From Escherichia phage vB_EcoS_ESCO3, in the sequence record OM386652.1: a stretch of 59,956 nucleotides of DNA; one strand, given 5' to 3'. The position numbers and the translations under genes were made by a program. The stretch's first letter is position 1; the number at the start of each line of letters is the position of its first letter. The notes beneath the pieces are model-generated. The model was not told the origin of the DNA. It was given only the letters and a program-made list of their open reading frames with translations, and searched no databases. Below, piece by piece: positions 1 to 59,956 of the stretch.

Positions 1-35
1 TGTGGGCCAGTACAAACGTATTGGCCCACTTTTTA

Positions 36-2009
36 TTAAGCGGCGTATGCGAGTTTTTCCAGCAATTTTTCCGCTTTAGCTATGTACACTTCGTGGTTGA
101 GATCTGGCGGTAACTGGTCAGTGAGTTCCATCATAGGTTTACCCCCTGCTGTCTTACCGACACGACCACCGCTCTTAACTATCAGTATTTCAGGTACTTC
201 CTCTTTTGTATAGTACCAGCGAACAACTTTACCTAATGGCTCACTATTCCATGCAGCGCCACCGTTAGCTGTCTTAATGCAAACAAACTTACGAATGTCC
301 TGACACTCTGTGATAGTTTTAGCAATTGGTGTACCGTCACGAAGCAGATTAACAACTGCGTCCATAATGATCTCACCTTCCGCGTTCTTAGCTAGACCTG
401 TCTCTGCGAACCAACCTTTACGCTTGGCTTTACCATCCGCTTTGATTGCGACGTAGTTGTTGACGTTTGCAGAGTTAAGACGCAGGTACTGGTTCAGTTC
501 CATTTCAAAGCCAGTTGTCTCTTCCCACCACTTAATGATATCTGTCATTAATTGCTTCTTAGCTTTGCAAGGTTTAATAACGATACCATCCGTGTTAGCA
601 CTAACAACTTGAATACCGTTAAGCTCCAGTGTTTCAATGAGCATAAGCAGAGCTAACTGTCCTGTCAGCGTAGTCTGGATGATAAGGTGCGGTGCATACA
701 GAATAGAGAACGGTGAACCGAACTTACCATAAGAACCGTTGATAACGATCTTAAGAGTTTGTGCAGTCTTATCGTCATGAGCCATCTTAGCTGCAATACG
801 TCGTTCTACGATCTTAACGAAGATATCGATAAAGCGTGGGCCCAGGTGCTCAGGATACAGTTGCTGGTTAATGATACATATTGGGTAATATGACGTCACG
901 TCAGCATCCCACATCTCTTCATCGTCAGATGGTACAATCTCCATTAACTCTTCGCACGAGTGCAGACCACCGATACCCATGTTGTAAGTTGTCTGGTTAA
1001 TCGTAAACTTCAGAGAGTTCATCGTCGATGGTTGCTTAATTTTACCATCTTCTGCAACTCGGAAGTAACTGTCAAGCACCACCTGAAATACGGACTTCAT
1101 TAGTGGCGTTTGGAAACCTAACCACACTGGAGGATTGTATCTGAAGGTTCTGCCGACTTCCACCATACCTTTTTGTGGAACGAAGCCTAGCATTTCCTTC
1201 ATCTCGTGACGGATTACAGCTTCTGCAATCTGTGCATCAGATTTAGAGCGAAGGTCTACTTTATACTCTTCACTCATAATCTCACGTAGATGGATCTGCT
1301 CTTCCAGTGAGTTAAACAGAGCCATTGTTGTATCAAGGTCGTTAATACAGTAGAAGCGCACAATAGCAATCTGTTCTATGGATAACGCCCAATGCGGTGG
1401 GAATGGTAAGTCCTGAAGCTTCTGCATGTGCATACGGCCACCGTACAGTTTCAATGAACCGAAGCCAGGAGCTACTTCTTGAACGTCAATGTGGTCAATC
1501 CAAAACTGTTTTACACCAAAGCTGTTAAGAATGTCCCACGGAGCCCACTCTTCCTGGATCATCCTGTCACTTGCTTCTTTCAGCTTGTCAACAGTCAGAC
1601 CCGCAATGGCAAGGAATGTCATCGTATTATCGTAGTTTCTTGAGTTGAAACCAACGGTACGAAAGTTCTTCATTATCCATTCATACTTTTCCGTGTCAAG
1701 TGTCTGACCGGCAGTCATTTCTAGATAATAAACCTTACCGAACTTAACCCCTTTAAACGCTACAAGAAAATAGTTCTTATAACATTCGATATCGTATACG
1801 AACGTTTCTTGTGCAAAATACATCTCCACTAATTCACCGTCTGTCATACGCGGATCATTAGCTGCAAAACGCATTGCTGCATCAAGACCTGGAAGGTAGT
1901 CTGGTCGCTCCCATACCCTTTCAACTGGTTGACGTTTTACTTTCTGTTTCTTCTCTTTCTTAGCGGGAGGCAAATCCTCCCAAAAGAAACCAATAGCATC
2001 TTTTCTCAT
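36..2009 (-). CDS. DNA polymerase, family-B-like with 3'-5' exonuclease domain
   Basis: 657 aa. Exo I YDIEC, Exo II NSRNYD, Exo III YCINDLD; pol motif A DVTSYYPICII, motif B KIVINGSYGKFG, motif C NTDGI, resembling phi29-type PolB motifs. 4-bp overlap with the downstream clamp-like gene. Confidence 0.6.
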   Translation of the reverse strand: MRKDAIGFFWEDLPPAKKEKKQKVKRQPVERVWERPDYLPGLDAAMRFAANDPRMTDGELVEMYFAQETFVYDIECYKNYFLVAFKGVKFGKVYYLEMTAGQTLDTEKYEWIMKNFRTVGFNSRNYDNTMTFLAIAGLTVDKLKEASDRMIQEEWAPWDILNSFGVKQFWIDHIDVQEVAPGFGSLKLYGGRMHMQKLQDLPFPPHWALSIEQIAIVRFYCINDLDTTMALFNSLEEQIHLREIMSEEYKVDLRSKSDAQIAEAVIRHEMKEMLGFVPQKGMVEVGRTFRYNPPVWLGFQTPLMKSVFQVVLDSYFRVAEDGKIKQPSTMNSLKFTINQTTYNMGIGGLHSCEELMEIVPSDDEEMWDADVTSYYPICIINQQLYPEHLGPRFIDIFVKIVERRIAAKMAHDDKTAQTLKIVINGSYGKFGSPFSILYAPHLIIQTTLTGQLALLMLIETLELNGIQVVSANTDGIVIKPCKAKKQLMTDIIKWWEETTGFEMELNQYLRLNSANVNNYVAIKADGKAKRKGWFAETGLAKNAEGEIIMDAVVNLLRDGTPIAKTITECQDIRKFVCIKTANGGAAWNSEPLGKVVRWYYTKEEVPEILIVKSGGRVGKTAGGKPMMELTDQLPPDLNHEVYIAKAEKLLEKLAYAA

Positions 2010-3007
2010 AGACGAAATCCTACAATTACCCCACGTAGATTTTCACCATAAAAAATAATAGGAGTTGAAAGACCCCTTTCGTCCTTTTCATTGAAACGAG
2101 AAGCATCCCAATTCGTTGCAAGTCCTTTCAACTGCATAATAAGATCTATATTATACACGCCAATTGACTTAGATTCCCGGAACATTGCACTAGCACCGTC
2201 CAGCTCGTTGTAATGGGTACGCACAACACCATTTTCCATGTAAATACGCCCATCCCGCTCACAGAACGGTTTTATCTTTTCTAGGCAATTAAAAAGCTCA
2301 GTATCAAGCGTATAAACGTTGGCCCCATTTTCTGTACGCTCAATTATCTTATCAATGTTAGGCCACTTTAATTCCAGCAATTGTGTACGCAACCAGCAAC
2401 CGTCTTCGTAGTGAAATGTCATACTGGTATCTGTACATTGAATTCTTACTGGTGGTTTTTTAATACGCAATAATTCTTTTATGGCCATGCGTGGCACAAC
2501 ACAATCGACAGGGAATACAGCACCGAACCAATACTGTATAATACTAGCGTTATTGGTCGCGTACATGCTGCCCTGTTTTACCAGCACGCCGCAAGACCAC
2601 GGGCGGGAAGCATCATCGCTTATAAACGGCGTTACACGGCTTAAACCGTTGAGAAAAAGCTGACCGTCTATTTCGTGAATTGTTCCTTCTGGCTCTACGT
2701 GTGCAGTTGGTTTCTGAAGAGTATCCACACTAACCTTAAAGCCACCAGACTTAATGCTCAACTTACCGTTCGCTAACATTGTCATCTGTACAGCTTCGTC
2801 ACATGCTGCAATAGCCTTGAGCATCGGTTCAGCTTTAGGAGTACAGTCAATATTCAGTGGTACTGGACTACACAATGAAATAGTTCCGTTGAACCCGCGA
2901 ACAGTGCCATCAACAATACGGAAGTGAGTTAAACCTTCCTGAAGTTCTTTCTTAGCTACAGAGCCTGATACGAATTTAAGCGCGTCTAATAATTCAATCA
3001 CAAGCAA
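2006..3007 (-). CDS. putative sliding clamp (DnaN/beta-clamp-like) polymerase accessory protein
   Basis: 333 aa. N-terminus (LLDALKFVSGSVAKKE...DGTV) and C-terminal ...VGFRL resemble the bacterial beta clamp (which ends MPMRL). Translationally coupled to the polymerase gene. Weak, by-eye similarity only. Confidence 0.4.
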   Translation of the reverse strand: MLVIELLDALKFVSGSVAKKELQEGLTHFRIVDGTVRGFNGTISLCSPVPLNIDCTPKAEPMLKAIAACDEAVQMTMLANGKLSIKSGGFKVSVDTLQKPTAHVEPEGTIHEIDGQLFLNGLSRVTPFISDDASRPWSCGVLVKQGSMYATNNASIIQYWFGAVFPVDCVVPRMAIKELLRIKKPPVRIQCTDTSMTFHYEDGCWLRTQLLELKWPNIDKIIERTENGANVYTLDTELFNCLEKIKPFCERDGRIYMENGVVRTHYNELDGASAMFRESKSIGVYNIDLIMQLKGLATNWDASRFNEKDERGLSTPIIFYGENLRGVIVGFRL

Positions 3008-3533
3008 ATTCCTTATGTAATTTTGACCTAGTGAATTTCACAAAATTGTATGCTTTTTGCAAACCTTCCCAACTATATGGAAAACGTCTTCTTATTGTTT
3101 TGCCTTTAAATGTGATTCTAGCATCCCAATATGTATATCCACTAACGTCCAACTTTGAAATACCCTTTAGACCCGACGACCTATTATTACTTTGTACACA
3201 CCTATTACAATTATTCTCGGAATAGTTTGCAGCTCGCAAATTAGAAGGTCTATTATCTGTTTTTACTCTATTTATATGTTCAACGTGGGCTGGGTAATAC
3301 CCATGTGACATACAGAAACAGAGTCTATGAACTCTATAATTTTTATAAAGCAAGCCAACTTGCAGATAACCGTCCGAAGCTATACTACCAGCCGGAGAAC
3401 CTGCTATACAATTAGGAGCCCTTGTTATCCTGTTTATTAATTGTCCTGTATTCCTATCATAAATAAAGAATTTATCAAGTATTTCTTTACAAGGTTCATC
3501 AGACTGTATTTCAAAAGGTCTTGAGAGATCCAT
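2994..3533 (-). CDS. HNH homing endonuclease
   Basis: 179 aa. His/Asn-rich HNH core (YRVHRLCFCMSHGYYPAHVEHINRVKTDNRPSNLR) and a C-terminal basic DNA-binding-like region. AT-rich relative to its neighbours. Confidence 0.65.
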   Translation of the reverse strand: MDLSRPFEIQSDEPCKEILDKFFIYDRNTGQLINRITRAPNCIAGSPAGSIASDGYLQVGLLYKNYRVHRLCFCMSHGYYPAHVEHINRVKTDNRPSNLRAANYSENNCNRCVQSNNRSSGLKGISKLDVSGYTYWDARITFKGKTIRRRFPYSWEGLQKAYNFVKFTRSKLHKEFACD

Positions 3534-3541
3534 AAGTAACC

Positions 3542-4495
3542 TTACTCGTCAAATAAATCCTGGAGACGTTCGTTGAACTTCCCATTGTGGTTAGCAAGAA
3601 TCATAGCGTTGACCACACCATACGCCCATAAATTGTATGCAGCGCGTGATTCGTATATCGTTGAAAGTCGTTCGTATGTGAAACCTGACTCCTCTAAGTA
3701 GCGTAGAACGTTATTCTGTTCTATTTCTGAAAGGTTACAGATATGCTGCCCTTGATAGTGACGTGACGGAGACTTTTCAGACACCTGCATTGGACCCCAC
3801 TTAGGCGTCTCAATAGCACCAAACGCCGCAGATTGGATCCAGGAGGATGAGTCACAGGAGTACCACGGGTAACGCTCCATAAGTGGACGGGACGTAATAC
3901 CAAATCCATGGACTTTAATCTTAGCGCGTCCGCTACCGTCCACAAGGTGTTTATCCCATACCCTGTCCAACCATACTTGAAGTTGCTGCGTACTTGCTCC
4001 AACAAGACCACCGAGCGTAATGTACTCGTAGTTCCGTACATAATGGTCAAGATACTCAAAAGGTTCACCCGCGTGGAAGCATGGTAAAGGTCTTACACCT
4101 CTGGCTTCCATCTCTTCCTGGTTACGCCATGTCTGAAGTGGGTCTCCGATACCATCAAGTACGGACGCCATAAGCGAACCATCCTCTACACGGATGATAT
4201 CTATGTTTCGTTGGATGTAATCACAGTATTCTTTAACTGATAACGTAACTCCCAAAGTGTAAGCTGAGAACGCTCCGGAGTCGAGGAATATCTTGGCCCC
4301 ATCGGCACGCATGGCATCGACATAGGATTGCTTTCCAACATAGTGCCAGGATTCAAGAATGTTTGGAATATTCTCGACAACACGTTTTTCTTGTTCGTTG
4401 AGTTTAACATAGCGGTTCATTCCTGGTTTATAGCTGTTCGTATATACGGCAGCCATATAAATCTGAAAGGTATAGTTGATATCTTGTCTGTGCAT
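3542..4495 (-). CDS. dpdA: DpdA-like DNA-guanine transglycosylase (TGT superfamily)
   Basis: 317 aa. TGT-like motif FLDSGAFS; sits next to folE/queD/queC/queE. ATG at 4495 with an upstream AGGTGA ribosome-binding site on the minus strand. Confidence 0.7.
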   Translation of the reverse strand: MHRQDINYTFQIYMAAVYTNSYKPGMNRYVKLNEQEKRVVENIPNILESWHYVGKQSYVDAMRADGAKIFLDSGAFSAYTLGVTLSVKEYCDYIQRNIDIIRVEDGSLMASVLDGIGDPLQTWRNQEEMEARGVRPLPCFHAGEPFEYLDHYVRNYEYITLGGLVGASTQQLQVWLDRVWDKHLVDGSGRAKIKVHGFGITSRPLMERYPWYSCDSSSWIQSAAFGAIETPKWGPMQVSEKSPSRHYQGQHICNLSEIEQNNVLRYLEESGFTYERLSTIYESRAAYNLWAYGVVNAMILANHNGKFNERLQDLFDE

Positions 4496-4564
4496 TGTTC
4501 ACCTAATAAATAAGCGCCCGTAGGCGCTTATTATATTAAAGATAATGTATGATTCGCAAATCAG

Positions 4565-5179
4565 TTACTTTTTACACGCTTCAAGAAATTCCCGACGCCA
4601 TGTGTCACCAGTCACGTCCGGTAATACATCATCACCCAATGCAGTACGTCCGCGGAATGCTTTAGTGATGGTTGAGCTGCCGCATACCTGTTTAACACCG
4701 CGCGACTCCATGCACATATGTTTTGCATCGATGTAAACACACACAGCTTTCGGGTCTAAGTGTTCCACGATAGCATCCGCAATCTGATTAGTCAGACGTT
4801 CTTGGACTTGCAAACGTCGAGCAAAAGCATCAACCACACGAGATAACTTACTAAGGCCAACAATTTTTCCATTCGGGACATACCCGACCACCGCATGACC
4901 AATAATAGGAGCCATATGATGCTCACAATGACTGTAGACAGGGATATCGCGGACGATGACCATTTCATTACAGTTTTCCCCACCATCTTCAAATGTCTTG
5001 AACAGGGATGCGATATCAACAGAATAACCTCCGAACCATGTAGCATAGGCCTTAGCTACACGATCTGGAGTTTCAACTAGACCTTCACGCAAGTCATCGC
5101 CACCTTCAATCAACTTTAAAATCTTTTCAATACTGTGCGAAATTTCTGCTCGGTTTGTCATCTTTGTAAATTCATTCAT
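4565..5179 (-). CDS. folE: GTP cyclohydrolase I
   Basis: 204 aa. FolE signature SHCEHHMAPIIG...GLSKLSRVVDAFARRLQVQERLTNQIA. AAGGAAA ribosome-binding site before the ATG. Confidence 0.88.
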   Translation of the reverse strand: MNEFTKMTNRAEISHSIEKILKLIEGGDDLREGLVETPDRVAKAYATWFGGYSVDIASLFKTFEDGGENCNEMVIVRDIPVYSHCEHHMAPIIGHAVVGYVPNGKIVGLSKLSRVVDAFARRLQVQERLTNQIADAIVEHLDPKAVCVYIDAKHMCMESRGVKQVCGSSTITKAFRGRTALGDDVLPDVTGDTWRREFLEACKK

Positions 5180-5205
5180 GGTTTACAGTTTCCTTGTGTG
5201 GTCAA

Positions 5206-5739
5206 TTATTTGCAATAGTTGACATGACATTTAGACGTTTCTTCAATGGTACATTCTACCAGTTCAACACCATATTGGTCAAGCAGTTGAGGACCAATCA
5301 CGTCAACCATATATGCAGCTAAGTTTTCCGCGGTCGGGTTGAATGGTAAAGCTACCAAAGAATCAAGGAACGGATCATAATCTTCATCCGTTACTAAATT
5401 GTTTTCACGTGCAAACTTAGTCGATGCAACAACAATGAGCGAATTAATCATGCTGTCTTGTTCCCAATGCAGGAACTTATGATCCCAGTTATCTTCCAAC
5501 CACTGGCAAAGCGTAGTTTTAACCACACTAAAGTCGATAACTCGGCCTACGTCATCCAGCGAACCTTCTAGAGCAAATCCACTTACAGACTTGACGTAAC
5601 CTTCCGACAATGTTTTCTTCGGGGCAACTTTAAAATGGAACTTATAGTTGTGACCGTGAAGGTGACGACACTTACTTTCATGACCTACAACACGGTGGCC
5701 AGCGCAAATCTCATGTGAACGAATAACAGTGTAACCCAT
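5206..5739 (-). CDS. queD: 6-carboxy-5,6,7,8-tetrahydropterin synthase (QueD)
   Basis: 177 aa. Zn-binding motif CAGHRVVGHESKCRHLHGHNYKF (Cx3HGH type) typical of QueD/PTPS. Confidence 0.85.
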   Translation of the reverse strand: MGYTVIRSHEICAGHRVVGHESKCRHLHGHNYKFHFKVAPKKTLSEGYVKSVSGFALEGSLDDVGRVIDFSVVKTTLCQWLEDNWDHKFLHWEQDSMINSLIVVASTKFARENNLVTDEDYDPFLDSLVALPFNPTAENLAAYMVDVIGPQLLDQYGVELVECTIEETSKCHVNYCK

Positions 5740-5741
5740 TT

Positions 5742-7157
5742 TTATTCCTCGTTTTCGTATTTAATAACTTCTTGTGCGTTATTAATATTAAACGCAGTCC
5801 GACGCATCATGCAAGGGCCACAAGTACCGCAATGCAGATCCCCGTTACGGTAACAGCTCCAGGTGTGCTCCAACGGGGCCCCTAAACGTAGGCCTGTAGC
5901 GACAATTTCGTGCTTCATTAAGTTACCTACTGGCATGAGCACTTCAACTCGCTTACCGTCCCCTACAGCGAACGGTAACACCTGATTAAAGCGGTTAATA
6001 AACTCAGGCTCGTTGTCCGGATAGGCTCCAGCTTCTTCTAAATTGTTACCAAGAACAATATAGTCGAAACCGTTAGCTTCTGCGTATGCAGTAGCAACAG
6101 AAAGCATCACAAGGTTACGAGCTGGAACCCATTCATGTGCGAACTCAGCACCTTCTTCACCGCCAGCAATTGCAGCATCTTGATCAAATAACGGGCTATC
6201 TTTCTTATCGTAAATTGGGATTGGGAATTCAACTAATGGAACTTCCATCACTTCCGCAATTTTACGAATAGCCTTCAACTCGTTAGTTTCAGCACGACAA
6301 CCATACTGGAAGTTAATCAAAGTAACATCCAAACCGTTGGACTTACACATCTGAGCTGCCACTGTGCTGTCCATACCACCACTGGCGACAACTAACGCCC
6401 GTTGAGTCTGCTTATTTGGAATAAGATCAACCTCACTGCATACACCAGTCGATGTGACCACATTACAGGTGTAAGGTTTCAACATTTGCTTAATAGCGCG
6501 GGTTGGTAGCATATCTTCCTGGCTGGCAAAATACATACCCGTGTGAGTCTTACCGATCCAAATTGGACGGTAATTACATGCTGCAAACACATACCCAGGA
6601 ATTGAATCATGCGTTGCAAGGATTGCGTAACTCCCTTTCAACTTGCGAATAACTTCGTGAAATACGTTATAAAGGTAATTTAAATCGGACAGACACATTT
6701 CATCTGTCGAAAGTGTGCATTCTGCTAGCTGTTCTACAATCGCAGCACTATCGATCTTAGTCTGTAGTGCATAGGTACGAAGGTCTTTATCGTTCGCAAT
6801 AGTACCGTTATGAACAATAGTCCAACCATCGAGATGATACGGTTGTTGATCCCATTCGTTCTTGTCAACGACCCACTCTGTAGTCGGTTCAGCGCGAGCG
6901 TTACCAATCATTGTGAAGCTACCAATAGCTCCAGCGTGAGATGCAATGCGCCCGACTTTAACAAGACGTTCCAGCGATGTTTCCTTACCGACGCTGACGA
7001 TACGTTGCGGGTGCATACTGTGGTCACCATGCGTGAAGCGTACACCAAGACCATCACGACCACGGTTAATACTAGCTTTAATAAGATCGTCAATGTCGTT
7101 ACGGATGATAAGACTTTCAGGTTGACCGTTAGTAATGACACCAAAGATAGAGCACAT
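5742..7157 (-). CDS. Gat-QueC fusion: class-II glutamine amidotransferase fused to a QueC-like PP-loop ATPase
   Basis: Start placed at the internal ATG at 7157 (MCSIFGV, N-terminal Cys nucleophile), which abuts the stop of the upstream gene at 7159. C-terminal half has PP-loop SGGMDS and a Zn-binding CGTCGPC like QueC. The track ORF extends to 7256. Confidence 0.8.
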   Translation of the reverse strand: MCSIFGVITNGQPESLIIRNDIDDLIKASINRGRDGLGVRFTHGDHSMHPQRIVSVGKETSLERLVKVGRIASHAGAIGSFTMIGNARAEPTTEWVVDKNEWDQQPYHLDGWTIVHNGTIANDKDLRTYALQTKIDSAAIVEQLAECTLSTDEMCLSDLNYLYNVFHEVIRKLKGSYAILATHDSIPGYVFAACNYRPIWIGKTHTGMYFASQEDMLPTRAIKQMLKPYTCNVVTSTGVCSEVDLIPNKQTQRALVVASGGMDSTVAAQMCKSNGLDVTLINFQYGCRAETNELKAIRKIAEVMEVPLVEFPIPIYDKKDSPLFDQDAAIAGGEEGAEFAHEWVPARNLVMLSVATAYAEANGFDYIVLGNNLEEAGAYPDNEPEFINRFNQVLPFAVGDGKRVEVLMPVGNLMKHEIVATGLRLGAPLEHTWSCYRNGDLHCGTCGPCMMRRTAFNINNAQEVIKYENEE

Positions 7158-7158
7158 A

Positions 7159-7917
7159 TTATTTACCTTCCTTAACCATTTCAATTTCACGCTCAACGGA
7201 TACAATGATATCGTTGAGGTCTTCCAGTAAGTCTTTATGTCCACGTTCACCAGCACACAGCACTTTCTTCAGTGCATGTTGCATGGGCCCACTGGTTACA
7301 TTAAATGCTTTAATTACATCGTACACGTCAACCCATACATCAATTTCAATTGGGCTACCGTTAATATCATGCGATTCAAAAGTCTTGATTTTGCGCATAT
7401 ATTTATTTGGACGTGGAGCTTTAATATCCTGGATACAATCCTTGTCGATAAACGCTTCATTAATGAATACTTCCGGATCACCTTCTTTGTTACGATCAAC
7501 TTTAAAGACGCTCGTAAGTACATCTTCCATGATACCAGCTAATTTCTGAGTAGATGTTGTGTACTTCTTCACATTTTCTGCTTCTTCTGCTGCTTTCTGA
7601 CTTCTGCTGACAGAAGTATTAATACGCCATTTATAAAGTGCATTACGTGGAGGCGTCACATGCGTGTTGTAAACTGTCTTTAAACCCATGAGATCTTGTC
7701 CATCCATACCTTCAATAAAGACAGTAAGTGTAGGACTGCTATCATTCAAGACATCTACTACATATCCTTCTCGAATTACAGATGCAAGAGCTGCATGGGA
7801 CGCAGCCTGCGAAGCTGTGGTCACATAATGTTTTACAAATCCGTCTTCATCGAACAGACACTGGTTTAACACATTTTCTGGAACGATTTTACCGAGTAAT
7901 TGAACATGCTTATTCAT
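7159..7917 (-). CDS. hypothetical protein embedded in the deazaguanine cluster
   Basis: 252 aa, tightly packed between queE and gat-queC. C-terminal segment HALKKVLCAGERGHKDLLEDL is reminiscent of a DUF3310-like motif. Function unknown. Confidence 0.5.
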   Translation of the reverse strand: MNKHVQLLGKIVPENVLNQCLFDEDGFVKHYVTTASQAASHAALASVIREGYVVDVLNDSSPTLTVFIEGMDGQDLMGLKTVYNTHVTPPRNALYKWRINTSVSRSQKAAEEAENVKKYTTSTQKLAGIMEDVLTSVFKVDRNKEGDPEVFINEAFIDKDCIQDIKAPRPNKYMRKIKTFESHDINGSPIEIDVWVDVYDVIKAFNVTSGPMQHALKKVLCAGERGHKDLLEDLNDIIVSVEREIEMVKEGK

Positions 7918-8028
7918 AACGACCTACCTTATTAGTTGAACACATTGTATCTTTTAGCACGCTTACCGTTGCCGCATAATAATCATTAGCGGCAGGAACC
8001 ATTCACGCGTTTTTGAATATGTATAACT

Positions 8029-8793
8029 TCATTCTACACCTAAATATTTGTGAACCTGCAATTGCACGATGTAATTGTGCTTCATTGCATATTTAACGAC
8101 AGCTTGAGCGTTTGCTTTATTAGCATCGTCGTCCTGTTCATCCATAGGTTGAAGATAAATCTTACCTTTAAAGTGTACAGGTGGACGTGCGATAAATGGT
8201 GTCGCACGGTGATCCAGTGCCTGCAACGGTAATCCATCTTCCTCGTTGACGTTTCCGCTTTTCATTACATATTTGAAAGCATCCGCTCGAGCGGAAACGC
8301 TAGGGTGAATCTTTGCTGCCTTAGGACTACATACTACCACACAATTATAGTTGAGTTCACGCGGGATAGGCATAGTTCCGTTAGTCTCAACCTGTACATG
8401 ATATCCTTTCATATCGATAAGGTAGTTGATAAAATTAACAACTTCAGGTTGACGGAAAGGTTCGCCACCAGTAATAACAACTAATTTAGTCTTGGCTTCA
8501 CCAGTGACACGAACAATCTCCTGCCAAATATCACCGTGACTCATCTTCTTACGATTAGACGTATAGTTTGTATCGCAACCTGGGCATTGCAAGTTGCAAC
8601 CAGCTAATCGGACAAATACGGCAGGTTGACCACAAAATGGGCCTTCGCCTTGAATGGTATGAAAAATGGAATGTACGTCAAGAATACCACGTTCACGAAC
8701 TAACTTCTCAGGATCCTGAGTATTAATAATTTTCATATGATTTCCAAATTTGGCTTGAGCCCAGTGGTGGGCGATAATGGCTTGTGCAAACAT
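8029..8793 (-). CDS. queE: 7-carboxy-7-deazaguanine synthase (QueE, radical SAM)
   Basis: Radical-SAM cluster motif FVRLAGCNLQCPGCDT and upstream IQGEGPF. Start placed at the ATG at 8793 (GAGG ribosome-binding site, 5-nt spacer); the track ORF begins at TTG 8817. Confidence 0.8.
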   Translation of the reverse strand: MFAQAIIAHHWAQAKFGNHMKIINTQDPEKLVRERGILDVHSIFHTIQGEGPFCGQPAVFVRLAGCNLQCPGCDTNYTSNRKKMSHGDIWQEIVRVTGEAKTKLVVITGGEPFRQPEVVNFINYLIDMKGYHVQVETNGTMPIPRELNYNCVVVCSPKAAKIHPSVSARADAFKYVMKSGNVNEEDGLPLQALDHRATPFIARPPVHFKGKIYLQPMDEQDDDANKANAQAVVKYAMKHNYIVQLQVHKYLGVE

Positions 8794-8861
8794 TTGAACC
8801 TCGGGGTAAGATAACAAAGGGGCAGTAAATGCCCCTTCTGAGTTTCCGAAGTGTCTACAGA

Positions 8862-9686
8862 TTACTCTGCAGATTTCTGAGACGGAATTTCTACGTTAGC
8901 GGCCGCCTGTGCAATATTAGCAGGTACTGGAACTGATACGCGACCAGTAATGCCCATGTATTTCTTCCAGCGAGCGTATTCCGCTTTGACGTTCGCTTCG
9001 TTCAGGCCTTTGTCCAGTGCAACCGGAAGAACGTAGCTGATCGGTGCAGTCTGGCCCAGCTCCAGTGTGACAGCGTCAAAGATATCCCATGCAGCACGGC
9101 ACAGAGTGCCAACACCAGGCTTACGAATACCATTCTGTTCCGGCTCTTTCTTAGCTTCACGTTCTGCCGCTTTACGAGCGCGCTCTTCGTCTTGCAGACG
9201 TTTCTTCTCAGCGCGTTCTGCGTCACGTTGCGCTTTTTCAGCGGCTTTAGTGGCTTCGCGGGCAGCGGATACACGACCTTTAACATCTTTCAAAGTGGAT
9301 TCAATACCAGAAACCAGATCTTCAGATGCTGTAACGGCAGTTTTCAGTTGATCGTTGTCTTTAACTTTACGTGCTGCCGCTTTAACAGCTTTCAGACCTT
9401 CTTTAGCGGTCTTCAGTTGAGCGGTAACTACACCTTCAACTGCTTTAACTTCGTCCAGCAACGAACCTTCGTTCAGGGTCGCGAACTGTTCTTTAACAGC
9501 GGACACAGCACCTTCGATTACATTGTAACCGGCAGTAGCTTCGTTCATTGCCGCGTCAACTTTAGCCTGCAATTCACGTGCTGCTTTTTCTTCAGCTTCA
9601 CGTTTTTTCTTTGCTTCAGCTTCTTTTGCTGCTTTCTTTGCTGCTTCTTCTGCTTCCAGTTGCTCTGGAGTTTTCTCTTTAGCCAT
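8862..9686 (-). CDS. hypothetical protein, Lys/Ala/Glu-rich coiled-coil
   Basis: 274 aa. Highly charged alpha-helical N-terminal two thirds, globular C-terminus. No catalytic motif recognised. Confidence 0.5.
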   Translation of the reverse strand: MAKEKTPEQLEAEEAAKKAAKEAEAKKKREAEEKAARELQAKVDAAMNEATAGYNVIEGAVSAVKEQFATLNEGSLLDEVKAVEGVVTAQLKTAKEGLKAVKAAARKVKDNDQLKTAVTASEDLVSGIESTLKDVKGRVSAAREATKAAEKAQRDAERAEKKRLQDEERARKAAEREAKKEPEQNGIRKPGVGTLCRAAWDIFDAVTLELGQTAPISYVLPVALDKGLNEANVKAEYARWKKYMGITGRVSVPVPANIAQAAANVEIPSQKSAE

Positions 9687-9781
9687 GATTAAATCCTCAC
9701 AGTGTGGTTATTGGTTGTGAACTACGTTCTAAGTGGTTGCACTATAACCCCTCTAAAAGAACTATGCAATATTTTAGTTAA

Positions 9782-10504
9782 TTAATTTAAGCCACGTTCT
9801 TTTACCCAGACCCCTAATGTATTACTTGATGTATTGCGCTTCACACCTTGTGCCTCTAAACGATCCATCATTTGTTTTCTAAGCTGAAGGATTTCCTTCT
9901 TGTCACGAGGTTCACCAGCTTCTTTCCACATTTCGTCAGCAACAGCGAAAATAATATCGCGAGTGCCGGCTGTACGCGACGTTGCGGCACGTTTTTCGTT
10001 TGCCGGTGTGCTAGCACCTTGCCGCTCTTTTGTCGGTGTCCATGCCCCTTGTATGCCCATATTTGTTTGTATGGTTGGGCCGCCAATGATGGTGGGTTCC
10101 AATGAACTATCATTCCGTACTTGAATATTAGGCTCCTCCCCCAAATCTGGAACAGAGCTGCCTTCGCGGTACATGAACTCACCCTCTTTATTACTAGCAA
10201 TTGCCCAGTCCGCTTGTTCAGCCACATCCGCATCTATTACTGTCTCCGGTATTTCATTTAAAAAGTAATGAATGATCTTACTGATCATTTTCTTTGGATA
10301 TAAAGCACCTTGCTTATTACCCGTTAAGTGGATGTACAAAAGTTGCATTTGCACATCATCAAACTCTTTATACAGTTCTTCAACTTCTAACGGAAGAACT
10401 ACAGAACTTTCACTACAGCATAGAATTCCATACTCATGAAGACGCTGGAAGTTTGGATGCTTGGCTAATACCTGCATCCGATCGTAATCAATTAAGACGT
10501 ACAT
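9782..10504 (-). CDS. hypothetical protein
   Basis: Start placed at the internal ATG at 10504 (MYVLIDYDRM), which abuts the upstream gene stop at 10506. The track ORF extends to 10582. Confidence 0.45.
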   Translation of the reverse strand: MYVLIDYDRMQVLAKHPNFQRLHEYGILCCSESSVVLPLEVEELYKEFDDVQMQLLYIHLTGNKQGALYPKKMISKIIHYFLNEIPETVIDADVAEQADWAIASNKEGEFMYREGSSVPDLGEEPNIQVRNDSSLEPTIIGGPTIQTNMGIQGAWTPTKERQGASTPANEKRAATSRTAGTRDIIFAVADEMWKEAGEPRDKKEILQLRKQMMDRLEAQGVKRNTSSNTLGVWVKERGLN

Positions 10505-10505
10505 G

Positions 10506-10775
10506 TTAATCCTTCCACCATTCAGGCCCACAATACATTCCACGTAGTTCTTCACGCATGTAATTTTCAAACTCATCTTCAATATTGATTACTTGACTTT
10601 CGTGAAAAACCGCTACACCGTGAATAAATCGTTTAGCTCTTTCCCCTTTAATTACACCGTAACCTAACTCCTCCCACTCCTTAAAAGTCTTCCATTCACC
10701 TTCTTCCGGTGAATGGTCGTCACTTCTAAATGTCATCTTTGCCATATAAGCCTCAAAATGGAATGTCGTCATCAA
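10506..10775 (-). CDS. hypothetical protein
   Basis: 89-aa ORF co-oriented in the leftward block. Confidence 0.4.
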   Translation of the reverse strand: MMTTFHFEAYMAKMTFRSDDHSPEEGEWKTFKEWEELGYGVIKGERAKRFIHGVAVFHESQVINIEDEFENYMREELRGMYCGPEWWKD

Positions 10776-10798
10776 AATCTGGTGGTAGTTCTTTACCG

Positions 10799-12757
10799 TT
10801 ACCAGTAAGAATAGGTTGATNAGNNGNANAANNGNAATACTGTCGTACGGGAATCAGTCTGCTCATCTTCATCAAACTTATTCGTATAACTGCCACCAAA
10901 CTGGGACAGACCATTCATTGCTGCAATTTGTACAACCGGACGTTCGTTTGTTGCTTCTTTCTTACCGAACTCACTACCGTCATAACAACTATTCAACACT
11001 TCGGGGAACTTACCCTTCAAGTTGACATAAATGTGCGTCGGTACACGAAGCTGGCTGACCACATTGAGGGCTTCGTCAATGTTAGCTGGGATTGCCAAGC
11101 TGCAATGCTCGCGCCACCAGTTACGCGCTTTCTTACCTGCAAAGCCAGTATGGAACAGGCAGATGTATTGTTGAATAGTTTGTGAGCCACAAAGATAATC
11201 AACACGAAGTGTCGGTGGCTTAGAACGGTCACCCCTGTTCTCGTGACGATAGTAACTCACCATATCAACTTTCAACACTTCAGTAACTGGTAAATCATTC
11301 TTGATAATAGCTTTCGTACTTGCACTCGCCATCAGTTTCTTCTCAAAAGTAAACTCATGACCGCAATAACCAGCACGACACGCTTTATTATTTGTAATGG
11401 TATAACCTAATCCTTGTAGATAGAGTATTTCTTCATGAGACATGCTGCTTGTGTCGAATGGTTTTAACCCACCACAGTAGCGAACTGACGCATGGTTCCA
11501 TGTCTTACATACCGGGCATTCTTTGACAGGTGCAGCGGATTTTCCTTTCTGTCCTGGACGCTTAGGAATTACAGGGTCGTTAATAGGCCCAAGACGTCTC
11601 GTATTGCCTGCGTAATCCAATACAAGACAGTTCTGTTTGTGCGAAGCCGAGATAGCTTGCAAACGACCTTCCGTTGTGGTCAGATCAAAACCATCAGCAT
11701 AATCAGGTCGAGTACCACGTCCAAGCATTTGAACCCATAGGCGGGAAGATTGAGACGGTCGCATACCAATTATTAAGTCAAGACCCGGATGGTCAAAACC
11801 TGTCGTTAATACGTTGTTGTTCGCTATTGCCTGCAAACGACCAGCTTTAAAGTCAATAAGGTACTGGTCACGCAAGGCTTTCGGTGTATCACCAGTTACA
11901 ACTTCACAACTAATACCGCGCTCATTGAGATAGTCTTTGACATCTTTTGCATGGTCTACACCAGCGCAAAAGATAAGCCAACTCATTCTATTCTCTTCTT
12001 CCGCAATACTAATTGCATCATCTAATAAATGGCGCGTTACATCAGGGTCATTTACAACCTTCTGAAGTTCACTTTCAATGAACTCACCGCCTCGAGTATG
12101 AACACCACTTACATCATACTCTTTCTTTGTTTTACGTGGTACTAACGGAACCAGATAACCTTCATCAATGAACCAGTTGAAGCACTCTACGGTACACGCG
12201 TTAAATACAATTTCATCAAATAGAGCGTTAGGTGCATAATCATCCTTGATAATAGAACCAAAACCAAGACGCCAACTTGTAGCAGTGAGACCGATAATCT
12301 TTAGATATGGATTCTTTTCACGAATCTGCGCAAAGAACTTCTGATAACTTGTTTGCTGATTTGGACTAATAAGGTCACATTCGTCAACTATAATAATATC
12401 AACGTCCTCAAAGTATTTAGCTTGTTTTGCAACAGACTGAATACCTGCGAACGTTATCATTGCGTTCTTATCTTTGCGACCCATACCAGCACTATAAATA
12501 CCAGTCGGTGCTTCAGGCCACAACTTCTTGAATTTATCGTGGTTCTGGTCTATCAATTCTTTTACGTGAGTAATTACCATCATGCGGGTACTACCCCAAT
12601 TATCATGAATTGTCTTTAATAGACCAGCAATTACAAGGGACTTACCAGTCCCTGTAGGCAACAAGATAACAGGATTTCCTGACTTTTCACCATGCTTGAT
12701 GAAATAGCGCAATGTACTATTTACAGCTTCTTGCTGATAATCACGTAGTTTGAACAT
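10799..12757 (-). CDS. SF2 DNA helicase (DEAD/DEAH-box type) with C-terminal Cys-rich region
   Basis: 652 aa. Walker A LLPTGTGKS, DExD box IIVDECDL, arginine finger QMLGRGTRP. The 3' end of the gene spans ambiguous bases (N at 10821-10835), so the C-terminus is uncertain. Confidence 0.7.
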   Translation of the reverse strand: MFKLRDYQQEAVNSTLRYFIKHGEKSGNPVILLPTGTGKSLVIAGLLKTIHDNWGSTRMMVITHVKELIDQNHDKFKKLWPEAPTGIYSAGMGRKDKNAMITFAGIQSVAKQAKYFEDVDIIIVDECDLISPNQQTSYQKFFAQIREKNPYLKIIGLTATSWRLGFGSIIKDDYAPNALFDEIVFNACTVECFNWFIDEGYLVPLVPRKTKKEYDVSGVHTRGGEFIESELQKVVNDPDVTRHLLDDAISIAEEENRMSWLIFCAGVDHAKDVKDYLNERGISCEVVTGDTPKALRDQYLIDFKAGRLQAIANNNVLTTGFDHPGLDLIIGMRPSQSSRLWVQMLGRGTRPDYADGFDLTTTEGRLQAISASHKQNCLVLDYAGNTRRLGPINDPVIPKRPGQKGKSAAPVKECPVCKTWNHASVRYCGGLKPFDTSSMSHEEILYLQGLGYTITNNKACRAGYCGHEFTFEKKLMASASTKAIIKNDLPVTEVLKVDMVSYYRHENRGDRSKPPTLRVDYLCGSQTIQQYICLFHTGFAGKKARNWWREHCSLAIPANIDEALNVVSQLRVPTHIYVNLKGKFPEVLNSCYDGSEFGKKEATNERPVVQIAAMNGLSQFGGSYTNKFDEDEQTDSRTTVXXXXXXSTYSYW

Positions 12758-13708
12758 TTACTCACCGTAATAATCTGCTGCTTCGTATTGACCACATGCT
12801 GCCATCTGATCTTCCTTCGTTAATACACCTTCTGTTCCATCGGTAATGTATGCAGTAGCAGAAGCCACTTTGATTGCACATCTCCACGTTCCGTCTTCAA
12901 GCGGGTATGAGTGCTTACAGGTGCGGCAGTTAACTTCAGGCATTTTGTTGTTGTGGCATACCGCTTTGTGGTCACACCATTTGCATTTATAGTAAGATTT
13001 ACTTTCATTGAGTTTAGGTGGTGGGCATTCTGCCAGTGCAATCACAAATCCACGGTCTTTGTAGCGTTCTGCGGTTTCTTTATCAAACGGCACAAGCTCT
13101 GCCCAGATCTCGTCCGTGTTCTTATTAACTGCAATATAAAGAGCGGCTGGGAGCCCATAGTACAACATGTATTCCTGCATCTGAACATAGTGCTCCCATT
13201 TGGATTCCATCACACCATTAACGACAAGTTTCTTGAACGAATCATTATTGTGCGTTTTCATCTCCGTTAAGATTGGTGTAGAAGGTTGTGGCATGTCAGG
13301 GCAACCAATGACAATACCATCTATCGCGGAGCCAAAGTGCCCGTTGAGATAGCTAACTCGATACTGGCTGCCATTTTCGTCTTGTTGGATGACTTGCATA
13401 CCGGCAGTAAGTAATAAGGCCACGAAGCGACCTTCTTCAAGATGCCCGCGATTGAATAGACGTAAGGTCTTACCGTTAAAGCGTGGTTTTGTTGCCCATC
13501 GCCATCCGTAGAAAATTGCTCTGCTACACTCTTGCCCGATAAGACTAATCCCAAGATGCGAACGGAATCCACCATCTCCCTCTCGATATGCGTCTTCAAT
13601 ATGCGGTAATACTTTTCCGAGCCATACTCTGTAAGCGGATCCTTGATCTCGTTCAATACACTCATTGAATAACTCCATTGTCTTAGTAGCAGGATAAAAA
13701 TGTGGCAT
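12758..13708 (-). CDS. PD-(D/E)xK exonuclease, Cas4/RecB-like with 4-Cys cluster
   Basis: 316 aa. Nuclease core AIDGIVIG...ILTEMKT (D...E.K) plus Cys at GQECS and C-terminal CKWCDHKAVC, compatible with an Fe-S Cas4/RecB-family exonuclease. Confidence 0.5.
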   Translation of the reverse strand: MPHFYPATKTMELFNECIERDQGSAYRVWLGKVLPHIEDAYREGDGGFRSHLGISLIGQECSRAIFYGWRWATKPRFNGKTLRLFNRGHLEEGRFVALLLTAGMQVIQQDENGSQYRVSYLNGHFGSAIDGIVIGCPDMPQPSTPILTEMKTHNNDSFKKLVVNGVMESKWEHYVQMQEYMLYYGLPAALYIAVNKNTDEIWAELVPFDKETAERYKDRGFVIALAECPPPKLNESKSYYKCKWCDHKAVCHNNKMPEVNCRTCKHSYPLEDGTWRCAIKVASATAYITDGTEGVLTKEDQMAACGQYEAADYYGE

Positions 13709-13770
13709 ATCATAATCCTATATAGAAAAATAAAGCTCCCGGAGGAGCTTTATTATAACATGATTTTTAA

Positions 13771-14685
13771 TTACTGTGCAGCGTCATCGCCTTCAGTGGA
13801 ACGTTTCCACGGTGGAGTCTTGGTCTGAGCTGCTTTAGCGATATCGTCCTGGACTTCAGGTTCTGCATGGTTAGCAGTACCAGTGTTTTGAGCTTGAGTT
13901 TGCGGTTGCTCTGCTCCAGGCTGTACCTGCTGAGTTGCCCAGTTAGGTTGCTGCGTCTGCTGCGGCTGCTGCGCACCAGTAGCCCACGGTTGGGATTGTG
14001 CCGCGCTGTTAAAATCAACTGTTCCAGACTGCTGCTGTTGCTGTACCGGCTGCTGCGGCTGTTGTTGCTGCTGCGGTTGCTGGAACCCCTGAGTCTGAGG
14101 TTGTTGCTGCGGCTGCTGCGGCTGCTGCCCAAATGCGCCCGGGAAACCCTGCTGCGGCTGCTGCTGTTGCTGCTGAGCACCACCGAACGCACCGCCACCA
14201 AATGCTGGAGATTGTGCTGCCGCTGCCGGAGTTGATTTAGGCAGGTTAGCCATATCCGCCTTAGTTGCGTATACAACACCTTCCATGTTATCAATTGCTT
14301 GATAAATCTGAGGTTCGTTGTTTGGCTCATAGCCAGGTTGCTGACGAACTTTCACTTTCAGGTTAAACGGAATACCGTGCAGTTGTTCAGTATCGTTCCA
14401 AACTGGAACTTTAACAGCACGGGACAGCTCTGCCAGTTCTTCCATTGCAATCTGTACAGCGACAGGGTTCGCGTTCTTGACGTTGTAACCGCCAAACATC
14501 ACACGACCAGCAAAATCACCCTGCATGATCTTAAACTGAAGATTCAGACGCGCACCGCCTGGAGTTTTAGTCGGTTTGATTTCAGAGTTTACAATCTGAA
14601 CAACATACCAACCAGCGGGCATCAAGCTGTTGTGTTGACGCTCTGCGTGCTGTCCAGCGTTAAATTGCATTCCTAAACCGGCCAT
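13771..14685 (-). CDS. putative ssDNA-binding/annealing partner protein with Gln-rich low-complexity C-terminus
   Basis: 304 aa. Globular N-terminal domain, then a long Q/P/G-rich tract. Lies immediately downstream of the Sak4-like ATPase, a position often held by an SSB-like partner. Confidence 0.4.
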   Translation of the reverse strand: MAGLGMQFNAGQHAERQHNSLMPAGWYVVQIVNSEIKPTKTPGGARLNLQFKIMQGDFAGRVMFGGYNVKNANPVAVQIAMEELAELSRAVKVPVWNDTEQLHGIPFNLKVKVRQQPGYEPNNEPQIYQAIDNMEGVVYATKADMANLPKSTPAAAAQSPAFGGGAFGGAQQQQQQPQQGFPGAFGQQPQQPQQQPQTQGFQQPQQQQQPQQPVQQQQQSGTVDFNSAAQSQPWATGAQQPQQTQQPNWATQQVQPGAEQPQTQAQNTGTANHAEPEVQDDIAKAAQTKTPPWKRSTEGDDAAQ

Positions 14686-15431
14686 TATTGTACCCCTTTG
14701 ATTTTGTTAATGATTGCACCGAGATGTGGATATTCCATCTGTTCTAACGAACCAGAACGATCTTTACATACATTTGACAGATCTGGTCTGGTCAGCAGAT
14801 AACGAAAATCTGCTTGAGTATTTTGGTCTTTACCAACACTAATTTTGAACACTTCGTCAAAAAAGTATGGTAATTCTGGACCTAATTTTGCACCAGGCAT
14901 AGAAGGACCATAAGACGTAATACCTGTCAGCTCATCCTTGTTACGGGACATTTTAGCTGCCATATACACGTTAAGTCCAGGAATATCTCGAAAAGCACGA
15001 ACCAAAGTTTGCATCTTCTCAATGAGATCCCCATAAGCCTGACGCGGATCTTTCACAGTACGCTTCGCATTGTTAAGGCACTTTTCAGCAATCTCAGTAA
15101 GTGAATCCAGTGCAAGAGACTGAAAGCGCGGTAAACCGTCTTCACCTACAGGATTGTTTGCAGGGTTAGTCGCCCAAACATAAGCCTGCTCCACATCCTG
15201 GATATTTTCAACCGTGATGGTTGGAATATCGTAACAGATATCTTGTCTGTTTTCACCAAACACACGAGCAATGTTATTCGGTGTTAAAGACAGAAGCCCA
15301 GACTCTGCAGAAATCAGCAACGGTCTTGGAAGAGTTGCCGTAAGCATGGTCTTACCCATACCGGATTCACCATACACAAGCATCTTGACACCAGTGTCTA
15401 GAACTGCTTGAGCGGTAGTTGTAAATTGCAT
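14685..15431 (-). CDS. Sak4-like RecA-family recombination ATPase
   Basis: 248 aa. Walker A VYGESGMGKT; compact single-domain RecA-like ATPase next to the exonuclease and SSB-like gene. Confidence 0.55.
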   Translation of the reverse strand: MQFTTTAQAVLDTGVKMLVYGESGMGKTMLTATLPRPLLISAESGLLSLTPNNIARVFGENRQDICYDIPTITVENIQDVEQAYVWATNPANNPVGEDGLPRFQSLALDSLTEIAEKCLNNAKRTVKDPRQAYGDLIEKMQTLVRAFRDIPGLNVYMAAKMSRNKDELTGITSYGPSMPGAKLGPELPYFFDEVFKISVGKDQNTQADFRYLLTRPDLSNVCKDRSGSLEQMEYPHLGAIINKIKGVQ

Positions 15432-15495
15432 AAGTTATTCCTTGTGTGGTTACGGTTGCAATACTAAGACCTAATTAACTTGAATGCAAACGTGA

Positions 15496-16440
15496 TTATT
15501 CACTAATATCTGTTGGATCACGGAAACTTTGATGCGTAGGAATACGCAATTTGTCTTTCATACCGTGAGCAAAGAATTTCCATTTAGAAATCTTCCCAAT
15601 GAATTCATCAGGATGCTCAAAATAATATTTACGTTCTTCGTGCGTAAGACGACCAGCACCTACACGCATCTCTTGCCCGACTTCAATAAGATCTTCGAGT
15701 CCTTCTGGTACTGTAAGCACACGTACATCAAATGAGCCAACCATACCATTTGGAATCATATTTTCCTGATGGGATGAACGGAACGTCTGTCCTAATTCGT
15801 TAATCTGAGCCTCATTTGCGTTGGTGCAACCTTCGATGATACGAATGATCTCACCTTCACCATCAGTGAAACGTTTAATGCGGAGATAACCGCCTTCACG
15901 CTGCGTACTACGACCCCATTTATATTTCGCTTCAAGGTCACGAATAATAACACCTTCGTATCCCATATCGAGCCAAATATTTTCCCACTCCAGGAGTTCT
16001 TGTTCGTTGTTGACCACATACAACGGCACAAGTTTCACGTCCATCAACTCGCCGTTAGCGTGGCATTCGTCCACGTACTTCTTGAGCATATCATAACGCT
16101 CTTTGTACGGTAGATGTGCAACATTCGGTTCGCACAAATCGAACACATGCCACGTCCAAACGTATTCACCTTCAATTTTAGATGTTGCACTACTTGTTTT
16201 GCGACATAAGTCAAAGTCCGTTTCGTCCCCAACGGCAAGCTCACCGTCCATACCATCATAGATGGGGGATCCAAATACCTTTGCCACCTGCTTATTTGCA
16301 AAAGATTTAAGACTTCGTCCAACAAGCTCCCCAAACGGTTTCATCCCACGAACGCCGTCAATTTTAGGCATGATACCTACAGGGTATTTCTGTTTAGCTG
16401 AATCCCAATCTGTTGCTAGATAAGGTTTAAATCGAGCCAT
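15496..16440 (-). CDS. ATP-dependent DNA ligase
   Basis: 314 aa. Nucleotidyltransferase motif I KIDGVRG (KxDGxR), motif IV EGVIIRD, motif V YLRIKRF. Confidence 0.65.
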   Translation of the reverse strand: MARFKPYLATDWDSAKQKYPVGIMPKIDGVRGMKPFGELVGRSLKSFANKQVAKVFGSPIYDGMDGELAVGDETDFDLCRKTSSATSKIEGEYVWTWHVFDLCEPNVAHLPYKERYDMLKKYVDECHANGELMDVKLVPLYVVNNEQELLEWENIWLDMGYEGVIIRDLEAKYKWGRSTQREGGYLRIKRFTDGEGEIIRIIEGCTNANEAQINELGQTFRSSHQENMIPNGMVGSFDVRVLTVPEGLEDLIEVGQEMRVGAGRLTHEERKYYFEHPDEFIGKISKWKFFAHGMKDKLRIPTHQSFRDPTDISE

Positions 16441-17017
16441 TGAAATTTACCTTTGTGTGTTCCCGAACAAGAAGTTTTAACTTCCTAACCCAAGATTGCT
16501 GTTTCTCAATGTTAACTTTCTTCGGTTTAGGAATAACAGATTTTGCTGTATCTACTTTTAACTTATCGTAGTCCATGCGTCGTCTACCTTTTCGCATGTG
16601 CATACCCGCAATCTCATCACACTTGTCTTGTGCAAGACTACGGGAATCCATCCTACCCGAATGACCTTTAACATGACGGAATTGAAAACTAAGTCTATTC
16701 TCGACAATAGTATCCATGAACCATTTATATATTTGCTGCTCTTCTCCTCTCGGTGGACGTTTACCTTCGAACATATGGATAGCTGCTTTGCAATCCGTCT
16801 GGAACAATATAACGTCGTTTGTGTAGATAAGTCCAGCCTCTATACCGTGATATAAACCGTTAGCTACTGCAATACATTCAACTACGGTATTATCCGTGTG
16901 ACCATGCGCAGGACCACCAAAAGCCTTCTTACCCCGCTTGGAGGCTACCCAAATCCCATAGCCTCCACATTTAGTACGGTGACAAAACGACGCATCCGAT
17001 ATTATCGTGATGAGCAT
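16427..17017 (-). CDS. ribonuclease H-like protein
   Basis: 196 aa. RNase H-type acidic residues in IISDASF, VECIAVANGL, FQTDCKAAI and HVKGHSG...DKCDE. Confidence 0.5.
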   Translation of the reverse strand: MLITIISDASFCHRTKCGGYGIWVASKRGKKAFGGPAHGHTDNTVVECIAVANGLYHGIEAGLIYTNDVILFQTDCKAAIHMFEGKRPPRGEEQQIYKWFMDTIVENRLSFQFRHVKGHSGRMDSRSLAQDKCDEIAGMHMRKGRRRMDYDKLKVDTAKSVIPKPKKVNIEKQQSWVRKLKLLVREHTKVNFNGSI

Positions 17018-17443
17018 TTAACCCTTCTTAACAGCGATCTTAACCTGCGGAGAACCTGGAGTTGTGGTCACACATTCGTCAAAGATGGCCAACTGTTCAG
17101 CTGTGAGCTTACGATATGCAGCCACACGGAGTTCTACTTTAGTTTCAGTAACTTCGTTGACATCCACACCAGCTTCAATAAGGTCTGGCAGGATCTGACT
17201 AAAGATCGCCTTATCAACTTTACGCGTATAAGGTTGAGTAACAACAAGATCATCACCTGTATCAAGTTTAATCTTGTTAGTATTTTCGTTAAGACCATCT
17301 GGAAAGAAGACGCTAACCACACTTTGGCGCAGTGCGCGTTCTTGTGCTTGAACTTTGGCTAATTCTTCTTTCTTAGAATACCAGTTGTAAAGGAGTTCGT
17401 ACTTCTGCTCTTCCGTTAAGTTCATTTCTGGTAACTGGACCAT
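17018..17443 (-). CDS. hypothetical protein
   Basis: 141-aa ORF in the leftward block. Confidence 0.45.
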   Translation of the reverse strand: MVQLPEMNLTEEQKYELLYNWYSKKEELAKVQAQERALRQSVVSVFFPDGLNENTNKIKLDTGDDLVVTQPYTRKVDKAIFSQILPDLIEAGVDVNEVTETKVELRVAAYRKLTAEQLAIFDECVTTTPGSPQVKIAVKKG

Positions 17444-17452
17444 GTTATCACC

Positions 17453-17770
17453 TTATTGCAAAGATAAAGATACAGTAATAAAGTTTCTTACCTGAATATC
17501 ACTACTTACATTCCTGTCAACCATTGTGGATTCTACGAACTGCATTACCTCCTTCGTAGACATACCTGATTCTAAAGATGTTCTTGCAGCTTTACACAGA
17601 CCGATGCTAGTCTTAATAACGTTATCGATATACTTCTTATCAATATTGTAACGCTCATTCTTAATAAGAATGTCTTTATTTACAATACTTGAAACAGTTT
17701 CACAATTGAACGTATATGCGTTCGCGTTGAAAGATACAACCAATCCTAACAAAACAAGTAGCTTTTTCAT
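17453..17770 (-). CDS. hypothetical secreted protein (signal peptide)
   Basis: Start placed at the ATG at 17770 with an AAGGAG ribosome-binding site. N-terminus MKKLLVLLGLVVSFNANA resembles a Sec signal peptide. AT-rich gene. Confidence 0.45.
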   Translation of the reverse strand: MKKLLVLLGLVVSFNANAYTFNCETVSSIVNKDILIKNERYNIDKKYIDNVIKTSIGLCKAARTSLESGMSTKEVMQFVESTMVDRNVSSDIQVRNFITVSLSLQ

Positions 17771-17842
17771 TTCTAGCTCCTTTTTTCTTAATGAGGGTAT
17801 GTTACCCAACTAAAACGTTGATGTAAATACCCTCGGAGCTTA

Positions 17843-18361
17843 TTACAACTTACCAGTAGAACCAAAACCCCCGCGACCTGTTTCTTCTACAATACCAGAA
17901 ACAATGCGCATACGAACCAGCTCCACAAGACGAGCTTGTGCAATACGTTCGCCAACCTGAACCGTGTAAGGTGCATAAGAGTCGTTATGCAGACGTATTT
18001 TCAGTTCATCGCGGTAATCGTGATCAATGATACCTGTGCAGTTACCTAAACGAATCCCGTGTTTAAACCCGTGACCGCTACGTGAATAGACTTCCATACC
18101 GTAACCATGAGGGATCTGCAGCTTAATACCTGTGTTGAACGTATAAGCACGACCGGCATAAATAGTTACAGGCTCTGGTTCATCCGCATAGATATCAAAG
18201 CACATAGAACCTGGAGTGGCAAATCGTGGCATTTGAGCAGTGTCCGTAAGGAGTTCCACAATTAGCTGTTCCACAGCGCCATCTTGAACCGCAATAGTAC
18301 CTTTGACACTTACATCTTTGATAATATCAGACATATTGTCTTTCTTAGTCATGTTTTTCAC
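17843..18361 (-). CDS. dut: dUTP diphosphatase (dUTPase)
   Basis: 172 aa. dUTPase motifs RSGHGFKHG, GIIDHDYRDE and C-terminal RGGFGSTG. Confidence 0.85.
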   Translation of the reverse strand: MKNMTKKDNMSDIIKDVSVKGTIAVQDGAVEQLIVELLTDTAQMPRFATPGSMCFDIYADEPEPVTIYAGRAYTFNTGIKLQIPHGYGMEVYSRSGHGFKHGIRLGNCTGIIDHDYRDELKIRLHNDSYAPYTVQVGERIAQARLVELVRMRIVSGIVEETGRGGFGSTGKL

Positions 18362-18500
18362 TCTCTTTATTAGACAGACGTTGTTCCCATTGTTTCTTTA
18401 ACTGATAATAACGATAAGCATCCTCACCAGTTTCAGCTTCCCGTTGCATACGTTCACACCATTGAACGGGACTTTCCTCACAACTCACTTCTTACACCTC

Positions 18501-19037
18501 CTAAGCGTGGCCGTTTCTCTTAATGTATTCGTAAGCATGTGATTTAAAGATTATCCGAAAATCTTCCAGGGATATTTCACATCTCGGAGGATCTTCTTTA
18601 TGATGTTTCGCTTCATCAGCGAAAAGCATGATAGGGTTCATATATAGGACTACGCGCCAGGGCTTTTTATTCTGACGGTACATAAGAACTGGAAACTTGT
18701 CTGCTTCCAATGCACTCTTAACACACTGCGCCCACCATGTGTTAATTGATAGCTGCTCCTGTCGTTTAACTTCCACCGCATAGAAACAGGTATTTGTGAT
18801 GTCACAACCACCTACAGCACTCTGATTTTGGTTACGTTGTGCTATGGGCTTTTCTGGATAAGTCATTCCAAGAGCGGCGTAAACTTCTTCATAAATGTCA
18901 TTAAAGAATTTACAGATCTCACGCTCACCTGTCTGACCTTTAGTACGAGGATTAGCTCCCATGTTATAAATCTCCATCCAAAAAATAGGGGGTACACAAG
19001 TACCCCCGAAAGCGAAGCATATAATAGATAATAACAT
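18501..19037 (-). CDS. hypothetical protein (possible PD-(D/E)xK nuclease fold)
   Basis: 178 aa. Weak D...E.K-like pattern (CDIT...AVEVKRQ). Start codon uncertain. Confidence 0.35.
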   Translation of the reverse strand: MLLSIICFAFGGTCVPPIFWMEIYNMGANPRTKGQTGEREICKFFNDIYEEVYAALGMTYPEKPIAQRNQNQSAVGGCDITNTCFYAVEVKRQEQLSINTWWAQCVKSALEADKFPVLMYRQNKKPWRVVLYMNPIMLFADEAKHHKEDPPRCEISLEDFRIIFKSHAYEYIKRNGHA

Positions 19038-19148
19038 GTCAGCGAGAGGCAGCCTTCGAAAAGGGGTAATCTACCAACCACTCTCGCAAATAATGTTAAC
19101 CTGTTTACGTGTTTGATTACAATACACGAATTCGTCAGAATTCACAGG

Positions 19149-19424
19149 TCATACCGTACATTTTTGCCAATGGCCCATAGAAAATGACAGCGAAGTGCAG
19201 ACAACTTCCAACCCGTTATCATCACGCACCACGGGCAAAGCTAGGCCGCTGCGGGCGTTATGTACAGTGCGGTGTACTCTATACACAGAGTTATGCGTAA
19301 AGCGCCGCGTATTCGCGTTTGTGCAGCGTAATAACGCTCCGATATGTACAAGTGGAGCAGGCATAGTGAAGCCAATCATTAGATCCTTCTCTTTCTTATT
19401 AGGCTGGCGTACAGTTACATTCAT
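19149..19424 (-). CDS. hypothetical protein
   Basis: 91-aa ORF whose start overlaps the stop of the small HTH ORF. Confidence 0.4.
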   Translation of the reverse strand: MNVTVRQPNKKEKDLMIGFTMPAPLVHIGALLRCTNANTRRFTHNSVYRVHRTVHNARSGLALPVVRDDNGLEVVCTSLSFSMGHWQKCTV

Positions 19425-19600
19425 TGTGTCGTCCCCTCATTTAAAGATTCCAGGCGCTCACCTAACAAAATGAGCGATTTAATTTGATGCGGTTTCTTAC
19501 CAAGATGTTCAGCAATGTGGTTATAAGTAAAACCTTTCTCCCGCATACGATAAGCAGTAATAGCGGCATTGCGATTGCGGATATCGGTTTTCTTACTCAT
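19421..19600 (-). CDS. small helix-turn-helix DNA-binding protein (59 aa, below the ORF-track cutoff)
   Basis: Hand-translated as MSKKTDIRNRNAAITAYRMREKGFTYNHIAEHLGKKPHQIKSLILLGERLESLNEGTTQ. AAGGAGAG ribosome-binding site about 10 nt upstream. Stop overlaps the start of the next gene. Confidence 0.35.
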   Translation of the reverse strand: MSKKTDIRNRNAAITAYRMREKGFTYNHIAEHLGKKPHQIKSLILLGERLESLNEGTTQ

Positions 19601-19905
19601 GGTAAACTAGCTCTCCTTAATTTAGCTTCAATACGATTAATTAGCATCGACATACTACGATCTGCAACCATATGATGCGGTTCGTAGTAACCATATGCCC
19701 AATAGTTTACCTCTTGCCCACAATGATTACAATTAATCTTTGACTCGCATACAGGCGAATAGTAGCCATCAACTTGATCTACGACAGTCTCTGTAAACTC
19801 AGTGTGACCACACTTTGGGCATCGTATGCACTTCATTTCCTTGTCGTAGTTTGAGCGAAAAGTATAAGGCTTCCATCCTAACACCTTGTATATTTTGCTA
19901 GGCAT
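19597..19905 (-). CDS. zinc-finger protein (two CxxC pairs)
   Basis: 102 aa with CIRCPKCGH and CNHCGQE motifs. Confidence 0.45.
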   Translation of the reverse strand: MPSKIYKVLGWKPYTFRSNYDKEMKCIRCPKCGHTEFTETVVDQVDGYYSPVCESKINCNHCGQEVNYWAYGYYEPHHMVADRSMSMLINRIEAKLRRASLP

Positions 19906-20147
19906 TAGTGTAGATTCTCTTTAGGTTGTTCTTCGCTCGTCATAAGATGAGCTAATACGCTGCATGTGTTTGATTTCTGCCAGGCTTTCTCAATTTCATC
20001 TAACGAGGATTCTGGTTTACATAAGCGATAGGCTTCCATGAAGGAATTCTGGGCTGCTTCAATGATTGCCAGAGACACTAACACTCTTTCGTCTATCATC
20101 GTCATCATTTCTTCACATTTATCACACATATTATTTCTCCAACTCAA
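19905..20147 (-). CDS. hypothetical protein (Cys-containing, small)
   Basis: 80-aa ORF; start/stop overlap with neighbours. Confidence 0.4.
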   Translation of the reverse strand: MSWRNNMCDKCEEMMTMIDERVLVSLAIIEAAQNSFMEAYRLCKPESSLDEIEKAWQKSNTCSVLAHLMTSEEQPKENLH

Positions 20148-20352
20148 TAATGTTTAGAATAATAACAACATCAAAGGAATTTGATTCTTTAAGGTGTTGA
20201 ACAATACCTTCAATCGTGTCCCTGCTAATATCCGGAGCCTTTACAAATACATGCCCAAATCCTGGGGATATCATGTGACCTTTGTGATAACTATAAGATA
20301 CGAAGAACTCCCTCGTCTTTTGTTCACAAACTACTAATTCTTTATCTGTCAT
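20131..20352 (-). CDS. hypothetical protein
   Basis: 73-aa ORF in the leftward block. Confidence 0.4.
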   Translation of the reverse strand: MTDKELVVCEQKTREFFVSYSYHKGHMISPGFGHVFVKAPDISRDTIEGIVQHLKESNSFDVVIILNIIELEK

Positions 20353-20367
20353 TTAAACACCTCAAAT

Positions 20368-20565
20368 TCAGAAGAATGTACCAGTAAGCACATACAGGAC
20401 AGCGTCACGTAGTGTTGGTAACAAAGGCGAGCAGTTAGGAACACTGTAGAATTTACGTGATCCAACTTTAACACTGACGATTGTAATAGAACGTCTATTG
20501 CGCTCTACTGCGTAGAGACCACCACCGAGACGACGGACTTTATATAGAGGTTGATGCTTTTGCAT
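20368..20565 (-). CDS. hypothetical protein
   Basis: 65-aa basic ORF. Confidence 0.35.
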   Translation of the reverse strand: MQKHQPLYKVRRLGGGLYAVERNRRSITIVSVKVGSRKFYSVPNCSPLLPTLRDAVLYVLTGTFF

Positions 20566-20582
20566 GTTTTAACTCCTTTCTT

Positions 20583-20861
20583 TTATTTGCTGACACGTAT
20601 GGTTCTACCTGTTAAGAAGGTGTATCCACAGTACCGCATTAAGTCACGTTCTTCTATTACACTTCGTAACTGGCGTGACAGCGTTTCATAGTAAGGACGG
20701 ACTTCGTTCTTACTTATAGCTAAAGCATAGGCGAACAGTTGTTCCGAGTCAATACGATTAGACTTGATTCTTTTGATCGCCTGCTCAATTCCTGGGAACT
20801 CCTCATCCTGGTATAGAGCACCGTACACAATTTTAATAGCTGCTAGATTGTAACTGGACAT
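20583..20861 (-). CDS. hypothetical protein
   Basis: 92-aa ORF. Confidence 0.4.
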   Translation of the reverse strand: MSSYNLAAIKIVYGALYQDEEFPGIEQAIKRIKSNRIDSEQLFAYALAISKNEVRPYYETLSRQLRSVIEERDLMRYCGYTFLTGRTIRVSK

Positions 20862-20959
20862 TTGACCCTCGGACGTAAAATAATTCTTGATACCTATTGC
20901 ATTCCTAAGGAAATGCTCTATAGTATGTATTATACAGTTTGTAAGCGGAGGAACACAAA

Positions 20960-21190
20960 ATGACTCACCAAGATCTTATAAAAAGAAACATCAGAACTGC
21001 AATGAACAAATCAGAGGAATTCTCACATAACTGTACCGATGGTACTCATAAAATTAGATATGAATATATGGGATCCTCAACTGTGGTCACATTTGAGAAA
21101 GATGAGTATCACGTTGGAGATTTTTCAACACCAGATTACGACGAGATGTTTGAATACGTTGTATGTGGGTTCTTAGAGTTGCACGAATAA
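20960..21190 (+). CDS. hypothetical protein (lone plus-strand gene inside the leftward block)
   Basis: 76 aa. GGAGGAA ribosome-binding site before the ATG; followed directly by a strong intrinsic terminator. Confidence 0.45.
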   Translation: MTHQDLIKRNIRTAMNKSEEFSHNCTDGTHKIRYEYMGSSTVVTFEKDEYHVGDFSTPDYDEMFEYVVCGFLELHE

Positions 21191-21194
21191 TATA

Positions 21195-21222
21195 ATGGGC
21201 GCATATAGCGCCCATTTTTTTT
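21195..21222 (+). terminator. rho-independent terminator
   Basis: 8-bp stem ATGGGCGC / GCGCCCAT with loop ATATA, followed by a T8 run. Confidence 0.65.
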
Positions 21223-23770
21223 ATAGCTTAATAATCTTCTCCATGCGTTCGATATCCACTAAATAACACTTCATCCTCGGTGGTACAAAATCAGGACCGA
21301 ATAAACTTGAGAAGTCCATAGGCCTCATTTCAGCAAGAACTTCCATAGACATCAGACCATAAATTGTATTGTCTATGACCTGCAATATGTTGTCGTTTCT
21401 TGTCTGCTTGAACGCTTTAAATTGCCTACAATAAGTACATAAATCACTCCGTGTAACTATAAACGAGTCCTTAAACATTGGGAATTTATCATACACATAA
21501 GCCTTCACTTCCCCGTCCAAGAACCTTTTTATAGTCGCGAGCATTATCTTCTCACGGCTTGTACTGTCTGTAGACCCAATTTGCCCACTATTACGCTTCT
21601 CTAGGAAACGCTCGTTACCCTGATCGATAAATGACTCAGCCCAACGATAATGTTCCATAGTAACAACGGGTCGTTCACTGTTATCCGCAACAGCAAGAAG
21701 AGAAGCTATACGCAATACCTTCAACGCCTTCCTTGTGTACATCTGACGAATTACTTCGTCTTGCACCTGCTCACCATCATTGCCGCTGTTCAGGAACTTC
21801 GCAACAACATTATCAAGATTATCAAACGCTTCGTGTACCTCTGCTTCCATTTCAACATAACACGGAGCAGTCCCTGACATAATGCGCACAGCTTGTTTAT
21901 AGATAGCTCCAATAGTGCGCAGAATTGCTTCTGGATATTCCAGGAGCATACTCTTATTCATCAACGGGCGGTTAGCTGTACATTCCCATGCGATAATACG
22001 GGACATGAAGCCACTAGACATCATACGGTCATCCACGTTCCCGTAAAATTCATCTGGTGTCGTTTCACCTGCAAAACTATACGCCTTGACCTTACCGCCA
22101 GCAGTCGTATTATCTTTACTAGAGTGCTTTGAACCGCCAGAGAAAGCATAGAAATGCCCCTTGTCATAAAGGGAAAGCATTTCATCCATAATGTCTTTAG
22201 CTTTACCGACTTCCATCTTACCGTTACGGAAAAACGCACCGACTTCAGTCTTATAGTTAATGGATGAGCCACAAGACATAACGGATGTATCCATTATGAC
22301 GTCCTTGCGCAATGCAGCATCGGACGCATAGGTACTTGTATCTAAGACACGTTCAATACCAAATATCTGCTGGCCATCTTGACCGCCATAATTGGATACT
22401 TGAGAAAGAATAGTTTCAATGTTAGAGCGAAACGCTTCTTTACCAATACCAGAACGCGCAATTAATACAAAGTAGTTATTCAGACCACTTCGTGTGACTG
22501 TGTTCCACGCCTTACCGCACATACCACTAAATAAAGCAAGAGCAGACAGAATACTAATGTCTTTAATAGGCAACAAGCTCGCTTTATACATGTTACGCGC
22601 AACCTCACCCATAAAGCCCGGAGGCCAAGCCAAACCGTCTGCCTGCTCTTCAGTGTAATTGCCATCTGTGGTCAACACTTCTTCAGGTGGGCGTTCTGGT
22701 GTAGTTGCTTGACGTAGTTTTTCCGTGCGCTCTATAGCTGCATTAACGTTATTCTGAACTATCTGCATAAGTCCCATAGATTTAACATGGGCATCATAGC
22801 GATAGTTGCGAATCATTCTATCCAGGTGATACGGACGTTTGATTTTTTCACCAGGCAGACGACGGGAATCATCGTAACGACTACTCATTGGTGAATACAT
22901 GAACAGACGTCTTACCTGGAAATTGTACTTACTCTTAAAGCAAAGAAAGTCAATTAATGCAAACTCTGCTTCAGACTGAGAAGGGAAACAACGTTCGCCA
23001 ATAGAAGTATCAACTTCTTCAGCTCTCCAACGACCTTCCCATAGCTGCTTAAACAATGTTCCGTTTTCTTGTTCGCACAACTGAATATAGACATCCTGGT
23101 CTTCCATTGCATATGGGTCGTTACTAAAATCTTCTTCAGTAAGTTCCAGCATTTGGAAGCCGTCTGACTCATTAATCTCACTCATCTCAGACATAAGTTG
23201 ATGAATGAGATTAGCGATATACCCTTCGCTTTCACTGCCTGGAGCACCAGACACAGTGCGCGGAGTAATATCCCAGTGATCGCCTGTACAGATAATAAAA
23301 CGATACTGTGAATACACTTCCACACCATCACGGCGCTTACCAGCCTGAGGGATGGAATAAATCCATGTGTGCAACCCATCACCGCTTCTGGAAATTTCCG
23401 TATAGCTATGGAACGATTCAACAATCTTCTTATATCGCTCACCAGCAACTTTCTTTTCCATTTCAGACATGGTATCTTTAATGTCCATGTCGATACAACA
23501 GAACGGGTCACTTGGAAGTAGATAGAAACCTAAACGCAAGTTATGGCCAATCTCGTTATAATAACGAACGCAGCGTTCAGCATCTTCAAAAGACATAAGT
23601 AAATGCAGGTTAGACGGTTTCTTATCGTTACCGTCTTTACGAAGTGGGACCATATCCCCTAAATCATCGTCCCATACATAAGGTTGTTTTTCTGATGATG
23701 TACCCGGATGGAAACCGCAGACAGCCCACTGTTCGTATTGTTTAATTTCTTGAGGAAAAAGTTCCAGCAT
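21221..23770 (-). CDS. putative DNA primase (AEP primase-polymerase domain) with C-terminal NTPase-like region
   Basis: 849 aa. N-terminal AEP-like motifs CCIDMDIKD (DxD) and SRSGDGLHTW (SGxGxH); later a P-loop-like ARSGIGKEA. Domain assignment is by eye. Confidence 0.5.
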   Translation of the reverse strand: MLELFPQEIKQYEQWAVCGFHPGTSSEKQPYVWDDDLGDMVPLRKDGNDKKPSNLHLLMSFEDAERCVRYYNEIGHNLRLGFYLLPSDPFCCIDMDIKDTMSEMEKKVAGERYKKIVESFHSYTEISRSGDGLHTWIYSIPQAGKRRDGVEVYSQYRFIICTGDHWDITPRTVSGAPGSESEGYIANLIHQLMSEMSEINESDGFQMLELTEEDFSNDPYAMEDQDVYIQLCEQENGTLFKQLWEGRWRAEEVDTSIGERCFPSQSEAEFALIDFLCFKSKYNFQVRRLFMYSPMSSRYDDSRRLPGEKIKRPYHLDRMIRNYRYDAHVKSMGLMQIVQNNVNAAIERTEKLRQATTPERPPEEVLTTDGNYTEEQADGLAWPPGFMGEVARNMYKASLLPIKDISILSALALFSGMCGKAWNTVTRSGLNNYFVLIARSGIGKEAFRSNIETILSQVSNYGGQDGQQIFGIERVLDTSTYASDAALRKDVIMDTSVMSCGSSINYKTEVGAFFRNGKMEVGKAKDIMDEMLSLYDKGHFYAFSGGSKHSSKDNTTAGGKVKAYSFAGETTPDEFYGNVDDRMMSSGFMSRIIAWECTANRPLMNKSMLLEYPEAILRTIGAIYKQAVRIMSGTAPCYVEMEAEVHEAFDNLDNVVAKFLNSGNDGEQVQDEVIRQMYTRKALKVLRIASLLAVADNSERPVVTMEHYRWAESFIDQGNERFLEKRNSGQIGSTDSTSREKIMLATIKRFLDGEVKAYVYDKFPMFKDSFIVTRSDLCTYCRQFKAFKQTRNDNILQVIDNTIYGLMSMEVLAEMRPMDFSSLFGPDFVPPRMKCYLVDIERMEKIIKL

Positions 23771-23779
23771 GTTATTACC

Positions 23780-24016
23780 TTAAAACGTAGCGGGATTAAT
23801 TTCAAATAACGAACGTGATGGTACAACATCAAAGTTGACATCTACCAGCTTAAAAGAATTCGTGTAAACACACCATGTACCGACTTTTTCATTAAAGACG
23901 GGCTTGTCATTATTAAATGCGTACACGCAACCATCAGAATCTGTTGCAATATATCTTGTGTCTTTTGGTACTTCTACATCTGAACCATAATAGTGAACGG
24001 TAATTAAATCTGACAT
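23780..24016 (-). CDS. hypothetical protein
   Basis: 78-aa ORF. Confidence 0.35.
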   Translation of the reverse strand: MSDLITVHYYGSDVEVPKDTRYIATDSDGCVYAFNNDKPVFNEKVGTWCVYTNSFKLVDVNFDVVPSRSLFEINPATF

Positions 24017-24090
24017 GTTATTCTCCTACGATCCATTAGGACACACATAGTATATACTGATGGATCGGCAGGGGGCTAACCCCCTGCAAA

Positions 24091-24504
24091 TTATGGTACT
24101 AAGACCCAACGACAGGCGATAGGTTTACACATTATCTCTTCTTTAGAGATGTTTATACGATCCTTAAAAATAATTCTTGGATAAAAATATTTCATATAGT
24201 TATCAGAAGCTGCCTTATATTCGGTCTTTAATATACGTGCGCTAACAACAAATTTTAAATCTTCCCAATCTTTCATAGAGTCAGCAAAAGACAAGATACG
24301 CCCATTTCCACGGACTTTTGCTGAAGACTGAGAAGGCAACTTGTGGTTAATATCACATGGTAGATCTAAGGATTTATCTTTAAAGAATTTACTTCCACCA
24401 TTAAAAAATTTACTCACATCAAAAGAGCCAATTTCTAAAGTATGGATATTTTGACCTTTAATTGGTTCTTCAAACTTAACATCAACAACAAGTTTAACTA
24501 GCAT
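24091..24504 (-). CDS. hypothetical protein (AT-rich, likely acquired gene)
   Basis: 137 aa. Visibly lower GC than the flanking genes; GC-rich hairpin (24069-24089) just downstream. Confidence 0.45.
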   Translation of the reverse strand: MLVKLVVDVKFEEPIKGQNIHTLEIGSFDVSKFFNGGSKFFKDKSLDLPCDINHKLPSQSSAKVRGNGRILSFADSMKDWEDLKFVVSARILKTEYKAASDNYMKYFYPRIIFKDRINISKEEIMCKPIACRWVLVP

Positions 24505-24518
24505 AACTTACCCTATAA

Positions 24519-24788
24519 TCACCATAAAATTTCTACACTTTCAGTATCCATCTGACTCAATGGTTGCGTATATGAGATTGTATATCCAAATGATACCAGT
24601 TGTTCAGTCACCTTTCTCATTACAGGACGTGCATTAGGACTACCAATTTCACTATATGGCTTTTTAAATAATTTAATATGATCCCTGCCATCTAGAGACG
24701 CTTTAGTAATCCATTTATCCAAATCATCAAGATATGCACCGGTATCCAAGTTTTCACTATTTGTACGGGCTTCTTGTGCTGTAATCAT
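24519..24788 (-). CDS. hypothetical protein
   Basis: 89-aa ORF, AT-rich. Confidence 0.4.
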   Translation of the reverse strand: MITAQEARTNSENLDTGAYLDDLDKWITKASLDGRDHIKLFKKPYSEIGSPNARPVMRKVTEQLVSFGYTISYTQPLSQMDTESVEILW

Positions 24789-24790
24789 GA

Positions 24791-25015
24791 TTATTGCTCC
24801 ATAGCTTGTTTGATCAATGCGTCATGGATAAGTTTCGCAGTAGACGCGTTCCACAGTTGTTCGTCTGTCTGAACTTCCTGGTTCCATTGCTTATCAAATA
24901 GTCCTTCTTCATACGCATCTTTGATACGCTTGCATAAAGTAAGGATGTCGGTCTGAAGAATATCAATTTCTTCTTGAGTTAACGTAGTTTGGAGTTCTTT
25001 ACTCATCTTTGCCAC
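24791..25015 (-). CDS. hypothetical protein
   Basis: 74-aa ORF. Confidence 0.4.
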   Translation of the reverse strand: MAKMSKELQTTLTQEEIDILQTDILTLCKRIKDAYEEGLFDKQWNQEVQTDEQLWNASTAKLIHDALIKQAMEQ

Positions 25016-25391
25016 CTTCTTTATTCAGTTGACCACATGCTGGTGTCCATTGGCCGTTCAATGTGCGCTTAAGATCATCTTTGCGCATACGCTCGAACCA
25101 TTCAGTGTGGTCATGTGGATTGTCGCTTACTTTATAGTCAATATTAACACACGTTTCTTTGAAATCCATACCTTCCAGGTCCACGTCATAACAGATGTCG
25201 ATTTCAATACCCGGCTCAGTTAATACCCAAAAACCATCGCCGTCAATACATTCACACCACTGAGGTTCATTCTCAAACGCGGTTAAAGTACCGTCCTCGT
25301 CGACAGCAAGGTATTTCGCCCACACTGGAACAAACAACACTTCACCGAAGTATCGCACAGCCTTCTGAGTAAGATTAATTTGCATCTTCAC
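24999..25391 (-). CDS. hypothetical protein
   Basis: 130-aa acidic ORF. Confidence 0.45.
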   Translation of the reverse strand: MKMQINLTQKAVRYFGEVLFVPVWAKYLAVDEDGTLTAFENEPQWCECIDGDGFWVLTEPGIEIDICYDVDLEGMDFKETCVNIDYKVSDNPHDHTEWFERMRKDDLKRTLNGQWTPACGQLNKEGGKDE

Positions 25392-25728
25392 CTCCCGATA
25401 CTAGTTCCAAAGTCTCACGAAGCAGACGCTCGAGCTTCGATTTATTTTTGATAAGCTGATATTGACGATCCACCACAAGCGCCTTCTGACGGTTACGCAT
25501 AAGGTATTCGAACGCACCTTGAAAATCTTCGACTTTACCTTCATAACCTAGAGCCTTGGCAACGTGCGACACACGATGGAACAGAAAGTCCGCCGCGTCC
25601 ATAATTTCCATCGCATTGACAATAGCGTCAAGTAAATCAGGATTTGTATTCGGGTCAACCTTTTTAGCTTGTTCAAGAAGTCGCACCTTTGCTTTATATA
25701 AAGGTGAATTGCTTACTGTTTGCATCAC
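25375..25728 (-). CDS. hypothetical protein
   Basis: 117-aa ORF. Confidence 0.45.
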   Translation of the reverse strand: MMQTVSNSPLYKAKVRLLEQAKKVDPNTNPDLLDAIVNAMEIMDAADFLFHRVSHVAKALGYEGKVEDFQGAFEYLMRNRQKALVVDRQYQLIKNKSKLERLLRETLELVSGGEDAN

Positions 25729-25994
25729 TTCCTCCAGATATCACGCGATTCTTCAATACGGATGTTGTACCGTATAAGTTGTTGCATAACTTTATGCAGG
25801 TTATCGAGATGCTTCCTTAAACGAAGACGTTTCTTAATGGCCCACAGGTTCTTCATATCCGTTTTTTGGAGCTCCTCCCTTAAATACAATGAAAAGTCAG
25901 TCTGGTGATCCAAGATAAATTGAATACGCATCAAAGTATTCGACTTACGATAATCCGGATACCACTTAGGAAGAAGATCTTGTTCGTAAACCAT
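25725..25994 (-). CDS. hypothetical protein
   Basis: Start placed at the internal ATG at 25994 (MVYEQDLL), which abuts the upstream gene stop at 25996. The track ORF extends to 26192 in overlap. Confidence 0.4.
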   Translation of the reverse strand: MVYEQDLLPKWYPDYRKSNTLMRIQFILDHQTDFSLYLREELQKTDMKNLWAIKKRLRLRKHLDNLHKVMQQLIRYNIRIEESRDIWRK

Positions 25995-25995
25995 C

Positions 25996-26613
25996 TTACG
26001 CTCCAAACTGATCAATGTATTCAATGAGTTCTTGCAATTCTTGCTGTAACTGCACATTACCACTATTATTCGTCTGAAGTCTAACGAGGCGTTCTTTGAT
26101 ATGTGTAATGTGGTTAGCACCCATCCGACGCTTCTGTACATCACACCAATGAACAACACCATCTTCAATATATGCACGACGCGCTTTACCACGCGGGTAT
26201 CGCAACGGCCTAATCTCGCACTTATCGTCCACCCACTTAAAGCCCAGGATCATAACACCGTTGCCTTCCGTATCAGGGCACACGTCAAAGCAACTGTTGA
26301 ACCCTTTACTGCGCATGTACTCGTCGAGCGGAATTACCTTATCGGGCGACAACCATTGATACCCGAAGTAAATGTCAACAGTGAACATCATCCCCAACAT
26401 CGGAGCCGACCAGCACATATACACTCGCCCGTCATCCAACTTCTTGACCGCATTCGGCCGCAGCACGAGGCCAGCCGCCTTCCACGCTTTGACCACATTA
26501 ATTGTGTTGTCCTGCTCTTGGAATATTGCGTCTGCTTGCATATATGTAGGCGCGTCCCAGCCAAACATTTCCTTTACATGAGCATTAGTGATTTCAACCC
26601 TTTGATTGCGCAT
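25996..26613 (-). CDS. hypothetical protein (first gene downstream of the large non-coding region)
   Basis: Start placed at the internal ATG at 26613 (MRNQRVEIT). The track ORF's N-terminal extension runs into AT-rich repeat DNA and is unlikely to be coding. Confidence 0.45.
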   Translation of the reverse strand: MRNQRVEITNAHVKEMFGWDAPTYMQADAIFQEQDNTINVVKAWKAAGLVLRPNAVKKLDDGRVYMCWSAPMLGMMFTVDIYFGYQWLSPDKVIPLDEYMRSKGFNSCFDVCPDTEGNGVMILGFKWVDDKCEIRPLRYPRGKARRAYIEDGVVHWCDVQKRRMGANHITHIKERLVRLQTNNSGNVQLQQELQELIEYIDQFGA

Positions 26614-27589
26614 AACCTCACCCTTGATAATAATAAATCGACTGATTTTGAAATTCAGTTGCCGGTTTATGTTTATTTTTACGCAGTGTGTTTTGCAATG
26701 CAATATTGATATATTTTGTCTTTGTATTGCAATGTTTTTGTATTGCAAAAATTACAACAGTCTGAAGGTGAGAAATTGTACATTTATAAAGATCGGTGAA
26801 AAAATGCACAATTTATAAAGATGCCGCAACATACGAAACGGCGAAGCGAAGTGTATGAAAAATAAGGGAAAATTTTGAGGATTGGGAGGTTTGTATGGGT
26901 TTATATTATTTATAAAGGGGTCCCGTAGGGGTCGTCAGTAGACAACTCAAAAACAAAAAATCTTTATAAAATTTATATAAATACACACATACACACACTT
27001 TTACCTTATTTTTCATGCACTTACCCCCTTTCATTTCGTACATTAAGCGACTATATATGAGCAATATGACATATATTTGTTGCGCAACGACTGTGTGTTT
27101 TCTAACCAATCGAAAGATTGCTTTATATACGTCCGCGCGTCTAACACAAAAGAAAAGTGGATTGCAAGCGATTTTTGCTGAGGTAACTCTCGAAGTGAAA
27201 GCGATTTGCGAGTTTGAAATTTTGTAGCCCGAAAACGATTCTATTTTATGGTATAAATGTCGGATTTTTCGGTGAAAGCGAGCTTTTTGGTGAGGTTGGG
27301 TGGCTGGGAACGGTGTAACTGGTAGCCCATAAAGCGAAAATAGCCGCGAAAACGGGGCACGCAGCGCGATTAAATGGTTGGATCAGTGTAAGGGTGGCGG
27401 TGAGGGGCGAAAATGCCGCAAAATCGCTTACAGGGATGCAGGGAGTGGATCGCTGTAAGGGCGTATAAGGCGATTAAATTGGAGTCTATGGTAATGTATG
27501 GAAGAAGGATTCAGGTTCTTAGAGCGCGAATGGTGGAGCTATGGGTGAGGAATATGTGGTCAGCAGGGTAGCGCGGGAGGTGGTGCGGG
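26614..27589. promoter_or_regulatory. large non-coding control region with multiple short direct repeats
   Basis: About 1 kb with no ORF of 60 aa or more in the track. Direct repeats TTTGTATTGCAA (26721-26732, 26737-26748), ATTTATAAAGAT (26782-26793, 26811-26822; further TTTATAAA copies near 26907 and 26961), GCGATTAAAT (about 27365 and 27470) and TGTAAGGG (twice). Plus strand is strongly purine-rich from about 27280 to 27600. Confidence 0.5.
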
Positions 27590-27629
27590 TACAAAAACGA
27601 AAGCGCCCCGTTGGACTTCAACAGGGCGC
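27590..27629 (-). terminator. rho-independent terminator for the leftward early operon
   Basis: Inverted repeat GCGCCCCGTTG / CAACAGGGCGC (one mismatch), which on the minus-strand transcript is followed by UUUCGUUUUUGU. Lies just downstream of the stop of gene 27653..27901. Confidence 0.65.
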
Positions 27630-27652
27630 GGACTGTATAATGCAGTTAGAAG

Positions 27653-27901
27653 TTATTTACTAGTTAATAATACCGCCCAGGTATTATCTGGAAGCGTACC
27701 AACTCCAAGTATCTTAAACTGAAGTGACTTGTTTTGTATGTTGTAGTTGTCGAGTAACTCCTGGGCAGCGGCAGCGGCGTTCGCTTCACCGCTCAGGTTG
27801 TAGTCGTTTGCAGTTATTGCACACATACCGAGGCCGACTGCTTTGAAGCGCATACCTTTGGATTGAGTCGGTGCCAGTGCTTTGACATGGATAGCGTTCA
27901 T
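27653..27901 (-). CDS. hypothetical small early protein (family B, copy 1)
   Basis: 82 aa. Paralogous to 28431..28676: both share a central AAA.EL segment and a C-terminal G..LPD motif. Confidence 0.45.
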   Translation of the reverse strand: MNAIHVKALAPTQSKGMRFKAVGLGMCAITANDYNLSGEANAAAAAQELLDNYNIQNKSLQFKILGVGTLPDNTWAVLLTSK

Positions 27902-27930
27902 ATTATTTATCTCCGTTACAATTTGAAAGG

Positions 27931-28188
27931 TTAGCAGTTTTTTAACATGTTAATGAAGCCCGCCAGCGTGGACGCTGTTGCAACCAGGCGACCCATAGTA
28001 TGCAGTTCGGCGTGAACTTTACCGTCGTCGAATACAGTTAAATAAACGTTAAGACCATTGCAACGGACGCGATATTTGCGCGAGTTATTATCGAAAGTTT
28101 CTAGCTCTGCGGTGATAGTCGCAAGATTAGCTATACGTTTGCCGATAATGCGGCGAGTGATAGTGGACTGGTTTAATACTGTAGACAT
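27931..28188 (-). CDS. hypothetical small early protein (family A, copy 1)
   Basis: 85 aa. N-terminal motif STITRRIIGKRIANL is shared with 29502..29807 (SQITKRIIGKRLHQL). Confidence 0.45.
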   Translation of the reverse strand: MSTVLNQSTITRRIIGKRIANLATITAELETFDNNSRKYRVRCNGLNVYLTVFDDGKVHAELHTMGRLVATASTLAGFINMLKNC

Positions 28189-28430
28189 AATAATTTCCTC
28201 TGTTAACTATGCGAAGTGCATATTATTGCCCACTGTTACTATGGGCAATGTATATGTCACTCAGCGGACACATATTCTAACGCTTCTGATAGTGTAGCGA
28301 AGTGACCATCACTCATCAGATTAATAGCGTACTCAAGTTGATCTCGGGTCAGGTTGCGAAACTTGTTGCGGATGTGATAGCAACGACCGCGATAAATAAC
28401 CTGGAAATAATTGCGTTCCATAATTATCCC

Positions 28431-28676
28431 TTAAGCAACGATGAACGCATAACCGCTTTGATCCGGGAGCTCACCGCCGGCAACAATCTCAAATTCAACG
28501 CCCGCTTTATCGTTGAACTTTTTGATAAGCTCTTCCGCTGCGGCGCGGTGGTTGCCGTAAACACCCAAATCGTCACGCCATGTGATAGTCAAGGAGCCGT
28601 TCCAGCCTGTTGCTTTTACGCGCGGGGCGCGAGCGGCAGTCGGGTTCATGAATTTTGTGATGATAGCTTGAGCCAT
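28431..28676 (-). CDS. hypothetical small early protein (family B, copy 2)
   Basis: 81 aa; paralog of 27653..27901. Confidence 0.45.
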   Translation of the reverse strand: MAQAIITKFMNPTAARAPRVKATGWNGSLTITWRDDLGVYGNHRAAAEELIKKFNDKAGVEFEIVAGGELPDQSGYAFIVA

Positions 28677-28681
28677 GATAA

Positions 28682-28900
28682 TTACTCCGGTAAAATTACA
28701 GTGACGTTAATATTTGCAATGCGAGCGCACTCGCGGAAACCTTTTACATAAGCATCCATTTCATCATAGGATGCGAAAGTTGCGTCCGGGACTGGTCCGT
28801 TGTTAATATTCACACAATATTCGTGTTCGTCCAGGTCTACCCAACAATTCAGAACTATAGTTCCCATATTATTTGCCCTCCGTATAGTACAGACCCGCAA
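28682..28900 (-). CDS. hypothetical protein
   Basis: 72-aa ORF. Confidence 0.4.
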   Translation of the reverse strand: MRVCTIRRANNMGTIVLNCWVDLDEHEYCVNINNGPVPDATFASYDEMDAYVKGFRECARIANINVTVILPE

Positions 28901-28945
28901 CTATTGGAGCTCCGAATACCAAGAACGCTAATAAGTAGAACATAA

Positions 28946-29425
28946 TTAGTTGCCCCCTTTATTGTTGAGCCCGTTGAATTTACGCCATGCGTAGAATTCA
29001 ATCGTTGCATTATTAATATTCCAACCATTAGCTTTCGCAAGGTCACGGACGTTACCAATAGTTGGCACACCATCAGGCAACATATTATCCAGAGCGTTCC
29101 AAACGTCTGCGCATTTACCTTTAATCGGACGACGAACCCCGTTGCGCGTTTCGCTGCGCGCCTTGCTCTTGGCGGGAGCGACCGGAGCTTGTTGTGTGGT
29201 CACTTCCACGACAGTCGCTTTATCAGCTTCGACCAGATCGTTGGCTGCCTTATTAACCGCGCCTTCGCTGAACCAGTAGCGGCCACCGTCTTCCATCGGC
29301 TCCTGGTGAATAAAGCTATTTGCTGTCGCTGTGTCTACGTCCAGAACCTTTTTCAAGGCACGGCGAGCGTTAGACATGTTGGTGAAAAAGCGAGCATCTT
29401 TCGCTACGCGAGTGATAGTTGCCAT
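28946..29425 (-). CDS. hypothetical early protein
   Basis: Start placed at the internal ATG at 29425 (MATITRVAK); the track ORF starts at 29440. Confidence 0.45.
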   Translation of the reverse strand: MATITRVAKDARFFTNMSNARRALKKVLDVDTATANSFIHQEPMEDGGRYWFSEGAVNKAANDLVEADKATVVEVTTQQAPVAPAKSKARSETRNGVRRPIKGKCADVWNALDNMLPDGVPTIGNVRDLAKANGWNINNATIEFYAWRKFNGLNNKGGN

Positions 29426-29501
29426 TGTAAATATCTCCATGTTGTTCTAGCGGATTGCTAGTGGGAGCCCACTGTGACAATGGGCAACCATTAGCACGCT
29501 A

Positions 29502-29807
29502 TTATTGTTGAATAGCTTTAGCTATCATTGTGATGAAGCAGAACACAGACCAAANGCTATTCGCTTGGCATACTGGGCGACCATACATTACGCTATAAGA
29601 GCTGACAGTGCCGTCTTCGTTAATGCGAACGTATAACGCGGTGCTGGAATATTTTTCGTTGCCCGGGAGCATTACCAGATACTCATCGAAATCCCAATCC
29701 CCGTCAACCTTTTCCGCTGTAAGGCCCAGCTGATGCAGGCGCTTGCCGATAATGCGCTTAGTAATCTGAGATTGGGACATGGAACGCGGTAAGTAGATAA
29801 TGGACAT
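29502..29807 (-). CDS. hypothetical small early protein (family A, copy 2)
   Basis: Start placed at the ATG at 29807 (MSIIYLPRS) with a GGGAG ribosome-binding site; the track ORF extends to 29861. Contains one ambiguous base (N at 29565). Confidence 0.45.
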   Translation of the reverse strand: MSIIYLPRSMSQSQITKRIIGKRLHQLGLTAEKVDGDWDFDEYLVMLPGNEKYSSTALYVRINEDGTVSSYSVMYGRPVCQANSXWSVFCFITMIAKAIQQ

Positions 29808-29882
29808 AATGCAATCTCCCTTCGGGTGAGGCGGGCGCGGAACCCGTGTCCCGCTTAACAACCCCCTTTACCCTACGCATTT

Positions 29883-29911
29883 ATAGTATGACAACAGGGT
29901 ATCAGATGCAA
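29883..29911 (-). promoter_or_regulatory. candidate sigma70-type early promoter (leftward)
   Basis: On the minus strand: -35 TTGCAT (29906-29911), 17-nt spacer, -10 TACTAT (29883-29888). Sits about 70 bp upstream of the first leftward gene. Confidence 0.4.
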
Positions 29912-29996
29912 CTATTATCTGCATTATTTTAGAACTTTTTTAGTTGTATTTCATAATAATAACATCCGGGACTATGTGGTAGATGGTGTGCCGGAA

Positions 29997-30059
29997 ATAC
30001 CAGGTAGCGCGAGCGTGCTGAAAATACCAGGTAACAGCACGCGCCGAACATACCAGGTA
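29997..30059. repeat. three direct repeats ATACCAGGTA (iteron-like)
   Basis: Copies at 29997-30006, 30024-30033 and 30050-30059, spaced 26-27 bp. The middle copy sits in the loop of the inverted repeat GCGTGCTG / CAGCACGC. Confidence 0.5.
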
Positions 30060-30177
30060 GCACATACATAAACAGCACATAGTGGGCAGGTCGATAGTAA
30101 CAGATGCAATTATACTGGACGGTACAGTATAGTCATGTAATAGATAGCATACTAATCAAATAAAAAATAATAACGCG

Positions 30178-30199
30178 TGTAACAATAAACAACGTTACA
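30178..30199. promoter_or_regulatory. palindromic operator-like site TGTAAC-N10-GTTACA
   Basis: Perfect 6-bp inverted-repeat half-sites; additional GTAACA half-sites nearby (30030-30240). A second TGTAAC-N6-GTTACA palindrome occurs at 57904-57921. Confidence 0.35.
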
Positions 30200-30362
30200 G
30201 TAGAGTACGCAACAGTCACATGACGTAACAATCACCTCACTGACGATCACTGGACGTTATAGTAACGCCGCGGGGCGGCTCTTAGATCTCTGCCAAGGAT
30301 TCATCGTTTGTAGATTATCTCGTCACTAGACACTTTATATCCTCACCTCACCTGCCCTATAT

Positions 30363-30391
30363 TGTTCGTATAGAATTAATTCCGTATATAA
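30363..30391 (+). promoter_or_regulatory. candidate sigma70-type promoter (rightward)
   Basis: -35 TTGTTC, 17-nt spacer, -10 TATATA; about 170 bp upstream of the first rightward gene. Confidence 0.3.
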
Positions 30392-30563
30392 ATACTCGAG
30401 ATCAGATTTACAAGATTCGGTTTCCTGTATGTGTAACTGATTTGCCGCACAAGATTTAAAGCACACGAGACAGCTAACTGTGGTTATTAATTGTTGCGGC
30501 CGGCTATGTTAATCAACTTGCGTATCCTGTTATAGTTATTCCGTTAACGTTAAAGGGGTTTAT

Positions 30564-30929
30564 ATGAACGAGAATATAGTTAAAGCCTGGTCTATCTTAC
30601 GACCACAGCTGAAAGACGATCGTGTCGCTTTTGTTTTATGTCCTGTTAACGAATATCGCCGGAAGCTCGAAGAAGTGTTGCGCGAGGATCCTGAGTTCGT
30701 TCGCTGTGTACAACTGTCGCGCGAGTCATCCGTGGTACAGTTTGATCGTTTCCACCTTCGTTTGGTTTCTCATCACAGAGCCTCGTATGAAGACACTGTT
30801 ACTCGTACGAGTGGCTTCCATTGTGATATTGCAATCCTTGACTGCAAACTGGACATTGGGCAGAAACAAAATTTATATAATCTCGCTCGTGAACGTCACG
30901 GTGAATTGTTAATTGTGGAAGTGCAATAA
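30564..30929 (+). CDS. hypothetical protein
   Basis: 121 aa; first gene of the rightward arm; GGGG ribosome-binding site before the ATG. Confidence 0.5.
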   Translation: MNENIVKAWSILRPQLKDDRVAFVLCPVNEYRRKLEEVLREDPEFVRCVQLSRESSVVQFDRFHLRLVSHHRASYEDTVTRTSGFHCDIAILDCKLDIGQKQNLYNLARERHGELLIVEVQ

Positions 30930-31267
30930 TGGCCAAAGATATCGTTATTCCGAAAATGTATTGCCAACTTCGTGATACTTTATTACAAAGTGGTTGGATT
31001 ATCAGTCACAGCGATGTAAATGACACTTATATCGTTCTTATACCACCTGAAGGAACCATATCCTGCATTTTGCACTACATGCCCGAAGCGAAAACGGTTT
31101 ATCCGAACGGGTCGTTCCTGCTTCGTTTGCGCTCCGATACATGGAAGATCCAGACGGATACTTGTGCAATTGACGAGAATACCAGTAAAGAGTTTATTCG
31201 CAAGCTAACTCAGCTGAATAAAATCTACCAGCATGTTAAATTTGATTTGTTTAAGGAAGTCTTCTAA
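30929..31267 (+). CDS. hypothetical protein
   Basis: 112 aa; start overlaps the upstream stop. Confidence 0.5.
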   Translation: MAKDIVIPKMYCQLRDTLLQSGWIISHSDVNDTYIVLIPPEGTISCILHYMPEAKTVYPNGSFLLRLRSDTWKIQTDTCAIDENTSKEFIRKLTQLNKIYQHVKFDLFKEVF

Positions 31268-31707
31268 TGATTACTATGAAAGATCGTATCGCCCATAAAA
31301 CTCAACCGACAATGATGTCTTGCATAGCTACTTGCTTGGCTATGCTTATTGATAAAGACCCGAAAGATGTGGACCAAGAATTTAGCGGTAAATATATCCG
31401 TGGACATATTGATGTTGCTAGTTATCTATATCGATACGGTATCTTTGCACAACCACATGTCACCGCTGGTATGCACCAAATCCGACCTGGGCGCTTGTAT
31501 CTTGCGACTGTACCTTCTTTGCAGTTGCCTGGGCTTTTCCATCAGATCATTATTGACGCTCGTTTTGACGGTGTGACCGTATACGACCCAGCGAAAGGTC
31601 TGGAAGGGAAACAATACTATTCCTATGACCACATTGCAGAAGAAAACGAGCTGGCGTATCCTTTGCGGTCTTTCTTGATTGATTACGAAATTATATTACC
31701 GGAGTGA
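31267..31707 (+). CDS. putative papain-fold cysteine peptidase (C39-like)
   Basis: 146 aa. KTQPTMMSCIATCLAML resembles the Q...C(G)xxCLAM active-site region of C39 peptidases; downstream HQIIIDARFDG supplies candidate His/Asp residues. Confidence 0.45.
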   Translation: MITMKDRIAHKTQPTMMSCIATCLAMLIDKDPKDVDQEFSGKYIRGHIDVASYLYRYGIFAQPHVTAGMHQIRPGRLYLATVPSLQLPGLFHQIIIDARFDGVTVYDPAKGLEGKQYYSYDHIAEENELAYPLRSFLIDYEIILPE

Positions 31708-31710
31708 TTC

Positions 31711-32064
31711 ATGAGCTTGCAACGTTTTGACAATGCAGAACTCGCGTGTGAATTTGCAAAGCGCAAGTTTGCTAAAACAGGTACGCCGCGATGCGTGCAC
31801 GCGGCTATTGGGCAAAATGGGGCAAAGTATTGGTACGTTGGTACAGTAGCTCAGATCAAGCGAAGATTCGCGACTACGCTCGAAATGCGCCGGCTTGGGT
31901 CCCCTACACTTGTACGAAACAGGCACTTGGATAAAGAGGAAATTTATCAATTTCTTAGGAATTACACTGGTAAAGAGAATAGATTTCAGGTTGCAGCGAA
32001 AGAATTTAATATCGGTCTTTCTACTGCTTATAAAATTTATCACATATATGGGCGTTTAATATGA
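31711..32064 (+). CDS. hypothetical protein with C-terminal HTH-like segment
   Basis: 117 aa; segment FQVAAKEFNIGLSTAYKIYH looks like a helix-turn-helix. Confidence 0.4.
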   Translation: MSLQRFDNAELACEFAKRKFAKTGTPRCVHAAIGQNGAKYWYVGTVAQIKRRFATTLEMRRLGSPTLVRNRHLDKEEIYQFLRNYTGKENRFQVAAKEFNIGLSTAYKIYHIYGRLI

Positions 32065-32555
32065 CCGCAATTGCTTATCGTAATGGTGTATTGGCTGTAG
32101 ATCGTCAGGTTACATGGGGTAATGTTGCAACAACTACGAATAAAGTTCATACTATCAGTATTCCGGGGATTGGTCTGTGTCTTGTTGCCATGTCTGGTAA
32201 ACTACGTGCTGTAGATGACATTGTAGAGCATCTACAAACTACGTCACGTGGACGCAAAGAACCTTTCTCAGATTTAAATCCAGATTCGCGTTATGGTATT
32301 GCTGTGACGCAGGAACTTGTCGTATATCCTATCTACGGGGATGGTAAATTAGGTCTACCGGACACTAACGAATTTATTGCGGAAGGTAGCGCGTTTGAGT
32401 TCTTGATGGGTACAATGGCGGCAGGTTGCAGTGCGGAAGAGGCTGTGAGATTGGCCTGCGAATACTGCGATAGCTGTGGTCAGGGTGTCAACTTCTATGA
32501 CGTAGCTTATACTCTGAAAATGGCGCAGTGTAAACCCGAGGAGAAACCATTTTGA
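32061..32555 (+). CDS. HslV-like Ntn-hydrolase (proteasome beta-type threonine peptidase fold)
   Basis: 164 aa. N-terminus MTAIAYRNGVLAVDRQVTWGNVATTTNK parallels the HslV N-terminus (Thr nucleophile straight after Met); internal IAEGSAFEF...AEEAVRLA parallels the HslV GSGG region. By-eye alignment only. Confidence 0.45.
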   Translation: MTAIAYRNGVLAVDRQVTWGNVATTTNKVHTISIPGIGLCLVAMSGKLRAVDDIVEHLQTTSRGRKEPFSDLNPDSRYGIAVTQELVVYPIYGDGKLGLPDTNEFIAEGSAFEFLMGTMAAGCSAEEAVRLACEYCDSCGQGVNFYDVAYTLKMAQCKPEEKPF

Positions 32556-32743
32556 AGAAACCTAAGACTGGTCTGTTCCTTTGTGTTGGTGGACCTTTTG
32601 ACGGTAAGCGTATACGCTTAACAACATCAGATTTGCATCCAAGTTCCTCCGTTTTCTCTGTTCCATCCTATAAAAATGGTGAGAAGGGGAAATACGTCTG
32701 CAATGATGAAATTCGAAATAGTGTAATCTGGAGAACATCATGA
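32552..32743 (+). CDS. hypothetical protein
   Basis: 63-aa ORF, translationally coupled. Confidence 0.35.
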   Translation: MKKPKTGLFLCVGGPFDGKRIRLTTSDLHPSSSVFSVPSYKNGEKGKYVCNDEIRNSVIWRTS

Positions 32744-32967
32744 GTGATCCTACAAATGCGCAATTATCGGCTGCAAGAGTGTATATGCGCGGAGCTGCCG
32801 CTGAGATTGAGGCTTTGCCGCAATTTGAAAAGCATGTACAGCAACTTGAACATAAATTTAAGGCTCTTAAAGATCTAGGAGATAAGAAGGACGCTATAGC
32901 ATTTCTTTTTGCTCTTCAATACTTTGTCATGGGGTCTGATGAGAAACTATGTTCCTTAGAAGAATAA
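32740..32967 (+). CDS. hypothetical protein
   Basis: 75-aa ORF. Confidence 0.35.
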   Translation: MSDPTNAQLSAARVYMRGAAAEIEALPQFEKHVQQLEHKFKALKDLGDKKDAIAFLFALQYFVMGSDEKLCSLEE

Positions 32968-33449
32968 TTGGTATGGTTGCACCTTGGATACCACTTGTCA
33001 TAATTGTTATTCTAGCCAACTGGGCTTATGACAATGCCATAGAATCAGCTAGAAAGGAGGGTTTCGATGCCGGTGTGTCGTACCAAAAAGAAACTCAGAA
33101 AGCGGTTGATTTCGAGGAGGAGAAACGAAGAGCATATGAGAAAGACACTATCGAACGTCAGTACCAATCTCGCATTGAGTCTTTGGTTGCCGATCTTAAT
33201 AATTATCGCGTTACTAATGACAGGTTGCACAACGAAATCGCAACCGTCCGTAAGTACCTCGGTGACGCTACCGGCCCTCAGCCCGACAGCAAGACAACCG
33301 CCCAGATCGCCCGTGTGCTCACCGAGCTGTATTCAGAAAGCGTCACAGAATACAGACAAGTGGCAGAAGAGGCTGAAAAGTATCGTATTGCCGGCGAGCA
33401 GTGCGAACTACAGTATGATTCAATGCGAAATCCGCGTAAAGAAAAGTGA
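32949..33449 (+). CDS. i-spanin (Rz-like)
   Basis: 166 aa. N-terminal transmembrane helix (IIGMVAPWIPLVIIVILANWAY), then a charged coiled-coil periplasmic domain; an o-spanin-like ORF is embedded in the +1 frame. Confidence 0.55.
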   Translation: MFLRRIIGMVAPWIPLVIIVILANWAYDNAIESARKEGFDAGVSYQKETQKAVDFEEEKRRAYEKDTIERQYQSRIESLVADLNNYRVTNDRLHNEIATVRKYLGDATGPQPDSKTTAQIARVLTELYSESVTEYRQVAEEAEKYRIAGEQCELQYDSMRNPRKEK

Positions 33450-33480
33450 TAAACTGCAAAGTCCTTGCTGGGTTGCGTAA
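33136..33480 (+). CDS. o-spanin (Rz1-like lipoprotein), overlapping the i-spanin gene
   Basis: Start placed at the ATG at 33136 (MRKTLSNV...). Signal sequence ending LLMTGC (lipobox-like) followed by a Pro-rich mature region. Out-of-frame overlap with Rz is the classic architecture. Confidence 0.5.
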   Translation: MRKTLSNVSTNLALSLWLPILIIIALLMTGCTTKSQPSVSTSVTLPALSPTARQPPRSPVCSPSCIQKASQNTDKWQKRLKSIVLPASSANYSMIQCEIRVKKSDKLQSPCWVA

Positions 33481-33571
33481 TTAAACGTTCAATCTTAATT
33501 GCACATAATTGATTGTGCGCATGTGATAATTCAACTATGCTCTATTCGGTTTAACTGAATGGAGCTTTTTT

Positions 33572-34006
33572 ATGACTGTGCAACCACGAGGCATCCGGAA
33601 TAACAATCCAGGAAATATTCGTTGGGGTGATAACTGGAAAGGTCTTGTTCCAGAAAACAAACGAACTGACCGTTCTTTCTGTCAGTTTATCGATGTAAAA
33701 TACGGTATTCGCGCCATTGCGCGTATTCTACTAAACTACCGCAACCGCGAAGGGATGAAGCGTGTCGGCAATAAAGGGATTGACACTGTACGGGAAATTA
33801 TTTCGCGCTGGGCTCCGCCGAATGAAAATAATACTGAAGCCTATATTCAATCCGTGTCTAAGGCTTGTGGTGTTGGTGCAGAACAGCCGATTTCAGTGAC
33901 CGATGATAAAATCATGCTCGCGATCGTGAAAGCGATTATCAGACATGAGAACGGTGTGCAACCTTATTCCGATGAAGATTTGCTCGCGGGTATCCACATG
34001 GCATAG
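33572..34006 (+). CDS. hypothetical protein, possible peptidoglycan hydrolase (endolysin candidate)
   Basis: 144 aa with conserved-looking GIRNNNPGNIRWG motif. Assignment rests on position in the lysis region and vague motif recall. Confidence 0.3.
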   Translation: MTVQPRGIRNNNPGNIRWGDNWKGLVPENKRTDRSFCQFIDVKYGIRAIARILLNYRNREGMKRVGNKGIDTVREIISRWAPPNENNTEAYIQSVSKACGVGAEQPISVTDDKIMLAIVKAIIRHENGVQPYSDEDLLAGIHMA

Positions 34007-34019
34007 TAAGAGGTTATAA

Positions 34020-34328
34020 GTGTCGCCGAACTGGGATTGGAATATAGTCTTTATTCTCACTGCCATTGCGATGGTAGGGGGTTCCCTTGGCTACGCTGCA
34101 AGAACCCATGATGCTAAAGAAAGGTTCAGACTCAGTGTCTTCATTCAAGAGGGTGCTTTTTCTGCATTCTTTGGTTTCTTGATAGGTGTAATTAACGTGG
34201 AACATGGTGTCTCACTGGGGCTCAGTGGGGCGTTCATAGGCGTGTTATCTTGGTCAGGTTCAAGAACCATGCTAAAGTTTCTACGGAGAAAAACGGAAGC
34301 ATGTGACCGAGAAAAGGAAAGAGGTTGA
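34020..34328 (+). CDS. small membrane protein (holin-like)
   Basis: About 100 aa with two or three hydrophobic helices (IVFILTAIAMVGGSLGYAA; AFSAFFGFLIGVINV; GLSGAFIGVLSW) and a charged C-terminus. The track start is non-ATG (GTG). Confidence 0.4.
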   Translation: MSPNWDWNIVFILTAIAMVGGSLGYAARTHDAKERFRLSVFIQEGAFSAFFGFLIGVINVEHGVSLGLSGAFIGVLSWSGSRTMLKFLRRKTEACDREKERG

Positions 34329-34567
34329 TTATGCGTCACTTCATCAATGATCTTCTTATATTGTGTAAGAAACCGCGATTGCTTTTCATCTATATGATGA
34401 TTGGACTTGCACAAATTGGAGTCAGTGCTATCGCCATTGATCAGATGCACAAGAGACATAGGGTAAACCTGCAACCTTCAACACCACCTGTTTATGTGGT
34501 CAACAAGGTTGAACAAATCAAACAAGACATCCGGGAGATAATGTACATTCCTAAAGCTGAAATGTAG
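34325..34567 (+). CDS. small membrane protein (holin/antiholin-like)
   Basis: 80 aa with one strong transmembrane helix (LLFIYMMIGLAQIGVSAIAI). Confidence 0.4.
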   Translation: MIMRHFINDLLILCKKPRLLFIYMMIGLAQIGVSAIAIDQMHKRHRVNLQPSTPPVYVVNKVEQIKQDIREIMYIPKAEM

Positions 34568-34581
34568 ATTGGTTTATAAGT

Positions 34582-34619
34582 AAAGCCCGCTCCTTGAATT
34601 TATATCGAGCGGGCTTTTT
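34582..34619 (+). terminator. rho-independent terminator
   Basis: 11-bp stem AAAGCCCGCTC / GAGCGGGCTTT followed by a T run; separates the lysis/early-right genes from the packaging genes. Confidence 0.7.
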
Positions 34620-34639
34620 ATTGACATTTACTATAACCC

Positions 34640-34668
34640 TTGCAATTACTTAATCCACCGCTTATATT
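34640..34668 (+). promoter_or_regulatory. candidate sigma70-type promoter for the packaging/morphogenesis operon
   Basis: -35 TTGCAA (34640-34645), 17-nt spacer, -10 TATATT (34663-34668); a TTGACA also sits at 34621-34626. Confidence 0.4.
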
Positions 34669-34696
34669 CGTGTCAAGAATCGACAGGAGTAACGTT

Positions 34697-35248
34697 ATGG
34701 TAAAGCCTATTCTACCTTGGACACGTAGCATTGAATACGAAGCCGATCTCACTAAAGAAGAGATGGCTATACGTGACTCTGTCGTTGAAGAATATCTGTT
34801 CGATTATGATTGGGTTAATGCGTGTAAACGTGTTGGCATGAGCTCCGCAATGGCGTTTGATTATGCCAAACGTTTTCAGGATGATAGCTATTGCCAAAGA
34901 CGAATCAAAGAACTTCAACAGCAGAAAGCAAGAAGTGCTGAACGTGACCGCAAATATGAAATAGAACAAGAGCGCCAGCGCATCATTGAAGGTCTTAGAT
35001 TTGAATCCACTTATCGTGGTCCTGGATCTTCTCAAGCTGCTCGTGTTGCTGCATATAAACAATTATGTAGCATCTTTGGATTTGAAGCTCCTAAGCAACA
35101 GAAGATGGATGTTGGTGTATCTACTGGTGTTATGTTGGTTCCTATGGTTGGTTCTATGGATGATTGGGAAAAAGTTGCTGGGGAGTCTCAGACTAAGCTG
35201 CAAGAGGATACTTTAAATGGACTCAATGATTCAGACACCGTCCACTAA
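34697..35248 (+). CDS. terminase small subunit (putative)
   Basis: Start placed at the ATG at 34697 after an AGGAG ribosome-binding site. Immediately upstream of and overlapping the large terminase gene. Assigned by position. Confidence 0.5.
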   Translation: MVKPILPWTRSIEYEADLTKEEMAIRDSVVEEYLFDYDWVNACKRVGMSSAMAFDYAKRFQDDSYCQRRIKELQQQKARSAERDRKYEIEQERQRIIEGLRFESTYRGPGSSQAARVAAYKQLCSIFGFEAPKQQKMDVGVSTGVMLVPMVGSMDDWEKVAGESQTKLQEDTLNGLNDSDTVH

Positions 35249-36815
35249 GGTAGTATGGAAACCACATCCAGGATCTCAGGTACTGGCACTAAGTTGTCCA
35301 GCAGATGAGATTTTATATCATGGTACTCGCGGCCCTGGAAAGACCGATGCTCAGTTGATGCGTTTTCGTCGTTATGTTGGCATGGGGTATGGTAAACACT
35401 GGCGCGGTATCATTTTTGACCGAGAATACAAAAACTTAGATGACTTAGTTGCAAAGTCACAGCGTTGGTTTCCTGAATTTAATGATGGTTGTAAATTCTT
35501 ATCTTCCAAGTCAGATTATAAATGGGTATGGCCTAGCGGCGAAGAACTAATGTTCCGTGTTGCTAAAAAGCCTAAGGATTACTGGCTGTACCACGGTCAG
35601 GAATTTCCATTTATTGGGTGGAACGAATTAACTAAATATCCTGATAGTGGACTTTATGAAGCAATGAAGTCCTGTAACCGTACATCCTTTGTTGCAGAAG
35701 AAAACCCGATAATTATTGACGGTGACGTGTATCAGAGAACTGGACGTCTTGTTCTTGTTCAGCCAGATCACGAATACGCAATGCAGTTCATATTGCCACC
35801 TTTACCGTTGCAGATCTTTTCTACGACTAACCCATTTGGGGTTGGACATAACTGGGTCAAGAAATATTTTATTAACTCTTGCCCTCTTGGGTCTATGAAG
35901 AAGGAAGTAACAAACGTCTTCAACCCTCGTACACAGAAACGGGAAGACGTAGTTCGAACTCGCTGCCATATATTTGGTTCGTATCGGGAGAACCGCAACT
36001 TGACACCCGAGTATGTTGCGCAGCTTGTAAACATTGACGATCCTAACCTCCGTATGGCATGGCTCGGTGGTAGCTGGGATATTACGTCAGGTGGAATGTT
36101 TGACGACCTGTGGCGCCAGAATATACATGTGGTCAAACCATTTCCAATACCTCACTCCTGGAGAATTGATAGATCGTTTGACTGGGGCTCAAGTAAACCG
36201 TTTTCTGTTGGTTGGTGGGCAAGAAGTGATGGTAGCGATATCGTGTATCCAAATGGGCGTCGTGTACGAACAGTACGAGGTGACTTATTTAGGATCATGG
36301 AGTGGTATGGTACTAACGGAAAACCGAACGAAGGTTTAAGATTATTGGATTCTGAAATTGCTCGTGGTATCATCGTCAGGGAAATTGAAGCTGGTTTATA
36401 CGGTCGCGTAGTTCCAGGCCCTGCTGATAACAGCATTTGGGACGTTAAGGACGGTAACAGTACCGCAGCAACAATGTCTAAACCAATAACTATCAATGGT
36501 CGGTCTTATCCCGGTGTACAGTGGATTCGAAGTGATAAATCCCCTGGATCTCGTAAAGCAGGTTGGAAACGAATGCGGGAATATTTAGCTGCTTCAATTC
36601 CGGATCCTAAGGTTGCCGCTTTACGTGAAAGACCTTCTATGTTTATTTTTGACAACTGTCATCACTTTATAGATCTTGTTCCAACTCTTGCCAGAGACGA
36701 AGATGATCTTGATGATGTCGATACTGATTCTGAAGACCACATTGCTGACGAAGCACGTTATCGCGTAGCCAACGAAGCACGTGGCGGTAGTATCGGTAAG
36801 ACTGTGGGGACATAA
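35217..36815 (+). CDS. terminase large subunit
   Basis: 532 aa. N-terminal ATPase Walker A YHGTRGPGKTD, C-terminal nuclease-like acidic residues; canonical position before the portal gene. Confidence 0.8.
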   Translation: MDSMIQTPSTKVVWKPHPGSQVLALSCPADEILYHGTRGPGKTDAQLMRFRRYVGMGYGKHWRGIIFDREYKNLDDLVAKSQRWFPEFNDGCKFLSSKSDYKWVWPSGEELMFRVAKKPKDYWLYHGQEFPFIGWNELTKYPDSGLYEAMKSCNRTSFVAEENPIIIDGDVYQRTGRLVLVQPDHEYAMQFILPPLPLQIFSTTNPFGVGHNWVKKYFINSCPLGSMKKEVTNVFNPRTQKREDVVRTRCHIFGSYRENRNLTPEYVAQLVNIDDPNLRMAWLGGSWDITSGGMFDDLWRQNIHVVKPFPIPHSWRIDRSFDWGSSKPFSVGWWARSDGSDIVYPNGRRVRTVRGDLFRIMEWYGTNGKPNEGLRLLDSEIARGIIVREIEAGLYGRVVPGPADNSIWDVKDGNSTAATMSKPITINGRSYPGVQWIRSDKSPGSRKAGWKRMREYLAASIPDPKVAALRERPSMFIFDNCHHFIDLVPTLARDEDDLDDVDTDSEDHIADEARYRVANEARGGSIGKTVGT

Positions 36816-36827
36816 GGAGTTCAACAG

Positions 36828-38354
36828 ATGGCCATTTCTTCGGTTCATCCTAAATATTTACAGTTTAGTGCATTATGGTTGAAGATGCGGGACTGTTTCC
36901 TTGGAGCTGACCACATTAAGGCTCAAGGTACTTTGTATCTTCCACCGACACCTGCTATGCGTTATGACGGTATGAAACCAGGTGAAGATGGCTATATCCG
37001 TTACAACGATTATAAAGAACGTGCAGTGTTCCCGGAGTATGTTGCCGATGCAGTAGTCAATCATGGTGGTATGCTCCATAGTAAGGCAGCTATCATCCAG
37101 TTGCCTGCTGCAATGGAACCCCTTCGTCAATCTGCTACCAGCAAGCGCGAAGGTTTAGATCAGCTACTACGCCGCATAAACGAGCTACAGCTACGCGATG
37201 GTCGTCTTGGCCTTCTGTTGGAGCTGCCAGCGGGAAGTACCCGTGACACGCTGCCGTACATTGCGGTATACGAGGCGTTAAGTATACGAAACTGGGACGA
37301 CGGTGAGGATGATCTTGGTTCACTTAACCTTAACCTAGTTGTTCTAGATGAGTCCAAAGAAGTAATGGACAAGACTTCATTTGATTGGACTTATAAAGTT
37401 CAATATCGAGTTCTTGTTCTTGGAAGCGCCAATGTAGACGAACCGACAGATAGCGGTTACGTGTATGGGCAGTACATGACAGAACTGCTTCCTGGTGAAG
37501 ATGACGAACCAGAAGAGGTGAGCTCTGACGTTGTAGTCCCTCAGTATAAAGGTACTCCGCTTGAGCAGATACCTTTCGTATTTTGTAACGCTATGGACTT
37601 AGTCCCAGAGCCAGATAAACCACCGCTACTTGCATTAGCAAACAGATGTATTTCCATTTATCAGGGTGAAGCTGATTATCGACAGGCTTTGTTTATGCAG
37701 AGCCAGGATACGCTGGTTGTTCGCGGTGGTATTACGAACAGTGACGCAATTGATGATAAAGCTCCTGTTCGTGTTGGTGCTGGTGCTCGTATTGATGTAT
37801 CTCCGGACGGTGACGCCAAATACATTGGTACTAATTCACAAGGTTTACCGGAGCAACGTAAAGCACTTGAAGCTGACCATAAAGACGCTCAGACCCGTTC
37901 CGGGCATTTAACCAGTGCAGAAAGTGCTTCTCAAGAATCTGGCGATGCGCTGGAAACACGTCTTATCACTAAGACTGCTTCATTAGTTGGTATTGCTAAG
38001 ACTGGTGCTGCTGCGTTAGAAAAAATCCTTCGTATTTGTGCTATATGGATGGGATTAAATCCAGACGAAGTTAAAGTTACACCTAACCTTGACTTCAGCA
38101 AAGCTAATATTGAAGGCCAGGAATTGGTGCAGGTGCAGACTGCCAAGAATCTTGGTGCTCCGTTATGTTCTGAGTCTATGCACAACTGGTTGCAGGATAA
38201 GGGAATGACCTCTTTGACGTTTGAAGAGGAGATGAAACGGCTTGAGAAAGAGCGCGAAGAATACCCGTTCCTTTTACCTCAAGTTAAAAACGATCAGAAC
38301 CAAATCCAGCAAACAACTGGAGAACAGACGGGGAATGAAAATGCCGCTAAGTAA
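36828..38354 (+). CDS. portal protein
   Basis: 508 aa, immediately downstream of the large terminase; size and acidic composition typical of portal proteins. Confidence 0.6.
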   Translation: MAISSVHPKYLQFSALWLKMRDCFLGADHIKAQGTLYLPPTPAMRYDGMKPGEDGYIRYNDYKERAVFPEYVADAVVNHGGMLHSKAAIIQLPAAMEPLRQSATSKREGLDQLLRRINELQLRDGRLGLLLELPAGSTRDTLPYIAVYEALSIRNWDDGEDDLGSLNLNLVVLDESKEVMDKTSFDWTYKVQYRVLVLGSANVDEPTDSGYVYGQYMTELLPGEDDEPEEVSSDVVVPQYKGTPLEQIPFVFCNAMDLVPEPDKPPLLALANRCISIYQGEADYRQALFMQSQDTLVVRGGITNSDAIDDKAPVRVGAGARIDVSPDGDAKYIGTNSQGLPEQRKALEADHKDAQTRSGHLTSAESASQESGDALETRLITKTASLVGIAKTGAAALEKILRICAIWMGLNPDEVKVTPNLDFSKANIEGQELVQVQTAKNLGAPLCSESMHNWLQDKGMTSLTFEEEMKRLEKEREEYPFLLPQVKNDQNQIQQTTGEQTGNENAAK

Positions 38355-38427
38355 AGGCGTGCAACGTAAAGTAAAAGCCAAGAGTAAAAAATAGTTGCTT
38401 CATTCTTAATGATGTATTAGTCTTTAT

Positions 38428-38457
38428 AGCGCGGTAGAACGGTCTATCGCGCTTTTT
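38428..38457 (+). terminator. rho-independent terminator (partial/attenuating)
   Basis: Stem AGCGCG / CGCGCT with a 14-nt loop, followed by TTTTT, between the portal and scaffold genes. Confidence 0.5.
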
Positions 38458-38485
38458 AGTGGAACGGTCCACAATGGAGAATTTT

Positions 38486-39364
38486 ATGAACAAATATCAC
38501 ATTCATCTAGCGGTAGCTTATTCCGCTGGCTTCTTCCAATCCATGCCTCGTTTCGGTGCATTGGAACTTGAATATAATTCTGAAGATGAAATTCCGGAAA
38601 ACGCGCGTGAGTATTATTCCCAAGAAGGTGATAAGTGGATCCTCACTGGTGTAAAGGGTGGTGGCAAACAGAATATCGACAGGTTGCAATCTGCACTTGA
38701 AAAAGAACGCAACGATCATAAAGCGGTCAAGAGTAAGCTAAGCAAGCTGAACGGACGTGATATTGAAGAGCTCTTACAGCGCGACGCTGAATATGAAGAG
38801 CTTAAACTGCGTGCGGATAAAGTTGATGATGAAAAGTTGGAGCAAATCATTAACGTACGAATCCGTAACAAGTTAACTCCGCTTGAGCGTGAACGTGACG
38901 AGCTGAAAAACAAACTCTCTACATATGAGAAGCAAGTAGAAGAGTTGACCACAAAAGAGAAGAACCGCATCGTTAAGACCGCTCTGAGCAAGGCTGCAAT
39001 GTCTGCTAAAGTGATCACGGAAGCTATTGACGACGTGGAACTGATTGGTTCTCGTTTGTTTGAGCTCACCGAAGACGGTCAGGTTGTGACACGCGACGGT
39101 GTGGGTGTAACTCCTGGCATTACTCCAGAAATGTGGTTACAGGACATTCAGGATAAGAAACCTCACTGGTTCCCTGGAAACGTTGGCGGTGGTGCTGGTG
39201 GCTCACGTACTCCTGGCGCTGCTGGTAAGAACCCGTGGAGTGCCGACGGTTGGAACCTTACTGAGCAGGGTAAAATTCTTCGTGAAAATCCTGAAAAAGC
39301 AGGCCGTCTGGCAGCCATGGCCGGCGTGGACTTGAAGCGTCCAGTACGTCCAGTTAAAAAATAA
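38486..39364 (+). CDS. scaffolding protein (putative)
   Basis: Start placed at the ATG at 38486 (GGAG ribosome-binding site, 6-nt spacer); the track ORF begins at GTG 38459 inside the terminator. Long charged coiled-coil region; between portal and capsid genes. Confidence 0.45.
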   Translation: MNKYHIHLAVAYSAGFFQSMPRFGALELEYNSEDEIPENAREYYSQEGDKWILTGVKGGGKQNIDRLQSALEKERNDHKAVKSKLSKLNGRDIEELLQRDAEYEELKLRADKVDDEKLEQIINVRIRNKLTPLERERDELKNKLSTYEKQVEELTTKEKNRIVKTALSKAAMSAKVITEAIDDVELIGSRLFELTEDGQVVTRDGVGVTPGITPEMWLQDIQDKKPHWFPGNVGGGAGGSRTPGAAGKNPWSADGWNLTEQGKILRENPEKAGRLAAMAGVDLKRPVRPVKK

Positions 39365-39502
39365 TAAAATTTGTTGACACTCCCTCCGGTTGGTGTTAGT
39401 TTTACATCAACCGGAGCACGGGCTCCGATCAATCAAGGATTATTGGAGCCTCCCACGGCGGTAGAGTTCCAAAGTAAATCGATTAACTTTGCGGAGACTA
39501 CC

Positions 39503-40606
39503 ATGTCTAAAATTCTGTCAGCTCCGATGCTTAATTTGCGAGCTACCAATTCAATTCTTCTGTCTGCTGTTCGTCGTGGTGCGATCACTGAACTTGCAGA
39601 TGTTATCGTTCCAGAGATCTTCGTACCGTATGTGCAGAACCGCACAACTGAAAAGTCCCGACTGATTCAGTCTGGTGCTATTGAGATTTCTGAGCGTCTT
39701 AACGCTGCATTGATGGGTGAAGGTACTACCTTTAACCAGCGTTTCTTCAAAGACCTGGATCGTGACGAAGAAAACGTTTCAAGCGCAAGCGATTCAACCG
39801 ATTCTACTCCTGGTGGTATCAAATCTGGGCGTGAAATTCAGATCCGTCTGTCCCGTAACCATTCATGGGGTTCTGCGGACCTGCTGGACAGCTTGATCTC
39901 CCCTGACCCGCTGGATGCTATCATTAACTTAGTGGCAAGCTACCGTCAGAGCCGTCTGCAACGTGCATTCGTTGCAACTGTCGGCGGTGTGTTTGCTATG
40001 AATGCCGCTGCTCCAACTGGTTCCGGTGATAAAAAGTCTACTCACGTTCAGAACGATATGACTCACGACATTTCTGGTTCATCTTTCGTTGATGGTGTGA
40101 CTAACTTCAACCCGGCAGGTGTTATCCTGGCTGCTGGTACTATGGGCGACTCCCTGAACGACCTGTCCATGATGATGGTACACAGTGTGGTTTACCAGCG
40201 TATGCAGCTCATGAACCTGATCGACTTTATCCCGGATGCTCGTGCTGAAGTAATGATCCCGACTTACATGGGCCGTGAAGTTATCGTTGATGATATGATG
40301 CCTCACGATAGCGGTAAGTACGAAACCTGGCTGGTCGGTCGTGGTGCATTCCAGTTAGGTGTTGGTTCACCGAAAGTTCCTGTTGAAACTGAACGTAAAC
40401 CTGCGTCCTACAAAGGTGGCGGTTCTGAAATCCTGTTCCACCGCTGGGAAAATATCATTCACCCTGTCGGTCACGCATGGGTTGGTACTGCTGCTGAAGG
40501 TGGCCCGGATAACGCCGCTCTGAAGACTGCTACTAACTGGGCTCGTGTATTCCCTGAGCGTAAACAGATTAAGATTGCTCGCCTGATCACTCGCGAACAC
40601 GCTTAA
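39503..40606 (+). CDS. major capsid protein
   Basis: Start placed at the ATG at 39503 with a GGAG ribosome-binding site (MSKILSAPML...); the track ORF begins at 39371. Position after the scaffold, about 368 aa, followed by a terminator. Confidence 0.55.
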   Translation: MSKILSAPMLNLRATNSILLSAVRRGAITELADVIVPEIFVPYVQNRTTEKSRLIQSGAIEISERLNAALMGEGTTFNQRFFKDLDRDEENVSSASDSTDSTPGGIKSGREIQIRLSRNHSWGSADLLDSLISPDPLDAIINLVASYRQSRLQRAFVATVGGVFAMNAAAPTGSGDKKSTHVQNDMTHDISGSSFVDGVTNFNPAGVILAAGTMGDSLNDLSMMMVHSVVYQRMQLMNLIDFIPDARAEVMIPTYMGREVIVDDMMPHDSGKYETWLVGRGAFQLGVGSPKVPVETERKPASYKGGGSEILFHRWENIIHPVGHAWVGTAAEGGPDNAALKTATNWARVFPERKQIKIARLITREHA

Positions 40607-40624
40607 TGCTTTAGCCATGTAATT

Positions 40625-40650
40625 AAAGGGGCCTATATGGTCCCTTTTTT
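40625..40650 (+). terminator. rho-independent terminator
   Basis: Stem AGGGGCC / GGTCCCT (one G-U pair) with loop TATAT, followed by a T6 run; directly after the capsid gene stop. Confidence 0.6.
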
Positions 40651-40663
40651 GTTAGGAGGAAAC

Positions 40664-41098
40664 ATGCGTTATCAACGTCATTCAAGACATCGTCGTTATG
40701 TACGTCATGAACGTCACGGTTCAGACGCAACACCTAAAGCGAAGATTAAGACTGTAGGTAAAGTTCAGTATTCAGCTGATGGTGAAAGTGGTTGGCAAGA
40801 TACAATCCCTGAAGGTCTTATGAAAGTAAGTACACCACTGACTTTCTACATTCGTGCTAAAGAAGTAGATCCAAAGGATGATGGTTCTTATATCTACAAG
40901 TTCAAAATTGCTGATGGAACTGGTGATGCGTTGTCCCTTCAAAATACGGCCGTCAACAAAGCAAAAATCTCTGGTACGGCTCCAGAAGGTATGCTGAGTA
41001 AAACGTTCAGTGTGAACTGTACTGTTGAAGACAGTTATGGGACAGAAGTTACGGGAACTGCATTAACGCAAGCCTGGTCTGCAGCTTCCGTAGTATAA
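40664..41098 (+). CDS. putative head decoration / Ig-like structural protein with Arg/His-rich N-terminus
   Basis: Start placed at the ATG at 40664 after an AGGAGG ribosome-binding site. N-terminus MRYQRHSRHRRYVRHERHG, then a beta-rich Ig-like region. Flanked by terminators on both sides. Confidence 0.4.
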   Translation: MRYQRHSRHRRYVRHERHGSDATPKAKIKTVGKVQYSADGESGWQDTIPEGLMKVSTPLTFYIRAKEVDPKDDGSYIYKFKIADGTGDALSLQNTAVNKAKISGTAPEGMLSKTFSVNCTVEDSYGTEVTGTALTQAWSAASVV

Positions 41099-41124
41099 AC
41101 GTTAAATTGCTAGATGTTTTAAAG

Positions 41125-41158
41125 GGTGTTACACTTCGCTTGTAACACCTTTTATTTT
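41125..41158 (+). terminator. rho-independent terminator
   Basis: 9-bp stem GGTGTTACA / TGTAACACC with a 7-nt loop, followed by TTTTATTTT. Confidence 0.7.
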
Positions 41159-41167
41159 GAGGAATGA

Positions 41168-41839
41168 ATGATGAAAGACAAGATCATTGAAGGGCTTCGT
41201 AAACTCAACGTTGAGAATGACAATCATTGGACTGCCGATGGCCTGCCTAAAATTGAAGCACTAAAGTTTACAGTCGGCCCGTCTGTCACGCGAGAAGATG
41301 TCAATTCTGTTGCGCCTGGGTTCACTCGTTCAAATCCTGTAATTGAGGACGTCGAACATGAAGAAAAGCATGACACTTCCTCCATGCAGGAAACCGAACA
41401 GACGGAAGTTGTTGCAGATACCGACAATGCACAATATGAATCCTTATCTAAGGCTGAAGCAGACAAGGAAACTGTTAACGGTAAATCAATTGTCACTACG
41501 CGAATAGCTTTAGACATTAACGTCAGCGACGCAGTTAAGGCAATGCTGGAAGATATTCCGGTTATTGACTTTGAAACTGTTTCTGTTGAAGAACTGAAAC
41601 AACACGAGAAAGCTCTTTTAGAACAAGTTAATGCAGACAACCAAATGTTATCCGCAATGAACGAACTTGTTGAAGCTCGTGCTAAACTGTACGCAAAAGT
41701 CAACACTGAAATTGAACGTCGTAAGCCTAAGACCGAGCTGGCTCACACGTTAGCATCTTTCCGCGATCAGATGGCGCAAGTCCCACATGTGGTCAATCAA
41801 CCTCGTATGGTTGTTCGTAATGGTATTCGCACTCGCTAA
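41168..41839 (+). CDS. hypothetical structural-module protein
   Basis: 223-aa acidic ORF with a coiled-coil C-terminus. Confidence 0.45.
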   Translation: MMKDKIIEGLRKLNVENDNHWTADGLPKIEALKFTVGPSVTREDVNSVAPGFTRSNPVIEDVEHEEKHDTSSMQETEQTEVVADTDNAQYESLSKAEADKETVNGKSIVTTRIALDINVSDAVKAMLEDIPVIDFETVSVEELKQHEKALLEQVNADNQMLSAMNELVEARAKLYAKVNTEIERRKPKTELAHTLASFRDQMAQVPHVVNQPRMVVRNGIRTR

Positions 41840-41847
41840 GGTGACAT

Positions 41848-42177
41848 ATGGCATTTCGAACAGACAAAAAGTTCTTGTTTCATATGCTGCAACGTAACAG
41901 ACGTCGTCGAGATGCCACGTTGAATCCTGTAAGCGGTGTCCTGGGGTGGGTAACACCGCCCCCATCGACAGGTGTCGTAGATGCTGATTACGTTATGACG
42001 TGGCAAAATGGCCAAACGCCTTACGTTGTACAGGTCTTTAAAGATAAAGAATTGGTTTCACAGAATCAGTTTGATTTGCAGACCTTCACAATTAACAAAT
42101 CATCTGCTGCAAGATATGATATTAAAATTATAAGCGCAGACGGTCAAATTCTTAATGCTACAATAGATATTGCCTGA
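41848..42177 (+). CDS. hypothetical protein
   Basis: 109-aa ORF. Confidence 0.4.
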   Translation: MAFRTDKKFLFHMLQRNRRRRDATLNPVSGVLGWVTPPPSTGVVDADYVMTWQNGQTPYVVQVFKDKELVSQNQFDLQTFTINKSSAARYDIKIISADGQILNATIDIA

Positions 42178-42688
42178 GGTGCATATGACTGTAACTATCA
42201 TTGTTGAAGATGGGTCTTGTGTACCTAATGCAAATAGCTATATTGATGTCGAATATGCTACGCAGTATTTAGAAGACCGTGGGGTTACTGTCCCGGCGGA
42301 AGATAAGCTGAAACCTATGCTTATCAATGCGATGGATTTTATGGAGAGTCTTAACCGCTATAAGGGTAAGCGCACCAACCAAGATCAGGAGCTACAGTTC
42401 CCGCGCAGCGGCTTATACAGCGACGGTGTAGAGATTCCAGGTAACACCATACCTGTAGCAATTAAGCGAGCACAGGCCCAACTGGTCGCGGATACGGTGC
42501 AGAGCGGTAAGCCGTTATTAAGTAACAGTACCAGTTATGCACTGAAAAAGCGTGTTCTTGGACCGCTGACGCTTGAATATGCAGTCGGTCAGAGTGCTGT
42601 ATTAGAAAGTGCAACACCACACCCGCGTTTCTGGGCTTTGATTAATGACTACCTGCGAAGCTCTAGCTCACAAGGAGTAATGAGATGA
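42170..42688 (+). CDS. putative head-tail connector/adaptor protein
   Basis: 172 aa; assigned by position and overlapping-gene organisation between capsid and tail genes. Confidence 0.4.
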   Translation: MPEVHMTVTIIVEDGSCVPNANSYIDVEYATQYLEDRGVTVPAEDKLKPMLINAMDFMESLNRYKGKRTNQDQELQFPRSGLYSDGVEIPGNTIPVAIKRAQAQLVADTVQSGKPLLSNSTSYALKKRVLGPLTLEYAVGQSAVLESATPHPRFWALINDYLRSSSSQGVMR

Positions 42689-43059
42689 CAATTGCTTCAG
42701 AATTTATTGCAATGGTACATGAGATGCTGAACGACCAAGAAATTGGTTTTGATGGAACACTCATTGTTAAAGTAAAAGAAGATGGAAGTGAATCAAAGCC
42801 TTGGGCTCCGACTTTTAAAGAACAAGAAATACCACTGCGTTTGTTCTATGACGAGCAGTCAAAGACTAACGTAAACGGTAGTATAGTTCTTCAAGGTGAA
42901 AAGGTCTTTATCGCTTACGAACCGGACGGTATTAGTCTGGAAGATTGCATTGGTTTTAAATTTATTGACCACAAAGGGCGCTCGTTCGTTGTTAATGCAG
43001 TTGAGCCTATCGGTGCGGGTGGAACTACAATCATTAGTTACGTTAAAGTTGGTTCCTAA
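42685..43059 (+). CDS. putative head-tail joining protein
   Basis: 124 aa; assigned by position. Confidence 0.4.
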   Translation: MTIASEFIAMVHEMLNDQEIGFDGTLIVKVKEDGSESKPWAPTFKEQEIPLRLFYDEQSKTNVNGSIVLQGEKVFIAYEPDGISLEDCIGFKFIDHKGRSFVVNAVEPIGAGGTTIISYVKVGS

Positions 43060-43478
43060 TGGCTAAGAAGAGCTTCCGTGATCAGTTTACCAGTGCTCAA
43101 TTAAGAGCTATGCAAAAAGCCGCAGGTGAGGTAAAACAAAGACTTTATGGCTTCGTTAGTGCTGTTGTTGATGACACTCCTGTTAAGGACGGTGGATTAC
43201 GCGGAAGTTGGCAGATACAGAAATCACCCAACCTTATTGAGGACAATCTGCCGGAAGACCCGTCCGGAGCTGCTACGAAACAAAGATTGTTTACTAAAAT
43301 AAGATATCTCCCAATCCATCAAGATTGGGATATTTATTTTGGTAACGGTAAGCCTTATGCTCAGAAGATTGAATATGAAGGTTACAGTAAGCAAGCGCCT
43401 AATGGGATGCTGCGTAAGAACATCGCAAGAGGTGGACAGGCATTCAGTGGATTTAAACTTGGGAGCTTTGATAAATGA
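43059..43478 (+). CDS. putative tail completion/neck protein
   Basis: 139 aa; assigned by position. Confidence 0.4.
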   Translation: MAKKSFRDQFTSAQLRAMQKAAGEVKQRLYGFVSAVVDDTPVKDGGLRGSWQIQKSPNLIEDNLPEDPSGAATKQRLFTKIRYLPIHQDWDIYFGNGKPYAQKIEYEGYSKQAPNGMLRKNIARGGQAFSGFKLGSFDK

Positions 43479-43942
43479 TCCCGTATCCGTTTCAATGGGT
43501 CGAAGATACCCTGAAATCACATTTAGTGAATAACTATGCTGAAATGTCACACGCTATGGCGTGGAAGAACTTGACATTTGATGCCAGCGGCTTTAAAGTG
43601 TGGTTAAAGATCATCAATACCCCATCCAGTGAAGACCCTGTAACGTTGGGGCCTTATGGCGACAATGAAATGCGTGGGTTCTTACAGATTGGTGTATATT
43701 CACAGTTGAATACTGGTATTGAAGAATCTAACGCTGTTCTTGGACATGTGAGTAAAATCTTTAGTGTACCAAGACAGCTCCAGGCACCGGACGGCTGCAT
43801 GTTAAGACTGACAAGAAAGACGTTTTCCCAGGGCGGGCAGACGTCAATTGCAGACTTCACTCGCGGTGGTGTTGAGGGTGTTTGGGATGCTCAATATGTA
43901 ACAATCTACTGGCTCGCACGTGAGCCTAAACAGAGGATATAA
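43475..43942 (+). CDS. putative tail terminator protein
   Basis: 155 aa; immediately upstream of the major tail protein gene. Confidence 0.4.
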   Translation: MIPYPFQWVEDTLKSHLVNNYAEMSHAMAWKNLTFDASGFKVWLKIINTPSSEDPVTLGPYGDNEMRGFLQIGVYSQLNTGIEESNAVLGHVSKIFSVPRQLQAPDGCMLRLTRKTFSQGGQTSIADFTRGGVEGVWDAQYVTIYWLAREPKQRI

Positions 43943-43944
43943 CG

Positions 43945-45126
43945 ATGGCTGAAGGTTCACGTTATAGTAGCTATTACATCAAAGAACAAACCTCCGGTGT
44001 CACTCCGTCTAGCGGAACTCTGAAGGTCTTTCGTGCTACTAAATCGGGTCTGGATATTAAAATCGCTACTCTGCAATCTGAAGAAATTCGAGATGATGCA
44101 GAAGTGGCGGATTTCCGTCTTGGTGCTCGTCACGTAGAAGGTACAGCAACGGGTGAATTGTCTTATGAGACATTTGACGACCTGTTGGGTGGTGCATTAC
44201 GTGGTACGTTTGCGGGAGAAGCGTTGACCGCAAGTATCGAGCGCCAATCTTTTACCTTTATTGACTATAACGCAGATATTCCAGACTTCCCGTATACCAT
44301 CTATCGTGGTTGTGAAGTTAACAGTCTTGCAATTACTGTAAGTGCTGAAGCTATCACCAGCGTGGAATTCGGTATCGTTGGTCGTACAATGGAACAGGCT
44401 GCTACCCTGCCGTCTGGTCTAAGTAAAGGTACTCGTACGACTACGTCACCCATGGATGGCTTCTCTGGTAAGTTAACTATGGGCGATGTGTCTGTTGATG
44501 TTATCACTGAGATGGCTATTAACATTGAGAACGGCATCGAGCCTCGCTTCGTTGTTGGTTCCAAGTTCTCTATTAAGCCAAGCTCTAAACGTCGTCAGAT
44601 CAGTGGTACACTGACCGCCTACTACGAAGATAACAAACTGCGTAGTAAGTTCCTGAACGAACAGGAAAGTGACCTGACTATCGATATCCTGGACGGAACT
44701 ACTGGTGCTGGTTATCGTTTCAGTATGCCTCGTATCAAGATTACGGAAGCTCCGCGTCCGATCGATGGTGAAGGCGATATCATGCTGAACATGAGTTATA
44801 CTGGTCTGTTGGATCAGGAAGAAGGTTACAGCATTCGTATTACCAAACTTCCTCCGATGTCTTTCACTACGGATCTTATCGCCAATAAGACAATCACTAA
44901 AGGCCAGGCGCTAACACTTTCAGTTGTGGTTAAAGGTGGTGCAGAACCTTATACCTACGTGTGGAAGAAAGGTGGTGTCGTTATTGGAGGTGCTAATCAG
45001 GCGACATACACTAAGTCTAACGCACAAGAAGCGGATGCTGGTCAGTACGTGTGTGAAGTAACAGATTCACATGGTCGTACTATACCGAGCACACCTTGTC
45101 TTGTTGCTGTTAATCCTGGTGAGTAA
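43945..45126 (+). CDS. major tail protein with C-terminal Ig-like domain
   Basis: 393 aa. C-terminal Ig-like segment (ALTLSVVVKGGAEPYTYVWKKGG...AGQYVCEVTD); followed by a terminator and then chaperone and tape-measure genes. Confidence 0.6.
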   Translation: MAEGSRYSSYYIKEQTSGVTPSSGTLKVFRATKSGLDIKIATLQSEEIRDDAEVADFRLGARHVEGTATGELSYETFDDLLGGALRGTFAGEALTASIERQSFTFIDYNADIPDFPYTIYRGCEVNSLAITVSAEAITSVEFGIVGRTMEQAATLPSGLSKGTRTTTSPMDGFSGKLTMGDVSVDVITEMAINIENGIEPRFVVGSKFSIKPSSKRRQISGTLTAYYEDNKLRSKFLNEQESDLTIDILDGTTGAGYRFSMPRIKITEAPRPIDGEGDIMLNMSYTGLLDQEEGYSIRITKLPPMSFTTDLIANKTITKGQALTLSVVVKGGAEPYTYVWKKGGVVIGGANQATYTKSNAQEADAGQYVCEVTDSHGRTIPSTPCLVAVNPGE

Positions 45127-45130
45127 TTGG

Positions 45131-45156
45131 AACGGGGTGCAAACCCCGTTTTATTA
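45131..45156 (+). terminator. rho-independent terminator
   Basis: 7-bp stem AACGGGG / CCCCGTT with loop TGCAAA, followed by TTTTATT. Confidence 0.7.
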
Positions 45157-45166
45157 AGGAACGATT

Positions 45167-45595
45167 ATGTCTTCAGAAAATAAACAAGTATCTACTGAAG
45201 TTGCAAAGAAAGCTGTTGGTGCATCTTTCCGTGACTTTAACTTGAAAAAGAAATTAGAAAACGCTCCGCTGCTGCATTATCCGCTTGTTTTTCCAGGACA
45301 GGGCGATACAGGTCACTGGTTGAAAATTCGCAACCGCCATAGCGAAGAATTCCGTCAAGCAGATCTAAAAGCACAACGTCAGATTAGTGCGCTTGTCGTT
45401 GCTAATGGATCTTTTGAAAAGATTGATAAAGACATGCTTGATGATATCAATATGCGAGCGTTCTGTAAACTGGTTGCTTCGTGGAGCTTCGAAGAAGAAT
45501 GCAACGAAGACAATCTTATTGAATTCTTTAATAATAACCCGTTTGCATATGACGACATTAATCGTCTGGCAGCGCAAGATTCCCTTTTTTTCTAA
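45167..45595 (+). CDS. tail assembly chaperone (lambda gpG analogue)
   Basis: 142 aa, directly upstream of the tape measure gene; ends at a TTTTTTC slippery heptamer. Confidence 0.6.
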   Translation: MSSENKQVSTEVAKKAVGASFRDFNLKKKLENAPLLHYPLVFPGQGDTGHWLKIRNRHSEEFRQADLKAQRQISALVVANGSFEKIDKDMLDDINMRAFCKLVASWSFEEECNEDNLIEFFNNNPFAYDDINRLAAQDSLFF

Positions 45596-45978
45596 GATCC
45601 CGCGAAAAACTAATTGATCACTTACTGCTCGAATGGCAATTGCACAGTTGCCCGCCGGGCAGTAAGACTCCAACAATTAAACATCTCCAGCACGTTAAAA
45701 AAGTCACTGGTAAGACTCCCTCCTTACTAGCAAAGTACGAATCCAGCTCCGTACCGCACGAACTCAGATACATTTACAAGTTATTTCTTGACTTTTATAA
45801 TGGTGATAAATTCAGTTACAGCGAATTTAATGCCTGGCAAGATTATATAGGTGTAGAACTTGATTTTAGAGAGCGTGAACTAATTCGGCAGATTTGTCTT
45901 GAACGGCAAGCATTTGATATTAGGCGTCAACAAGAACTTATGCAACACGCTCAGACCAATAATAAAGGAGGTAAATAA
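45167..45978 (+). CDS. tail assembly chaperone frameshift product (gpGT analogue, -1 frameshift)
   Basis: Slippery heptamer T_TTT_TTC at 45586-45592 in the zero frame. The -1 frame is open from 45562 to the stop at 45976-45978 and ends at the tape-measure start. Confidence 0.5.
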
Positions 45979-48900
45979 TGGCTGATGCAGCTGACATCGT
46001 CATTAGAGTCCGTGCTGAAGGTATTCAGAATGCTGAAACGGCACTGCGACGCTTGCAAGCGGCAGGTGTAAGAGTTGAGACTGTCAGCTCGCGTATGGAG
46101 AATGGTTTTCAACGTGCGGCTACAAGTGCTGACGCATTCCATCATGCCATTAGTGCAATCTATACGGTAATGACTGTAACCACACTGACATCCTACGTCG
46201 GTGGGCTTGCTAAGTTATCGGATGCGTGGCTGGACGTTACTAACAAACTGGCTAACGCCAACTCTGCAAACGAGCAGATGGTTGATATTCAAGAGCGAGT
46301 ATTTGGTATCGCTCAAAGAACTCGTACGAGTCTGGAAGCTACGTCAACTCTTTATGCTCGTATGGAACGTTCACTGAACCAGTACGGCGTAACTGGTAAA
46401 CAGGTCGCTCAGATCACTGAAACAATTAACAAGGCAATGATTGTTTCTGGTGCGACCACTGCGGAATCCACTGCTGCTATTATCCAGTTCTCACAGGGTC
46501 TACAATCTGGTGTGTTACGTGGGGACGAATTCCGTTCTGTAATGGAACAGGCTCCGCGTCTCGGTAAGATGATCGCAGATGGTCTTGGTGTTGGTACTGC
46601 TGGTCTTCGCCAGATGGCTAATACTGGACAGTTGACCGCTGACGTAGTCATTAACTCCATTTCTAAAGCTGCATCCACCATTGACGATGAGTTTGGTCGT
46701 ACGATACCAACGTTCTCGCAGCGTATGGAGATCGCGAACAACAACTTAATTAAATTCGCGGGAACGTCAACCTCAGTACAAACTGTGGTCAATTCTATGG
46801 GTGCTGTGATCGAAACTGCTACAGAGCACCTTACCTTGTTGTCAAATACGGCAATCGGTGTTGCTGCTATTGTTGGCGGTCGAATGATTACTGCTTTAGG
46901 TGCGCAGATTGCAGCATTCATAAAGCTCAATGCAATACAAGCAAGTAGCTCAGCTATAAACATTAAGACTATTGATGGTATCACACGATCCGCAGTAGCT
47001 CGCTATAACGAAGCACAAGCAACGTTAGCACAAGTTGCAGCCGAGCGCACCAAAATTCAGGCGGCATTGCAAGCCAACCAAACATATTATAAAGGTATAG
47101 CGACACTCAACGCATACATGCAGAATACGCGGCAGGTGCGCGAAGCTACGGAAGCGGTTGCTATTGCCCAGACTACCATGCAGGCGCGTATGGCTGCCGC
47201 GACTGTAGCGTCCCGTGTGCTCACTGTCACCATGACAGGTCTGCGGACGGTAATGGGCTTGATGGGTGGGCCTGTAGGTGTGGTCACATTGGCCGCTGCT
47301 GCATGGTTCATGTGGAGTCAAAACAGTAAACAAGCTGTTCAAGACGCACAGAACCTTGCATCTTCTCAGGAAGATTTAAAGAATAAGTTAAAAGAAACAA
47401 CTCTTGAACAGCAACGAGCTCTTAGTGTTCAGTTGCAACGTGCCGCTATCACGTTGGATGAACAGATTGCTGCTGAAAATACAGAGCTGGCTGAATTAAA
47501 GAACCGTCTTAGCACTGTAACGCGCTATCAAGCTGAAGCAACTGAAGGTACTAGTGAGTATAACCGTCTCACTAAAGACCGTAAGGAGTTAGAAGGTGAT
47601 ATTGCAATCAAGATTGGTGAAATATCCGCCCTTGAGCAGAAAGCACAGCAAATTAAATCTAACTTAACGACCGTACTGAACAATTTAACTGCTGCTGTAA
47701 TGGGTCATACTGATGCACTCAAAGCGGAAAACGAGCAGTTATCTATTAATATTAGTTCTGCTGCCGGTCGTTCGCAGGAGCTAGTTAGTGCAATTCAAGC
47801 TCAGAATAATGAGTTCGATGTTGCTCAATTGAAGATGTCGGGTCACGCACGACAAGCAAGCATCCTAAGAGATGCTCAGACAGCTCTTGGTAAGAAGTAT
47901 AAAGAAAACGAATCGTTTATCAAGAATTATATTAGCGGTCATGCTGATGCAACTGCTGTATTAACCGATGAGCAGAGAGGACTAGTAGAGTTTATCAACT
48001 TGTCTGGAAAGAACTATGACGTTCAGAAGAAGATCCATGAACAGCAAGAAAAAGAACGTCAGAGTAAGAAAGACAATAAAGCTGCCATACGCTATGCTGA
48101 ACAATGGGATAAAGCATATGAACGCGTAGAAGCGCGTGGTGCTACTGGTTTACAGCGTCTTAACTTACAGCAAGAAGCTGAAGTTCGTGCTATTCGTGAT
48201 AAAGCTGAACGAGCTAAAGCATCTGAAGAAGAATTACAGAATGCGTTACTGGCTATTCAACGTAAGTACGATCTGAAACGTGCAGAACTGGCAGAGCAGT
48301 ACAAGCCGGGCGTTGCAATGGTGCGTGCGTACAAAGAAGCCCAGCAAGAAATAAATCAGTTGCTTGAAGCTGGTTTATTGACAGAGCAACAGGCATATAC
48401 GGCTAGATTGAATTTGCAGGCTGATTATTATACAAAACGTGCGCAGATGCAATCTGAATTGAACCCTGCTGGACAAGCTGCTGATCAAGAAGCTGCTGAA
48501 CTTGCAACACTTAAATCCCAGTATGAAACAGCGATTGAATTAGCTGCTGGCAAAGAAGAGCAACTAACCGCTATCAAAGAGAACTATGAGCGCATACGAC
48601 ACGACATTCAGTTGAAGTACGCTCAGAAGCAGATGCTCGCTCAGAACCAGACGGCAATGGCTTACATTGAAAGTCTGAGCTCTATGGCTGGGTCAATGGC
48701 CACAATTATGGCTGCTGCTGGCGATGATGCTAGTGGTGCTTACAGGGTTATGTTCGCACTGTCTAAATCGTTCAGTATTGCTCAGTCGATGTTAAGTATT
48801 ACCACCGCACTGTCGCAGGTGTTAGCAGATCCGACAGCATTGACACCGATGCAAAAGATGGCCAACTACGCAACTATTGCGGCCGCTGGTGCTAACATTA

Positions 48901-49238
48901 TTTCGACATTATCCAGTGTCGCTCTTACTGGTATGGCTCACGATGGTATAGCCAACGTTCCAGAAGAGGGTACGTGGCTTCTGAATAAAGGTGAACGAGT
49001 TCTTAGTCCCCAACAGAACGCGGACTTTACTAACTTTATGAAGGGTCAATCAAATACTGGCAATAATTCGGGTGGGGGTGTTATCATTAACCAGAACTTT
49101 AACATCCAGGGTAATGGTGATGCAGCTTTGAAAAGCGCAGTTCAACAAGCTGCGAGAGATGGCGCCCAGCAAGGTTATAACATGGTGCTCCAAGACTTTG
49201 CTAACCGTGGATCAATTAGAAAATTAGCGTTGGGGTAA
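45978..49238 (+). CDS. tail tape measure protein
   Basis: 1086 aa, alpha-helical and Ala/Gln-rich, located after the G/GT chaperones. GGAGG ribosome-binding site. Confidence 0.85.
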   Translation: MADAADIVIRVRAEGIQNAETALRRLQAAGVRVETVSSRMENGFQRAATSADAFHHAISAIYTVMTVTTLTSYVGGLAKLSDAWLDVTNKLANANSANEQMVDIQERVFGIAQRTRTSLEATSTLYARMERSLNQYGVTGKQVAQITETINKAMIVSGATTAESTAAIIQFSQGLQSGVLRGDEFRSVMEQAPRLGKMIADGLGVGTAGLRQMANTGQLTADVVINSISKAASTIDDEFGRTIPTFSQRMEIANNNLIKFAGTSTSVQTVVNSMGAVIETATEHLTLLSNTAIGVAAIVGGRMITALGAQIAAFIKLNAIQASSSAINIKTIDGITRSAVARYNEAQATLAQVAAERTKIQAALQANQTYYKGIATLNAYMQNTRQVREATEAVAIAQTTMQARMAAATVASRVLTVTMTGLRTVMGLMGGPVGVVTLAAAAWFMWSQNSKQAVQDAQNLASSQEDLKNKLKETTLEQQRALSVQLQRAAITLDEQIAAENTELAELKNRLSTVTRYQAEATEGTSEYNRLTKDRKELEGDIAIKIGEISALEQKAQQIKSNLTTVLNNLTAAVMGHTDALKAENEQLSINISSAAGRSQELVSAIQAQNNEFDVAQLKMSGHARQASILRDAQTALGKKYKENESFIKNYISGHADATAVLTDEQRGLVEFINLSGKNYDVQKKIHEQQEKERQSKKDNKAAIRYAEQWDKAYERVEARGATGLQRLNLQQEAEVRAIRDKAERAKASEEELQNALLAIQRKYDLKRAELAEQYKPGVAMVRAYKEAQQEINQLLEAGLLTEQQAYTARLNLQADYYTKRAQMQSELNPAGQAADQEAAELATLKSQYETAIELAAGKEEQLTAIKENYERIRHDIQLKYAQKQMLAQNQTAMAYIESLSSMAGSMATIMAAAGDDASGAYRVMFALSKSFSIAQSMLSITTALSQVLADPTALTPMQKMANYATIAAAGANIISTLSSVALTGMAHDGIANVPEEGTWLLNKGERVLSPQQNADFTNFMKGQSNTGNNSGGGVIINQNFNIQGNGDAALKSAVQQAARDGAQQGYNMVLQDFANRGSIRKLALG

Positions 49239-49240
49239 AG

Positions 49241-49831
49241 ATGGCGATATTAACCTGGCCTGAAGCCTTAAGACCTTCTACGATGGACTGGGATCTCGTA
49301 TCTAACTCTGTAAAATTTACAAGCCCCTTCAACGGGGCTTCACAGGTTGTAGGATATCCAGGATCACGTTGGAAGGCGAGTCTTAAATTTAATAACTTGG
49401 ACGATTGGGAATCCCGAAAGCTGGAAGTCCTTATTGCTAAGTTGGACGGCATGGTCGGCATGATAAAGTTACACGACTTTGGTAGATGGGGGCGCCCACC
49501 AGTTGGGACTCCTGTGGTCAAAGGAGCAAACAACACCGGGACACAGATACAGTCAAGGGGTTGGCTCGCTAAACGCCTTGTTCTACAAGAAGGTGATTAT
49601 ATTACTGTCAACAACGAACTCAAACTTGTTACGGAAGATGTATGGAGCGATGCCAGTGGTCTTGCTACGGTGTACTTTGCACCTATGTTAAGAAATGTCC
49701 CACCTGACGGAGCTAAGATAGAGACTGAAAACCCATTTGGATTGTTTCGTTTATCCGATAACACAAATGGTGTGTCCCGTCAACCTGCATTCAATAACTC
49801 GTTCACGTTAGAGTTTGAGGAGACTTTTTAA
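49241..49831 (+). CDS. minor tail protein (lambda gpM/distal tail analogue)
   Basis: 196 aa; assigned by position after the tape measure. Confidence 0.5.
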   Translation: MAILTWPEALRPSTMDWDLVSNSVKFTSPFNGASQVVGYPGSRWKASLKFNNLDDWESRKLEVLIAKLDGMVGMIKLHDFGRWGRPPVGTPVVKGANNTGTQIQSRGWLAKRLVLQEGDYITVNNELKLVTEDVWSDASGLATVYFAPMLRNVPPDGAKIETENPFGLFRLSDNTNGVSRQPAFNNSFTLEFEETF

Positions 49832-50416
49832 ATGATATTTAGTCCGTTCAGTGACTCTTTATTGGACTCTATGGAACAACCTAGCGTCACGATGATAATT
49901 GCAGTTGCAATTTATTTTGATTCAGGAACAACGAGAGTCCACTCTGGTACTGGCATATTATCTATTGATGGTCAGACATTCGTTGGTGTCGGTAATCTAG
50001 GTGATGTAGGTGGTGTCACGGAAGAGAATACTACCAGTGCAAGTACGATGTCTCTTACATTAAGTGGACTTGATATGACACTTGTTGGGCAGACACTCAA
50101 TGAAAACTGCGTAGGACGAGATGTGAAATGTTATATCGCTACTATGGATGAAAGAGGGCAGGTGACTAACGCCAACGTCCTCTTTGAAGGTTTTATTAGT
50201 GATACTGCAATGCAAGCAGGCACAACAAACGCTATCACTTATACGGTGTCCAATATATTTGAAAAATGGTCTTCCGGTATACCGGATCGTTATACGGATG
50301 AAAGCCAACAGCGACTACATCCTGGAGACCGATTCTTTAGATATGTTGCACAAATGGCAGAGCGTTCAATTTATTGGGGAAGTAAAAAAGATGCACCAGG
50401 ATTCAACTACAATTAA
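49832..50416 (+). CDS. minor tail protein (lambda gpL analogue)
   Basis: 194 aa; assigned by position. Confidence 0.5.
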   Translation: MIFSPFSDSLLDSMEQPSVTMIIAVAIYFDSGTTRVHSGTGILSIDGQTFVGVGNLGDVGGVTEENTTSASTMSLTLSGLDMTLVGQTLNENCVGRDVKCYIATMDERGQVTNANVLFEGFISDTAMQAGTTNAITYTVSNIFEKWSSGIPDRYTDESQQRLHPGDRFFRYVAQMAERSIYWGSKKDAPGFNYN

Positions 50417-50825
50417 GATTCCAGGTTGGCAGACACGCTTGCTGACCACAGTTAACTCCCTCAAAGAAGTTCCTTTCCAATGGGGTCAAAATGATTGCTG
50501 CATCTTTGCCGCTAAGTGTATTGATGCTCAATATGGTACAAAGATTGCGGATGAAGTTGTAGGTCAATATGACTCCGAGATTAGCTGTAAACGCTTTATG
50601 CTAAAACGAGTCAAAGACACATCCTTAGCAATGGTTCTGGACTCATTCTTACCAGTTCGTGTAGACAGAAAGTTTGCTCAACGCGGTGACGTAGTGACAT
50701 TTAACGGGGATCTTGGCTTAACTGCTGGGATACTGTGGACAGGTTGCATCTGGGCGATGGGCCCGAGTGGTGTTGTTACCTTTAAACTGACGGACGTCGA
50801 AATCACAGACGCGTGGAGGGTGTAA
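50391..50825 (+). CDS. tail tip assembly protein (lambda gpK-like, possible NlpC/P60-type Cys)
   Basis: Start placed at the ATG at 50391 (MHQDSTTIK); the track ORF begins at 50184 inside the preceding gene. Contains GQNDCCIFAAKC. Confidence 0.4.
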   Translation: MHQDSTTIKIPGWQTRLLTTVNSLKEVPFQWGQNDCCIFAAKCIDAQYGTKIADEVVGQYDSEISCKRFMLKRVKDTSLAMVLDSFLPVRVDRKFAQRGDVVTFNGDLGLTAGILWTGCIWAMGPSGVVTFKLTDVEITDAWRV

Positions 50826-53800
50826 ATGCCACCAGCAATAATTGGAGCTGTAGTTGCTATCGGGGCGGCGGCTGGGGCAGCGGCAGGTATTATCACAGCC
50901 ACTACCGCGCTTGTAATTGGTATTGCTGCCAGTGCTGCTGGAGCTCTACTTACAAAAACTCAGAGCTATAACTTTGACTCCTATACACCTCAGAGCGAGC
51001 GTAAACAGGTTATTCGTGCTGCTGCTGCATCCAGGACAGTTATTTATGGGACGACTGTGTCTAGTGGTGTTCTTGTATTTGCAGAAGAAGAACCGGGAGT
51101 ACAGGATCCAGATAAACACGGTGAGAACTACGAGAAGTTGACTCTTGTATTGGCATTAGCTGGACACGAACTGACTGAAGTAGGACAAGTGTGGTTAGGG
51201 GACGATCCAATAGGTACTTATGCGGGAAACGCGTCCTATAAGGTATACAACAATCCTACTACGGTCAGTCAAGACATGTTGAATCGCTGCCCATCATGGA
51301 AAAGGGACATGATTGGTAAAGGTATCTGCTGGATGCAGTTAAACCTAGTATATGATTCGCAGAAGTTTCCAGCTGGACTTCCTAATGTCAAATGTGTTAA
51401 GAAGGGGAGAAAAGTTCTAGACCCTAGAACTGGACAGATGGTGTTTAGCAATAATGCCGCCCTTGTGATTTTGGACTATCTTCGAGTGTATCTTAAACGC
51501 GGAGACGATTCAATTCTTTGGGAACAGTTCAAAGAGGCCGCTAACATATGTGATGAAAGAGTTAAGAACGCGGATGACACGTTTGAATCCCGGTATACTA
51601 TCAACGGGGAATTTGACATGGATGAAGCACCTTCTAAGATCCTGGAAGACATGCTTGACGCTTGCGGTGGGGAGTTGACTTATATCGGCGGTAAGCATGG
51701 TATCCTGGTAGGTGCATATTACGGGCCTCCGGAATTAACTCTGGATACAAGCTGCATTGCCGGTGACATTAAAATCACACCAGAGACAGCTTTTAAAGAT
51801 CGAACTAATACAATCACAGGTACTTACATCGATCCTCTGCAAAACTATCAAGAAGCAGACTTCCCGTCTGTAAGTGTTTCTGAATGGGTACAGCAAGACG
51901 GTCAAGAGATTACACAAGACGTCGATTATCGTTTTGTCACAAGCCCATATCAGGCTCAACGTCTAGCTAACTTGACGTTGAAACGCAAACGTATCGGTCG
52001 TTCCATCGAGATACCATGTAACATGCGTGGGTATCGTTTCCGTCCAGGTATGTATGTTTACGTTGACATTCCTAATATTGGAATGAACAAGGTAGAGATG
52101 CGTGTTATTAAGTGGCAGTTTGATCCGAAAGGTGGTGTCACTGTAACTGTACGCCAAGACTTCCCGGACTTATGGGACGATGCAATTGGCAAACCTGTAG
52201 AGCGACCAGATCTAGTGGATTTGCCTACTGGTGGCGCTATGCAACCTCAGAACCTACAATATGAAGTCTTACAAATTAGCGACGTTGTACAGGGTGTTCT
52301 GTCGTGGCAAAATATAATGGCTGTAGCCTACAACAACGTAGTAATTAAGAAAGATGGTACTACCGTATTGACGGTGCAAGTACCGGGCCAGAGCACGCGG
52401 ATTACGGGGCTTATTCGCGGCGCTTATACAGCACATGTGAAAGCTGTGGCGTATACCGGCGCGACAAGTCCAGAAGCGTATCTTGAATTCAATATTCAAG
52501 CACCTTCCGCCCCTACGTCTGTTGAAGTAACGCAAGGCTACTTCGCAGTGACATTGAAACCAAAATCTGCGGATCTGGCGAACGTTAGTACACAATATGA
52601 TTTCTGGACTTCCGGTGAAACAAGATTACCATCCGCCGCTGTAGACGTGGTAGAACGACAAGCCACCCGTGCTGGTATGGGTACAACGTGGACTTCAGAA
52701 GGGTTGCTTAATGACCGCACTTATTACTGGTACGTGCGAGCAATCAATGCTTTTGGTTCTTCTTCATTTGTAGAGGTGGCTGCAAGATGCTTTACAGATG
52801 CTGCTGGCCTCATTCCGCAGATTGACACAGAGTTCAAAGGTACTAACACCTATAAAGAACTTATGGCTGAGATTGGAAGCGTCAGCGATGGTGTCAAGAG
52901 TTATGTGGACGACCAAATTGAAACCTCTGAAGGGCGCTTAACTCAAACAATAGATACAGTGCAACAATCTGTAGTTCTTGTCGACGGTAAAGTGCAACAA
53001 CAAGGCGTCACAATCAATGAACAGGGGCAGTTAATAGATGCTCAAGGTAAGTTAATTGAGACAAACGGCCAACAGATCAATGTGGTCAAAGCTACCGTAC
53101 AGGAAGTCAGTAAGTCCGTTGTGGATCTTGAAGGTAACGTCAACGCTCAGTGGGGCGCGAAGATTCAGGTGGATAGTAAAGGTCAAAAATACGTTGCCGG
53201 TATTCAGTTAGGTATGGAAGGTTCCGGTGGAGCTATTCAATCCTACTTTATGGTCAATGCCAACAACTTTGCTATCTATAACCCAACTAACAGCACAGCG
53301 GATTTAGCATTTGCAGTTAAGAACGGTCAAGTGTTCATGAAGGCAACGTTCATTGAGAACGGGTCCATTGATAATGCTAAGATCGGTAACTATATTCAAT
53401 CTAACAACTATGTAGCTGGTTCTGCAGGCTGGAAGTTGAATAAAGCTGGGGATGCTGAACTGAATAATGTTGTCGTGAGGGGTACGGTATATGCCACAAA
53501 CGGTAGATTCACAGGCGAGATACAGGCAACTAGTGGGACATTTAAAGGTACAGTTGAAGCAAGCAGATTTATCGGGGATGTAGTCGCAATCTATACTTTC
53601 CCAGATATATTAGGTATAGGTGCGGATATTTCCGGTGAGCAATATAAAGTATACACTTATAATGATTCGTCATCATCCCCACAAGCAAGATCTGTTGTAT
53701 TTGATTGTGTAGTGAGAACTTCAGGAACTTCAGCTGGATATAAATTAAAACTAACATTAGCAGGTCAATATAGGGAATATATAATCAATCAAACTAATAT

Positions 53801-53954
53801 TATGATTCCTATAAAATTCGGAGTAAGTGGAGTTACAACACGTAGTATACAACTGATTCTGGATACAGATAGGGGTACTGGTACACACATAGATATTATA
53901 GCACCGACATTAACAATAGGGAGAGCTAGTGGTACTTTCACTGTAAGTGGATAA
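50826..53954 (+). CDS. central tail fiber / host specificity protein (lambda J-like)
   Basis: 1042 aa. Several segments align by eye to lambda gpJ (YYWYVRAINAFGSSSFVEV vs YYFYIRSVNTVGKSAFVEA; YVAGIQLGMEG vs YVAGIGLSMED; TQGYFAVTLKP vs TPGYFQITATP). Confidence 0.7.
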   Translation: MPPAIIGAVVAIGAAAGAAAGIITATTALVIGIAASAAGALLTKTQSYNFDSYTPQSERKQVIRAAAASRTVIYGTTVSSGVLVFAEEEPGVQDPDKHGENYEKLTLVLALAGHELTEVGQVWLGDDPIGTYAGNASYKVYNNPTTVSQDMLNRCPSWKRDMIGKGICWMQLNLVYDSQKFPAGLPNVKCVKKGRKVLDPRTGQMVFSNNAALVILDYLRVYLKRGDDSILWEQFKEAANICDERVKNADDTFESRYTINGEFDMDEAPSKILEDMLDACGGELTYIGGKHGILVGAYYGPPELTLDTSCIAGDIKITPETAFKDRTNTITGTYIDPLQNYQEADFPSVSVSEWVQQDGQEITQDVDYRFVTSPYQAQRLANLTLKRKRIGRSIEIPCNMRGYRFRPGMYVYVDIPNIGMNKVEMRVIKWQFDPKGGVTVTVRQDFPDLWDDAIGKPVERPDLVDLPTGGAMQPQNLQYEVLQISDVVQGVLSWQNIMAVAYNNVVIKKDGTTVLTVQVPGQSTRITGLIRGAYTAHVKAVAYTGATSPEAYLEFNIQAPSAPTSVEVTQGYFAVTLKPKSADLANVSTQYDFWTSGETRLPSAAVDVVERQATRAGMGTTWTSEGLLNDRTYYWYVRAINAFGSSSFVEVAARCFTDAAGLIPQIDTEFKGTNTYKELMAEIGSVSDGVKSYVDDQIETSEGRLTQTIDTVQQSVVLVDGKVQQQGVTINEQGQLIDAQGKLIETNGQQINVVKATVQEVSKSVVDLEGNVNAQWGAKIQVDSKGQKYVAGIQLGMEGSGGAIQSYFMVNANNFAIYNPTNSTADLAFAVKNGQVFMKATFIENGSIDNAKIGNYIQSNNYVAGSAGWKLNKAGDAELNNVVVRGTVYATNGRFTGEIQATSGTFKGTVEASRFIGDVVAIYTFPDILGIGADISGEQYKVYTYNDSSSSPQARSVVFDCVVRTSGTSAGYKLKLTLAGQYREYIINQTNIMIPIKFGVSGVTTRSIQLILDTDRGTGTHIDIIAPTLTIGRASGTFTVSG

Positions 53955-53992
53955 AAAAATAGGCGCTCTATCGAGCGCCTATAATTTATTTA
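53952..53992. terminator. bidirectional rho-independent terminator
   Basis: Stem AGGCGCTC / GAGCGCCT with loop TATC, flanked by an A run upstream and a T-rich stretch downstream. Sits between the convergent J-like gene and the antisense small gene. Confidence 0.65.
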
Positions 53993-54267
53993 CAACCTTC
54001 AGACCAACCAACACGGTTCATAGCCGGTGAGCAATCAGGTTTAACTTTTTTACCTTTCATCCACTCAGCTTTAGCTTTACCAGCGGTAGTGCCTTCGTAG
54101 ATGGAAGTCTGGTGCTCAATGTTGCTTACTCCACCAGTATGCCCGCCTAATGATGAACCACTACCAGGACCACCATTACCTGGGCCACCAGTACCACCGG
54201 AATGACCAGTTGCATAAGCAAAAGTAGCAGTCATAGAAAGAATAATGGCGCAGATTAAAGTCTTCAT
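53986..54267 (-). CDS. small secreted Gly-rich protein (candidate superinfection-exclusion/receptor-blocking factor)
   Basis: Start placed at the ATG at 54267. Signal peptide MKTLICAIILSMTATFAYA, Gly-rich mature region, C-terminal Cys pair. The only minus-strand gene in the rightward structural arm, directly after the host-specificity gene. Confidence 0.5.
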   Translation of the reverse strand: MKTLICAIILSMTATFAYATGHSGGTGGPGNGGPGSGSSLGGHTGGVSNIEHQTSIYEGTTAGKAKAEWMKGKKVKPDCSPAMNRVGWSEGCK

Positions 54268-54356
54268 TTCGAACTCCTTTATGTTTGTGTGTAACAACTA
54301 TATAGGGATATAATTTAAGATGTAAACCCCCCCGATCTTATATAAGGGCACAACTC

Positions 54357-56453
54357 ATGGCAATTCGTTTACAAGGTATTTTAGTTGATGGATTGAATAA
54401 TCCGTTAGTTAATACTACTGTCACACTAATTGCAAGAAGTAACACATTATTAGTGTTAGGTGGAAGTGAAGCTGTATTCCGCACAGATTCAACCGGACAT
54501 TATAATATACAGGTGAACTCCGGACATTATGTGGTTATCGTTGGCCCACAAGGTATCGAACCATATAAAGCTGGTGAGATTGTCCTTTATGCAGATAGTG
54601 CAGACGGGTCACTTAACGGTTATCTTGTTGATTGGGTAGAAGAAGAGCTTACACCGGATATCATCAAGCAGGTACAGGATTTAGTTGCAAGCTCCCAAGA
54701 GTACGCGTTACAAGCAGAACGTGCGGCGTCTTCGGCTAATGCAGATGCTACAGATGCTCGTAACAGCAAAGCGGCGGCCGCCTCATCGGCTTCATCTGCA
54801 TTGACTTATAAGAATGATGCAAAGAAGAGTGCGGATGCTGCTAAAACGTCACAGACTTCCGCTGCTGGTTCTGCAAATACTGCCACTCAAGCTGTGACCA
54901 CAATACAAGGTCTCAAGACTGATGTTGAGAAACTAAAGTCCGATACGCAGACCATTAAAAACAGTGCAGTCACTGAGACTACTAAATTAAAGGATGCTGC
55001 TGCCGCGTCTGCTACACAAGCGGCCAATAGCGCCACAGAAGCTGGTAAGCAGGCCACTAATGCTAGCACGAGCGCAACAAGCGCGAAAAACGACGCAGAC
55101 CGTGCAAAGACGGAAGCTGACCGTGCGGAAGCTGCTGCCAACAACGCACCAGAAATTCAGCCGTTACCAGATGTATGGGTTCCGTTAAATGATTCCCTCG
55201 ATATGATTACGGGATTCTCACCTAGCTATAAAAAGATTATAATCGGTGATGATGAAATAACGATGCCTGGCGATAAGGTTGTAAAGTTTAAACGCGCATC
55301 GAAAGCAACCTATATTAATAAATCTGGTGTGCTGACAGAGGCTGCCATTGACGAGCCACGATTTGAACGTGATGGCCTGCTTATTGAGGGGCAAAGAACA
55401 AACTACATGCTCAATTCGGAAAACCCTGCCAGTTGGGGGCGATCGTCAAATATGGATGTTCCCGAAACCGGGAAGGATAGTTTTGGTTTTACCTATGGAA
55501 AGTTTGTCTGTAACGATTCTCTGATTGGGCAAACCTCAGCCATTAATATGGCATCAATTGCTGCAACAAAGTCAGTTGATGTCTCAGGCGATAATAAATA
55601 CGTGACAACCTCATGTCGTTTTAAAACAGAACTGCAGGTAAGGTTGCGTATCCGGTTTGATAAATATGACGGTAGCGCAACAACTTTTCTTGGTGATGCG
55701 TATATTGATACACAAACGCTTGAAATTAATATGACAGGCGGCGCTGCCTCAAGGATTACAGCGAGAGTCAGAAAGGACGAAGCTACCGGATGGATTTTTG
55801 CAGAGGCAACAATTCAGGCAATTGATGGGGAGTTAAAAATAGGTTCTCAGATACAGTATTCTCCTAAGCAGGGCGGGGCAACCGTATCTGGTGACTATAT
55901 TTATCTGGCCACCCCACAAGTAGAAAATGGGCGTTGTGTATCATCTTTTATTATATCAGGAACGACGGCGGCGACCCGCGCAAGCGATATAGTTACAGTT
56001 CCCATTAAGAATAATCTTTATAATCTTCCTTTTACGGTTCTTTGTGAGGTACATAAGAACTGGTATAAAACGCCAAATGCAGCGCCGCGTGTTTTTGACA
56101 CCGGCGGTCATCAAACCGGAGCGGCAATTATTCTTGGATTCGGTTCTTCAGCAGATTACGACGGATTTCCTTATTGCGATATTGGAGGAGCTAACAGACG
56201 GGTAAACGAAAACGCATTGCTTGAAAAAATGGTTATGGGGATGCGTGTAAAGTCAGATCAGTCTACGTGCTCAGTAAGTAACGGGCGTATATCCAGCCAA
56301 ACAAAAACCACATGGTCCTGTATTCAGAACACCGCAATTATCCGTATTGGAGGCCAGACTACAGCCGGGTTACGTCATTTATTTGGTCATGTCAGGAATT
56401 TCAGAATATGGCACAAGGCATTGACTGATGCTCAGGTGGGGGAGTCAATCTAA
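54357..56453 (+). CDS. side tail fiber protein
   Basis: 698 aa. Conserved-looking tail-fiber N-terminus (MAIRLQGILVDGLNNP...), Ala/Ser/Thr-rich repeat region (...TDARNSKAAAASSASSALTYKNDAKKSADAAK...), divergent C-terminal domain. Confidence 0.6.
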   Translation: MAIRLQGILVDGLNNPLVNTTVTLIARSNTLLVLGGSEAVFRTDSTGHYNIQVNSGHYVVIVGPQGIEPYKAGEIVLYADSADGSLNGYLVDWVEEELTPDIIKQVQDLVASSQEYALQAERAASSANADATDARNSKAAAASSASSALTYKNDAKKSADAAKTSQTSAAGSANTATQAVTTIQGLKTDVEKLKSDTQTIKNSAVTETTKLKDAAAASATQAANSATEAGKQATNASTSATSAKNDADRAKTEADRAEAAANNAPEIQPLPDVWVPLNDSLDMITGFSPSYKKIIIGDDEITMPGDKVVKFKRASKATYINKSGVLTEAAIDEPRFERDGLLIEGQRTNYMLNSENPASWGRSSNMDVPETGKDSFGFTYGKFVCNDSLIGQTSAINMASIAATKSVDVSGDNKYVTTSCRFKTELQVRLRIRFDKYDGSATTFLGDAYIDTQTLEINMTGGAASRITARVRKDEATGWIFAEATIQAIDGELKIGSQIQYSPKQGGATVSGDYIYLATPQVENGRCVSSFIISGTTAATRASDIVTVPIKNNLYNLPFTVLCEVHKNWYKTPNAAPRVFDTGGHQTGAAIILGFGSSADYDGFPYCDIGGANRRVNENALLEKMVMGMRVKSDQSTCSVSNGRISSQTKTTWSCIQNTAIIRIGGQTTAGLRHLFGHVRNFRIWHKALTDAQVGESI

Positions 56454-56734
56454 TGAAAGATTTAACACTCAAATTTGCCGACAGGGCCGACTTTTCGGCC
56501 TTTATGGAGAGTACTGGCTATTATGATGACGAGTCGATGCAGGATGATATTCTTATTGACGTGATAGGTAACGTGTACAAAGAAACCGGAGAACTGAATG
56601 AAGATGGCGAACCGGTATGTGTTAAGGAAGACGGATATTTTGTAAACGTGCGCATCATTAATGATGTGAAAACACCGTCAATATTCGATGAATACGTGGT
56701 TGCTGTTGAGCATCAACTTCGTGGCTGGATGTGA
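56453..56734 (+). CDS. hypothetical protein (possible tail-fiber accessory)
   Basis: 93-aa acidic ORF coupled to the tail fiber genes. Confidence 0.4.
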   Translation: MKDLTLKFADRADFSAFMESTGYYDDESMQDDILIDVIGNVYKETGELNEDGEPVCVKEDGYFVNVRIINDVKTPSIFDEYVVAVEHQLRGWM

Positions 56735-56743
56735 GGAAGAATA

Positions 56744-57799
56744 ATGGCTACATCGACAGTAATTCCTGATGACATCAAAACGCTAAAATCCGATGTTAGT
56801 AAACTAAAAAACGATCAAGGAAGCTACGCAACAAAATCATATGTAGACAGCAAAGATGAAACCGTTGGTGACTGGTCTGCTTCATGGTATCAGCAGGTAT
56901 TGCCAACTAGCGGAGCTATATTTGGGAGAAAACTCCGCTCAACTCACAGGACGGCAGGTGTTGAGGATGCGTATTGCGAACTATACCTCAAAAAATGGAT
57001 AGACAGTCCAGGTAACGCAATGGCGCGCCTTAACCTGAACGATAACGGGACAAACATTTGCTGGGACTTTACCAACCTTTATGGCGGTACGATGATTTTT
57101 CCCGGTGACAGCGGATACCTCAAAATGGGTAACTGCCTTATGTCATACAGCAAGCGTGGAAGTAACGCGCTTATTAAATTTGATTACACCGACACATTAC
57201 AGATCAAATATGCTAATCATGGGTCAACCATGACATTAAACACACAGGGAACCGCTCACGCTGGCGTAACAACTAGACTATGGGGTAATTCTAGCCGTCC
57301 GGTTGTTTATGAAGTTGGCGTAGATGAGGCTCTGTATATGTTCTACGCACAGAAAACTACCAGCAATACCTACGAATTAACGGTTAACGGCGCGTGCAAT
57401 GCAAGTGCATTTAATCAAGGCTCTGACCGGGATCTGAAAGACAATATTCAGGTGATCGATAATGCAACCGACCGCATTCGTAAAATGAACGGCTATACAT
57501 ACACGCTTAAAGAAAACGGTATGCCTTACGCTGGTGTTATTGCACAAGAAACCCTGGAAGCCATCCCCGAAGCCGTAGGGGCTATGATGAAATATCAGGA
57601 CGGTGCAAGCGGATCGGAAGGTGGAGAAGGTGAACGTTATTACACAGTAGATTATTCTGGTATTACTGGCTTGCTTGTTCAGGTAGCCAGAGAGTCAGAT
57701 GACAGAATAACAAAACTAGAGTCCGAAGTCCAGGAACTCAAAGCTATTGTAAAAACTTTGTTAACAGATAGCGACACATCTTCAACTGACTTACCGTAA
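56744..57799 (+). CDS. tail fiber/tailspike protein with C-terminal intramolecular chaperone (S74-like) domain
   Basis: 351 aa. C-terminal SDRDLKDNIQVIDNATDRIRKMNGYTYTLKE...YSGITGLLVQVARE matches the auto-cleaving chaperone domain pattern of phage fibers. Confidence 0.55.
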   Translation: MATSTVIPDDIKTLKSDVSKLKNDQGSYATKSYVDSKDETVGDWSASWYQQVLPTSGAIFGRKLRSTHRTAGVEDAYCELYLKKWIDSPGNAMARLNLNDNGTNICWDFTNLYGGTMIFPGDSGYLKMGNCLMSYSKRGSNALIKFDYTDTLQIKYANHGSTMTLNTQGTAHAGVTTRLWGNSSRPVVYEVGVDEALYMFYAQKTTSNTYELTVNGACNASAFNQGSDRDLKDNIQVIDNATDRIRKMNGYTYTLKENGMPYAGVIAQETLEAIPEAVGAMMKYQDGASGSEGGEGERYYTVDYSGITGLLVQVARESDDRITKLESEVQELKAIVKTLLTDSDTSSTDLP

Positions 57800-57803
57800 G
57801 ATA

Positions 57804-57837
57804 AAAGCGCCTCTAGTATGGCGCTTTTATTTTTTAT
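57804..57837 (+). terminator. rho-independent terminator
   Basis: Stem AAAGCGCC / GGCGCTTT with an 8-nt loop, followed by a long T run. Confidence 0.7.
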
Positions 57838-57903
57838 AATCAATATTTACAAAACAATTTACGCTTTACCTTGCGATTCCCCACTTTTGCTATATGCTTG
57901 CTC

Positions 57904-57921
57904 TGTAACGTAAGAGTTACA
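57904..57921. promoter_or_regulatory. palindromic operator-like site TGTAAC-N6-GTTACA
   Basis: Perfect inverted repeat in the 150-bp intergenic region upstream of gene 57952..58662; same half-sites as the palindrome at 30178-30199. Confidence 0.35.
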
Positions 57922-57951
57922 TCAATTTAACAATCTAAATGGGGAATCCAT

Positions 57952-58662
57952 ATGTCTGACATGACTCTTATTCCGGGCGGTTTGGGTGGCGGTTTCGGTG
58001 GTGAAGCTGGCGCAGCGGCCGTTGGCGGTGGTATCGGTGGCTTAATCGGTTCGTGGATCGGAAATGGTTGGGGTGGCAATGTCGGTTGGGGTGGTCGCGG
58101 CGGTTGGGGTGGTGTCGGTGAAGTTCAGGCTTCCGTAGATACTAACGCAATTCTGCAAGCCATCAATAACGGCAACCTGCAAAACATCCAGGGTCAGAAC
58201 GGTACTAACCTGACTGTCGAACGTTCTTCGGCGTCCACCTTCAACGGCATTACTCAACAGAACACTCAGAACATGCTGGCTTCCGTTCAGGGCTTTGCTG
58301 GTCTGAACACTGAAATTCGCACTGGTACAGCGTCTGTCGTAGCTGCTGTCAATGCTGCGGATGTAAACGCGTTGAACCGTTCCTTCCAGGCTCAGTTAGC
58401 TGCTCAGGAATGTTGCTGCGAGACCAACCTGAACATCGAACGTCAAGCGAACGAAACCCGTGGCCTGATTCGTGATCAGTTTGCTCAGTCTCAAGCTGTT
58501 CTGATCTGTGATCTGAAATCTCAGTTGCAGGAAGCTCGCTTTGCGAACTCTCAGCTGCATCAGACCGCACAGCTTGATTGTAAGATCAATCAGGTTGCAC
58601 AGCTCGTTAACTTCAAGCTGCCAACTCCTCCGACTCCTCCGACCGGTTGCTGTGGTTGCTAA
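57952..58662 (+). CDS. Gly/Trp-rich N-terminal, Cys-rich C-terminal protein of unknown function
   Basis: 236 aa. N-terminus GGLGGGFGGEAGAAAVGGGIGG...GWGGNVGWGGRGGWGG, Q/N-rich middle, C-terminal ECCCE ... GCCGC. Own intergenic promoter region and a downstream hairpin. Confidence 0.5.
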   Translation: MSDMTLIPGGLGGGFGGEAGAAAVGGGIGGLIGSWIGNGWGGNVGWGGRGGWGGVGEVQASVDTNAILQAINNGNLQNIQGQNGTNLTVERSSASTFNGITQQNTQNMLASVQGFAGLNTEIRTGTASVVAAVNAADVNALNRSFQAQLAAQECCCETNLNIERQANETRGLIRDQFAQSQAVLICDLKSQLQEARFANSQLHQTAQLDCKINQVAQLVNFKLPTPPTPPTGCCGC

Positions 58663-58683
58663 GATCCTAAAGTGTGGTCAACT

Positions 58684-58707
58684 AAACGCCTCTCACGGGG
58701 CGTTTTT
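58684..58707 (+). terminator. candidate rho-independent terminator (weak)
   Basis: 7-bp stem AAACGCC / GGCGTTT with an 8-nt loop and a short T run. Confidence 0.4.
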
Positions 58708-58724
58708 AAAAAGAGGTCAGACAT

Positions 58725-59090
58725 ATGGGTCACATTAAATTAGCAACATTTGCGTTACCACATATCCGTCTTCCAATGATTGCTTTGCCGCATCTGGTTT
58801 ACAAGACGGGTGAGCACCATACAGAGGAGCATCACGAACATGATAAACTTCATGCTAGAGATCATGAATCTATGGCAGTTATGGCAGATGTGCATGAGCG
58901 GATGGAACAACCTCCGTCAACTTGGGCGGCGTACAGTAGCAAGTCCGGCGGCATGATGTCAATTGTCGAAATGGAGTATCGTGAACTGATGGAAAAGAAA
59001 GCTGAAGGTTCACATACTGGTGTAGAAAAAGAACTAACTGATCTTGCTGCCGCTTGTATTTGTGCGCTCAAGAAAATGAAAGCGAAGTAA
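58725..59090 (+). CDS. hypothetical His-rich protein, possible MazG-like NTP pyrophosphohydrolase
   Basis: 121 aa. N-terminal HHTEEHHEHDKLHARDHE; C-terminal EMEYRELMEK...EKELTDLAAACI resembles the EExxE...ExxD pattern of MazG-like proteins. Weak. Confidence 0.3.
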   Translation: MGHIKLATFALPHIRLPMIALPHLVYKTGEHHTEEHHEHDKLHARDHESMAVMADVHERMEQPPSTWAAYSSKSGGMMSIVEMEYRELMEKKAEGSHTGVEKELTDLAAACICALKKMKAK

Positions 59091-59106
59091 AAGATAGGAA
59101 GCCGAC

Positions 59107-59655
59107 ATGCAGAACATAAACAATGGTATGGGCGTTACTCAATTCAACGGTATGAAACCGAAAAGCTCCATCAGCGTTGGCGGCGTTGAATGGGCGTTAC
59201 GTCGGGACGCTACCGATTCAACGACTGCATTTCCGCACCAAAAGGTCAGCTGGCTAAATGCTGGTTGCGAACCTATGGCAGATGGTCGGGTTCATTATTG
59301 TTGGATAATGGGTGTGATACCACCAACGCCAGGTACTATCGAACGTCCAGTGAATGTGATGTATGTTGGCTTCCACCAGTTTAAGATCACAATAGCTCCG
59401 AACTCCATTAGCCAATCCGATCTTGATCGTATGCACGTATATGTGAGCGATAATTCTGACTTTGCAGGTGAATTCGTAAGTAAGTTCTTAGGTCTGGAAC
59501 CCGCGCAGCCTGTAGAATCCCGTGAGAGTATTAGCCCATGGCCACCAACGATAGATCAGAGCGTGTTACACGCGAATCCGCAAACTCCAGAACCTCAGGC
59601 ACAACCTCAACCGCAAACTGTGGTCAAGCCAGAGCAGAAAGGTGAAGCTAAATGA
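59107..59655 (+). CDS. hypothetical protein
   Basis: 182 aa with a Pro/Gln-rich C-terminus. Confidence 0.45.
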   Translation: MQNINNGMGVTQFNGMKPKSSISVGGVEWALRRDATDSTTAFPHQKVSWLNAGCEPMADGRVHYCWIMGVIPPTPGTIERPVNVMYVGFHQFKITIAPNSISQSDLDRMHVYVSDNSDFAGEFVSKFLGLEPAQPVESRESISPWPPTIDQSVLHANPQTPEPQAQPQPQTVVKPEQKGEAK

Positions 59656-59921
59656 CGAAGAACGAAGGTATTGATAAAGTAGTTCAGCAACTGGCAATAC
59701 GTGCCCATGTTGTAGTAGACGAAGGTCATTCCGAATTAGACATCCTAAAGTCCGCTTTCAATGACTTCAAATCCATGGGCTCTTTAACTGGTATTATGTC
59801 AGTAATGAGCTCAGGTAAATTAACTCAGCAACAAGTTGATGTTGCACAACGTATTGCTGTAAAGGTCTTGGCTGTGCTAGGCATCCAAGAATCAAATAAA
59901 AAACAAGAAAAAGAAGAATAA
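59652..59921 (+). CDS. hypothetical protein
   Basis: 89-aa ORF, translationally coupled to the previous gene. Confidence 0.45.
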   Translation: MTKNEGIDKVVQQLAIRAHVVVDEGHSELDILKSAFNDFKSMGSLTGIMSVMSSGKLTQQQVDVAQRIAVKVLAVLGIQESNKKQEKEE

Positions 59922-59956
59922 ACAGAGGCAACGTGTGGCATTTTGGGGCATTTTAT

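Follow-up and report, generated by a model that had tools for sequence, protein, structure and literature searches.

A family B DNA polymerase gene overlapping that of a predicted DnaN-type sliding clamp in Escherichia phage vB_EcoS_ESCO3, with conserved terminal peptides as candidate clamp-docking tails

Introduction

The closest described relatives of the locus analyzed here are found in the 9g-like phages, namely 9g (gp01/gp02), JenP2, JenP1, JenK1 and SE1, which possess the same genes at 95–97% nucleotide identity, with gene order and overlap unchanged. The products are labeled "DNA polymerase" and "DNA polymerase processivity factor / replicative clamp" in the RefSeq records of these phages, and the paper describing the genome of 9g names the pair "two DNA polymerase subunits" (PMC4276943). 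No biochemical characterization of the polymerase or clamp proteins of these five phages was found in the literature searched. As a replication module the pair is already known and annotated in 9g-like phages, and what is new here are the conserved terminal peptides.

Other systems resemble the pair in part. The combination of Escherichia coli Pol II with DnaN is alike in joining a family B enzyme, a three-domain clamp and a short terminal linear motif, and Pol II ranks near the top of the structural and sequence matches of the phage polymerase. However, Pol II is a repair/translesion enzyme that uses the clamp and loader of the cell and carries its motif at the C-terminus (PMC11139829), whereas the phage pair would be a virus-encoded replicase with a candidate motif that is N-terminal and without Gln, a clamp that shares only approximately 14% identity with DnaN, and no loader recognizable among the early-region proteins scanned. 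The gp43-gp45-gp44/62 system of phages T4 and RB69 is similarly a phage replicase that combines a PolB with a phage-encoded clamp. Here gp43 docks by a terminal hydrophobic/acidic tail that follows a basic stretch, and the clamp has further clients (late transcription). It differs in that T4 gp45 has two domains, forms a trimer like PCNA and is served by a dedicated loader (PMC4889955), while the clamp of the present phage is predicted to be of the three-domain bacterial type. Streptococcus phage Dp-1 is alike in possessing both DnaN and the 7-deazaguanine enzyme DpdA, the latter ending in a clamp-binding-like QRRLF. It differs in that its DnaN is canonical and its own, accompanied by DnaX and HolA loader subunits, and in that a terminator and a promoter separate dpdA from dnaN.

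Genome Organization

The window (the whole stretch of 59,956 nucleotides of phage vB_EcoS_ESCO3, OM386652.1, that was analyzed) matched 17 records over its positions 1–3600 with 95.2–97.4% identity across the alignable 85% and with the same gene order, which places it in the genus Nonagvirus (Queuovirinae). The two open reading frames proposed in the original prediction are real and on the minus strand, the second being 2006..3007 (333 aa) when read from its first TTG (Table 1). They are the final two genes of a leftward early operon with the order dpdA, HNH, clamp, polymerase; the clamp gene, which had been described as downstream, is in fact upstream of the polymerase gene in the direction of transcription. 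The GC-rich hairpin beyond them sits where the leftward early and rightward late genes converge and is a probable terminator; a "terminator" feature is annotated beneath the nucleotide match to this region in phages HdSG1, HdK1 and SP8.

Table 1. Features of the replication locus and of the adjacent genes in the window.
Feature	Position	Strand	Remarks
GC-rich hairpin, 12 bp	2..29	.	Just beyond polymerase stop; probable terminator
Family B DNA polymerase gene, 657 aa, ATG start	36..2009	minus	Last gene of leftward early operon
Polymerase motif C, NTDG (residues 472–475)	585..596	minus	Sequence and alignment
Polymerase motif B, KIVINGSYGKFG (residues 420–431)	717..752	minus	Sequence and alignment
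Polymerase motif A, DVTSYYP (residues 370–376)	882..902	minus	Sequence and alignment
Exo I motif, D73-I-E75	1785..1793	minus	Sequence and alignment
Polymerase codons 14–32, Lys/Arg-rich flexible linker, PPAKKEKKQKVKRQPVERV	1914..1970	minus	pI 10.7; 8 K+R in 19 residues
Polymerase codons 1–13, MRKDAIGFFWEDL, disordered tail with D-x-x-G-phi-F-W-x-D	1971..2009	minus	Candidate clamp-binding motif
ATGA stop/start overlap of clamp and polymerase genes	2006..2009	minus	Read from sequence
Predicted DnaN-type three-domain sliding clamp gene, 331 aa	2006..3001	minus	GTG start at 3001
AGGA, Shine-Dalgarno-like, within clamp gene	2018..2021	minus	8 nt upstream of polymerase ATG
HNH endonuclease gene	2994..3533	minus	Pfam HNH_3, E 1e-10; between dpdA and clamp gene
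dpdA, 7-deazaguanine DNA transglycosylase homolog	3542..4495	minus	PHROG 887, E 2e-98
DpdA C-terminal tail, LQDLFDE	3545..3565	minus	Putative clamp-binding tail

In contrast to the 9g-like phages named above, the window has the HNH gene inserted behind dpdA, ahead of the clamp gene. Phages 9g and JenP2 are without it, 85% of the query being covered there as two pieces, and in relatives free of this insertion dpdA lies directly upstream of the clamp gene. The HNH gene, whose stop codon overlaps the clamp start, is no part of the replicase. The DpdA of the window is 100% identical to that of 9g. The order dpdA, clamp, polymerase is kept in approximately 80 loci, and the clamp gene precedes the polymerase gene in all 75 loci having both. 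The module had been expected to be uncommon, a view that does not hold given its prior annotation in RefSeq, the occurrence of the clamp in 320 phage records (tblastn) and the 2,983 clamp representatives at 50% identity obtained by profile search.

At the junction of the two genes (cgtctATGAgaaaa), the polymerase ATG (2009–2007) and the clamp TGA (2008–2006) share the 4-nt overlap that had been predicted. This overlap, together with the AGGA inside the clamp gene, may couple translation of the polymerase to that of the clamp; as the clamp gene is upstream, any coupling would run from clamp to polymerase. A stop/start overlap of -4, -1 or -11 was observed in 43 of the 75 related loci (-4 in 22 and -1 in 19), and in 21 of them over 100 nt separate the two genes, so that coupling is dispensable. 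Regarding the clamp start, the GTG at 3001 has AAGGAA 7 nt upstream whereas the TTG at 3007 is almost without a spacer, and for this reason the GTG is preferred as the likely start, giving 331 aa. In relatives without the HNH insertion the clamp has an ATG start and is one residue shorter (MDLLDAL...). The clamp of the 9g-like relatives begins ATG-GAT (MDLL...) and that of the window GTG-ATT-GAA (MIELL...), the start being altered in the window because the HNH gene stands between dpdA and the clamp gene.

DNA Polymerase

The polymerase is a compact, divergent yet complete family B enzyme that belongs to the classical, primer-dependent type and includes a domain for 3'-5' proofreading. In an alignment of 46 homologs (mean column identity of 49%), the residues of Exo I (DxE), Exo II (Nx2-4[FY]D) and Exo III (Yx3D) are invariant, represented here by D73-x-E75, N122..D127 and Y220..D224. 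The same is true for polymerase motifs A, B and C, which read DVTSYYP, KIVINGSYG and NTDG (canonical DxxSLYPS, KxxxNSxYG and DTDS), with motif B aligning to that of Sulfolobus solfataricus PolB1 and E. coli Pol II. All the polymerase and DEDDy exonuclease motifs named in the original prediction were therefore found. In motif C an invariant Asn replaces the first Asp of the canonical DTD while the second (D474) is kept; another PolB group also lacks this first Asp (PMC7544198). Membership of the PolB_SITDG group was considered because of the NTDG motif and was rejected, that group being cyanobacterial and algal, while phage homologs, namely those of BcepGomr and Halfdan, were placed in the "PolBmain" group (Kazlauskas et al., 2020; PMC7544198 and its supplement).

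The polymerase matched PHROG 1252 at 6e-229 and missed the Pfam gathering scores of DNA_pol_B (11.7 bits, with 23 required) and DNA_pol_B_2 (15.6 bits, with 25.8 required); it belongs to a divergent clade outside the reach of these models. Profile matches in the PDB were to S. solfataricus PolB1 (2.9e-8), E. coli Pol II (1.5e-5) and pol alpha, rather than to family A. Structure comparison found the overall fold nearest to solved PolBs, the nearest structures being archaeal and eukaryotic enzymes and those of RB69 and E. coli Pol II. The phi29-like character first ascribed to the enzyme is not favored by these matches. A protein-primed enzyme of the phi29 type, which would have pPolBs as its closest relatives in a genome without genes for RNA priming and lagging-strand synthesis, was also rejected.

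Sliding Clamp

Structure prediction identifies the 331-aa protein as a three-domain DnaN-type sliding clamp. The AF2 model (pLDDT 93.4, pTM 0.87) shows a helix-strand pattern repeated threefold, corresponding to three domains, and Foldseek matched it full-length to bacterial beta clamps with E of about 1e-19 and TM of 0.72–0.79, all 50 top matches being DnaN or DnaN-containing complexes. The suggestion of a DnaN-type clamp, for which a non-clamp fold would have been unfavorable, is thus favored by the fold that was returned. A clamp of the T4 gp45/PCNA type (two-domain protomer, trimer) was rejected in view of the three domains and of the 50 top matches. The protein may form a head-to-tail dimer ring like that of DnaN.

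A match to PHROG 947 "processivity factor" was obtained at E 1e-81, and no Pfam family, including DNA_pol3_beta, was matched at E up to 1. Support from sequence alone for the clamp identity was weak (E 1e-4 to 1e-5), with profile matches in the PDB to beta clamps 8dt6 (1.3e-4) and 4trt (1.5e-4) and an hhalign comparison to E. coli DnaN at E 2.5e-5 and 75% probability. In hhalign and MAFFT alignments, at an identity of only about 14–21%, the E. coli pocket residues R152, T172, P242 and R246-V247 (list from PMC11139829) align with phage R133, T149, P214 and K218-I219, and the C-terminal stretch V-V-M-P-M-R-L of E. coli DnaN, from the same list of pocket residues, aligns with V-I-V-G-F-R-L. Residues R133, T149, P214 and G328 are invariant within the phage clamp family.

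Terminal Peptides of the Polymerase and DpdA

Residues 1–13 of the polymerase model have a pLDDT below 50, and the chain is coil without secondary structure to about residue 30. The N-terminal motif (DAIGFFWED in the window) occurs in every one of the 75 related loci, with G7, W10 and D12 invariant in the 46-sequence alignment, and the linker following it is variable in sequence yet always basic among homologs. From this pattern, the disordered N-terminus probably docks on the clamp, with D-A-I-G-F-F-W-E-D tethering the polymerase to the domain II/III pocket via the Lys/Arg-rich linker, although the motif could bind another partner, e.g., the primase-helicase or SSB. Proteins bind the clamp through short linear motifs, which are anchored in subsite I by their LF moiety (PMC11139829). 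The polymerase motif is without the Gln of the canonical Q-phi-x-[LM]-[FL]; by analogy, it would resemble the N-terminal, disordered motif of E. coli Hda and the AMSLF of the delta subunit, which is also without Gln (PMC11139829).

Similar motifs adjoining basic linkers occur at the ends of the polymerases of distant phages having both clamp and PolB, namely MFFDDL in Halfdan, MSFLFDGF in S144, a C-terminal AALSFF in DLP_1 and Kaya, and both an N-terminal MSLFD and a C-terminal KKSSLFD in IMEAB3. The last of these can be compared with the tail of the RB69 polymerase, which reportedly reads KKASLFDMFDF. Candidate docking peptides for the clamp are MRKDAIGFFWEDL (polymerase, FF) and the LF-bearing KFNERLQDLFDE.

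The DpdA family has a tail with the logo F-x3-[VI]-Q-E-L-F-COOH, in which L is invariant and F is found in 65 of 67 unique sequences. This conserved QELF-type ending suggests a clamp-tethered insertion of 7-deazaguanine; the C-terminal ...Q-E/D-L-F would place the base-exchange enzyme on newly replicated DNA, with the clamp as a hub. Modification enzymes riding on a clamp have an analogy in DNMT1 or UNG2 on PCNA. That the clamp is a docking hub for both polymerase and DpdA, physically coupling the exchange of guanine for 7-deazaguanine to the fork and to clamps left over on nascent DNA, is proposed tentatively and is judged to have somewhat less than an even chance of being correct. Wild-type DNA has dG+ in place of about 25–27% of G (PMC6884629). 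Tail and clamp are found together mostly inside one clade, and much of their correlation is therefore a single evolutionary event. Independent instances resembling this pattern are Dp-1, whose DpdA ends in QRRLF and which has its own DnaN and loader, and phiSM, where the endings SVNLF and QVNLF belong to the two neighbors of DpdA in a Que cluster that holds a stand-alone DnaN. A tail of this kind was seen in none of seven DpdA homologs from five actinophages, of which Rosebush only was checked directly for absence of a clamp. Counting against the hub is the DpdA of Cellulophaga phage phiSM, which is without the tail even though phiSM has a DnaN. No paper connecting DpdA with a clamp was found in the literature searched, and a PDB sequence search with DpdA gave no match at E up to 0.01.

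Other LF-type sequences were noted in the window. A 141-aa protein (17018..17443) has EQLAIFDE and the primase-helicase has DFSSLFGPDF, each near the C-terminus; both are possible clamp clients, and the relatives found were all at least 96% identical. The ending QDSLFF of a tail-assembly chaperone (45167..45595) was dismissed as a chance LF match. Outside the window, QLHLF near the N-terminus of the ParB-like protein of PenguinLover67 was set aside because it probably forms the initial strand of the ParB fold.

Discussion

Taken as a whole, the explanation that we regard as probable is that the two genes represent the phage's own replicase core, with the ring, N-terminal docking, translational coupling and DpdA hub proposed above. 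Scanning the early genes against Pfam and PHROG identified an SF2 helicase, a DUF669 SSB, Sak4, a Cas4-like nuclease, a ligase, RNase H and an AEP primase-helicase, and no AAA+ clamp-loader-like protein was recognizable among the early-region proteins scanned. A ring clamp with no recognizable loader counts against this explanation; given this result, we propose that the ring may be loaded by the host DnaX complex or else self-assemble. The same finding would agree with the clamp-like protein being a loader-independent processivity factor that sits directly on DNA as a monomer or open dimer and retains the polymerase on the template, as do herpesvirus UL42/UL44, which need no loader; loaders accompany fewer than half of viral processivity factors (Kazlauskas et al., 2016; PMC4889955). 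Clamps with a Lys/Arg-rich N-terminal extension in the distant relatives DLP_1, Kaya, Halfdan and IMEAB3 also agree with it. However, the protein matches DnaN over its full length and in all three domains, it appears to keep the C-terminal and pocket motifs of DnaN, its pI of 6.0 is mildly acidic like that of ring clamps and it has no basic extension in the window, and the infected cell offers the host DnaX complex. On balance, loader independence is considered unlikely.

The main client of the clamp could instead be DpdA and the DNA-modification machinery, or late transcription as for T4 gp45, with its adjacency to the polymerase being incidental. The position of dpdA directly upstream of the clamp gene and its conserved LF tail point in this direction, as does phiSM, in which a stand-alone DnaN lies at the end of a Que/DpdA cluster with no annotated polymerase and two neighbors of DpdA end in SVNLF and QVNLF. 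In contrast, a clamp gene followed by a PolB gene, often overlapping, is found in dpdA-less phages of approximately 43 kb (Septimatrevirus, Lokivirus and Loughboroughvirus). As the pair persists without dpdA, the polymerase is the constant partner of the clamp, and we hold this alternative to be very improbable. A protein-primed, phi29-like and intrinsically processive PolB, beside a protein unrelated to processivity, is effectively refuted.

For the 9g-like phages, structure prediction confirms the "processivity factor" label as sound. A large clade of siphovirus PolBs without a clamp loader has as its standard partner a bacterial-type three-domain clamp, rather than one of the T4/PCNA type. 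If both the polymerase and DpdA tails do dock on the clamp, this would provide a simple, testable mechanism by which 7-deazaguanine modification is targeted to fresh phage DNA, and it would account for the stand-alone clamp genes found in some phage modification clusters.

Organization of the polymerase and clamp genes

The two overlapping ORFs of the original prediction are real, and both are located on the minus strand with a 4-nt stop/start overlap in which the clamp TGA meets the polymerase ATG (...cgtctATGAgaaaa...), with an AGGA 8 nt 5' of this ATG. The clamp ORF had been called downstream, which is true only in plus-strand coordinates, as transcription puts the clamp first. The clamp likely starts at GTG 3001, with AAGGAA 7 nt upstream, giving a protein of 331 aa. 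The polymerase stop is closely followed by a strong GC-rich hairpin (12 bp) with a run of T; leftward early and rightward late transcription converge at this point, and the hairpin is probably a bidirectional terminator.

Features of the window discussed in the text
Feature	Position	Strand	Remarks
Hairpin	2-29		
Polymerase ORF	36..2009	-	657 aa
Clamp ORF, longest form	2006..3007	-	333 aa from first possible start
HNH endonuclease gene	2994-3533	-	Inserted between dpdA and clamp; absent from 9g and JenP2
dpdA	3542..4495	-	
DpdA C-terminal tail, clamp-binding-like	3545-3565	-	Ends ...NERLQDLFDE; motif LQDLFDE
SF2 helicase	10799..12757		
PHROG 2480 protein	17018-17443	-	141 aa
Primase-helicase	21221-23770	-	
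Tail-assembly chaperone ORF	45167-45595	+	

Nucleotides 1-3600 of the window are matched at 95.2-97.4% nucleotide identity by 17 Nonagvirus/9g-like records, among them JenP2, JenP1, 9g, JenK1, SE1, BRET and FritzHoffmann, and the unmatched 15% of this query is one inserted gene. The record of 9g has an identical start point and is collinear. RefSeq labels the two genes as "DNA polymerase" and "DNA polymerase processivity factor" (with the note "replicative clamp"), followed upstream of the clamp by dpdA ("queuine tRNA-ribosyltransferase") and then 7-deazaguanine synthesis genes, and in the original description of 9g they appear as "two DNA polymerase subunits" (PMC4276943).

In the window the HNH gene has its stop within an overlap with the start of the clamp gene, whose product has an altered N-terminus (MDLLDALKFVQGS to MIELLDALKFVSGS), as would be expected from homing with co-conversion. 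In 9g, which is without this insertion, the clamp gene begins ATG GAT TTA (MDLLDAL...). Salmonella phage SE1 possesses a different HNH-like ORF of 186 aa (31% identical to that of the window), which is located between clamp and polymerase (L002 3506-4066) with 4-nt overlaps on both sides.

Identity of the polymerase

The polymerase motifs of the original prediction and Exo I-III are all present in the 657-aa ORF and are invariant across 46 homologues (mean column identity 49%). Motif C deviates in reading N-T-D instead of D-T-D, its Asn also being invariant in these homologues. Pfam gave only sub-threshold PolB matches, and PHROG 1252 ("DNA polymerase") matched end to end. When a profile of the 46 homologues was compared with the PDB, family B enzymes only were returned (S. 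solfataricus PolB1, 2.9e-8; E. coli Pol II, 1.5e-5; pol alpha, ~5e-5), with all listed matches spanning motifs B and C. The AF2 model was confident (pLDDT 90.4, pTM 0.85), and the best 50 Foldseek matches listed were all PolBs (E 4e-15 to 3e-12), including archaeal enzymes, Pol II, pol alpha and those of ASFV and HSV. The polymerase is therefore a family B enzyme without special affinity for phi29; of the "phi29-like PolB motifs" of the original prediction, the family stands and the phi29 affinity does not. Kazlauskas et al. (2020) also place the BcepGomr and Halfdan homologues in "PolBmain", not in the protein-primed cluster (PMC7544198 supplement).

The same genome encodes an AEP primase fused to a DUF3987 helicase, RNase H, an ATP-dependent ligase, an SF2 helicase, a DUF669 SSB, Sak4 and a Cas4-like nuclease, a gene set that is that of a primer-dependent replisome. 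Scattered N bases occur at 10821-10835 and 29555 of the window and give six X residues close to the C-terminus when the SF2 helicase is translated.

Identity and loading of the clamp

At the sequence level, evidence for homology of the clamp with DnaN is weak but consistent. Pfam gave no match, PHROG 947 ("processivity factor") matched at 1e-81, the clamp profile found beta clamps in the PDB at 1.3e-4 and 1.5e-4, and hhalign against E. coli DnaN gave an E of 2.5e-5 over 273 columns. The AF2 model was very confident (pLDDT 93.4, pTM 0.87), with the clamp domain repeated threefold, and Foldseek aligned it full length with DnaN of E. coli, Rickettsia, Pseudomonas and Streptococcus (E ~1e-19, TM 0.72-0.79) at only 13-18% identity. 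A DnaN fold rather than a non-clamp fold was thus obtained and the assignment stands, the modelled protein being of the three-domain bacterial type and not of the two-domain T4/PCNA type. In its core, a PolB with a DnaN-like clamp, the original prediction is right.

Residues of the E. coli DnaN peptide-binding pocket, as listed in a review (PMC11139829), align with conserved phage positions (R152/R133, T172/T149, P242/P214, R246-V247/K218-I219 and C-terminal VVMPMRL/VIVGFRL), and R133, T149, P214 and G328 are invariant within the family; this is suggestive of a functional pocket.

Among the early proteins, scans with Pfam and PHROG found no AAA+ clamp-loader-like protein. Streptococcus phage Dp-1 differs in this, as it encodes HolA, DnaX and a further gamma/tau-like protein beside its DnaN. 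For loading, the obvious candidate is the DnaX complex of the host. Alternatively, the clamp could self-assemble or work in an open, UL42/UL44-like mode (cf. PMC4889955). Its pI of 6.0 and full DnaN architecture favour a ring.

The clamps of the Septimatrevirus phages DLP_1 (L090 5863-7005) and Kaya (L101 2878-4008) carry a Lys/Arg-rich N-terminal extension and also a C-terminal extension ending in ...NYEDDIPF. This ending matches the C-terminal tip of E. coli SSB (DDDIPF), to which the clamp-loader subunit chi binds, as do other partners; the extension is a possible route for recruiting host factors.

Distribution and linkage

The module had been thought uncommon, but tblastn with the clamp retrieved 320 phage records (hosts including Pseudomonas, Escherichia, Stenotrophomonas, Vibrio, Xanthomonas and Rhizobium), a clamp profile search of 1.84 billion representatives gave 2,983 clusters at E <=1e-3 and 882 at E <=1e-30, and the polymerase search gave at least about 8,000 matches. 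Previously annotated in near-identical published genomes and widespread, the PolB and clamp module is an ordinary finding.

The clamp alignment retrieved 80 IMG/VR loci, in which the order dpdA, clamp, polymerase was essentially universal. Among the 75 of these holding both clamp and polymerase, the genes overlap by 4 nt (ATGA-type) in 22, by 1 nt (TAATG) in 19 and by 11 nt in two; gaps of 0-20 nt occur in four, of 21-100 nt in seven and of >100 nt, wide enough to hold an inserted ORF, in 21. Overlap of the two genes, which makes their translational coupling probable, is the default state but dispensable.

Candidate partners of the clamp

Residues 1-30 of the polymerase model are coil, with pLDDT <50 at residues 1-13. 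G7, W10 and D12 are invariant in the 46-homologue alignment, D-x-x-G-phi-[FW]-W occurs within the first ~10 residues in all 75 loci, and residues 14-32 are Lys/Arg-rich (pI 10.7). A conserved hydrophobic/aromatic peptide in a disordered terminus, with a basic linker next to it, is what characterizes clamp-binding short linear motifs. In known motifs an LF pair anchors in subsite I, that of Hda is in a disordered N-terminus, and that of the delta subunit (AMSLF) is without Gln (PMC11139829). Similar peptides are found at polymerase termini of distant clamp and PolB phages without dpdA, namely IMEAB3 (N-terminal MSLFD..., C-terminal ...KKSSLFD), Halfdan (MFFDDL...), S144 (MSFLFDGF...), and DLP_1 and Kaya (C-terminal ...KKAKTAALSFF). 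The clamp-binding tail of RB69 polymerase is ...KKASLFDMFDF. We judge it likely, if not strongly so, that the polymerase N-terminus docks on the clamp.

The most interesting lead is the DpdA tail, a candidate clamp-binding peptide. Among 67 unique DpdA sequences from clamp-containing loci (L004-L083) the C-terminal logo is F-x3-[VI]-Q-E-L-F-COOH, with L invariant, F in 65, Q in 52 and E in 48, and the ~10 preceding positions are poorly conserved. Alignments to distant DpdAs by tblastn end at ~residue 292, which places the tail outside the conserved core. Its Gln sits one residue nearer LF than in the canonical Q-phi-x-L-F. Dp-1, a phage with a canonical DnaN and a loader of its own, has a DpdA ending ...KNRQRRLF. 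Such a tail is lacking in all seven DpdA homologues examined in five actinophages (Rosebush, Typha, Mufasa8, PenguinLover67 and, with its two paralogues, Megan); a direct check for a clamp, covering Rosebush of these five, detected none with a phage-clamp HMM or E. coli DnaN. Mycobacteriophages, with DpdA in 56 records, are not among the ten commonest genera of the clamp search. As the 9g-like clade inherits tail and clamp together, this comparison amounts to only about three independent positive lineages and a few negative ones.

In Cellulophaga phage phiSM the Que/DpdA cluster (L100 37103-42092) has at its end the gene of a canonical DnaN (1.4e-10 by phmmer with E. coli DnaN), and the genome has no annotated DNA polymerase. 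The phiSM DpdA is without the tail. On either side of its dpdA are a ParB-like gene and a gene for a hypothetical protein of 217 aa, whose products end ...SVNLF and ...QVNLF, respectively, which read as canonical clamp-binding motifs; only three phiSM ORFs of >=80 aa end in [LM]F plus <=2 residues, the third being an antisense ORF. In actinophages and phiSM, a ParB-like gene, not that of a clamp, always adjoins dpdA (Rosebush, Typha, Mufasa8, PenguinLover67 and phiSM; L085, L086, L089, L096 and L088), and the ParB-like protein may be an alternative DNA-tracking partner.

Among other early proteins of the window, the PHROG 2480 protein has ...EQLAIFDE... 24 residues from its end and the primase-helicase ...DFSSLFGPDF... 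~30 residues from its end; these are candidate clamp-motif-like peptides, and the relatives retrieved were only near-identical. The tail-assembly chaperone ORF, ending ...AAQDSLFF and adjoining the expected G/GT frameshift region, was rejected as a chance look-alike, a terminal LF alone being weak evidence for clamp binding.

No paper in the searchable literature brings DpdA and a clamp together in this way, and such a link is not discussed in the main paper on 7-deazaguanines in phages. We propose, as new to that literature, that the clamp may be a hub for both the N-terminal tail of the polymerase and the C-terminal tail of DpdA.

Follow-up and report, generated by a model that had tools for sequence, protein, structure and literature searches.

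What does the block of six genes at positions 3542-8817 of Escherichia phage vB_EcoS_ESCO3 (GenBank OM386652; Nonagvirus) make, and into which nucleic acid is the product built? The original prediction, drawn from the whole 59,956-nucleotide stretch of DNA that was analysed (hereafter the window), held that these genes form a complete 7-deazaguanine DNA-modification cluster. The deoxyarchaeosine (dG+) pathway of Nonagvirus is already known; it was discovered in phage 9g and has been dissected genetically and chemically. Primers published for ESCO3 match the window and yield the 729-bp product given for them. The paper describing ESCO3 itself never mentions modification. We consider it highly probable, at roughly 93%, that the module is the dG+ hypermodification set of ESCO3, orthologous to that of 9g. 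The set of genes, their motifs, the families they fall into and their close match to 9g were observed in ESCO3, and the enzymatic activities, dG+ and restriction resistance would follow by analogy with 9g.

All six open reading frames, encoding DpdA, FolE, QueD, Gat-QueC, a 252-aa protein and QueE, were found where they had been placed, on the minus strand, to which all coordinates below refer. [quoted passage not shown] PHROGs gives names to all five enzymes, the Pfam support for FolE, QueD, Gat-QueC and QueE is far above chance, and the catalytic motifs are intact in all cluster enzymes. Each of the motifs quoted in the original prediction for FolE, QueD, QueE and the PP-loop was located.

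The gene order is that of 9g, JenP2 and ChristophMerian. In 9g (KJ419279; PMC6884629), the order dpdA-folE-queD-gat-queC-hyp-queE and the orientation are as in ESCO3, both clusters lie beside DNA polymerase and clamp genes, and the same ORF is found between gat-queC and queE. Two differences separate the ESCO3 and 9g clusters: an additional gene for an HNH endonuclease, located between clamp gene and dpdA, and the 252-aa ORF, which is only 88% identical. JenP2, another Nonagvirus and the nearest relative among the sequenced phages of the collection, lacks the HNH gene. The DNA identity of the cluster was 95.7% to JenP2 over 100% of its length and 93.5% to 9g over 99%, and each of the five enzymes is 95-100% identical to its 9g counterpart at the protein level. 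FolE is nearer to 9g (99%) than to JenP2 (87%), a mixture that marks the cluster as a recombinational mosaic.

The folE gene (4565-5179) encodes a GTP cyclohydrolase I of 204 aa, which passes the curated NCBIfam cut-off (TIGR00063, 196.3 bits against 181.6) and matches PF01227 at 6e-63 (211.9 bits against a cut-off of 27); its CEHHM and GLSK motifs are at 4913-4927 and 4847-4858. The queD gene (5206-5739) encodes a 6-carboxytetrahydropterin synthase of 177 aa, 98.9% identical to 9g QueD, with the CxxxHGH motif in the form CRHLHGH (5650-5670). QueD matches PF01242 (PTPS) at 9e-21 (74.5 bits against a cut-off of 22.4) and phrog_2389 at 3e-55. Its match to TIGR03367 (3e-17, 62.8 bits) falls under the cut-off of 89.25, probably because QueD has about 50 inserted aa compared with the Pfam model. 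The queE gene (8029-8793) encodes a radical-SAM 7-carboxy-7-deazaguanine synthase of 254 aa, 97.2% identical to 9g QueE, with the CxxxCxxC cluster CNLQCPGC at 8575-8598. It was matched by Radical_SAM (1.9e-11), Fer4_12 and phrog_2076 (2e-70), and its best five NCBIfam matches are all QueE equivalogs (9e-27 to 1e-20), each under its own cut-off. [quoted passage not shown]

The queE frame reaches at its maximum to TTG 8817, and we place the start probably at ATG 8793, which is preceded by a GAGG site and is the start annotated in 9g and JenP2. ATG 8793 is favoured because TTG 8817 falls inside a hairpin (8816-8838; 9-bp stem with 5 G-C pairs), found by the consensus scan between the upstream 274-aa gene and queE. 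This hairpin may be a terminator or may form the upstream limit of the cluster transcript. Because scanning the cluster for promoters and terminators gave no more than the shuffled expectation, we claim no operon structure.

The gat-queC gene (5742-7157) encodes a 471-aa fusion of a class-II glutamine amidotransferase with QueC, a preQ0/archaeosine synthase. PF06508 (QueC) is covered over its full model (5e-56), the protein scores 150 bits against TIGR00364, and phrog_10428 matches it end to end (8e-286). The PP-loop SGGMDS is at 6366-6383 and a C-terminal Cys cluster, CYRNGDLHCGTCGPC, at 5811-5855. In Pfam, the amidotransferase domain is matched by GATase_7 (4.7e-6) and GATase_6 (2.4e-4). The protein is 99.4% identical to that of JenP2 and 95.1% to that of 9g, the lowest value against 9g among the five enzymes. 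The listed ORF extends to GTG 7256. The N-terminal Cys claimed in the original prediction for the class-II amidotransferase requires the internal ATG 7157 as the start, and we corrected the start to this codon (MCSIFGV), where the Cys comes right after the initiator Met (7152-7157), as in the class-II (Ntn) type. A ribosome-binding site, AAGGAAGG, precedes ATG 7157, which lies one base past the stop of the upstream ORF. The same protein of ChristophMerian is annotated as 'dPreQ0 and archaeosine synthase Gat-QueC'.

The dpdA gene (3542-4495) encodes a predicted DNA-guanine transglycosylase of subfamily DpdA1 (317 aa). The protein is 100% identical to both the 9g and JenP2 proteins, and the gene differs from its relatives by silent substitutions only, which indicates strong purifying selection. 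It contains two conserved aspartates in TGT-like motifs, the predicted catalytic residues Asp72 (FLDSGAF, 4268-4282) and Asp215 (SCDSSSW, 3842-3856), which we take to be catalytic by TGT enzymology. The DpdA family counts 5,757 members; among 63 diverse relatives, Asp215 (DSSSW) is invariant and Asp72 (DSGAF) is conserved in at least 90%. The two motifs line up with 'DCGAF' and 'DSTT' of the Salmonella DpdA (PDB 7ui4) and, in E. coli Tgt, with 'TDSGGFQ'; 'DSGAF' fits the bacterial DpdA/TGT motif 'D(S/C)G(A/G)F', and the alignment also covers the GG...HG.G...DS(S/T) motifs.

The family searches, however, placed FolE, QueD, QueC and QueE as the original prediction had proposed and connected DpdA to the TGT superfamily through weak links. 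DpdA had no match in Pfam, including the TGT model PF01702, or in NCBIfam; none of the 63 relatives matched in Pfam; PADLOC gave no link to TGT; and neither phmmer nor a shallow profile found anything in the PDB. With the diverse DpdA profile, 7ui4 ranked second in the PDB at a non-significant E of 0.24, and hhalign of DpdA against E. coli Tgt gave a probability of 2-3%. Thus no significant sequence match was obtained to the TGT family (PF01702), a solved DpdA or a solved TGT, the similarity to the bacterial DpdA and TGT proteins lying under significance. The AlphaFold model from a 27-sequence alignment was poor (pLDDT 55), and the invariant columns of the diverse alignment showed no evident Cys/His zinc-site pattern. 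Taken together, the fold and profile matches to 7ui4 and the conserved Asp72 and Asp215 are weak but convergent in pointing to the TGT superfamily; the ESCO3 enzyme may share a predicted TIM-barrel fold and the base-exchange chemistry with 7ui4, TGT and arcTGT. The proposed insertion of a 7-deazaguanine into DNA, as in 9g, gains from the identity of the two proteins, as 9g DpdA inserts preQ0 into DNA by experiment (PMC6884629), and the same guanine exchange is expected of the ESCO3 protein. Phage DpdA works without DpdB and modifies far more G than the bacterial Dpd system (PMC10516641). Some DpdA relatives are long and were suspected of carrying inteins; they gave no Pfam intein match, and the intein reading is drawn from junction residues alone.

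From these assignments the following pathway can be proposed. FolE, QueD and QueE would convert GTP through H2NTP and CPH4 to 7-carboxy-7-deazaguanine, from which the QueC half of Gat-QueC would form preQ0 with ATP. DpdA, as a TIM-barrel transglycosylase distantly akin to tRNA-guanine transglycosylases, would then swap guanine for the 7-deazaguanine base in duplex DNA after its replication. With ammonia supplied by its amidotransferase half, Gat-QueC would turn the nitrile into the formamidine of archaeosine, before or after insertion. About a quarter of the G positions would become dG+, blocking many type I and type II restriction enzymes. ESCO3 DNA contains 16 EcoRI, 9 BamHI and 25 EcoRV sites. 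In 9g, dpdA alone yields low-level dPreQ0; when dpdA is combined with gat-queC, 9-18% of the G in plasmids becomes dG+, also if the host is delta-queC, and EcoRI is blocked (PMC6884629). In 9g virion DNA, 25-27% of G is dG+ (PMC6884629; PMC10516641), and for Nonagvirus phages of the BASEL collection, in vivo resistance to restriction of types I and II has been shown (PMC8594841).

Is the description by five enzymes complete? The 252-aa ORF (7159-7917), directly upstream of gat-queC, might be a sixth working part, such as a scaffold handing the intermediate on to DpdA or a factor that targets DNA, and the five enzymes would then be an incomplete description. The ORF has no assigned function (phrog_18443, function unknown) and a poor structure model (pLDDT 61); sequence, profile and fold comparisons with Pfam, NCBIfam, PADLOC and the PDB gave no match. 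It is 98.4% identical to its JenP2 counterpart. Only Nonagvirus-like phages carry its N-terminal half (about 1-150), which occurs in Nonagvirus records alone and is absent from the QueC-only Seuratvirus phages. In Gat-QueC-bearing enterobacterial Queuovirinae, this domain holds its place between queE and gat-queC at identities as low as about 29-40%, and in a Klebsiella Gat-QueC phage an ORF consisting of this domain only fills the slot. Relatives keep the slot beside gat-queC at only about 40% identity of the ORF, with start and stop codons abutting or overlapping, and the ORF is probably translationally coupled to gat-queC. A working role would also suit the unexplained channelling of preQ0 from Gat-QueC to DpdA noted in the literature (PMC6884629).

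Against this, the conserved position is weak evidence, as synteny in these phages extends over the entire replication module, and the ChristophMerian cluster holds other small ORFs, so that unrelated inserts are tolerated. The C-terminal half (about 165-250), with the motif NKYMR...VDVYDV...QHALKK...G.RGHKD, is a widespread phage domain present in 755 phage records, many of them without deazaguanine genes. In BFVD it turned up repeatedly in phage proteins that are uncharacterised; some of these bear the label 'terminase', 'ATPase' or 'DNA ligase'. A possible resemblance to the phage domain DUF3310 was dropped, as Pfam gave no match. In Alteromonas phage R7M the ORF is absent and queE abuts gat-queC directly, and in E. 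coli the two 9g genes dpdA and gat-queC are enough by themselves for a high level of dG+ (PMC6884629). We therefore rejected the ORF as an obligatory part of the pathway, and by analogy with 9g it would not be needed for dG+ synthesis. A sixth working part is thus unlikely, and it is just as doubtful that the protein is an accessory factor of the dG+ pathway, either channelling preQ0 from Gat-QueC to DpdA or tuning the extent or pattern of modification.

Less probable still is that the cluster inserts dPreQ0 or dADG, the amidotransferase half of Gat-QueC being inactive or different in ESCO3. The modest GATase scores in Pfam (4.7e-6), the position of Gat-QueC as the enzyme least conserved against 9g and the dPreQ0 made by 9g dpdA alone are all compatible with it, and the original prediction had left dADG open beside dG+. 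Against it, the nucleophile Cys at the N-terminus is intact, as is the ribosome-binding site, the protein is nearly identical to that of JenP2, and the phrog_10428 match runs end to end. Across phages, moreover, Gat-QueC goes with dG+ and dADG with other enzymes (PMC6884629; PMC10516641), and Gat-QueC in place of QueC gives dG+ across the genus (PMC6884629; PMC10516641; PMC8594841). Because dpdA and gat-queC of 9g suffice for dG+, we expect dG+ in ESCO3 as well; that half of the original prediction stands, and dADG was dropped. The reading that the genes modify tRNA of host or phage (queuosine or archaeosine) has hardly any probability left: in deposited annotations and in PHROGs, DpdA goes under the name queuine tRNA-ribosyltransferase, and older database names read 'queuosine tRNA-ribosyltransferase', but the Pfam TGT model does not match it, and 9g dpdA, whose identical product ESCO3 encodes, fails to complement E. 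coli delta-tgt, as gat-queC fails to rescue tRNA queuosine in delta-queC, yet both together modify DNA (PMC6884629).

[quoted passage not shown] At the DNA level, the folE and queD genes of ESCO3 share about 76-78% identity with those of SLUR-type phages. CAjan, in contrast, has a plain QueC instead of Gat-QueC, and its product is therefore dPreQ0, with weaker protection; this QueC shares about 28% identity with the QueC half of the ESCO3 protein. The N-domain of the 252-aa ORF is also lacking.

The ESCO3 cluster brings nothing new on mechanism, and its value lies in annotation. The dG+ pathway is the defining trait of subfamily Queuovirinae, and ESCO3 is a candidate for phage therapy directed at avian-pathogenic E. 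coli. Judged by its relatives, ESCO3 DNA is almost certainly hypermodified, which would bear on its restriction resistance, restriction mapping, nanopore sequencing and host range. In the ESCO3 genome, 26.8% of G sits in GA contexts. This share would equal the measured modified fraction if DpdA targets GA, like the CAjan and iggy enzymes, an agreement that is suggestive only.

The 7-deazaguanine cluster of ESCO3 (3542-8817) is best explained as the published dG+ pathway. It consists of six tightly packed ORFs on the minus strand: a DpdA candidate (3542-4495), FolE (4565-5179; motifs CEHHM and GLSK), QueD (5206-5739; CRHLHGH), Gat-QueC (5742-7157), a 252-aa protein (7159-7917) and QueE (8029-8793, ORF maximum 8817; CNLQCPGC), separated in this order by 69, 26, 2, 1 and 111 nt. 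Gat-QueC carries SGGMDS and a C-terminal Cys cluster in its QueC half and an N-terminal Met-Cys in its amidotransferase half. All motifs quoted in the original prediction were present, each mapped to FolE, QueD, QueE or Gat-QueC.

The mechanical gat-queC ORF opens at GTG 7256. An internal ATG at 7157, which gives MCSIFGV, has a ribosome-binding site (AAGGAAGG) and lies one base past the stop of the upstream ORF. Since the nucleophile of a class-II amidotransferase must be residue 2, the start was corrected to ATG 7157. The true queE start is most likely ATG 8793, which has a GAGG site and matches the 9g and JenP2 annotation. A minus-strand hairpin (8816-8838, GAAGGGGCATTTACTGCCCCTT, 9-bp stem) between queE and a 274-aa Lys/Ala/Glu-rich gene (8862-9686) covers TTG 8817, the queE start in the mechanical ORF list, and might act as a terminator or in regulation. 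In the 69-nt folE-dpdA gap, a minus-strand promoter-like site (4530-4559; TTGCGA, 18 nt, TATAAT; 10/12 matches) suggests that dpdA could be transcribed from a separate promoter; overall, promoters in the cluster region were no more numerous than the shuffled expectation.

Pfam placed FolE (GTP_cyclohydroI, 6e-63), QueD (PTPS, 9e-21), Gat-QueC (QueC, 5e-56, plus GATase_7 and GATase_6) and QueE (Radical_SAM, 1.9e-11) in their families. In NCBIfam, FolE was above its curated cut-off, QueC scored 149.9 bits against a cut-off of 150.3, and the best five radical-SAM matches were all QueE equivalogs, each below its own cut-off. PHROGs gave strong matches for all five enzymes, DpdA matching phrog_887 'queuine tRNA-ribosyltransferase' (2e-98). 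DpdA and 63 diverse relatives, however, matched no Pfam or NCBIfam model, TGT models included, and neither phmmer nor a shallow profile found anything for DpdA in the PDB.

An exhaustive search gave a DpdA family of 5,757 representatives. With the profile of the 63 diverse relatives, 7ui4, the solved Salmonella DpdA, ranked second of 177,635 sequences (E = 0.24); the alignment pairs FLDSGAF with MGDCGAF, and GG...HGfG...SvDStsW with GG...HLLG...SIDSTTP. Comparison with E. coli Tgt by hhalign paired only DSGAF with TDSGGFQ, at 2-3% probability. Asp215 is invariant and Asp72 at least 90% conserved in the diverse alignment. The protein had been predicted to be a TGT-superfamily DpdA-like transglycosylase; direct profile support was not obtained, but the matches to 7ui4 and Tgt and the conserved aspartates, individually weak, are convergent and suggest that it belongs to this superfamily. 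Since it is 100% identical to the tested 9g DpdA, the ESCO3 protein should be a functional DpdA. Long relatives (P0188, P0193, P0199, P0206 and P0321; ~600-640 aa) carry a ~340-aa insertion past the equivalent of residue 212, which begins with Cys and ends in ...VTGN directly before the invariant Ser213-x-Asp215. Its junctions look intein-like and fall two residues ahead of the putative catalytic Asp. Pfam intein models gave no match in these relatives.

The experimental evidence comes from 9g. Its folE, queD and queE each complement the matching E. coli mutant; dpdA fails to complement delta-tgt, and tRNA queuosine is not recovered with gat-queC (PMC6884629). 9g dpdA on its own produces low-level dPreQ0 in plasmid DNA, dpdA and gat-queC together are enough for dG+ in E. 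coli, and dG+ makes up 25-27% of G in 9g virions (PMC6884629). Later papers class the 9g enzyme as DpdA1 and judge every known 7-deazaguanine DNA modification to be post-replicative (PMC10516641). In the BASEL study, dG+ is called the Nonagvirus signature, and the genus is broadly resistant in vivo to type I and II restriction (PMC8594841). The 59,956 bp of ESCO3 contain 16 EcoRI, 9 BamHI and 25 EcoRV sites, and no EcoKI site (AAC-N6-GTGC, both orientations).

In this pathway, FolE, QueD, QueE and then the QueC half of Gat-QueC would convert GTP to preQ0, DpdA would exchange bases in duplex DNA, and the Gat half would carry out the glutamine-dependent amidation to archaeosine, before or after insertion. 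The observation of the cluster was confirmed and its interpretation supported; of the two products proposed, dADG or dG+, the published 9g and Nonagvirus results point to dG+, and dADG can be set aside. The dG+ system has been described before in this genus, including an identical DpdA. In the ESCO3 genome, 26.8% of G is followed by A, a share close to the dG+ fraction of 9g and fitting the GA motif that the CAjan and iggy enzymes target; the agreement with 9g is a coincidence of size and no demonstration of a target motif.

The cluster DNA is 95.7% identical to JenP2 and 93.5% to 9g over its full length, and 17 Nonagvirus records match it over 80% or more of that length. Protein identities to 9g and JenP2, respectively, are 100% and 100% for DpdA, 99.0% and 87.3% for FolE, 98.9% and 98.3% for QueD, 95.1% and 99.4% for Gat-QueC, 88.1% and 98.4% for the 252-aa protein, and 97.2% and 98.0% for QueE. 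The contrast in these identities from gene to gene shows the cluster to be a recombinational mosaic, which implies breakpoints between queD and folE. Compared with its relatives, dpdA differs at 37-49 of 954 nucleotides with 0 amino-acid changes, an indication of strong purifying selection. The 111-nt spacer between the 252-aa ORF and queE (7918-8028; L001 8292-8646) varies, with two small ORFs in ChristophMerian, which has three further small ORFs between queD and gat-queC. The cluster therefore tolerates small insertions.

Sequence, profile and fold comparisons of the 252-aa protein, 100% identical to ESCO3_00008, retrieved nothing from Pfam, NCBIfam, PADLOC or the PDB, and its predicted model was poor. 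The protein can be divided in two. Its C-terminal part (~85 residues; invariant motif NKYxR...VDVYDV...H..KK.L..G.RGHKD) is shared by 755 phage records, most of them from phages that lack deazaguanine genes, and is encoded there either alone, as a small protein, or within a fusion. Beyond the 17 Nonagvirus records, the N-terminal part was seen only in metagenomic relatives (~40% identity), which lie in precisely this position between queE and gat-queC. In a Klebsiella phage with Gat-QueC, the position is taken by a 112-aa ORF with homology to the N-domain alone (29% identity; pairwise E 2e-7). In Alteromonas phage R7M, by contrast, queE abuts gat-queC directly. Since R7M lacks the ORF and two 9g genes suffice (PMC6884629), the protein is not essential to the chemistry, and we consider an accessory role in the pathway improbable.

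In 9g, JenP2 and ChristophMerian, 8 nt separate the clamp gene from dpdA; at this junction ESCO3 carries a minus-strand HNH endonuclease gene (2994-3533, 179 aa; PF13392, 1.2e-10; phrog_99, 4e-43). The gene runs a few bases into the start of the clamp ORF, and DpdA is unaltered by it. Among 50,697 phage records the gene had no nucleotide match, the flanks alone matching; it is probably a homing-endonuclease insertion. Neither this insertion beside dpdA nor the two domains and conserved position of the 252-aa protein was found in the literature consulted, and the ESCO3 paper, with no report of the modification, nowhere mentions deazaguanine, queuosine or archaeosine.

The record (OM386652) is a Nonagvirus isolated against avian-pathogenic E. 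coli. Nine N bases, eight mixed with called bases in a 15-nt stretch (10821-10835, tnagnngnanaanngnaata) of a helicase ORF (10799-12757) and one at 29555, look like sequencing or assembly ambiguity of the deposited record. The published ESCO3-specific PCR primers match exactly at 10937-10956 (plus) and 11646-11665 (minus), and the predicted product equals the published 729 bp.

Follow-up and report, generated by a model that had tools for sequence, protein, structure and literature searches.

Is the AT-rich block of small genes at positions 23780-24790 of the window (the whole analysed stretch of 59,956 nucleotides from Escherichia phage vB_EcoS_ESCO3, OM386652.1) a piece of horizontally acquired DNA, and could it carry anti-defence or host-modulating cargo? 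Both ideas were put forward in an earlier note, according to which the proposal would lose its ground if a GC plot showed no deviation and the genes proved to be core in all relatives.

Genomic context

The window is the genome of a Nonagvirus (Queuovirinae; 9g/JenP1-like). A megablast search with positions 23000-26000 retrieved 17 near-full-length Nonagvirus records at 90-96% nucleotide identity, with no other genus among these. The matches include JenP1, JenK1, JenP2, 9g, SE1, BRET, SP8, HdSG1, HdK1 and PD328, together with the BASEL phages ChristophMerian (Bas19) and FritzHoffmann (Bas20).

The block comprises three genes (g89, g137 and g78) on the minus strand, inside a long leftward unit. 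[quoted passage not shown] In order of transcription, the genes considered here start with g117 (25375-25728), g130 (24999-25391) and g74 (24791-25015), all on the minus strand, followed by g89 (24519-24788; 89 aa, acidic with a pI of 5.0) and g137 (24091-24504; 137 aa, basic with a pI of 9.2). A 74 bp intergenic region (24017-24090) with two abutting hairpins then leads to g78 (23780-24016; 78 aa, acidic with a pI of 4.4). Directly downstream of the block, at 9 nt from the stop codon of g78, starts the gene for an 849-aa AEP-primase/DUF3987 helicase (21221-23770, minus strand), which is labelled DNA primase/helicase in the records of relatives. A bidirectional terminator (21194-21216) is located after this gene.

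Base composition and coding potential

The AT-richness claimed for the block was borne out by both sliding-window GC and GC3. Over 83 ORFs compared, g137 has the lowest GC of all (0.324; 0.359 for g89 and 0.354 for g78, against 0.438 for the window), while its neighbours range from 0.427 (primase/helicase) to 0.40-0.44 (upstream genes). The 698 bp between 24091 and 24788 rank at the 0.09th percentile among windows of equal size and contain the global GC minimum of the window (at 24121). A similar pattern is obtained for GC3: with 0.233 for g89 (the lowest of all ORFs), 0.246 for g137 and 0.278 for g78, against a mean of 0.398 (sd 0.070), the block genes make up three of the four lowest-GC3 ORFs, and the probability of their being adjacent by chance is ~0.0035. 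Given that GC3 is low too, the AT bias of the block is not merely an amino-acid effect. The fourth ORF is an HNH homing endonuclease (2994-3533; GC 0.348, GC3 0.239), an internal positive control showing that a low-GC3 signature marks mobile DNA in this genome. Considered as a recently acquired moron or genomic islet, the block displays the compositional deviation of such elements, having the lowest GC and GC3 of the window.

Other short AT-rich ORFs without assigned function are present at 17453-17809, 20131-20352 and 20960-21190. AT-richness is common to short ORFans generally and is no proof of foreign origin.

Purifying selection acts on g137 (dN/dS 0.05-0.16 among relatives) and g89 (dN/dS mostly 0.10-0.33, and 0.76 in one pair with only 8 substitutions), which shows that both genuinely code for proteins. 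Within the block, g78 evolves most slowly, with few changes at a protein identity of 96-100% across Nonagvirus and a nucleotide identity of 97.5-100% between the window and its relatives. Judging from this conservation, all three ORFs are real genes. An interpretation of the AT-rich block as replication origin was rejected, since it is fully coding and under purifying selection; a better non-coding candidate is located at 26750-27650.

Presence among relatives

All three genes occur in the same order and position in 12 out of 12 distinct Nonagvirus isolates. Of the 9 IMG/VR loci that g78 retrieved, all 9 have the block at the same position and the hairpin as well. A partial deletion of g89 in phage 9g is the sole structural exception among the isolates, and apart from this deletion no presence/absence polymorphism was observed in the 12 isolates and 9 loci. 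Because the block is present in all Nonagvirus examined, it is core at the genus level and any acquisition predates the genus; its presence at one and the same position suggests that it was fixed before the known members diverged. The presence/absence comparison thereby goes against the earlier proposal: core genes in the relatives examined are one half of what the note had named as speaking against acquisition, the other half being a GC plot without deviation.

Signs of a recent insertion were searched for as well. No donor lineage was found among 5.8 billion proteins or by a profile search of 1.84 billion representatives. Flanking direct repeats of the block were not found either, and our scan yielded no promoter/terminator pair bracketing the block genes.

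Transfer of g89 between genera

Homologues of g89 in Seuratvirus are 30-36% identical and of exactly the same length, the family always measuring ~89 aa. An enlarged profile gave matches only on roughly 58-62 kb Queuovirinae-type contigs, from which the family appears to be confined to Queuovirinae. Within Nonagvirus, dS is 0.04-0.12 in most pairs, and a 65-70% identical allele with a dS of 0.79 is carried by JenP2 (65%, a third allele) and some metagenomic phages. Phage 9g has an in-frame 195-bp deletion that leaves a 24-codon remnant, which implies that g89 is dispensable. Truncated variants are also present on full-length metagenomic contigs.

The Seuratvirus SA126VB carries a g89 of the Nonagvirus type, with 84% protein and 89.6% nucleotide identity to the window, against 47% nucleotide identity to the resident Seuratvirus allele of CAjan. 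The swap is exact from ATG to TGA, and the immediate flanks are nearly identical to CAjan (94% over 300 nt downstream). SA126VB thus provides a clean, base-precise, ORF-for-ORF cassette swap between two phage genera, and on this alignment g89 has demonstrably moved between genera as a cassette. The transferred gene has kept its low GC (0.34, with a GC3 of 0.24) and the native Seuratvirus allele has a GC of 0.42, so that composition follows the allele lineage rather than the position. No stronger argument is available for the idea that the AT-rich alleles evolved in, or came from, a different background.

It might be argued that foreign origin is not needed: the block could have evolved in place, with an AT bias due to weak codon selection or mutational bias and with old, standing allele variation. 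The fixed position of a genus-core block, the lack of a donor in 5.8 billion proteins and the AT-rich short ORFs elsewhere in the window all fit such a scenario. It accounts poorly for a Nonagvirus-type g89 that remains at GC 0.34 even inside Seuratvirus, for an AT-rich g78 that is nonetheless the slowest-evolving gene of the block, and for an inter-genus transfer of g89 that is directly documented. We consider in-place evolution unlikely, though it retains real weight. It is compatible with the account that we favour below, as the two are not mutually exclusive.

Two ancient alleles of g137

The product of g137 is a soluble protein with a computed mass of 15.8 kDa. No relatives outside Nonagvirus were found by tblastn. 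A search of 5.8 billion proteins returned only 15 clusters, all at least 72% identical, and in an exhaustive HMMER search of 1.84 billion representative proteins the g137 profile retrieved its own family only. As far as these collections tell, g137 is an ORFan family restricted to Nonagvirus. Loss of the gene was never seen among the Nonagvirus examined.

Two ancient alleles exist, an A type of 137 aa and a B type of 132 aa. Compared with the window, seven phages (B allele) have a nucleotide identity of ~81% and four (A allele) one of 91-97%, with PD328 in between at 87%; dS between the alleles is 0.9-1.1, against ~0.06 in g78. The divergence is limited to 24115-24420 (minus strand; codons ~29-130), where identity to the B type is ~81% and the flanks are 97-100% identical. 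The first 28 codons are identical in all sequences examined except one, and the sequence downstream of g137 is nearly identical among relatives. PD328 is chimeric, with one half of 24115-24420 being A-like and the other half B-like. With the most variable patches set aside, dS remains at 0.6-0.8 and dN/dS at 0.05-0.09; inside the patches the synonymous sites are saturated, and for this reason positive selection there is not demonstrable. The alleles differ in length by 5 aa, owing to a 21-nt tandem duplication (24380-24421, minus strand; SKFFNGG/SKFFKDK) in a variable loop.

Phage 9g has a primase protein 99.8% identical to that of the window, yet a B-type g137. Similarly, g78 of HdSG1 and ChristophMerian is 100% identical to that of the window and their g137 shows only 81% nucleotide identity, as in 9g. 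On these comparisons the allele type of g137 is independent of the genome backbone. More generally, deeply diverged g137 and g89 alleles are shuffled among genomes that are otherwise 93-100% identical, and the alignments show both genes acting as exchangeable cassettes, through homologous recombination in conserved gene ends or flanks.

The idea of horizontal acquisition thus holds in part. The block is an outlier in GC and GC3, g137 is genus-restricted, and g89 is both dispensable and has moved between genera; on the other hand, the block is fixed in the genus and a donor is lacking.

The independent assortment of alleles also bears on another explanation, in which g137 together with g78 would aid the primase/helicase (as loader, regulator or origin-binding factor) and the AT-richness would be incidental. 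The location directly upstream of the primase/helicase, the 9 nt between g78 and the primase start, the 96-100% conservation of g78, the presence of the block in all Nonagvirus genomes and the basic pI of g137 (9.2) are all consistent with a replication accessory. Homologous primases, however, are present in 300 phage records and g137 in Nonagvirus only, and the equivalent slots in Seuratvirus hold non-homologous genes. Moreover, g137 alleles with a dS of ~1 assort independently of a primase that is 97-100% identical, which is unexpected for a co-adapted partner (per segment, primase identity of the window to its relatives is 94-98%). A role in replication therefore seems to us quite unlikely.

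The intergenic hairpins

The GC-rich hairpin described just downstream of g137 is real, but its coordinates are 24068-24087 instead of 24069-24089. On the coding (minus) strand, this first hairpin (GCAGGGGGCTAACCCCCTGC, occurring once in the window) begins 3 nt past the stop codon of g137. Its perfect stem of 8 bp, 7 of them G:C pairs, closes a 4-nt loop (-17.1 kcal/mol as RNA). Counting stems of 8 bp or longer with 6 or more G:C pairs, the window has 4 such hairpins, against 0.3 in shuffles. Adjoining the first hairpin is a second, imperfect stem-loop (24029-24067, minus strand; CGATCCAT...ATGGATCG, or CGAUCCAU...AUGGAUCG as coding-strand RNA) of -15.4 kcal/mol, whose end lies 2 nt ahead of the AGGAG that serves g78 as ribosome-binding site. 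The combined fold of both hairpins reaches -33.5 kcal/mol (z = -3.46), with 0 shuffles being as stable.

The intergenic region is 96-100% conserved in 12 relatives. The first hairpin is kept in all of them, varying only in the loop and, by single-base changes or indels, in the G/C run, and the second is nearly invariant, with rare substitutions in the unpaired loop or bulge. Compensatory changes were absent among these relatives. The earlier reading of the hairpin as the flank of a mobile unit is contradicted by its location, namely in a highly conserved intergenic region and outside the recombination block of g137. An assignment to a known RNA family or repeat was likewise dismissed (no match in Rfam; sequence unique in the window).

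The first hairpin could in principle be a Rho-independent terminator of the accessory transcript, with g78 and the primase being expressed from an intergenic promoter. A stable GC stem-loop 3 nt past a stop codon is what would be expected in that case, and a TATACT -10-like hexamer lies within the second hairpin, 21 nt downstream of the first; the counterpart spacer in Seuratvirus contains a TTGCAA-18-TATAGT arrangement. A U/T tract is absent on both strands, however (CGAUCCAUC on the coding strand, AAATTATGG on the other), the terminator scan of the window did not call the hairpin, and every other intergenic GC hairpin of the window has A/T-rich flanks. In addition, no promoter in 24017-24090 satisfied the 9-of-12 criterion of the scan. 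The first hairpin is thus a GC stem-loop but not a canonical Rho-independent terminator, and we give the terminator scenario a small chance.

In Seuratvirus the primase is likewise preceded by a small ORF and a ~60-bp spacer. This spacer folds as two abutting hairpins, of which the second sequesters the ribosome-binding site, and the gene upstream of it is hypervariable within the genus (44-100% identity) and not AT-rich. From its position and conservation, the hairpin pair in the window may be an intercistronic RNA element, serving either to protect or process a 3' end or as a leaky stop that depends on a factor; part of an internal promoter is a further option. The pair would then mark the junction between variable accessory genes and the invariant g78-primase unit, and not the edge of a mobile element.

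Searches for function

For none of the three block genes was a match obtained in the curated families of Pfam, NCBIfam and PADLOC, and their PHROGs matches are limited to families of unknown function; none of the four libraries is a dedicated anti-defence catalogue. A match of g78 to phrog_19703 is among the PHROGs matches; a domain of ~45 aa (phrog_1972) is common to g78, g130 and proteins of phiEco32-like coliphages. Pfam and PHROGs gave no nuclease or other mobility function in the block. With g137, a sequence-profile search of the PDB gave 0 matches at E-values up to 10, and a Pfam match to TmcA_N (E 0.014, below the cut-off) was taken as noise.

Genes in similar locations were compared as well. 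The 248-aa Seuratvirus gene in the slot equivalent to that of g137 shares aligned PxCxIxH and KYxxPxI patterns with it, in residues that are not conserved in the Seuratvirus family, and homology was rejected (BLASTP E 0.46, hhalign 0.15%). No similarity was found between g137 and a 130-aa 'putative DNA binding protein' of CAjan, encoded after its g89 homologue, or between g78 and the 67-aa Seuratvirus ORF before the primase.

An AlphaFold2 model of g137 was built from 16 near-identical sequences and is of modest to low confidence (pLDDT 68, pTM 0.61). It shows a long N-terminal beta-hairpin, more strands, one helix and a C-terminal strand, and its low-pLDDT segments coincide with the variable segments of the protein. 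A Foldseek search of this model against viral models gave nothing significant. Structure prediction and a fold search of the 137-aa protein, proposed earlier as a check, assigned no fold or function. In the alignment 84 out of 137 columns are invariant, including Cys50, His54, Cys126 and Cys131. That these four residues form a metal site is only a suggestion from their conservation.

One specific candidate was a divergent 2H phosphoesterase of the Acb1 type, which would destroy or bind cyclic-oligonucleotide immune signals (anti-CBASS or anti-Thoeris-like). T4 Acb1 (gp57B) has both defining motifs (HSTI and HITL), whereas the two H-x-T/S catalytic motifs of the 2H fold, of which each lobe carries one, are absent from the g137 family alignment. 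All that this family offers is H21-T-L, in which P0015 has Y for H, and H54-K-L, and its C-terminal half lacks a conserved His. As hhalign gave a probability of 0.4% for g137 against gp57B, and a Pfam 2H family match was not found, membership of g137 in this family was rejected. The phosphoesterase scenario is very improbable; a 2H/Acb1-like fold is a weak lead from the model, and would be at most a degenerate, non-catalytic version.

For the proposed anti-defence or host-modulating cargo, no support was obtained from family models, PDB sequences, fold searches or literature. A literature search on Nonagvirus anti-defence genes or the locus tags gave no results, and papers on AbiA and KpAvs2 in which Bas19 and Bas20 appear do not refer to the block genes.

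A model for g137 and g89

As to what the two variable genes do, we put forward a reading to which we give about an even chance: g137 and g89 would encode accessory proteins of early infection that interact with the host, and would be kept as exchangeable allele cassettes. Within the early (leftward) transcription unit of Nonagvirus, the block would be an accessory segment restricted to this lineage, from which both genes deliver non-essential proteins, made early, for host takeover or counter-defence. Their mode of action would probably be stoichiometric binding instead of catalysis. For g137 we envisage a conserved beta-rich core, possibly stapled by the putative metal site, that presents the hypervariable, low-confidence segments (residues 29-46, 55-61 and 86-100). 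The coexistence of old g137 alleles might then reflect different host targets.

A more far-reaching version, which we regard as a long shot, combines several of these elements. Here g137 would found a new counter-defence family, being either a catalytically dead, possibly zinc-stapled 2H/Acb1 derivative or an unrelated beta-fold, with hypervariable loops that sequester a host immune component or signal and with two alleles directed against different host variants. The acidic, winged-helix-like g89, which crosses genera, would be a second, independent inhibitor.

Among the early genes of the genome, none is more foreign in composition or more recombinogenic than g137 and g89. The practical value of this observation is modest. 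Since Nonagvirus includes Bas19 and Bas20, which are widely used for defence-system tests, the two genes are reasonable first candidates for differential defence sensitivity within the genus.

Comparison with known systems

Accessory 'moron'-like or ORFan early genes of phages are typically AT-rich and lineage-restricted, and many turn out to be host-takeover or anti-defence proteins. The block genes resemble this class in being short, AT-rich at all codon positions, narrow in range and part of an early operon, in having no detectable homologues, and in the dispensability of g89 in a viable isolate. They differ from it in that the block is not patchy among close relatives but fixed in the genus, and lacks its own promoter/terminator pair. 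The HNH homing endonuclease of the window, a bona fide mobile class, shares the compositional signature of the block, which unlike this gene encodes no nuclease or mobility function.

An example of intercistronic hairpins in phages is given by T7 early mRNA with its RNase III processing sites. As with such hairpins and with terminators, a stable and conserved stem-loop pair is located between cistrons of a polycistronic early unit; unlike intrinsic terminators the pair has no U-tract, and its sequence is unrelated to the T7 R sites and has no match in Rfam. In comparison to the Acb1/2H phosphoesterases (T4 gp57B, PDB 7t27, 9q2y), g137 misses both the H-x-T/S motifs and any profile similarity.

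Closest in population behaviour are the receptor-binding-protein loci, for which a limited allele repertoire is common to Drexlerviridae, Dhillonvirus, Nonagvirus and Seuratvirus (PMC8594841). Both cases combine a fixed slot with deeply diverged alleles that recombine independently of the backbone, also across genera. The block proteins differ in being early and non-structural, and g137 has only two or three allele classes in one genus. Overall, the block does not represent a new type of system but an accessory locus of a kind that is ordinary in phages.

Results and discussion

One exchange concerns g89 (24519-24788), one of the three AT-rich minus-strand genes of the block together with g78 (23780-24016) and g137 (24091-24504). 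When the homologue of g89 in the Seuratvirus vB_EcoS_SA126VB (L013 4001-4270) is compared with that of CAjan (L014 4001-4270), a member of the same sister genus, the ORF is seen to have been replaced as a unit, with base precision, by an allele of the Nonagvirus type. The sequence directly bordering the swapped ORF in SA126VB matches CAjan almost exactly, so that this is a cassette swap between the two genera.

An internal control for foreign DNA is provided by the 179-aa HNH homing endonuclease on the minus strand (2994-3533; PF13392, phrog_99), since its composition (GC 0.348, GC3 0.239) carries the same signature as the g78/g137/g89 block. Short AT-rich ORFs are furthermore found at 17453-17809 (GC 0.333) and 20131-20352 (GC 0.347), both on the minus strand, and at 20960-21190 (GC 0.359). 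The last of these lies on the opposite, plus strand, directly past the bidirectional terminator downstream of the primase gene.

The early operon that holds the block has other indel hot-spots as well, both in the window (25728-25996) and in Nonagvirus relatives: SP8, JenP2, BRET and PD328 possess an additional gene that is about 340 bp long, encodes 110-113 aa and lies between the g117- and g89-sized genes, and g130 of JenP1 shows an indel of 57 bp.

Within the leftward early region, about 900 bp (26750-27650) are devoid of a convincing ORF. The AT-rich half of this stretch (GC 0.355) contains three copies of TTTATAAAGAT (26783, 26812 and an inverted copy at 26960) and an imperfect inverted repeat of 34 nt with arms at 26849-26882 and 26989-27022. 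It is followed by a half with a strong G skew (27201-27600, GC skew +0.45), in which TGGATCrsTGTAAGGG is repeated at 27379 and 27446. Copies of AAGCGATTT occur at 27163 and 27196 and, inverted, at 27421, and the region is closed by a terminator-like hairpin (27603-27629). An Rfam search of 26750-27650 returned noise only. We consider the region a candidate origin or regulatory region.

Ambiguous bases (N) number nine in the window: eight are scattered over 15 nt (10821-10835) near the start of a 652-aa ORF (10799-12757), and the ninth is at 29555. The public records of the relatives 9g, SE1 and HdK1 have problems of annotation or sequence. For 9g the g78 homologue lacks an annotation and the primase is entered as two CDS; in SE1 and HdK1 the primase is broken into three to four CDS, suggesting frameshift errors.

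Comparison with other phages

Upstream of the primase, the Seuratvirus WildeMaa (L028 2483-3494) and loci L030-L033 of that genus have a small ORF (67 aa in Seuratvirus) and a spacer, an arrangement also seen in the window. The Seuratvirus spacer folds as two abutting hairpins, the second of which covers the Shine-Dalgarno sequence. Among members of the genus, the gene upstream of this spacer (242-260 aa) is hypervariable, with identities of 44-100%; it has a normal GC content and is unrelated to g137.

In the window, g78 has the phrog_1972 domain, with its YxAxDxDG...F-like motif, in common with the N-terminal region of g130 (24999-25391); phiEco32-like coliphages (about 76 kb) and PTXU04 possess this domain as well.

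Follow-up and report, generated by a model that had tools for sequence, protein, structure and literature searches.

The genome of Escherichia phage vB_EcoS_ESCO3 (OM386652.1) is that of a Nonagvirus (phage 9g group), and the window analysed here, a stretch of 59,956 nt, contains a gene-free region of about 1 kb at 26614-27652. No stretches of the window without an ORF are larger than this one and the divergent-promoter region at 30081-30563. The region lies between geneL, with which a leftward replication operon begins, and geneR. The replication operon encodes an AEP-primase/DUF3987 protein (an AEP-primase/helicase fusion), a helicase and a ligase. We found no published description of the region, and a host homology search with it against 5,426 E. 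coli genomes returned no match. Its features are as follows (DTR, direct terminal repeat):

26614-26766, minus strand: upstream/leader sequence of geneL (ATG 26613), first gene of the leftward replication operon
26767-26823: tandem pair of 28-29-nt units, GGTGArAA..TGyACA.TTTATAAAGAT, both with ATTTATAAAGAT at their end (26782-26793 and 26811-26822)
26849-27022: nested inverted repeat, outer arms 26849-26882 and 26989-27022, 34 nt, 82% complementary
26902-26917 and 26962-26977: inner arms of the nested inverted repeat, TATATTATTTATAAAG and CTTTATAAAATTTATA
26909/26912: left (inner) DTR boundary; the first base of the HdSG1 record corresponds to 26909 (TTTATAAAGGGG...), that of HdK1 to 26912
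26932-26947, plus strand: candidate end-recognition motif TCGTCAGTAGACAACT, 23 nt inside the left end
27046-27145: hypervariable island, pairwise identity 0.69, many indels
27159-27258: cross-genus core, GGATTrCAAGCGATwwTTG ... TTTTTGTrG..C.AAAACGATTCTATTTTAT
27280-27600, plus-strand sense: G-rich, C-poor block, conserved at 0.92
27593-27629, minus strand: intrinsic terminator of the repeat-borne early operon, GCGCCCTGTTGAAGTCCAACGGGGCGC then TTTCGTTTTT, 24 nt past the geneR stop
27630-27652, plus strand: TGTATAATGCAGTTAGA, short spacer that separates the terminator from the stop codon of geneR
30281: right (outer) DTR boundary, outside 26614-27652; the cut falls after 30281, between ...GCCGCGGGGCGGCTC and TTAGATCT, where the terminal repeats of HdSG1 and HdK1 both end

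The first-pass annotation had found no ORF of 60 aa or more here in any frame and had read the region as non-coding. The count is mechanically wrong, in that four ORFs of 63-70 aa overlap the region when GTG and TTG starts are included (one of the four, at 27015-27227 on the plus strand, has an ATG start), but the region is non-coding all the same. Small-ORF coding tests gave no coding signal in any of these ORFs, they are intact in just 2-7 of 17 relatives, and they lack the codon-position-3 excess of change that is strong in both flanking genes. Annotations of related genomes carry differing small ORFs at the equivalent place, or none. Moreover, the comparison with related phage genomes that the annotation had proposed found the region conserved, with a pairwise identity of 0.894 in 17 genomes, against 0.76-0.83 at codon position 3 and 0.86-0.94 at positions 1 and 2 of the flanking genes. 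The alignment of the region in the 17 genomes has no 3-base periodicity. The region, conserved like codon positions 1 and 2 without such periodicity, is under purifying selection without encoding a protein; it is functional DNA or RNA and not filler. A non-functional spacer or hypervariable filler, which had been named at the outset as the refuting case, is excluded by the 17-genome comparison everywhere except in 27046-27145 and deserves next to no credence: variation and frequent indels mark 27046-27145 and 26671-26720, but the remaining sequence is 0.92-0.95 identical, well over codon position 3 of the flanking genes, and blocks of the region are common to phages of another host genus at ~71% identity. 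Conservation is highest at 27146-27600, which is 240-690 nt away from the left end. In the SE1/PD328/SP8 type of Nonagvirus the island 27046-27145 holds an additional TTATAAA..CGTCAGTAGACA copy.

The GenBank records of the close relatives HdSG1 and HdK1 have exact direct terminal repeats of 3363 and 3367 bp, respectively. Over the region these phages are 92-95% identical to ESCO3 (HdSG1 94%, HdK1 92%), and their assemblies were linearised by the depositors at abrupt read ends (PMC6563267, section 2.10). The right edge, 30281, corresponds base for base to position 28,243 of phage 9g, a read-start hot spot and physical end; the 9g authors found the right end only (PMC4276943). The ends of ESCO3 are taken from these relatives, the left one from two records of one laboratory that lie 3 nt apart, and the ESCO3 sequence is identical at both DTR edges. 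Headful cutting is argued against because HdSG1 and HdK1 differ by 460 bp in unique length and yet have ends within 3 nt. By correspondence with these records, the region spans the inner edge of a 3.36-kb DTR and thus contains a physical end of the packaged DNA. The boundary leaves 744 nt of the region in the repeat and 295 nt outside it, and the two DTR edges fall in the two largest ORF-free stretches of the window. The first-pass annotation had no means of seeing this boundary, which is the decisive feature. A DTR has also been mapped in phage Iggy, whose terminase places it with the Queuovirinae in phylogeny; we considered its ends as a comparable junction and rejected them, the 1.1-kb repeat being organised differently. 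The L030 contig end inside the gap, considered as extra evidence of a physical end, tells nothing either way, as it falls in mosaic sequence.

The repeat carries eight small genes, which make up the early operon, and 150 nt in from the right end is a promoter-like site that faces leftward and reads inward. All PHROG matches of the eight ORFs are to families of unknown function, and none of the ORFs matches a Pfam family. In the direction of transcription the region begins with the terminator of these genes. The hairpin that had been proposed as terminator of the leftward operon is present on the minus strand from 27629 to 27603, with 11 pairs, 8 of them G-C, and a T tail after the stem. The annotations of HdSG1, HdK1 and SP8 have a terminator here too, and the stem is retained with altered bases in L003 (Klebsiella-type) and L028. 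The spacer between it and geneR holds a perfect plus-strand TATAAT (27636-27641), in the arrangement TGGACT-18-TATAAT with 10/12 matches, and is conserved in Nonagvirus, the Klebsiella type and L028; L031 differs.

Directly beyond the terminator, the purine strand bias pointed out in the first-pass annotation is borne out: 27280-27600 has 38.6% G, 13.7% C and 65% purine, and its GC skew of +0.47 is the highest among 320-nt windows genome-wide. The minus-strand RNA read from 27600 to 27280 is accordingly 38.6% C and 13.7% G, is untranslated and is the most extreme in the genome. A Rho-utilisation (rut) site calls for 80 nt or more of untranslated, C-rich and G-poor RNA past a stop codon; this RNA has these properties and resembles such a site. 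By eye, the equivalent stretch of L003 is also G-rich. The block has repeats of its own, namely GCGATTAAAT at 27366 and 27470, which occurs at those two places alone in the genome, and TGTAAGGG at 27387 and 27454, each within a copy of the 16-mer TGGATCnnTGTAAGGG. A further element, AAGCGATT, is found three times, at 27166 and 27199 in the cross-genus core and, inverted, at 27422 in the G-rich block. The core is 100% identical in 17 genomes at 27221-27245 and in Nonagvirus is followed by TGGTATAAAT (27249-27258), an invariant sequence similar to an extended -10 element of the plus strand. The core at 27159-27258 is probably a protein-binding site. A search of viral and metagenome collections with the core pattern returned only the four known lineages and chance matches in coding DNA (L038, L042, L048, L051, L045, L050).

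All repeats listed in the first-pass annotation were recovered, as was the (AC)n-like tract at 26985-27000, and the repeat load is well beyond chance: nine extra 10-mer copies compared with a mean of 1.03, a value that 0 of 500 dinucleotide shuffles reach. At the left, two tandem copies of TGT(C/T)TTTGTATTGCAA span 26717-26748, and the related TGTTTTGCAATG is found at 26689. These belong to the TTGCAA-type palindromic repeats of the geneL leader (26689-26700, 26717-26732 and 26733-26748, with inverted arms at 26691-26703 and 26738-26750), which are candidate operators. Relatives have different palindromes at the equivalent place, with TATAGCnnGCTATA twice in L003 and, in L031, AATCGCGAT three times together with four related TCGCGA-core sites. 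Next to them, the two copies of ATTTATAAAGAT, at 26782 and 26811, close the tandem 28-29-nt units. A candidate leftward sigma-70 promoter, TTTTCA-16-TACAAT (26802 to 26775), overlaps these units, and a second, TTGTGC-17-TATAAA (26811 to 26783), was read by eye; both are consensus matches, of which the scan gives 4 compared with 3.2 expected by chance. Pairwise identity in the 17 genomes is 0.99 at 26796-26820. Of the roles first suggested, that of a promoter and operator zone fits the left 200 nt, which resemble such a zone for the next leftward operon.

The left DNA end sits inside the nested inverted repeat, at a copy of TTTATAAAG. There are six copies of TTTATAAAG in the 60-kb window, four of them within 190 nt, and 0.76 would be expected genome-wide; the third is at 26909, and 26962-26970 holds an inverted one. 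Folded as single-stranded DNA, 26849-27022 gives -27.1 kcal/mol (z = -4.79, with 0 of 200 shuffles as good), and the nested inverted repeat could form a cruciform or a hairpin. No compensatory substitutions were found in its arms. It encloses an AT-rich segment, and the 82%-AT stretch at 26956-27015, the third least stable 60-mer of the genome, overlaps its right arm. The candidate end-recognition motif TCGTCAGTAGACAACT includes the 12-mer CGTCAGTAGACA, which begins 24 nt inside the left end. With up to one mismatch, the sole other match to TCGTCAGTAGACAACT in the window is TCGTCACTAGACACTT at 30320-30335, on the same strand and 38 nt past the right end, and the motif is kept at the right-boundary region of Klebsiella-type relatives although the flanks there have diverged. 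Because the pairing of boundary with boundary is by itself not significant (p about 0.11), we keep the two-edge motif as a mere lead, supported by its conservation across lineages. The proposed end module is not universal, since Klebsiella-type relatives are without TTTATAAAG and have CGTCAGTAGACA at the right boundary only.

Taken together, we think it probable that the region is an untranslated junction between the DTR and the unique sequence that acts in cis on the DNA, and that it combines the terminator of the early operon, a module that forms the end and a promoter/operator zone for the replication operon. At such a junction the packaging machinery would recognise and cut the nested inverted repeat together with the TTTATAAAG copies and TCGTCAGTAGACA (26932), giving the end at 26909, and the same module may also aid duplication of the repeat during concatemer processing, for instance via a hairpin or cruciform. 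The terminator and the rut-like 320 nt that follow would form a transcriptional barrier between the immediate-early genes of the repeat and the replication genes. A regulated promoter of the replication operon would lie in the leftmost 200 nt, where the TTGCAA palindromes and both 28-29-nt units are found. Against this reading stands that it gives no account of the highly conserved 27146-27600.

A less likely possibility is that the region is purely transcriptional punctuation, made up of the intrinsic terminator, a Rho-dependent back-up, a regulated middle promoter and perhaps antitermination, and that the DTR edge falls here merely because non-coding DNA tolerates it. The terminator is present, the most rut-like untranslated stretch of the genome lies directly downstream of it, and promoter-like sites and lineage-specific palindromes stand upstream of geneL. 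However, signals of these three kinds, for termination, Rho loading and initiation, need no 1 kb conserved like codon positions 1 and 2. Moreover, punctuation leaves unexplained why a nested inverted repeat surrounds the end, why TTTATAAAG clusters precisely where the cut falls and why a motif is common to the other end.

A replication origin is, in our judgement, unlikely. Here iteron-like repeats would bind the AEP-primase/helicase or another initiator, the AT-rich 26883-27015 would melt and replication would start just upstream of the replication genes. Iteron-type origins include lambda ori and P4 ori/crr, which is bound by the alpha primase-helicase. Like these, the region has clustered short direct repeats, an AT-rich segment of low stability and replication genes nearby, in that it heads the operon for the AEP-primase/helicase fusion, the helicase and the ligase. 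Unlike them, its repeat families have 2-4 copies at irregular spacing, and relatives have 0-8 copies. In Klebsiella-type relatives eight 15-nt GCTAA repeats adjoin the conserved core, but this array has two copies in L028, none in L031 and is absent in the ESCO3 lineage; of the elements of an iteron origin, that lineage has the AT-rich one and lacks a regular array of at least 3-4 direct repeats. The AT-rich segment is itself just the third least stable in the genome. The cumulative GC-skew minimum falls at 26-27 kb, but it belongs to a broad plateau at 27-30 kb that is mostly explained by gene orientation and the G-rich block. Consensus sites for DnaA (TTWTNCACA, TTWTNNACA), IHF and Chi were not found in the region, and the whole window has one consensus DnaA box.

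We regard a functional non-coding RNA as very improbable, be it a plus-strand G/A-rich transcript from TGGTATAAAT that acts as a sponge or as antisense to the early operon, an R-loop that primes DNA synthesis, or a structured minus-strand leader. The invariance of TGGTATAAAT in 17 genomes is consistent with a plus-strand transcript, as are the extreme strand composition bias, apparently common to Klebsiella-type relatives, and the perfect TATAAT kept in Nonagvirus, the Klebsiella type and L028. By our own count there are also about a dozen GGA triplets, including UUACAGGGAUGC, which resemble the CsrA-binding consensus. However, this count equals the expectation from base composition, the extended -10 element is not kept in other lineages, and a plus-strand terminator is absent. 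The structured RNA that had been suggested among the candidate roles is not supported: no Rfam family matched at the gathering score, matches at E<=5 were spurious miRNA hairpins only, and a scan of the region found no tRNA or tmRNA. Fold z-scores for 27140-27652 are -1.6 and -1.7 on the two strands with the terminator hairpin included, and 4 of 135 predicted pairs covary in the fold of the 17-genome alignment (covariation term -2.4 kcal/mol). Canonical G-quadruplex motifs are absent from the region, which has two-tetrad candidates alone, as its G content predicts.

Nonagvirus phages are widely isolated, are included in the BASEL collection and attract study because of the deazaguanine modification of their DNA. 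Most genome records of the group have been linearised at arbitrary points, and recognition of the junction fixes both where the DNA truly ends and which genes it carries twice. The eight small genes of the repeat are likely the host-takeover set that is expressed first. The phages thereby offer a compact 60-kb system for dissecting how long terminal repeats are cut and duplicated, and a route to the function of the conserved repeat regions at such boundaries, which have been puzzling in T5 for decades. In engineering, the “empty” kilobase is not a safe insertion site.

Among known systems, T7 and T3 share with ESCO3 the packaging of DNA with DTRs, sequence-defined ends and short repeats in non-coding DNA by the edges. 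Dunn and Studier, in 1983, and Chung, Nardone and Hinkle, in 1990, are said to have described the T7/T3 concatemer junction, with arrays of short repeats beside the T7 terminal repeat. A proposal for T7 is that duplication of the repeat passes through a hairpin intermediate formed by an inverted repeat close to the junction. T7 is also alike in having early promoters near one end that read inward and an early terminator. Unlike that of ESCO3, the T7 repeat is gene-free and 160 bp long, and T7 has its own RNA polymerase, which pauses at the junction during processing.

The left terminal repeat of T5 contains Repeat Region 3, a large untranslated region proposed to be the injection stop signal (Davison, bioRxiv 10.1101/866236). 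Taking the T5 layout from record AY587007, this region and that of ESCO3 are both untranslated over ~1-2 kb and straddle the inner DTR edge, lying mostly within the repeat and overrunning it by 270 bp in T5 and 295 bp in ESCO3. Both come directly past the rho-independent terminator or terminators of small early genes that are transcribed toward the edge. In both phages, promoters near the outer end read inward and are followed by small genes of unknown function, and a short, strongly G-skewed block lies inside the repeat. HNH endonuclease genes are inserted in or beside non-coding regions of the relatives, as in T5. Moreover, the untranslated region of T5 is described as far better conserved than most ORFs of its terminal repeat (bioRxiv 10.1101/866236), and that of ESCO3 is no less conserved than the ORFs next to it.

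The two systems differ in several respects. Eight paired DnaA boxes lie in the inverted repeats of most T5-like phages (bioRxiv 10.1101/866236), whereas the ESCO3 region has none. The ESCO3 repeat is 3.36 kb and not 10 kb long, and ESCO3, a siphovirus of 60 kb, belongs to another family; the genes that follow downstream are co-oriented in ESCO3 and convergent in T5, and relative to early transcription the G-rich strand is oriented the opposite way. A distant blastn search gave no T5-like match. The 10-mer AAATCCGACA, common to the region and direct repeat D of T5, was judged a chance match because its position varies among Nonagvirus genomes. No protein of the repeat is identified as A1, A2 or dmp, since none matches a PHROG family with an annotated function.

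We consider it improbable that the region is the equivalent of the T5 injection stop, where the repeat would enter first, transfer would pause, the eight small genes would be expressed and transfer would then resume. The match in layout, including ~1 kb of conserved untranslated repeats and palindromes, the comparable conservation and the HNH genes speak for such a stop; the missing similarity to T5, DnaA boxes, A1/A2/dmp matches and Pfam matches speak against it, and two-step transfer is without any report for 9g-like phages. The broader analogy, that 9g-like phages (small siphoviruses of the Nonagvirus group, Queuovirinae) follow a T5-style programme, is also quite unlikely in our estimate. 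In such a programme the repeat would enter first, transfer or transcription would be held at the junction while the eight proteins act, and the junction would later direct formation of the end, as a convergent element that dispenses with the DnaA boxes of T5.

The non-coding kilobase at 26614-27652 is matched over its whole 1,039-nt length, at 85-94% identity, by 17 phage records in a sequence search, all of them Nonagvirus (Queuovirinae); among them are HdSG1, HdK1, JenK1, FritzHoffmann, BRET, ChristophMerian, 9g, JenP1/2, SP8, PD328 and SE1. Its neighbours and the paralogous genes to its right are as follows.

25996-26613, minus strand: geneL, 205 aa, heading an operon that runs into AEP-primase/helicase, helicase, ligase and queuosine-pathway genes
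27653-27901, minus strand: geneR, 82 aa, last of about eight small leftward genes
27653-27901 and 28431-28676: first paralogous pair, PHROG 3199
27931-28188 and 29502-29861: second paralogous pair, PHROG 13865

We aligned 17 distinct Nonagvirus sequences spanning geneL, the gap and geneR. Mean pairwise column identity in the gap is 0.894, compared with 0.92/0.94/0.825 at codon positions 1/2/3 of geneL and 0.86/0.93/0.76 at those of geneR in the same genomes, and the gap has no 3-nt periodicity. Identity is 0.92-0.93 in blocks 26746-26870, 26871-27045, 27146-27280 and 27281-27600; the only variable segments are 27046-27145 (0.69) and about 26671-26720. Judged by identity relative to codon positions and by the lack of periodicity, purifying selection evidently acts on most of the kilobase as non-coding DNA, and this conservation excludes a reading of the gap as filler. 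The first-pass annotation had seen no ORF of 60 aa or more here. Taken literally this fails, as the region is overlapped by four ORFs (63-70 aa), but its non-coding character stands, none of them being gene-like: only 2-7 of the 17 genomes keep them intact, and variation in them is not in excess at the third codon position. Variable columns number 105 at codon position 3 versus 35-56 at positions 1-2 in geneL, and 53 versus 19-28 in geneR. Annotations of related genomes place differing small ORFs in the region, or none. No host-derived sequence was found in it, and our search of the Queuovirinae literature found no paper describing it. Homologues of geneL are close ones only (at least 70% identity); Pfam and PDB gave no match and its AlphaFold model (pLDDT 70) no informative structural neighbour, leaving no functional clue.

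HdSG1 and HdK1 each match the region twice, and each record is terminally redundant: its opening 3363 bp (HdSG1) or 3367 bp (HdK1) recur exactly at its end. In window coordinates the repeat starts at 26909 (HdSG1, TTTATAAAGGGG...) or 26912 (HdK1) and stops in both at 30281 (...GCCGCGGGGCGGCTC|TTAGATCT). Independently, Kulikov et al. (PMC4276943) placed a physical end of 9g DNA at 28,243, where read starts form a hot spot, and inferred a terminal repeat of unknown size; position 28,243 is the same phosphodiester bond as window 30281|30282. The unique lengths of the two German phages, HdSG1 and HdK1, differ by 460 bp, and that their left ends nevertheless lie at most 3 nt apart and their right ends on the same base argues for sequence-specific ends, not headful cutting or assembly overlap. 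Mapped direct terminal repeats are also found in Iggy, of a related Pseudomonas lineage. The window carries both boundary sequences unchanged, and with the ends mapped in these relatives 744 nt of the region would lie within a direct terminal repeat of 3.36 kb and the remaining 295 nt beyond its inner edge. Both edges fall in the genome's two largest ORF-free stretches. The second largest, 29862-30563, holds the right end (cut after 30281), three copies of ATACCAGGTA at 26-27-nt spacing (29987-30062), two of GTAnCAGATGCAAyTAT (29899, 30097) and divergent promoter-like sites. JenP1 has a divergent version in place of geneR and of the region's right 230 nt (equivalent of 27423-27652), with query coverage of only 78% and geneR identity of 65%; this suggests mosaic exchange within the terminal repeat.

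Around the left end we find the following symmetry.

26849-26882 and 26989-27022: outer 34-nt arms of a nested inverted repeat, enclosing end 26909
26902-26917 and 26962-26977: inner arms

The end itself coincides with the 5′ edge of a TTTATAAAG copy, the third. The 60 kb hold six copies of this sequence where 0.76 would be expected, four of the six within 26783-26970. As single-stranded DNA, 26845-27026 folds at -27.1 kcal/mol (z = -4.79), and none of 200 shuffles was as stable. Substitutions in the arms lack compensating changes. Recognition of the symmetry by proteins, or a merely transient use of it, is more likely than its upkeep as a stable structure. A 12-mer, CGTCAGTAGACA, lies 24 nt inside the left end, and its sole relative in the window at one mismatch or fewer has the same strand orientation and lies 39 nt past the right end. 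The 12-mer is retained at the right-boundary region of Klebsiella-type phages despite diverged flanks, and phages of the SE1/PD328/SP8 type have a third occurrence within their variable island. In an unbiased test, 11% of random pairs of 161-nt windows yielded such a match by chance, and we treat the 12-mer's apparent sharing by both ends as a lead, not a result.

All the repeats listed by the first-pass annotation are present in the region. Its repeated 10-mers amount to nine extra copies, whereas 500 dinucleotide shuffles average 1.03 and none reaches nine. The 1-kb segment with most repeated 10-mers is 13508-14546, explained at least in part by a 9-nt tandem repeat, CGGCTGCTG (14047-14128, about nine copies, 60% matches), inside ORF 13771-14685 for a DUF669 protein.

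On transcription, a leftward promoter-like site is placed as follows.

30136->30109, minus strand: promoter-like site ATGACT-16-TATAAT, about 150 nt inside the right end

This site points inward, over eight small genes to the terminator. At 27653-29861 the repeat holds about eight tiny genes, transcribed leftward from a divergent promoter region near 30 kb with geneR the final one; they belong only to PHROGs of unknown function, have no Pfam match, and are likely the first expressed. Ambiguous bases (N) occur at 10821-10835 and 29555, one inside the repeat-borne ORF 29502-29861. The proposed leftward-operon terminator was confirmed on the minus strand at 27629->27603, with a T tail, as was the strand bias (38.6% G and 13.7% C in 27280-27600, where the GC skew of +0.47 is the genome's highest); canonical G-quadruplex motifs are absent from the region. 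RNA reading through the terminator would be the genome's most C-rich, G-poor untranslated stretch, a composition expected of a Rho loading (rut) site. The stretch upstream of geneL has two invariant 28-29-nt tandem units that carry ATTTATAAAGAT, along with promoter-like hexamers and TTGCAA palindromes. The earlier interpretation was partly right, identifying the terminator and a promoter/operator zone and missing the terminal-repeat boundary.

A syntenic gap of 1.1-1.5 kb exists in Klebsiella-infecting Queuovirinae (K9PH25C2, Kpn2-P2), Ec1-ASingh and several metagenomic contigs. Common to these distant relatives and the window are a core, GGATTrCAAGCGAT...AAAACGATTCTATTTTAT (27159-27249), the terminator, the spacer TGTATAATGCAGTTAGA and scattered islands; repeat sets at equivalent positions differ lineage by lineage.

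Nonagvirus: TTGCAA-type palindromes
Klebsiella-type: two copies of TATAGCnnGCTATA and an array of eight 15-nt GCTAA units
Metagenomic relative L031: three copies of AATCGCGAT and related TCGCGA-core sites

The eight regular GCTAA-core units lie directly right of the core in K9PH25C2 (4130-4250) and in relatives L004 and L049; relative L028 has only two copies, Nonagvirus and L031 none. The array may be a lineage-specific protein-binding array or origin.

We consider it rather probable that the region is a composite cis-acting junction of the terminal repeat, a reading that does not account mechanistically for the conserved block 27146-27600. Such a junction would serve the formation of DNA ends and would separate transcription in time. 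A replication origin is a less probable reading, with nothing specific in its favour: DnaA, IHF and Chi sites are absent from the region, the Nonagvirus lineage lacks the regular iteron array, the AT-rich segment ranks only third among the least stable 60-mers and the cumulative skew minimum is a plateau at 27-30 kb. A structured RNA is not supported, with no Rfam family or tRNA in the region, fold z-scores of only -1.6 and -1.7 and only 4 of 135 consensus pairs covarying.

Architecturally, this terminal-repeat junction comes closest to the left terminal repeat of T5. There (AY587007) the final small pre-early ORF stops at 8657, rho-independent terminators follow at 8903 and 9196, then dense palindromes and inverted repeats together with nine direct repeats of 15 nt, and the terminal repeat stops at 10139 in an untranslated stretch before the next gene from 10856. 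T5 Repeat Region 3 is described as 1.2 kb, mostly inside the repeat with a 270-bp overrun; it is reported to be far better conserved than most terminal-repeat ORFs, to have an HNH insertion nearby and to be itself where the injection stop signal probably sits (Davison, bioRxiv 10.1101/866236). The Nonagvirus region has every one of these layout features. HNH-type homing endonuclease genes adjoin both boundary regions in some relatives (L031 3747-4220; HdK1 record 3536-4015), recalling T5's HNH insertion between repeat regions 1 and 2. The T5 and Nonagvirus regions share no sequence, the latter is without the DnaA boxes that Davison holds central in T5, and no A1/A2/dmp homologue was identified in its repeat; we therefore describe a resemblance of layout only and do not class it as a homologue. 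A 10-mer, AAATCCGACA, is common to T5 direct repeat D (TGTGCAAATCCGACA, nine copies across the terminal-repeat end, AY587007 9672-10409) and the most conserved block here (27258-27267, minus strand). This match is probably chance, because the site varies (GACA/GGCA) among Nonagvirus genomes. Besides T5, the other relevant precedent is the T7 concatemer junction, which has flanking short-repeat arrays and for which a hairpin intermediate has been proposed.
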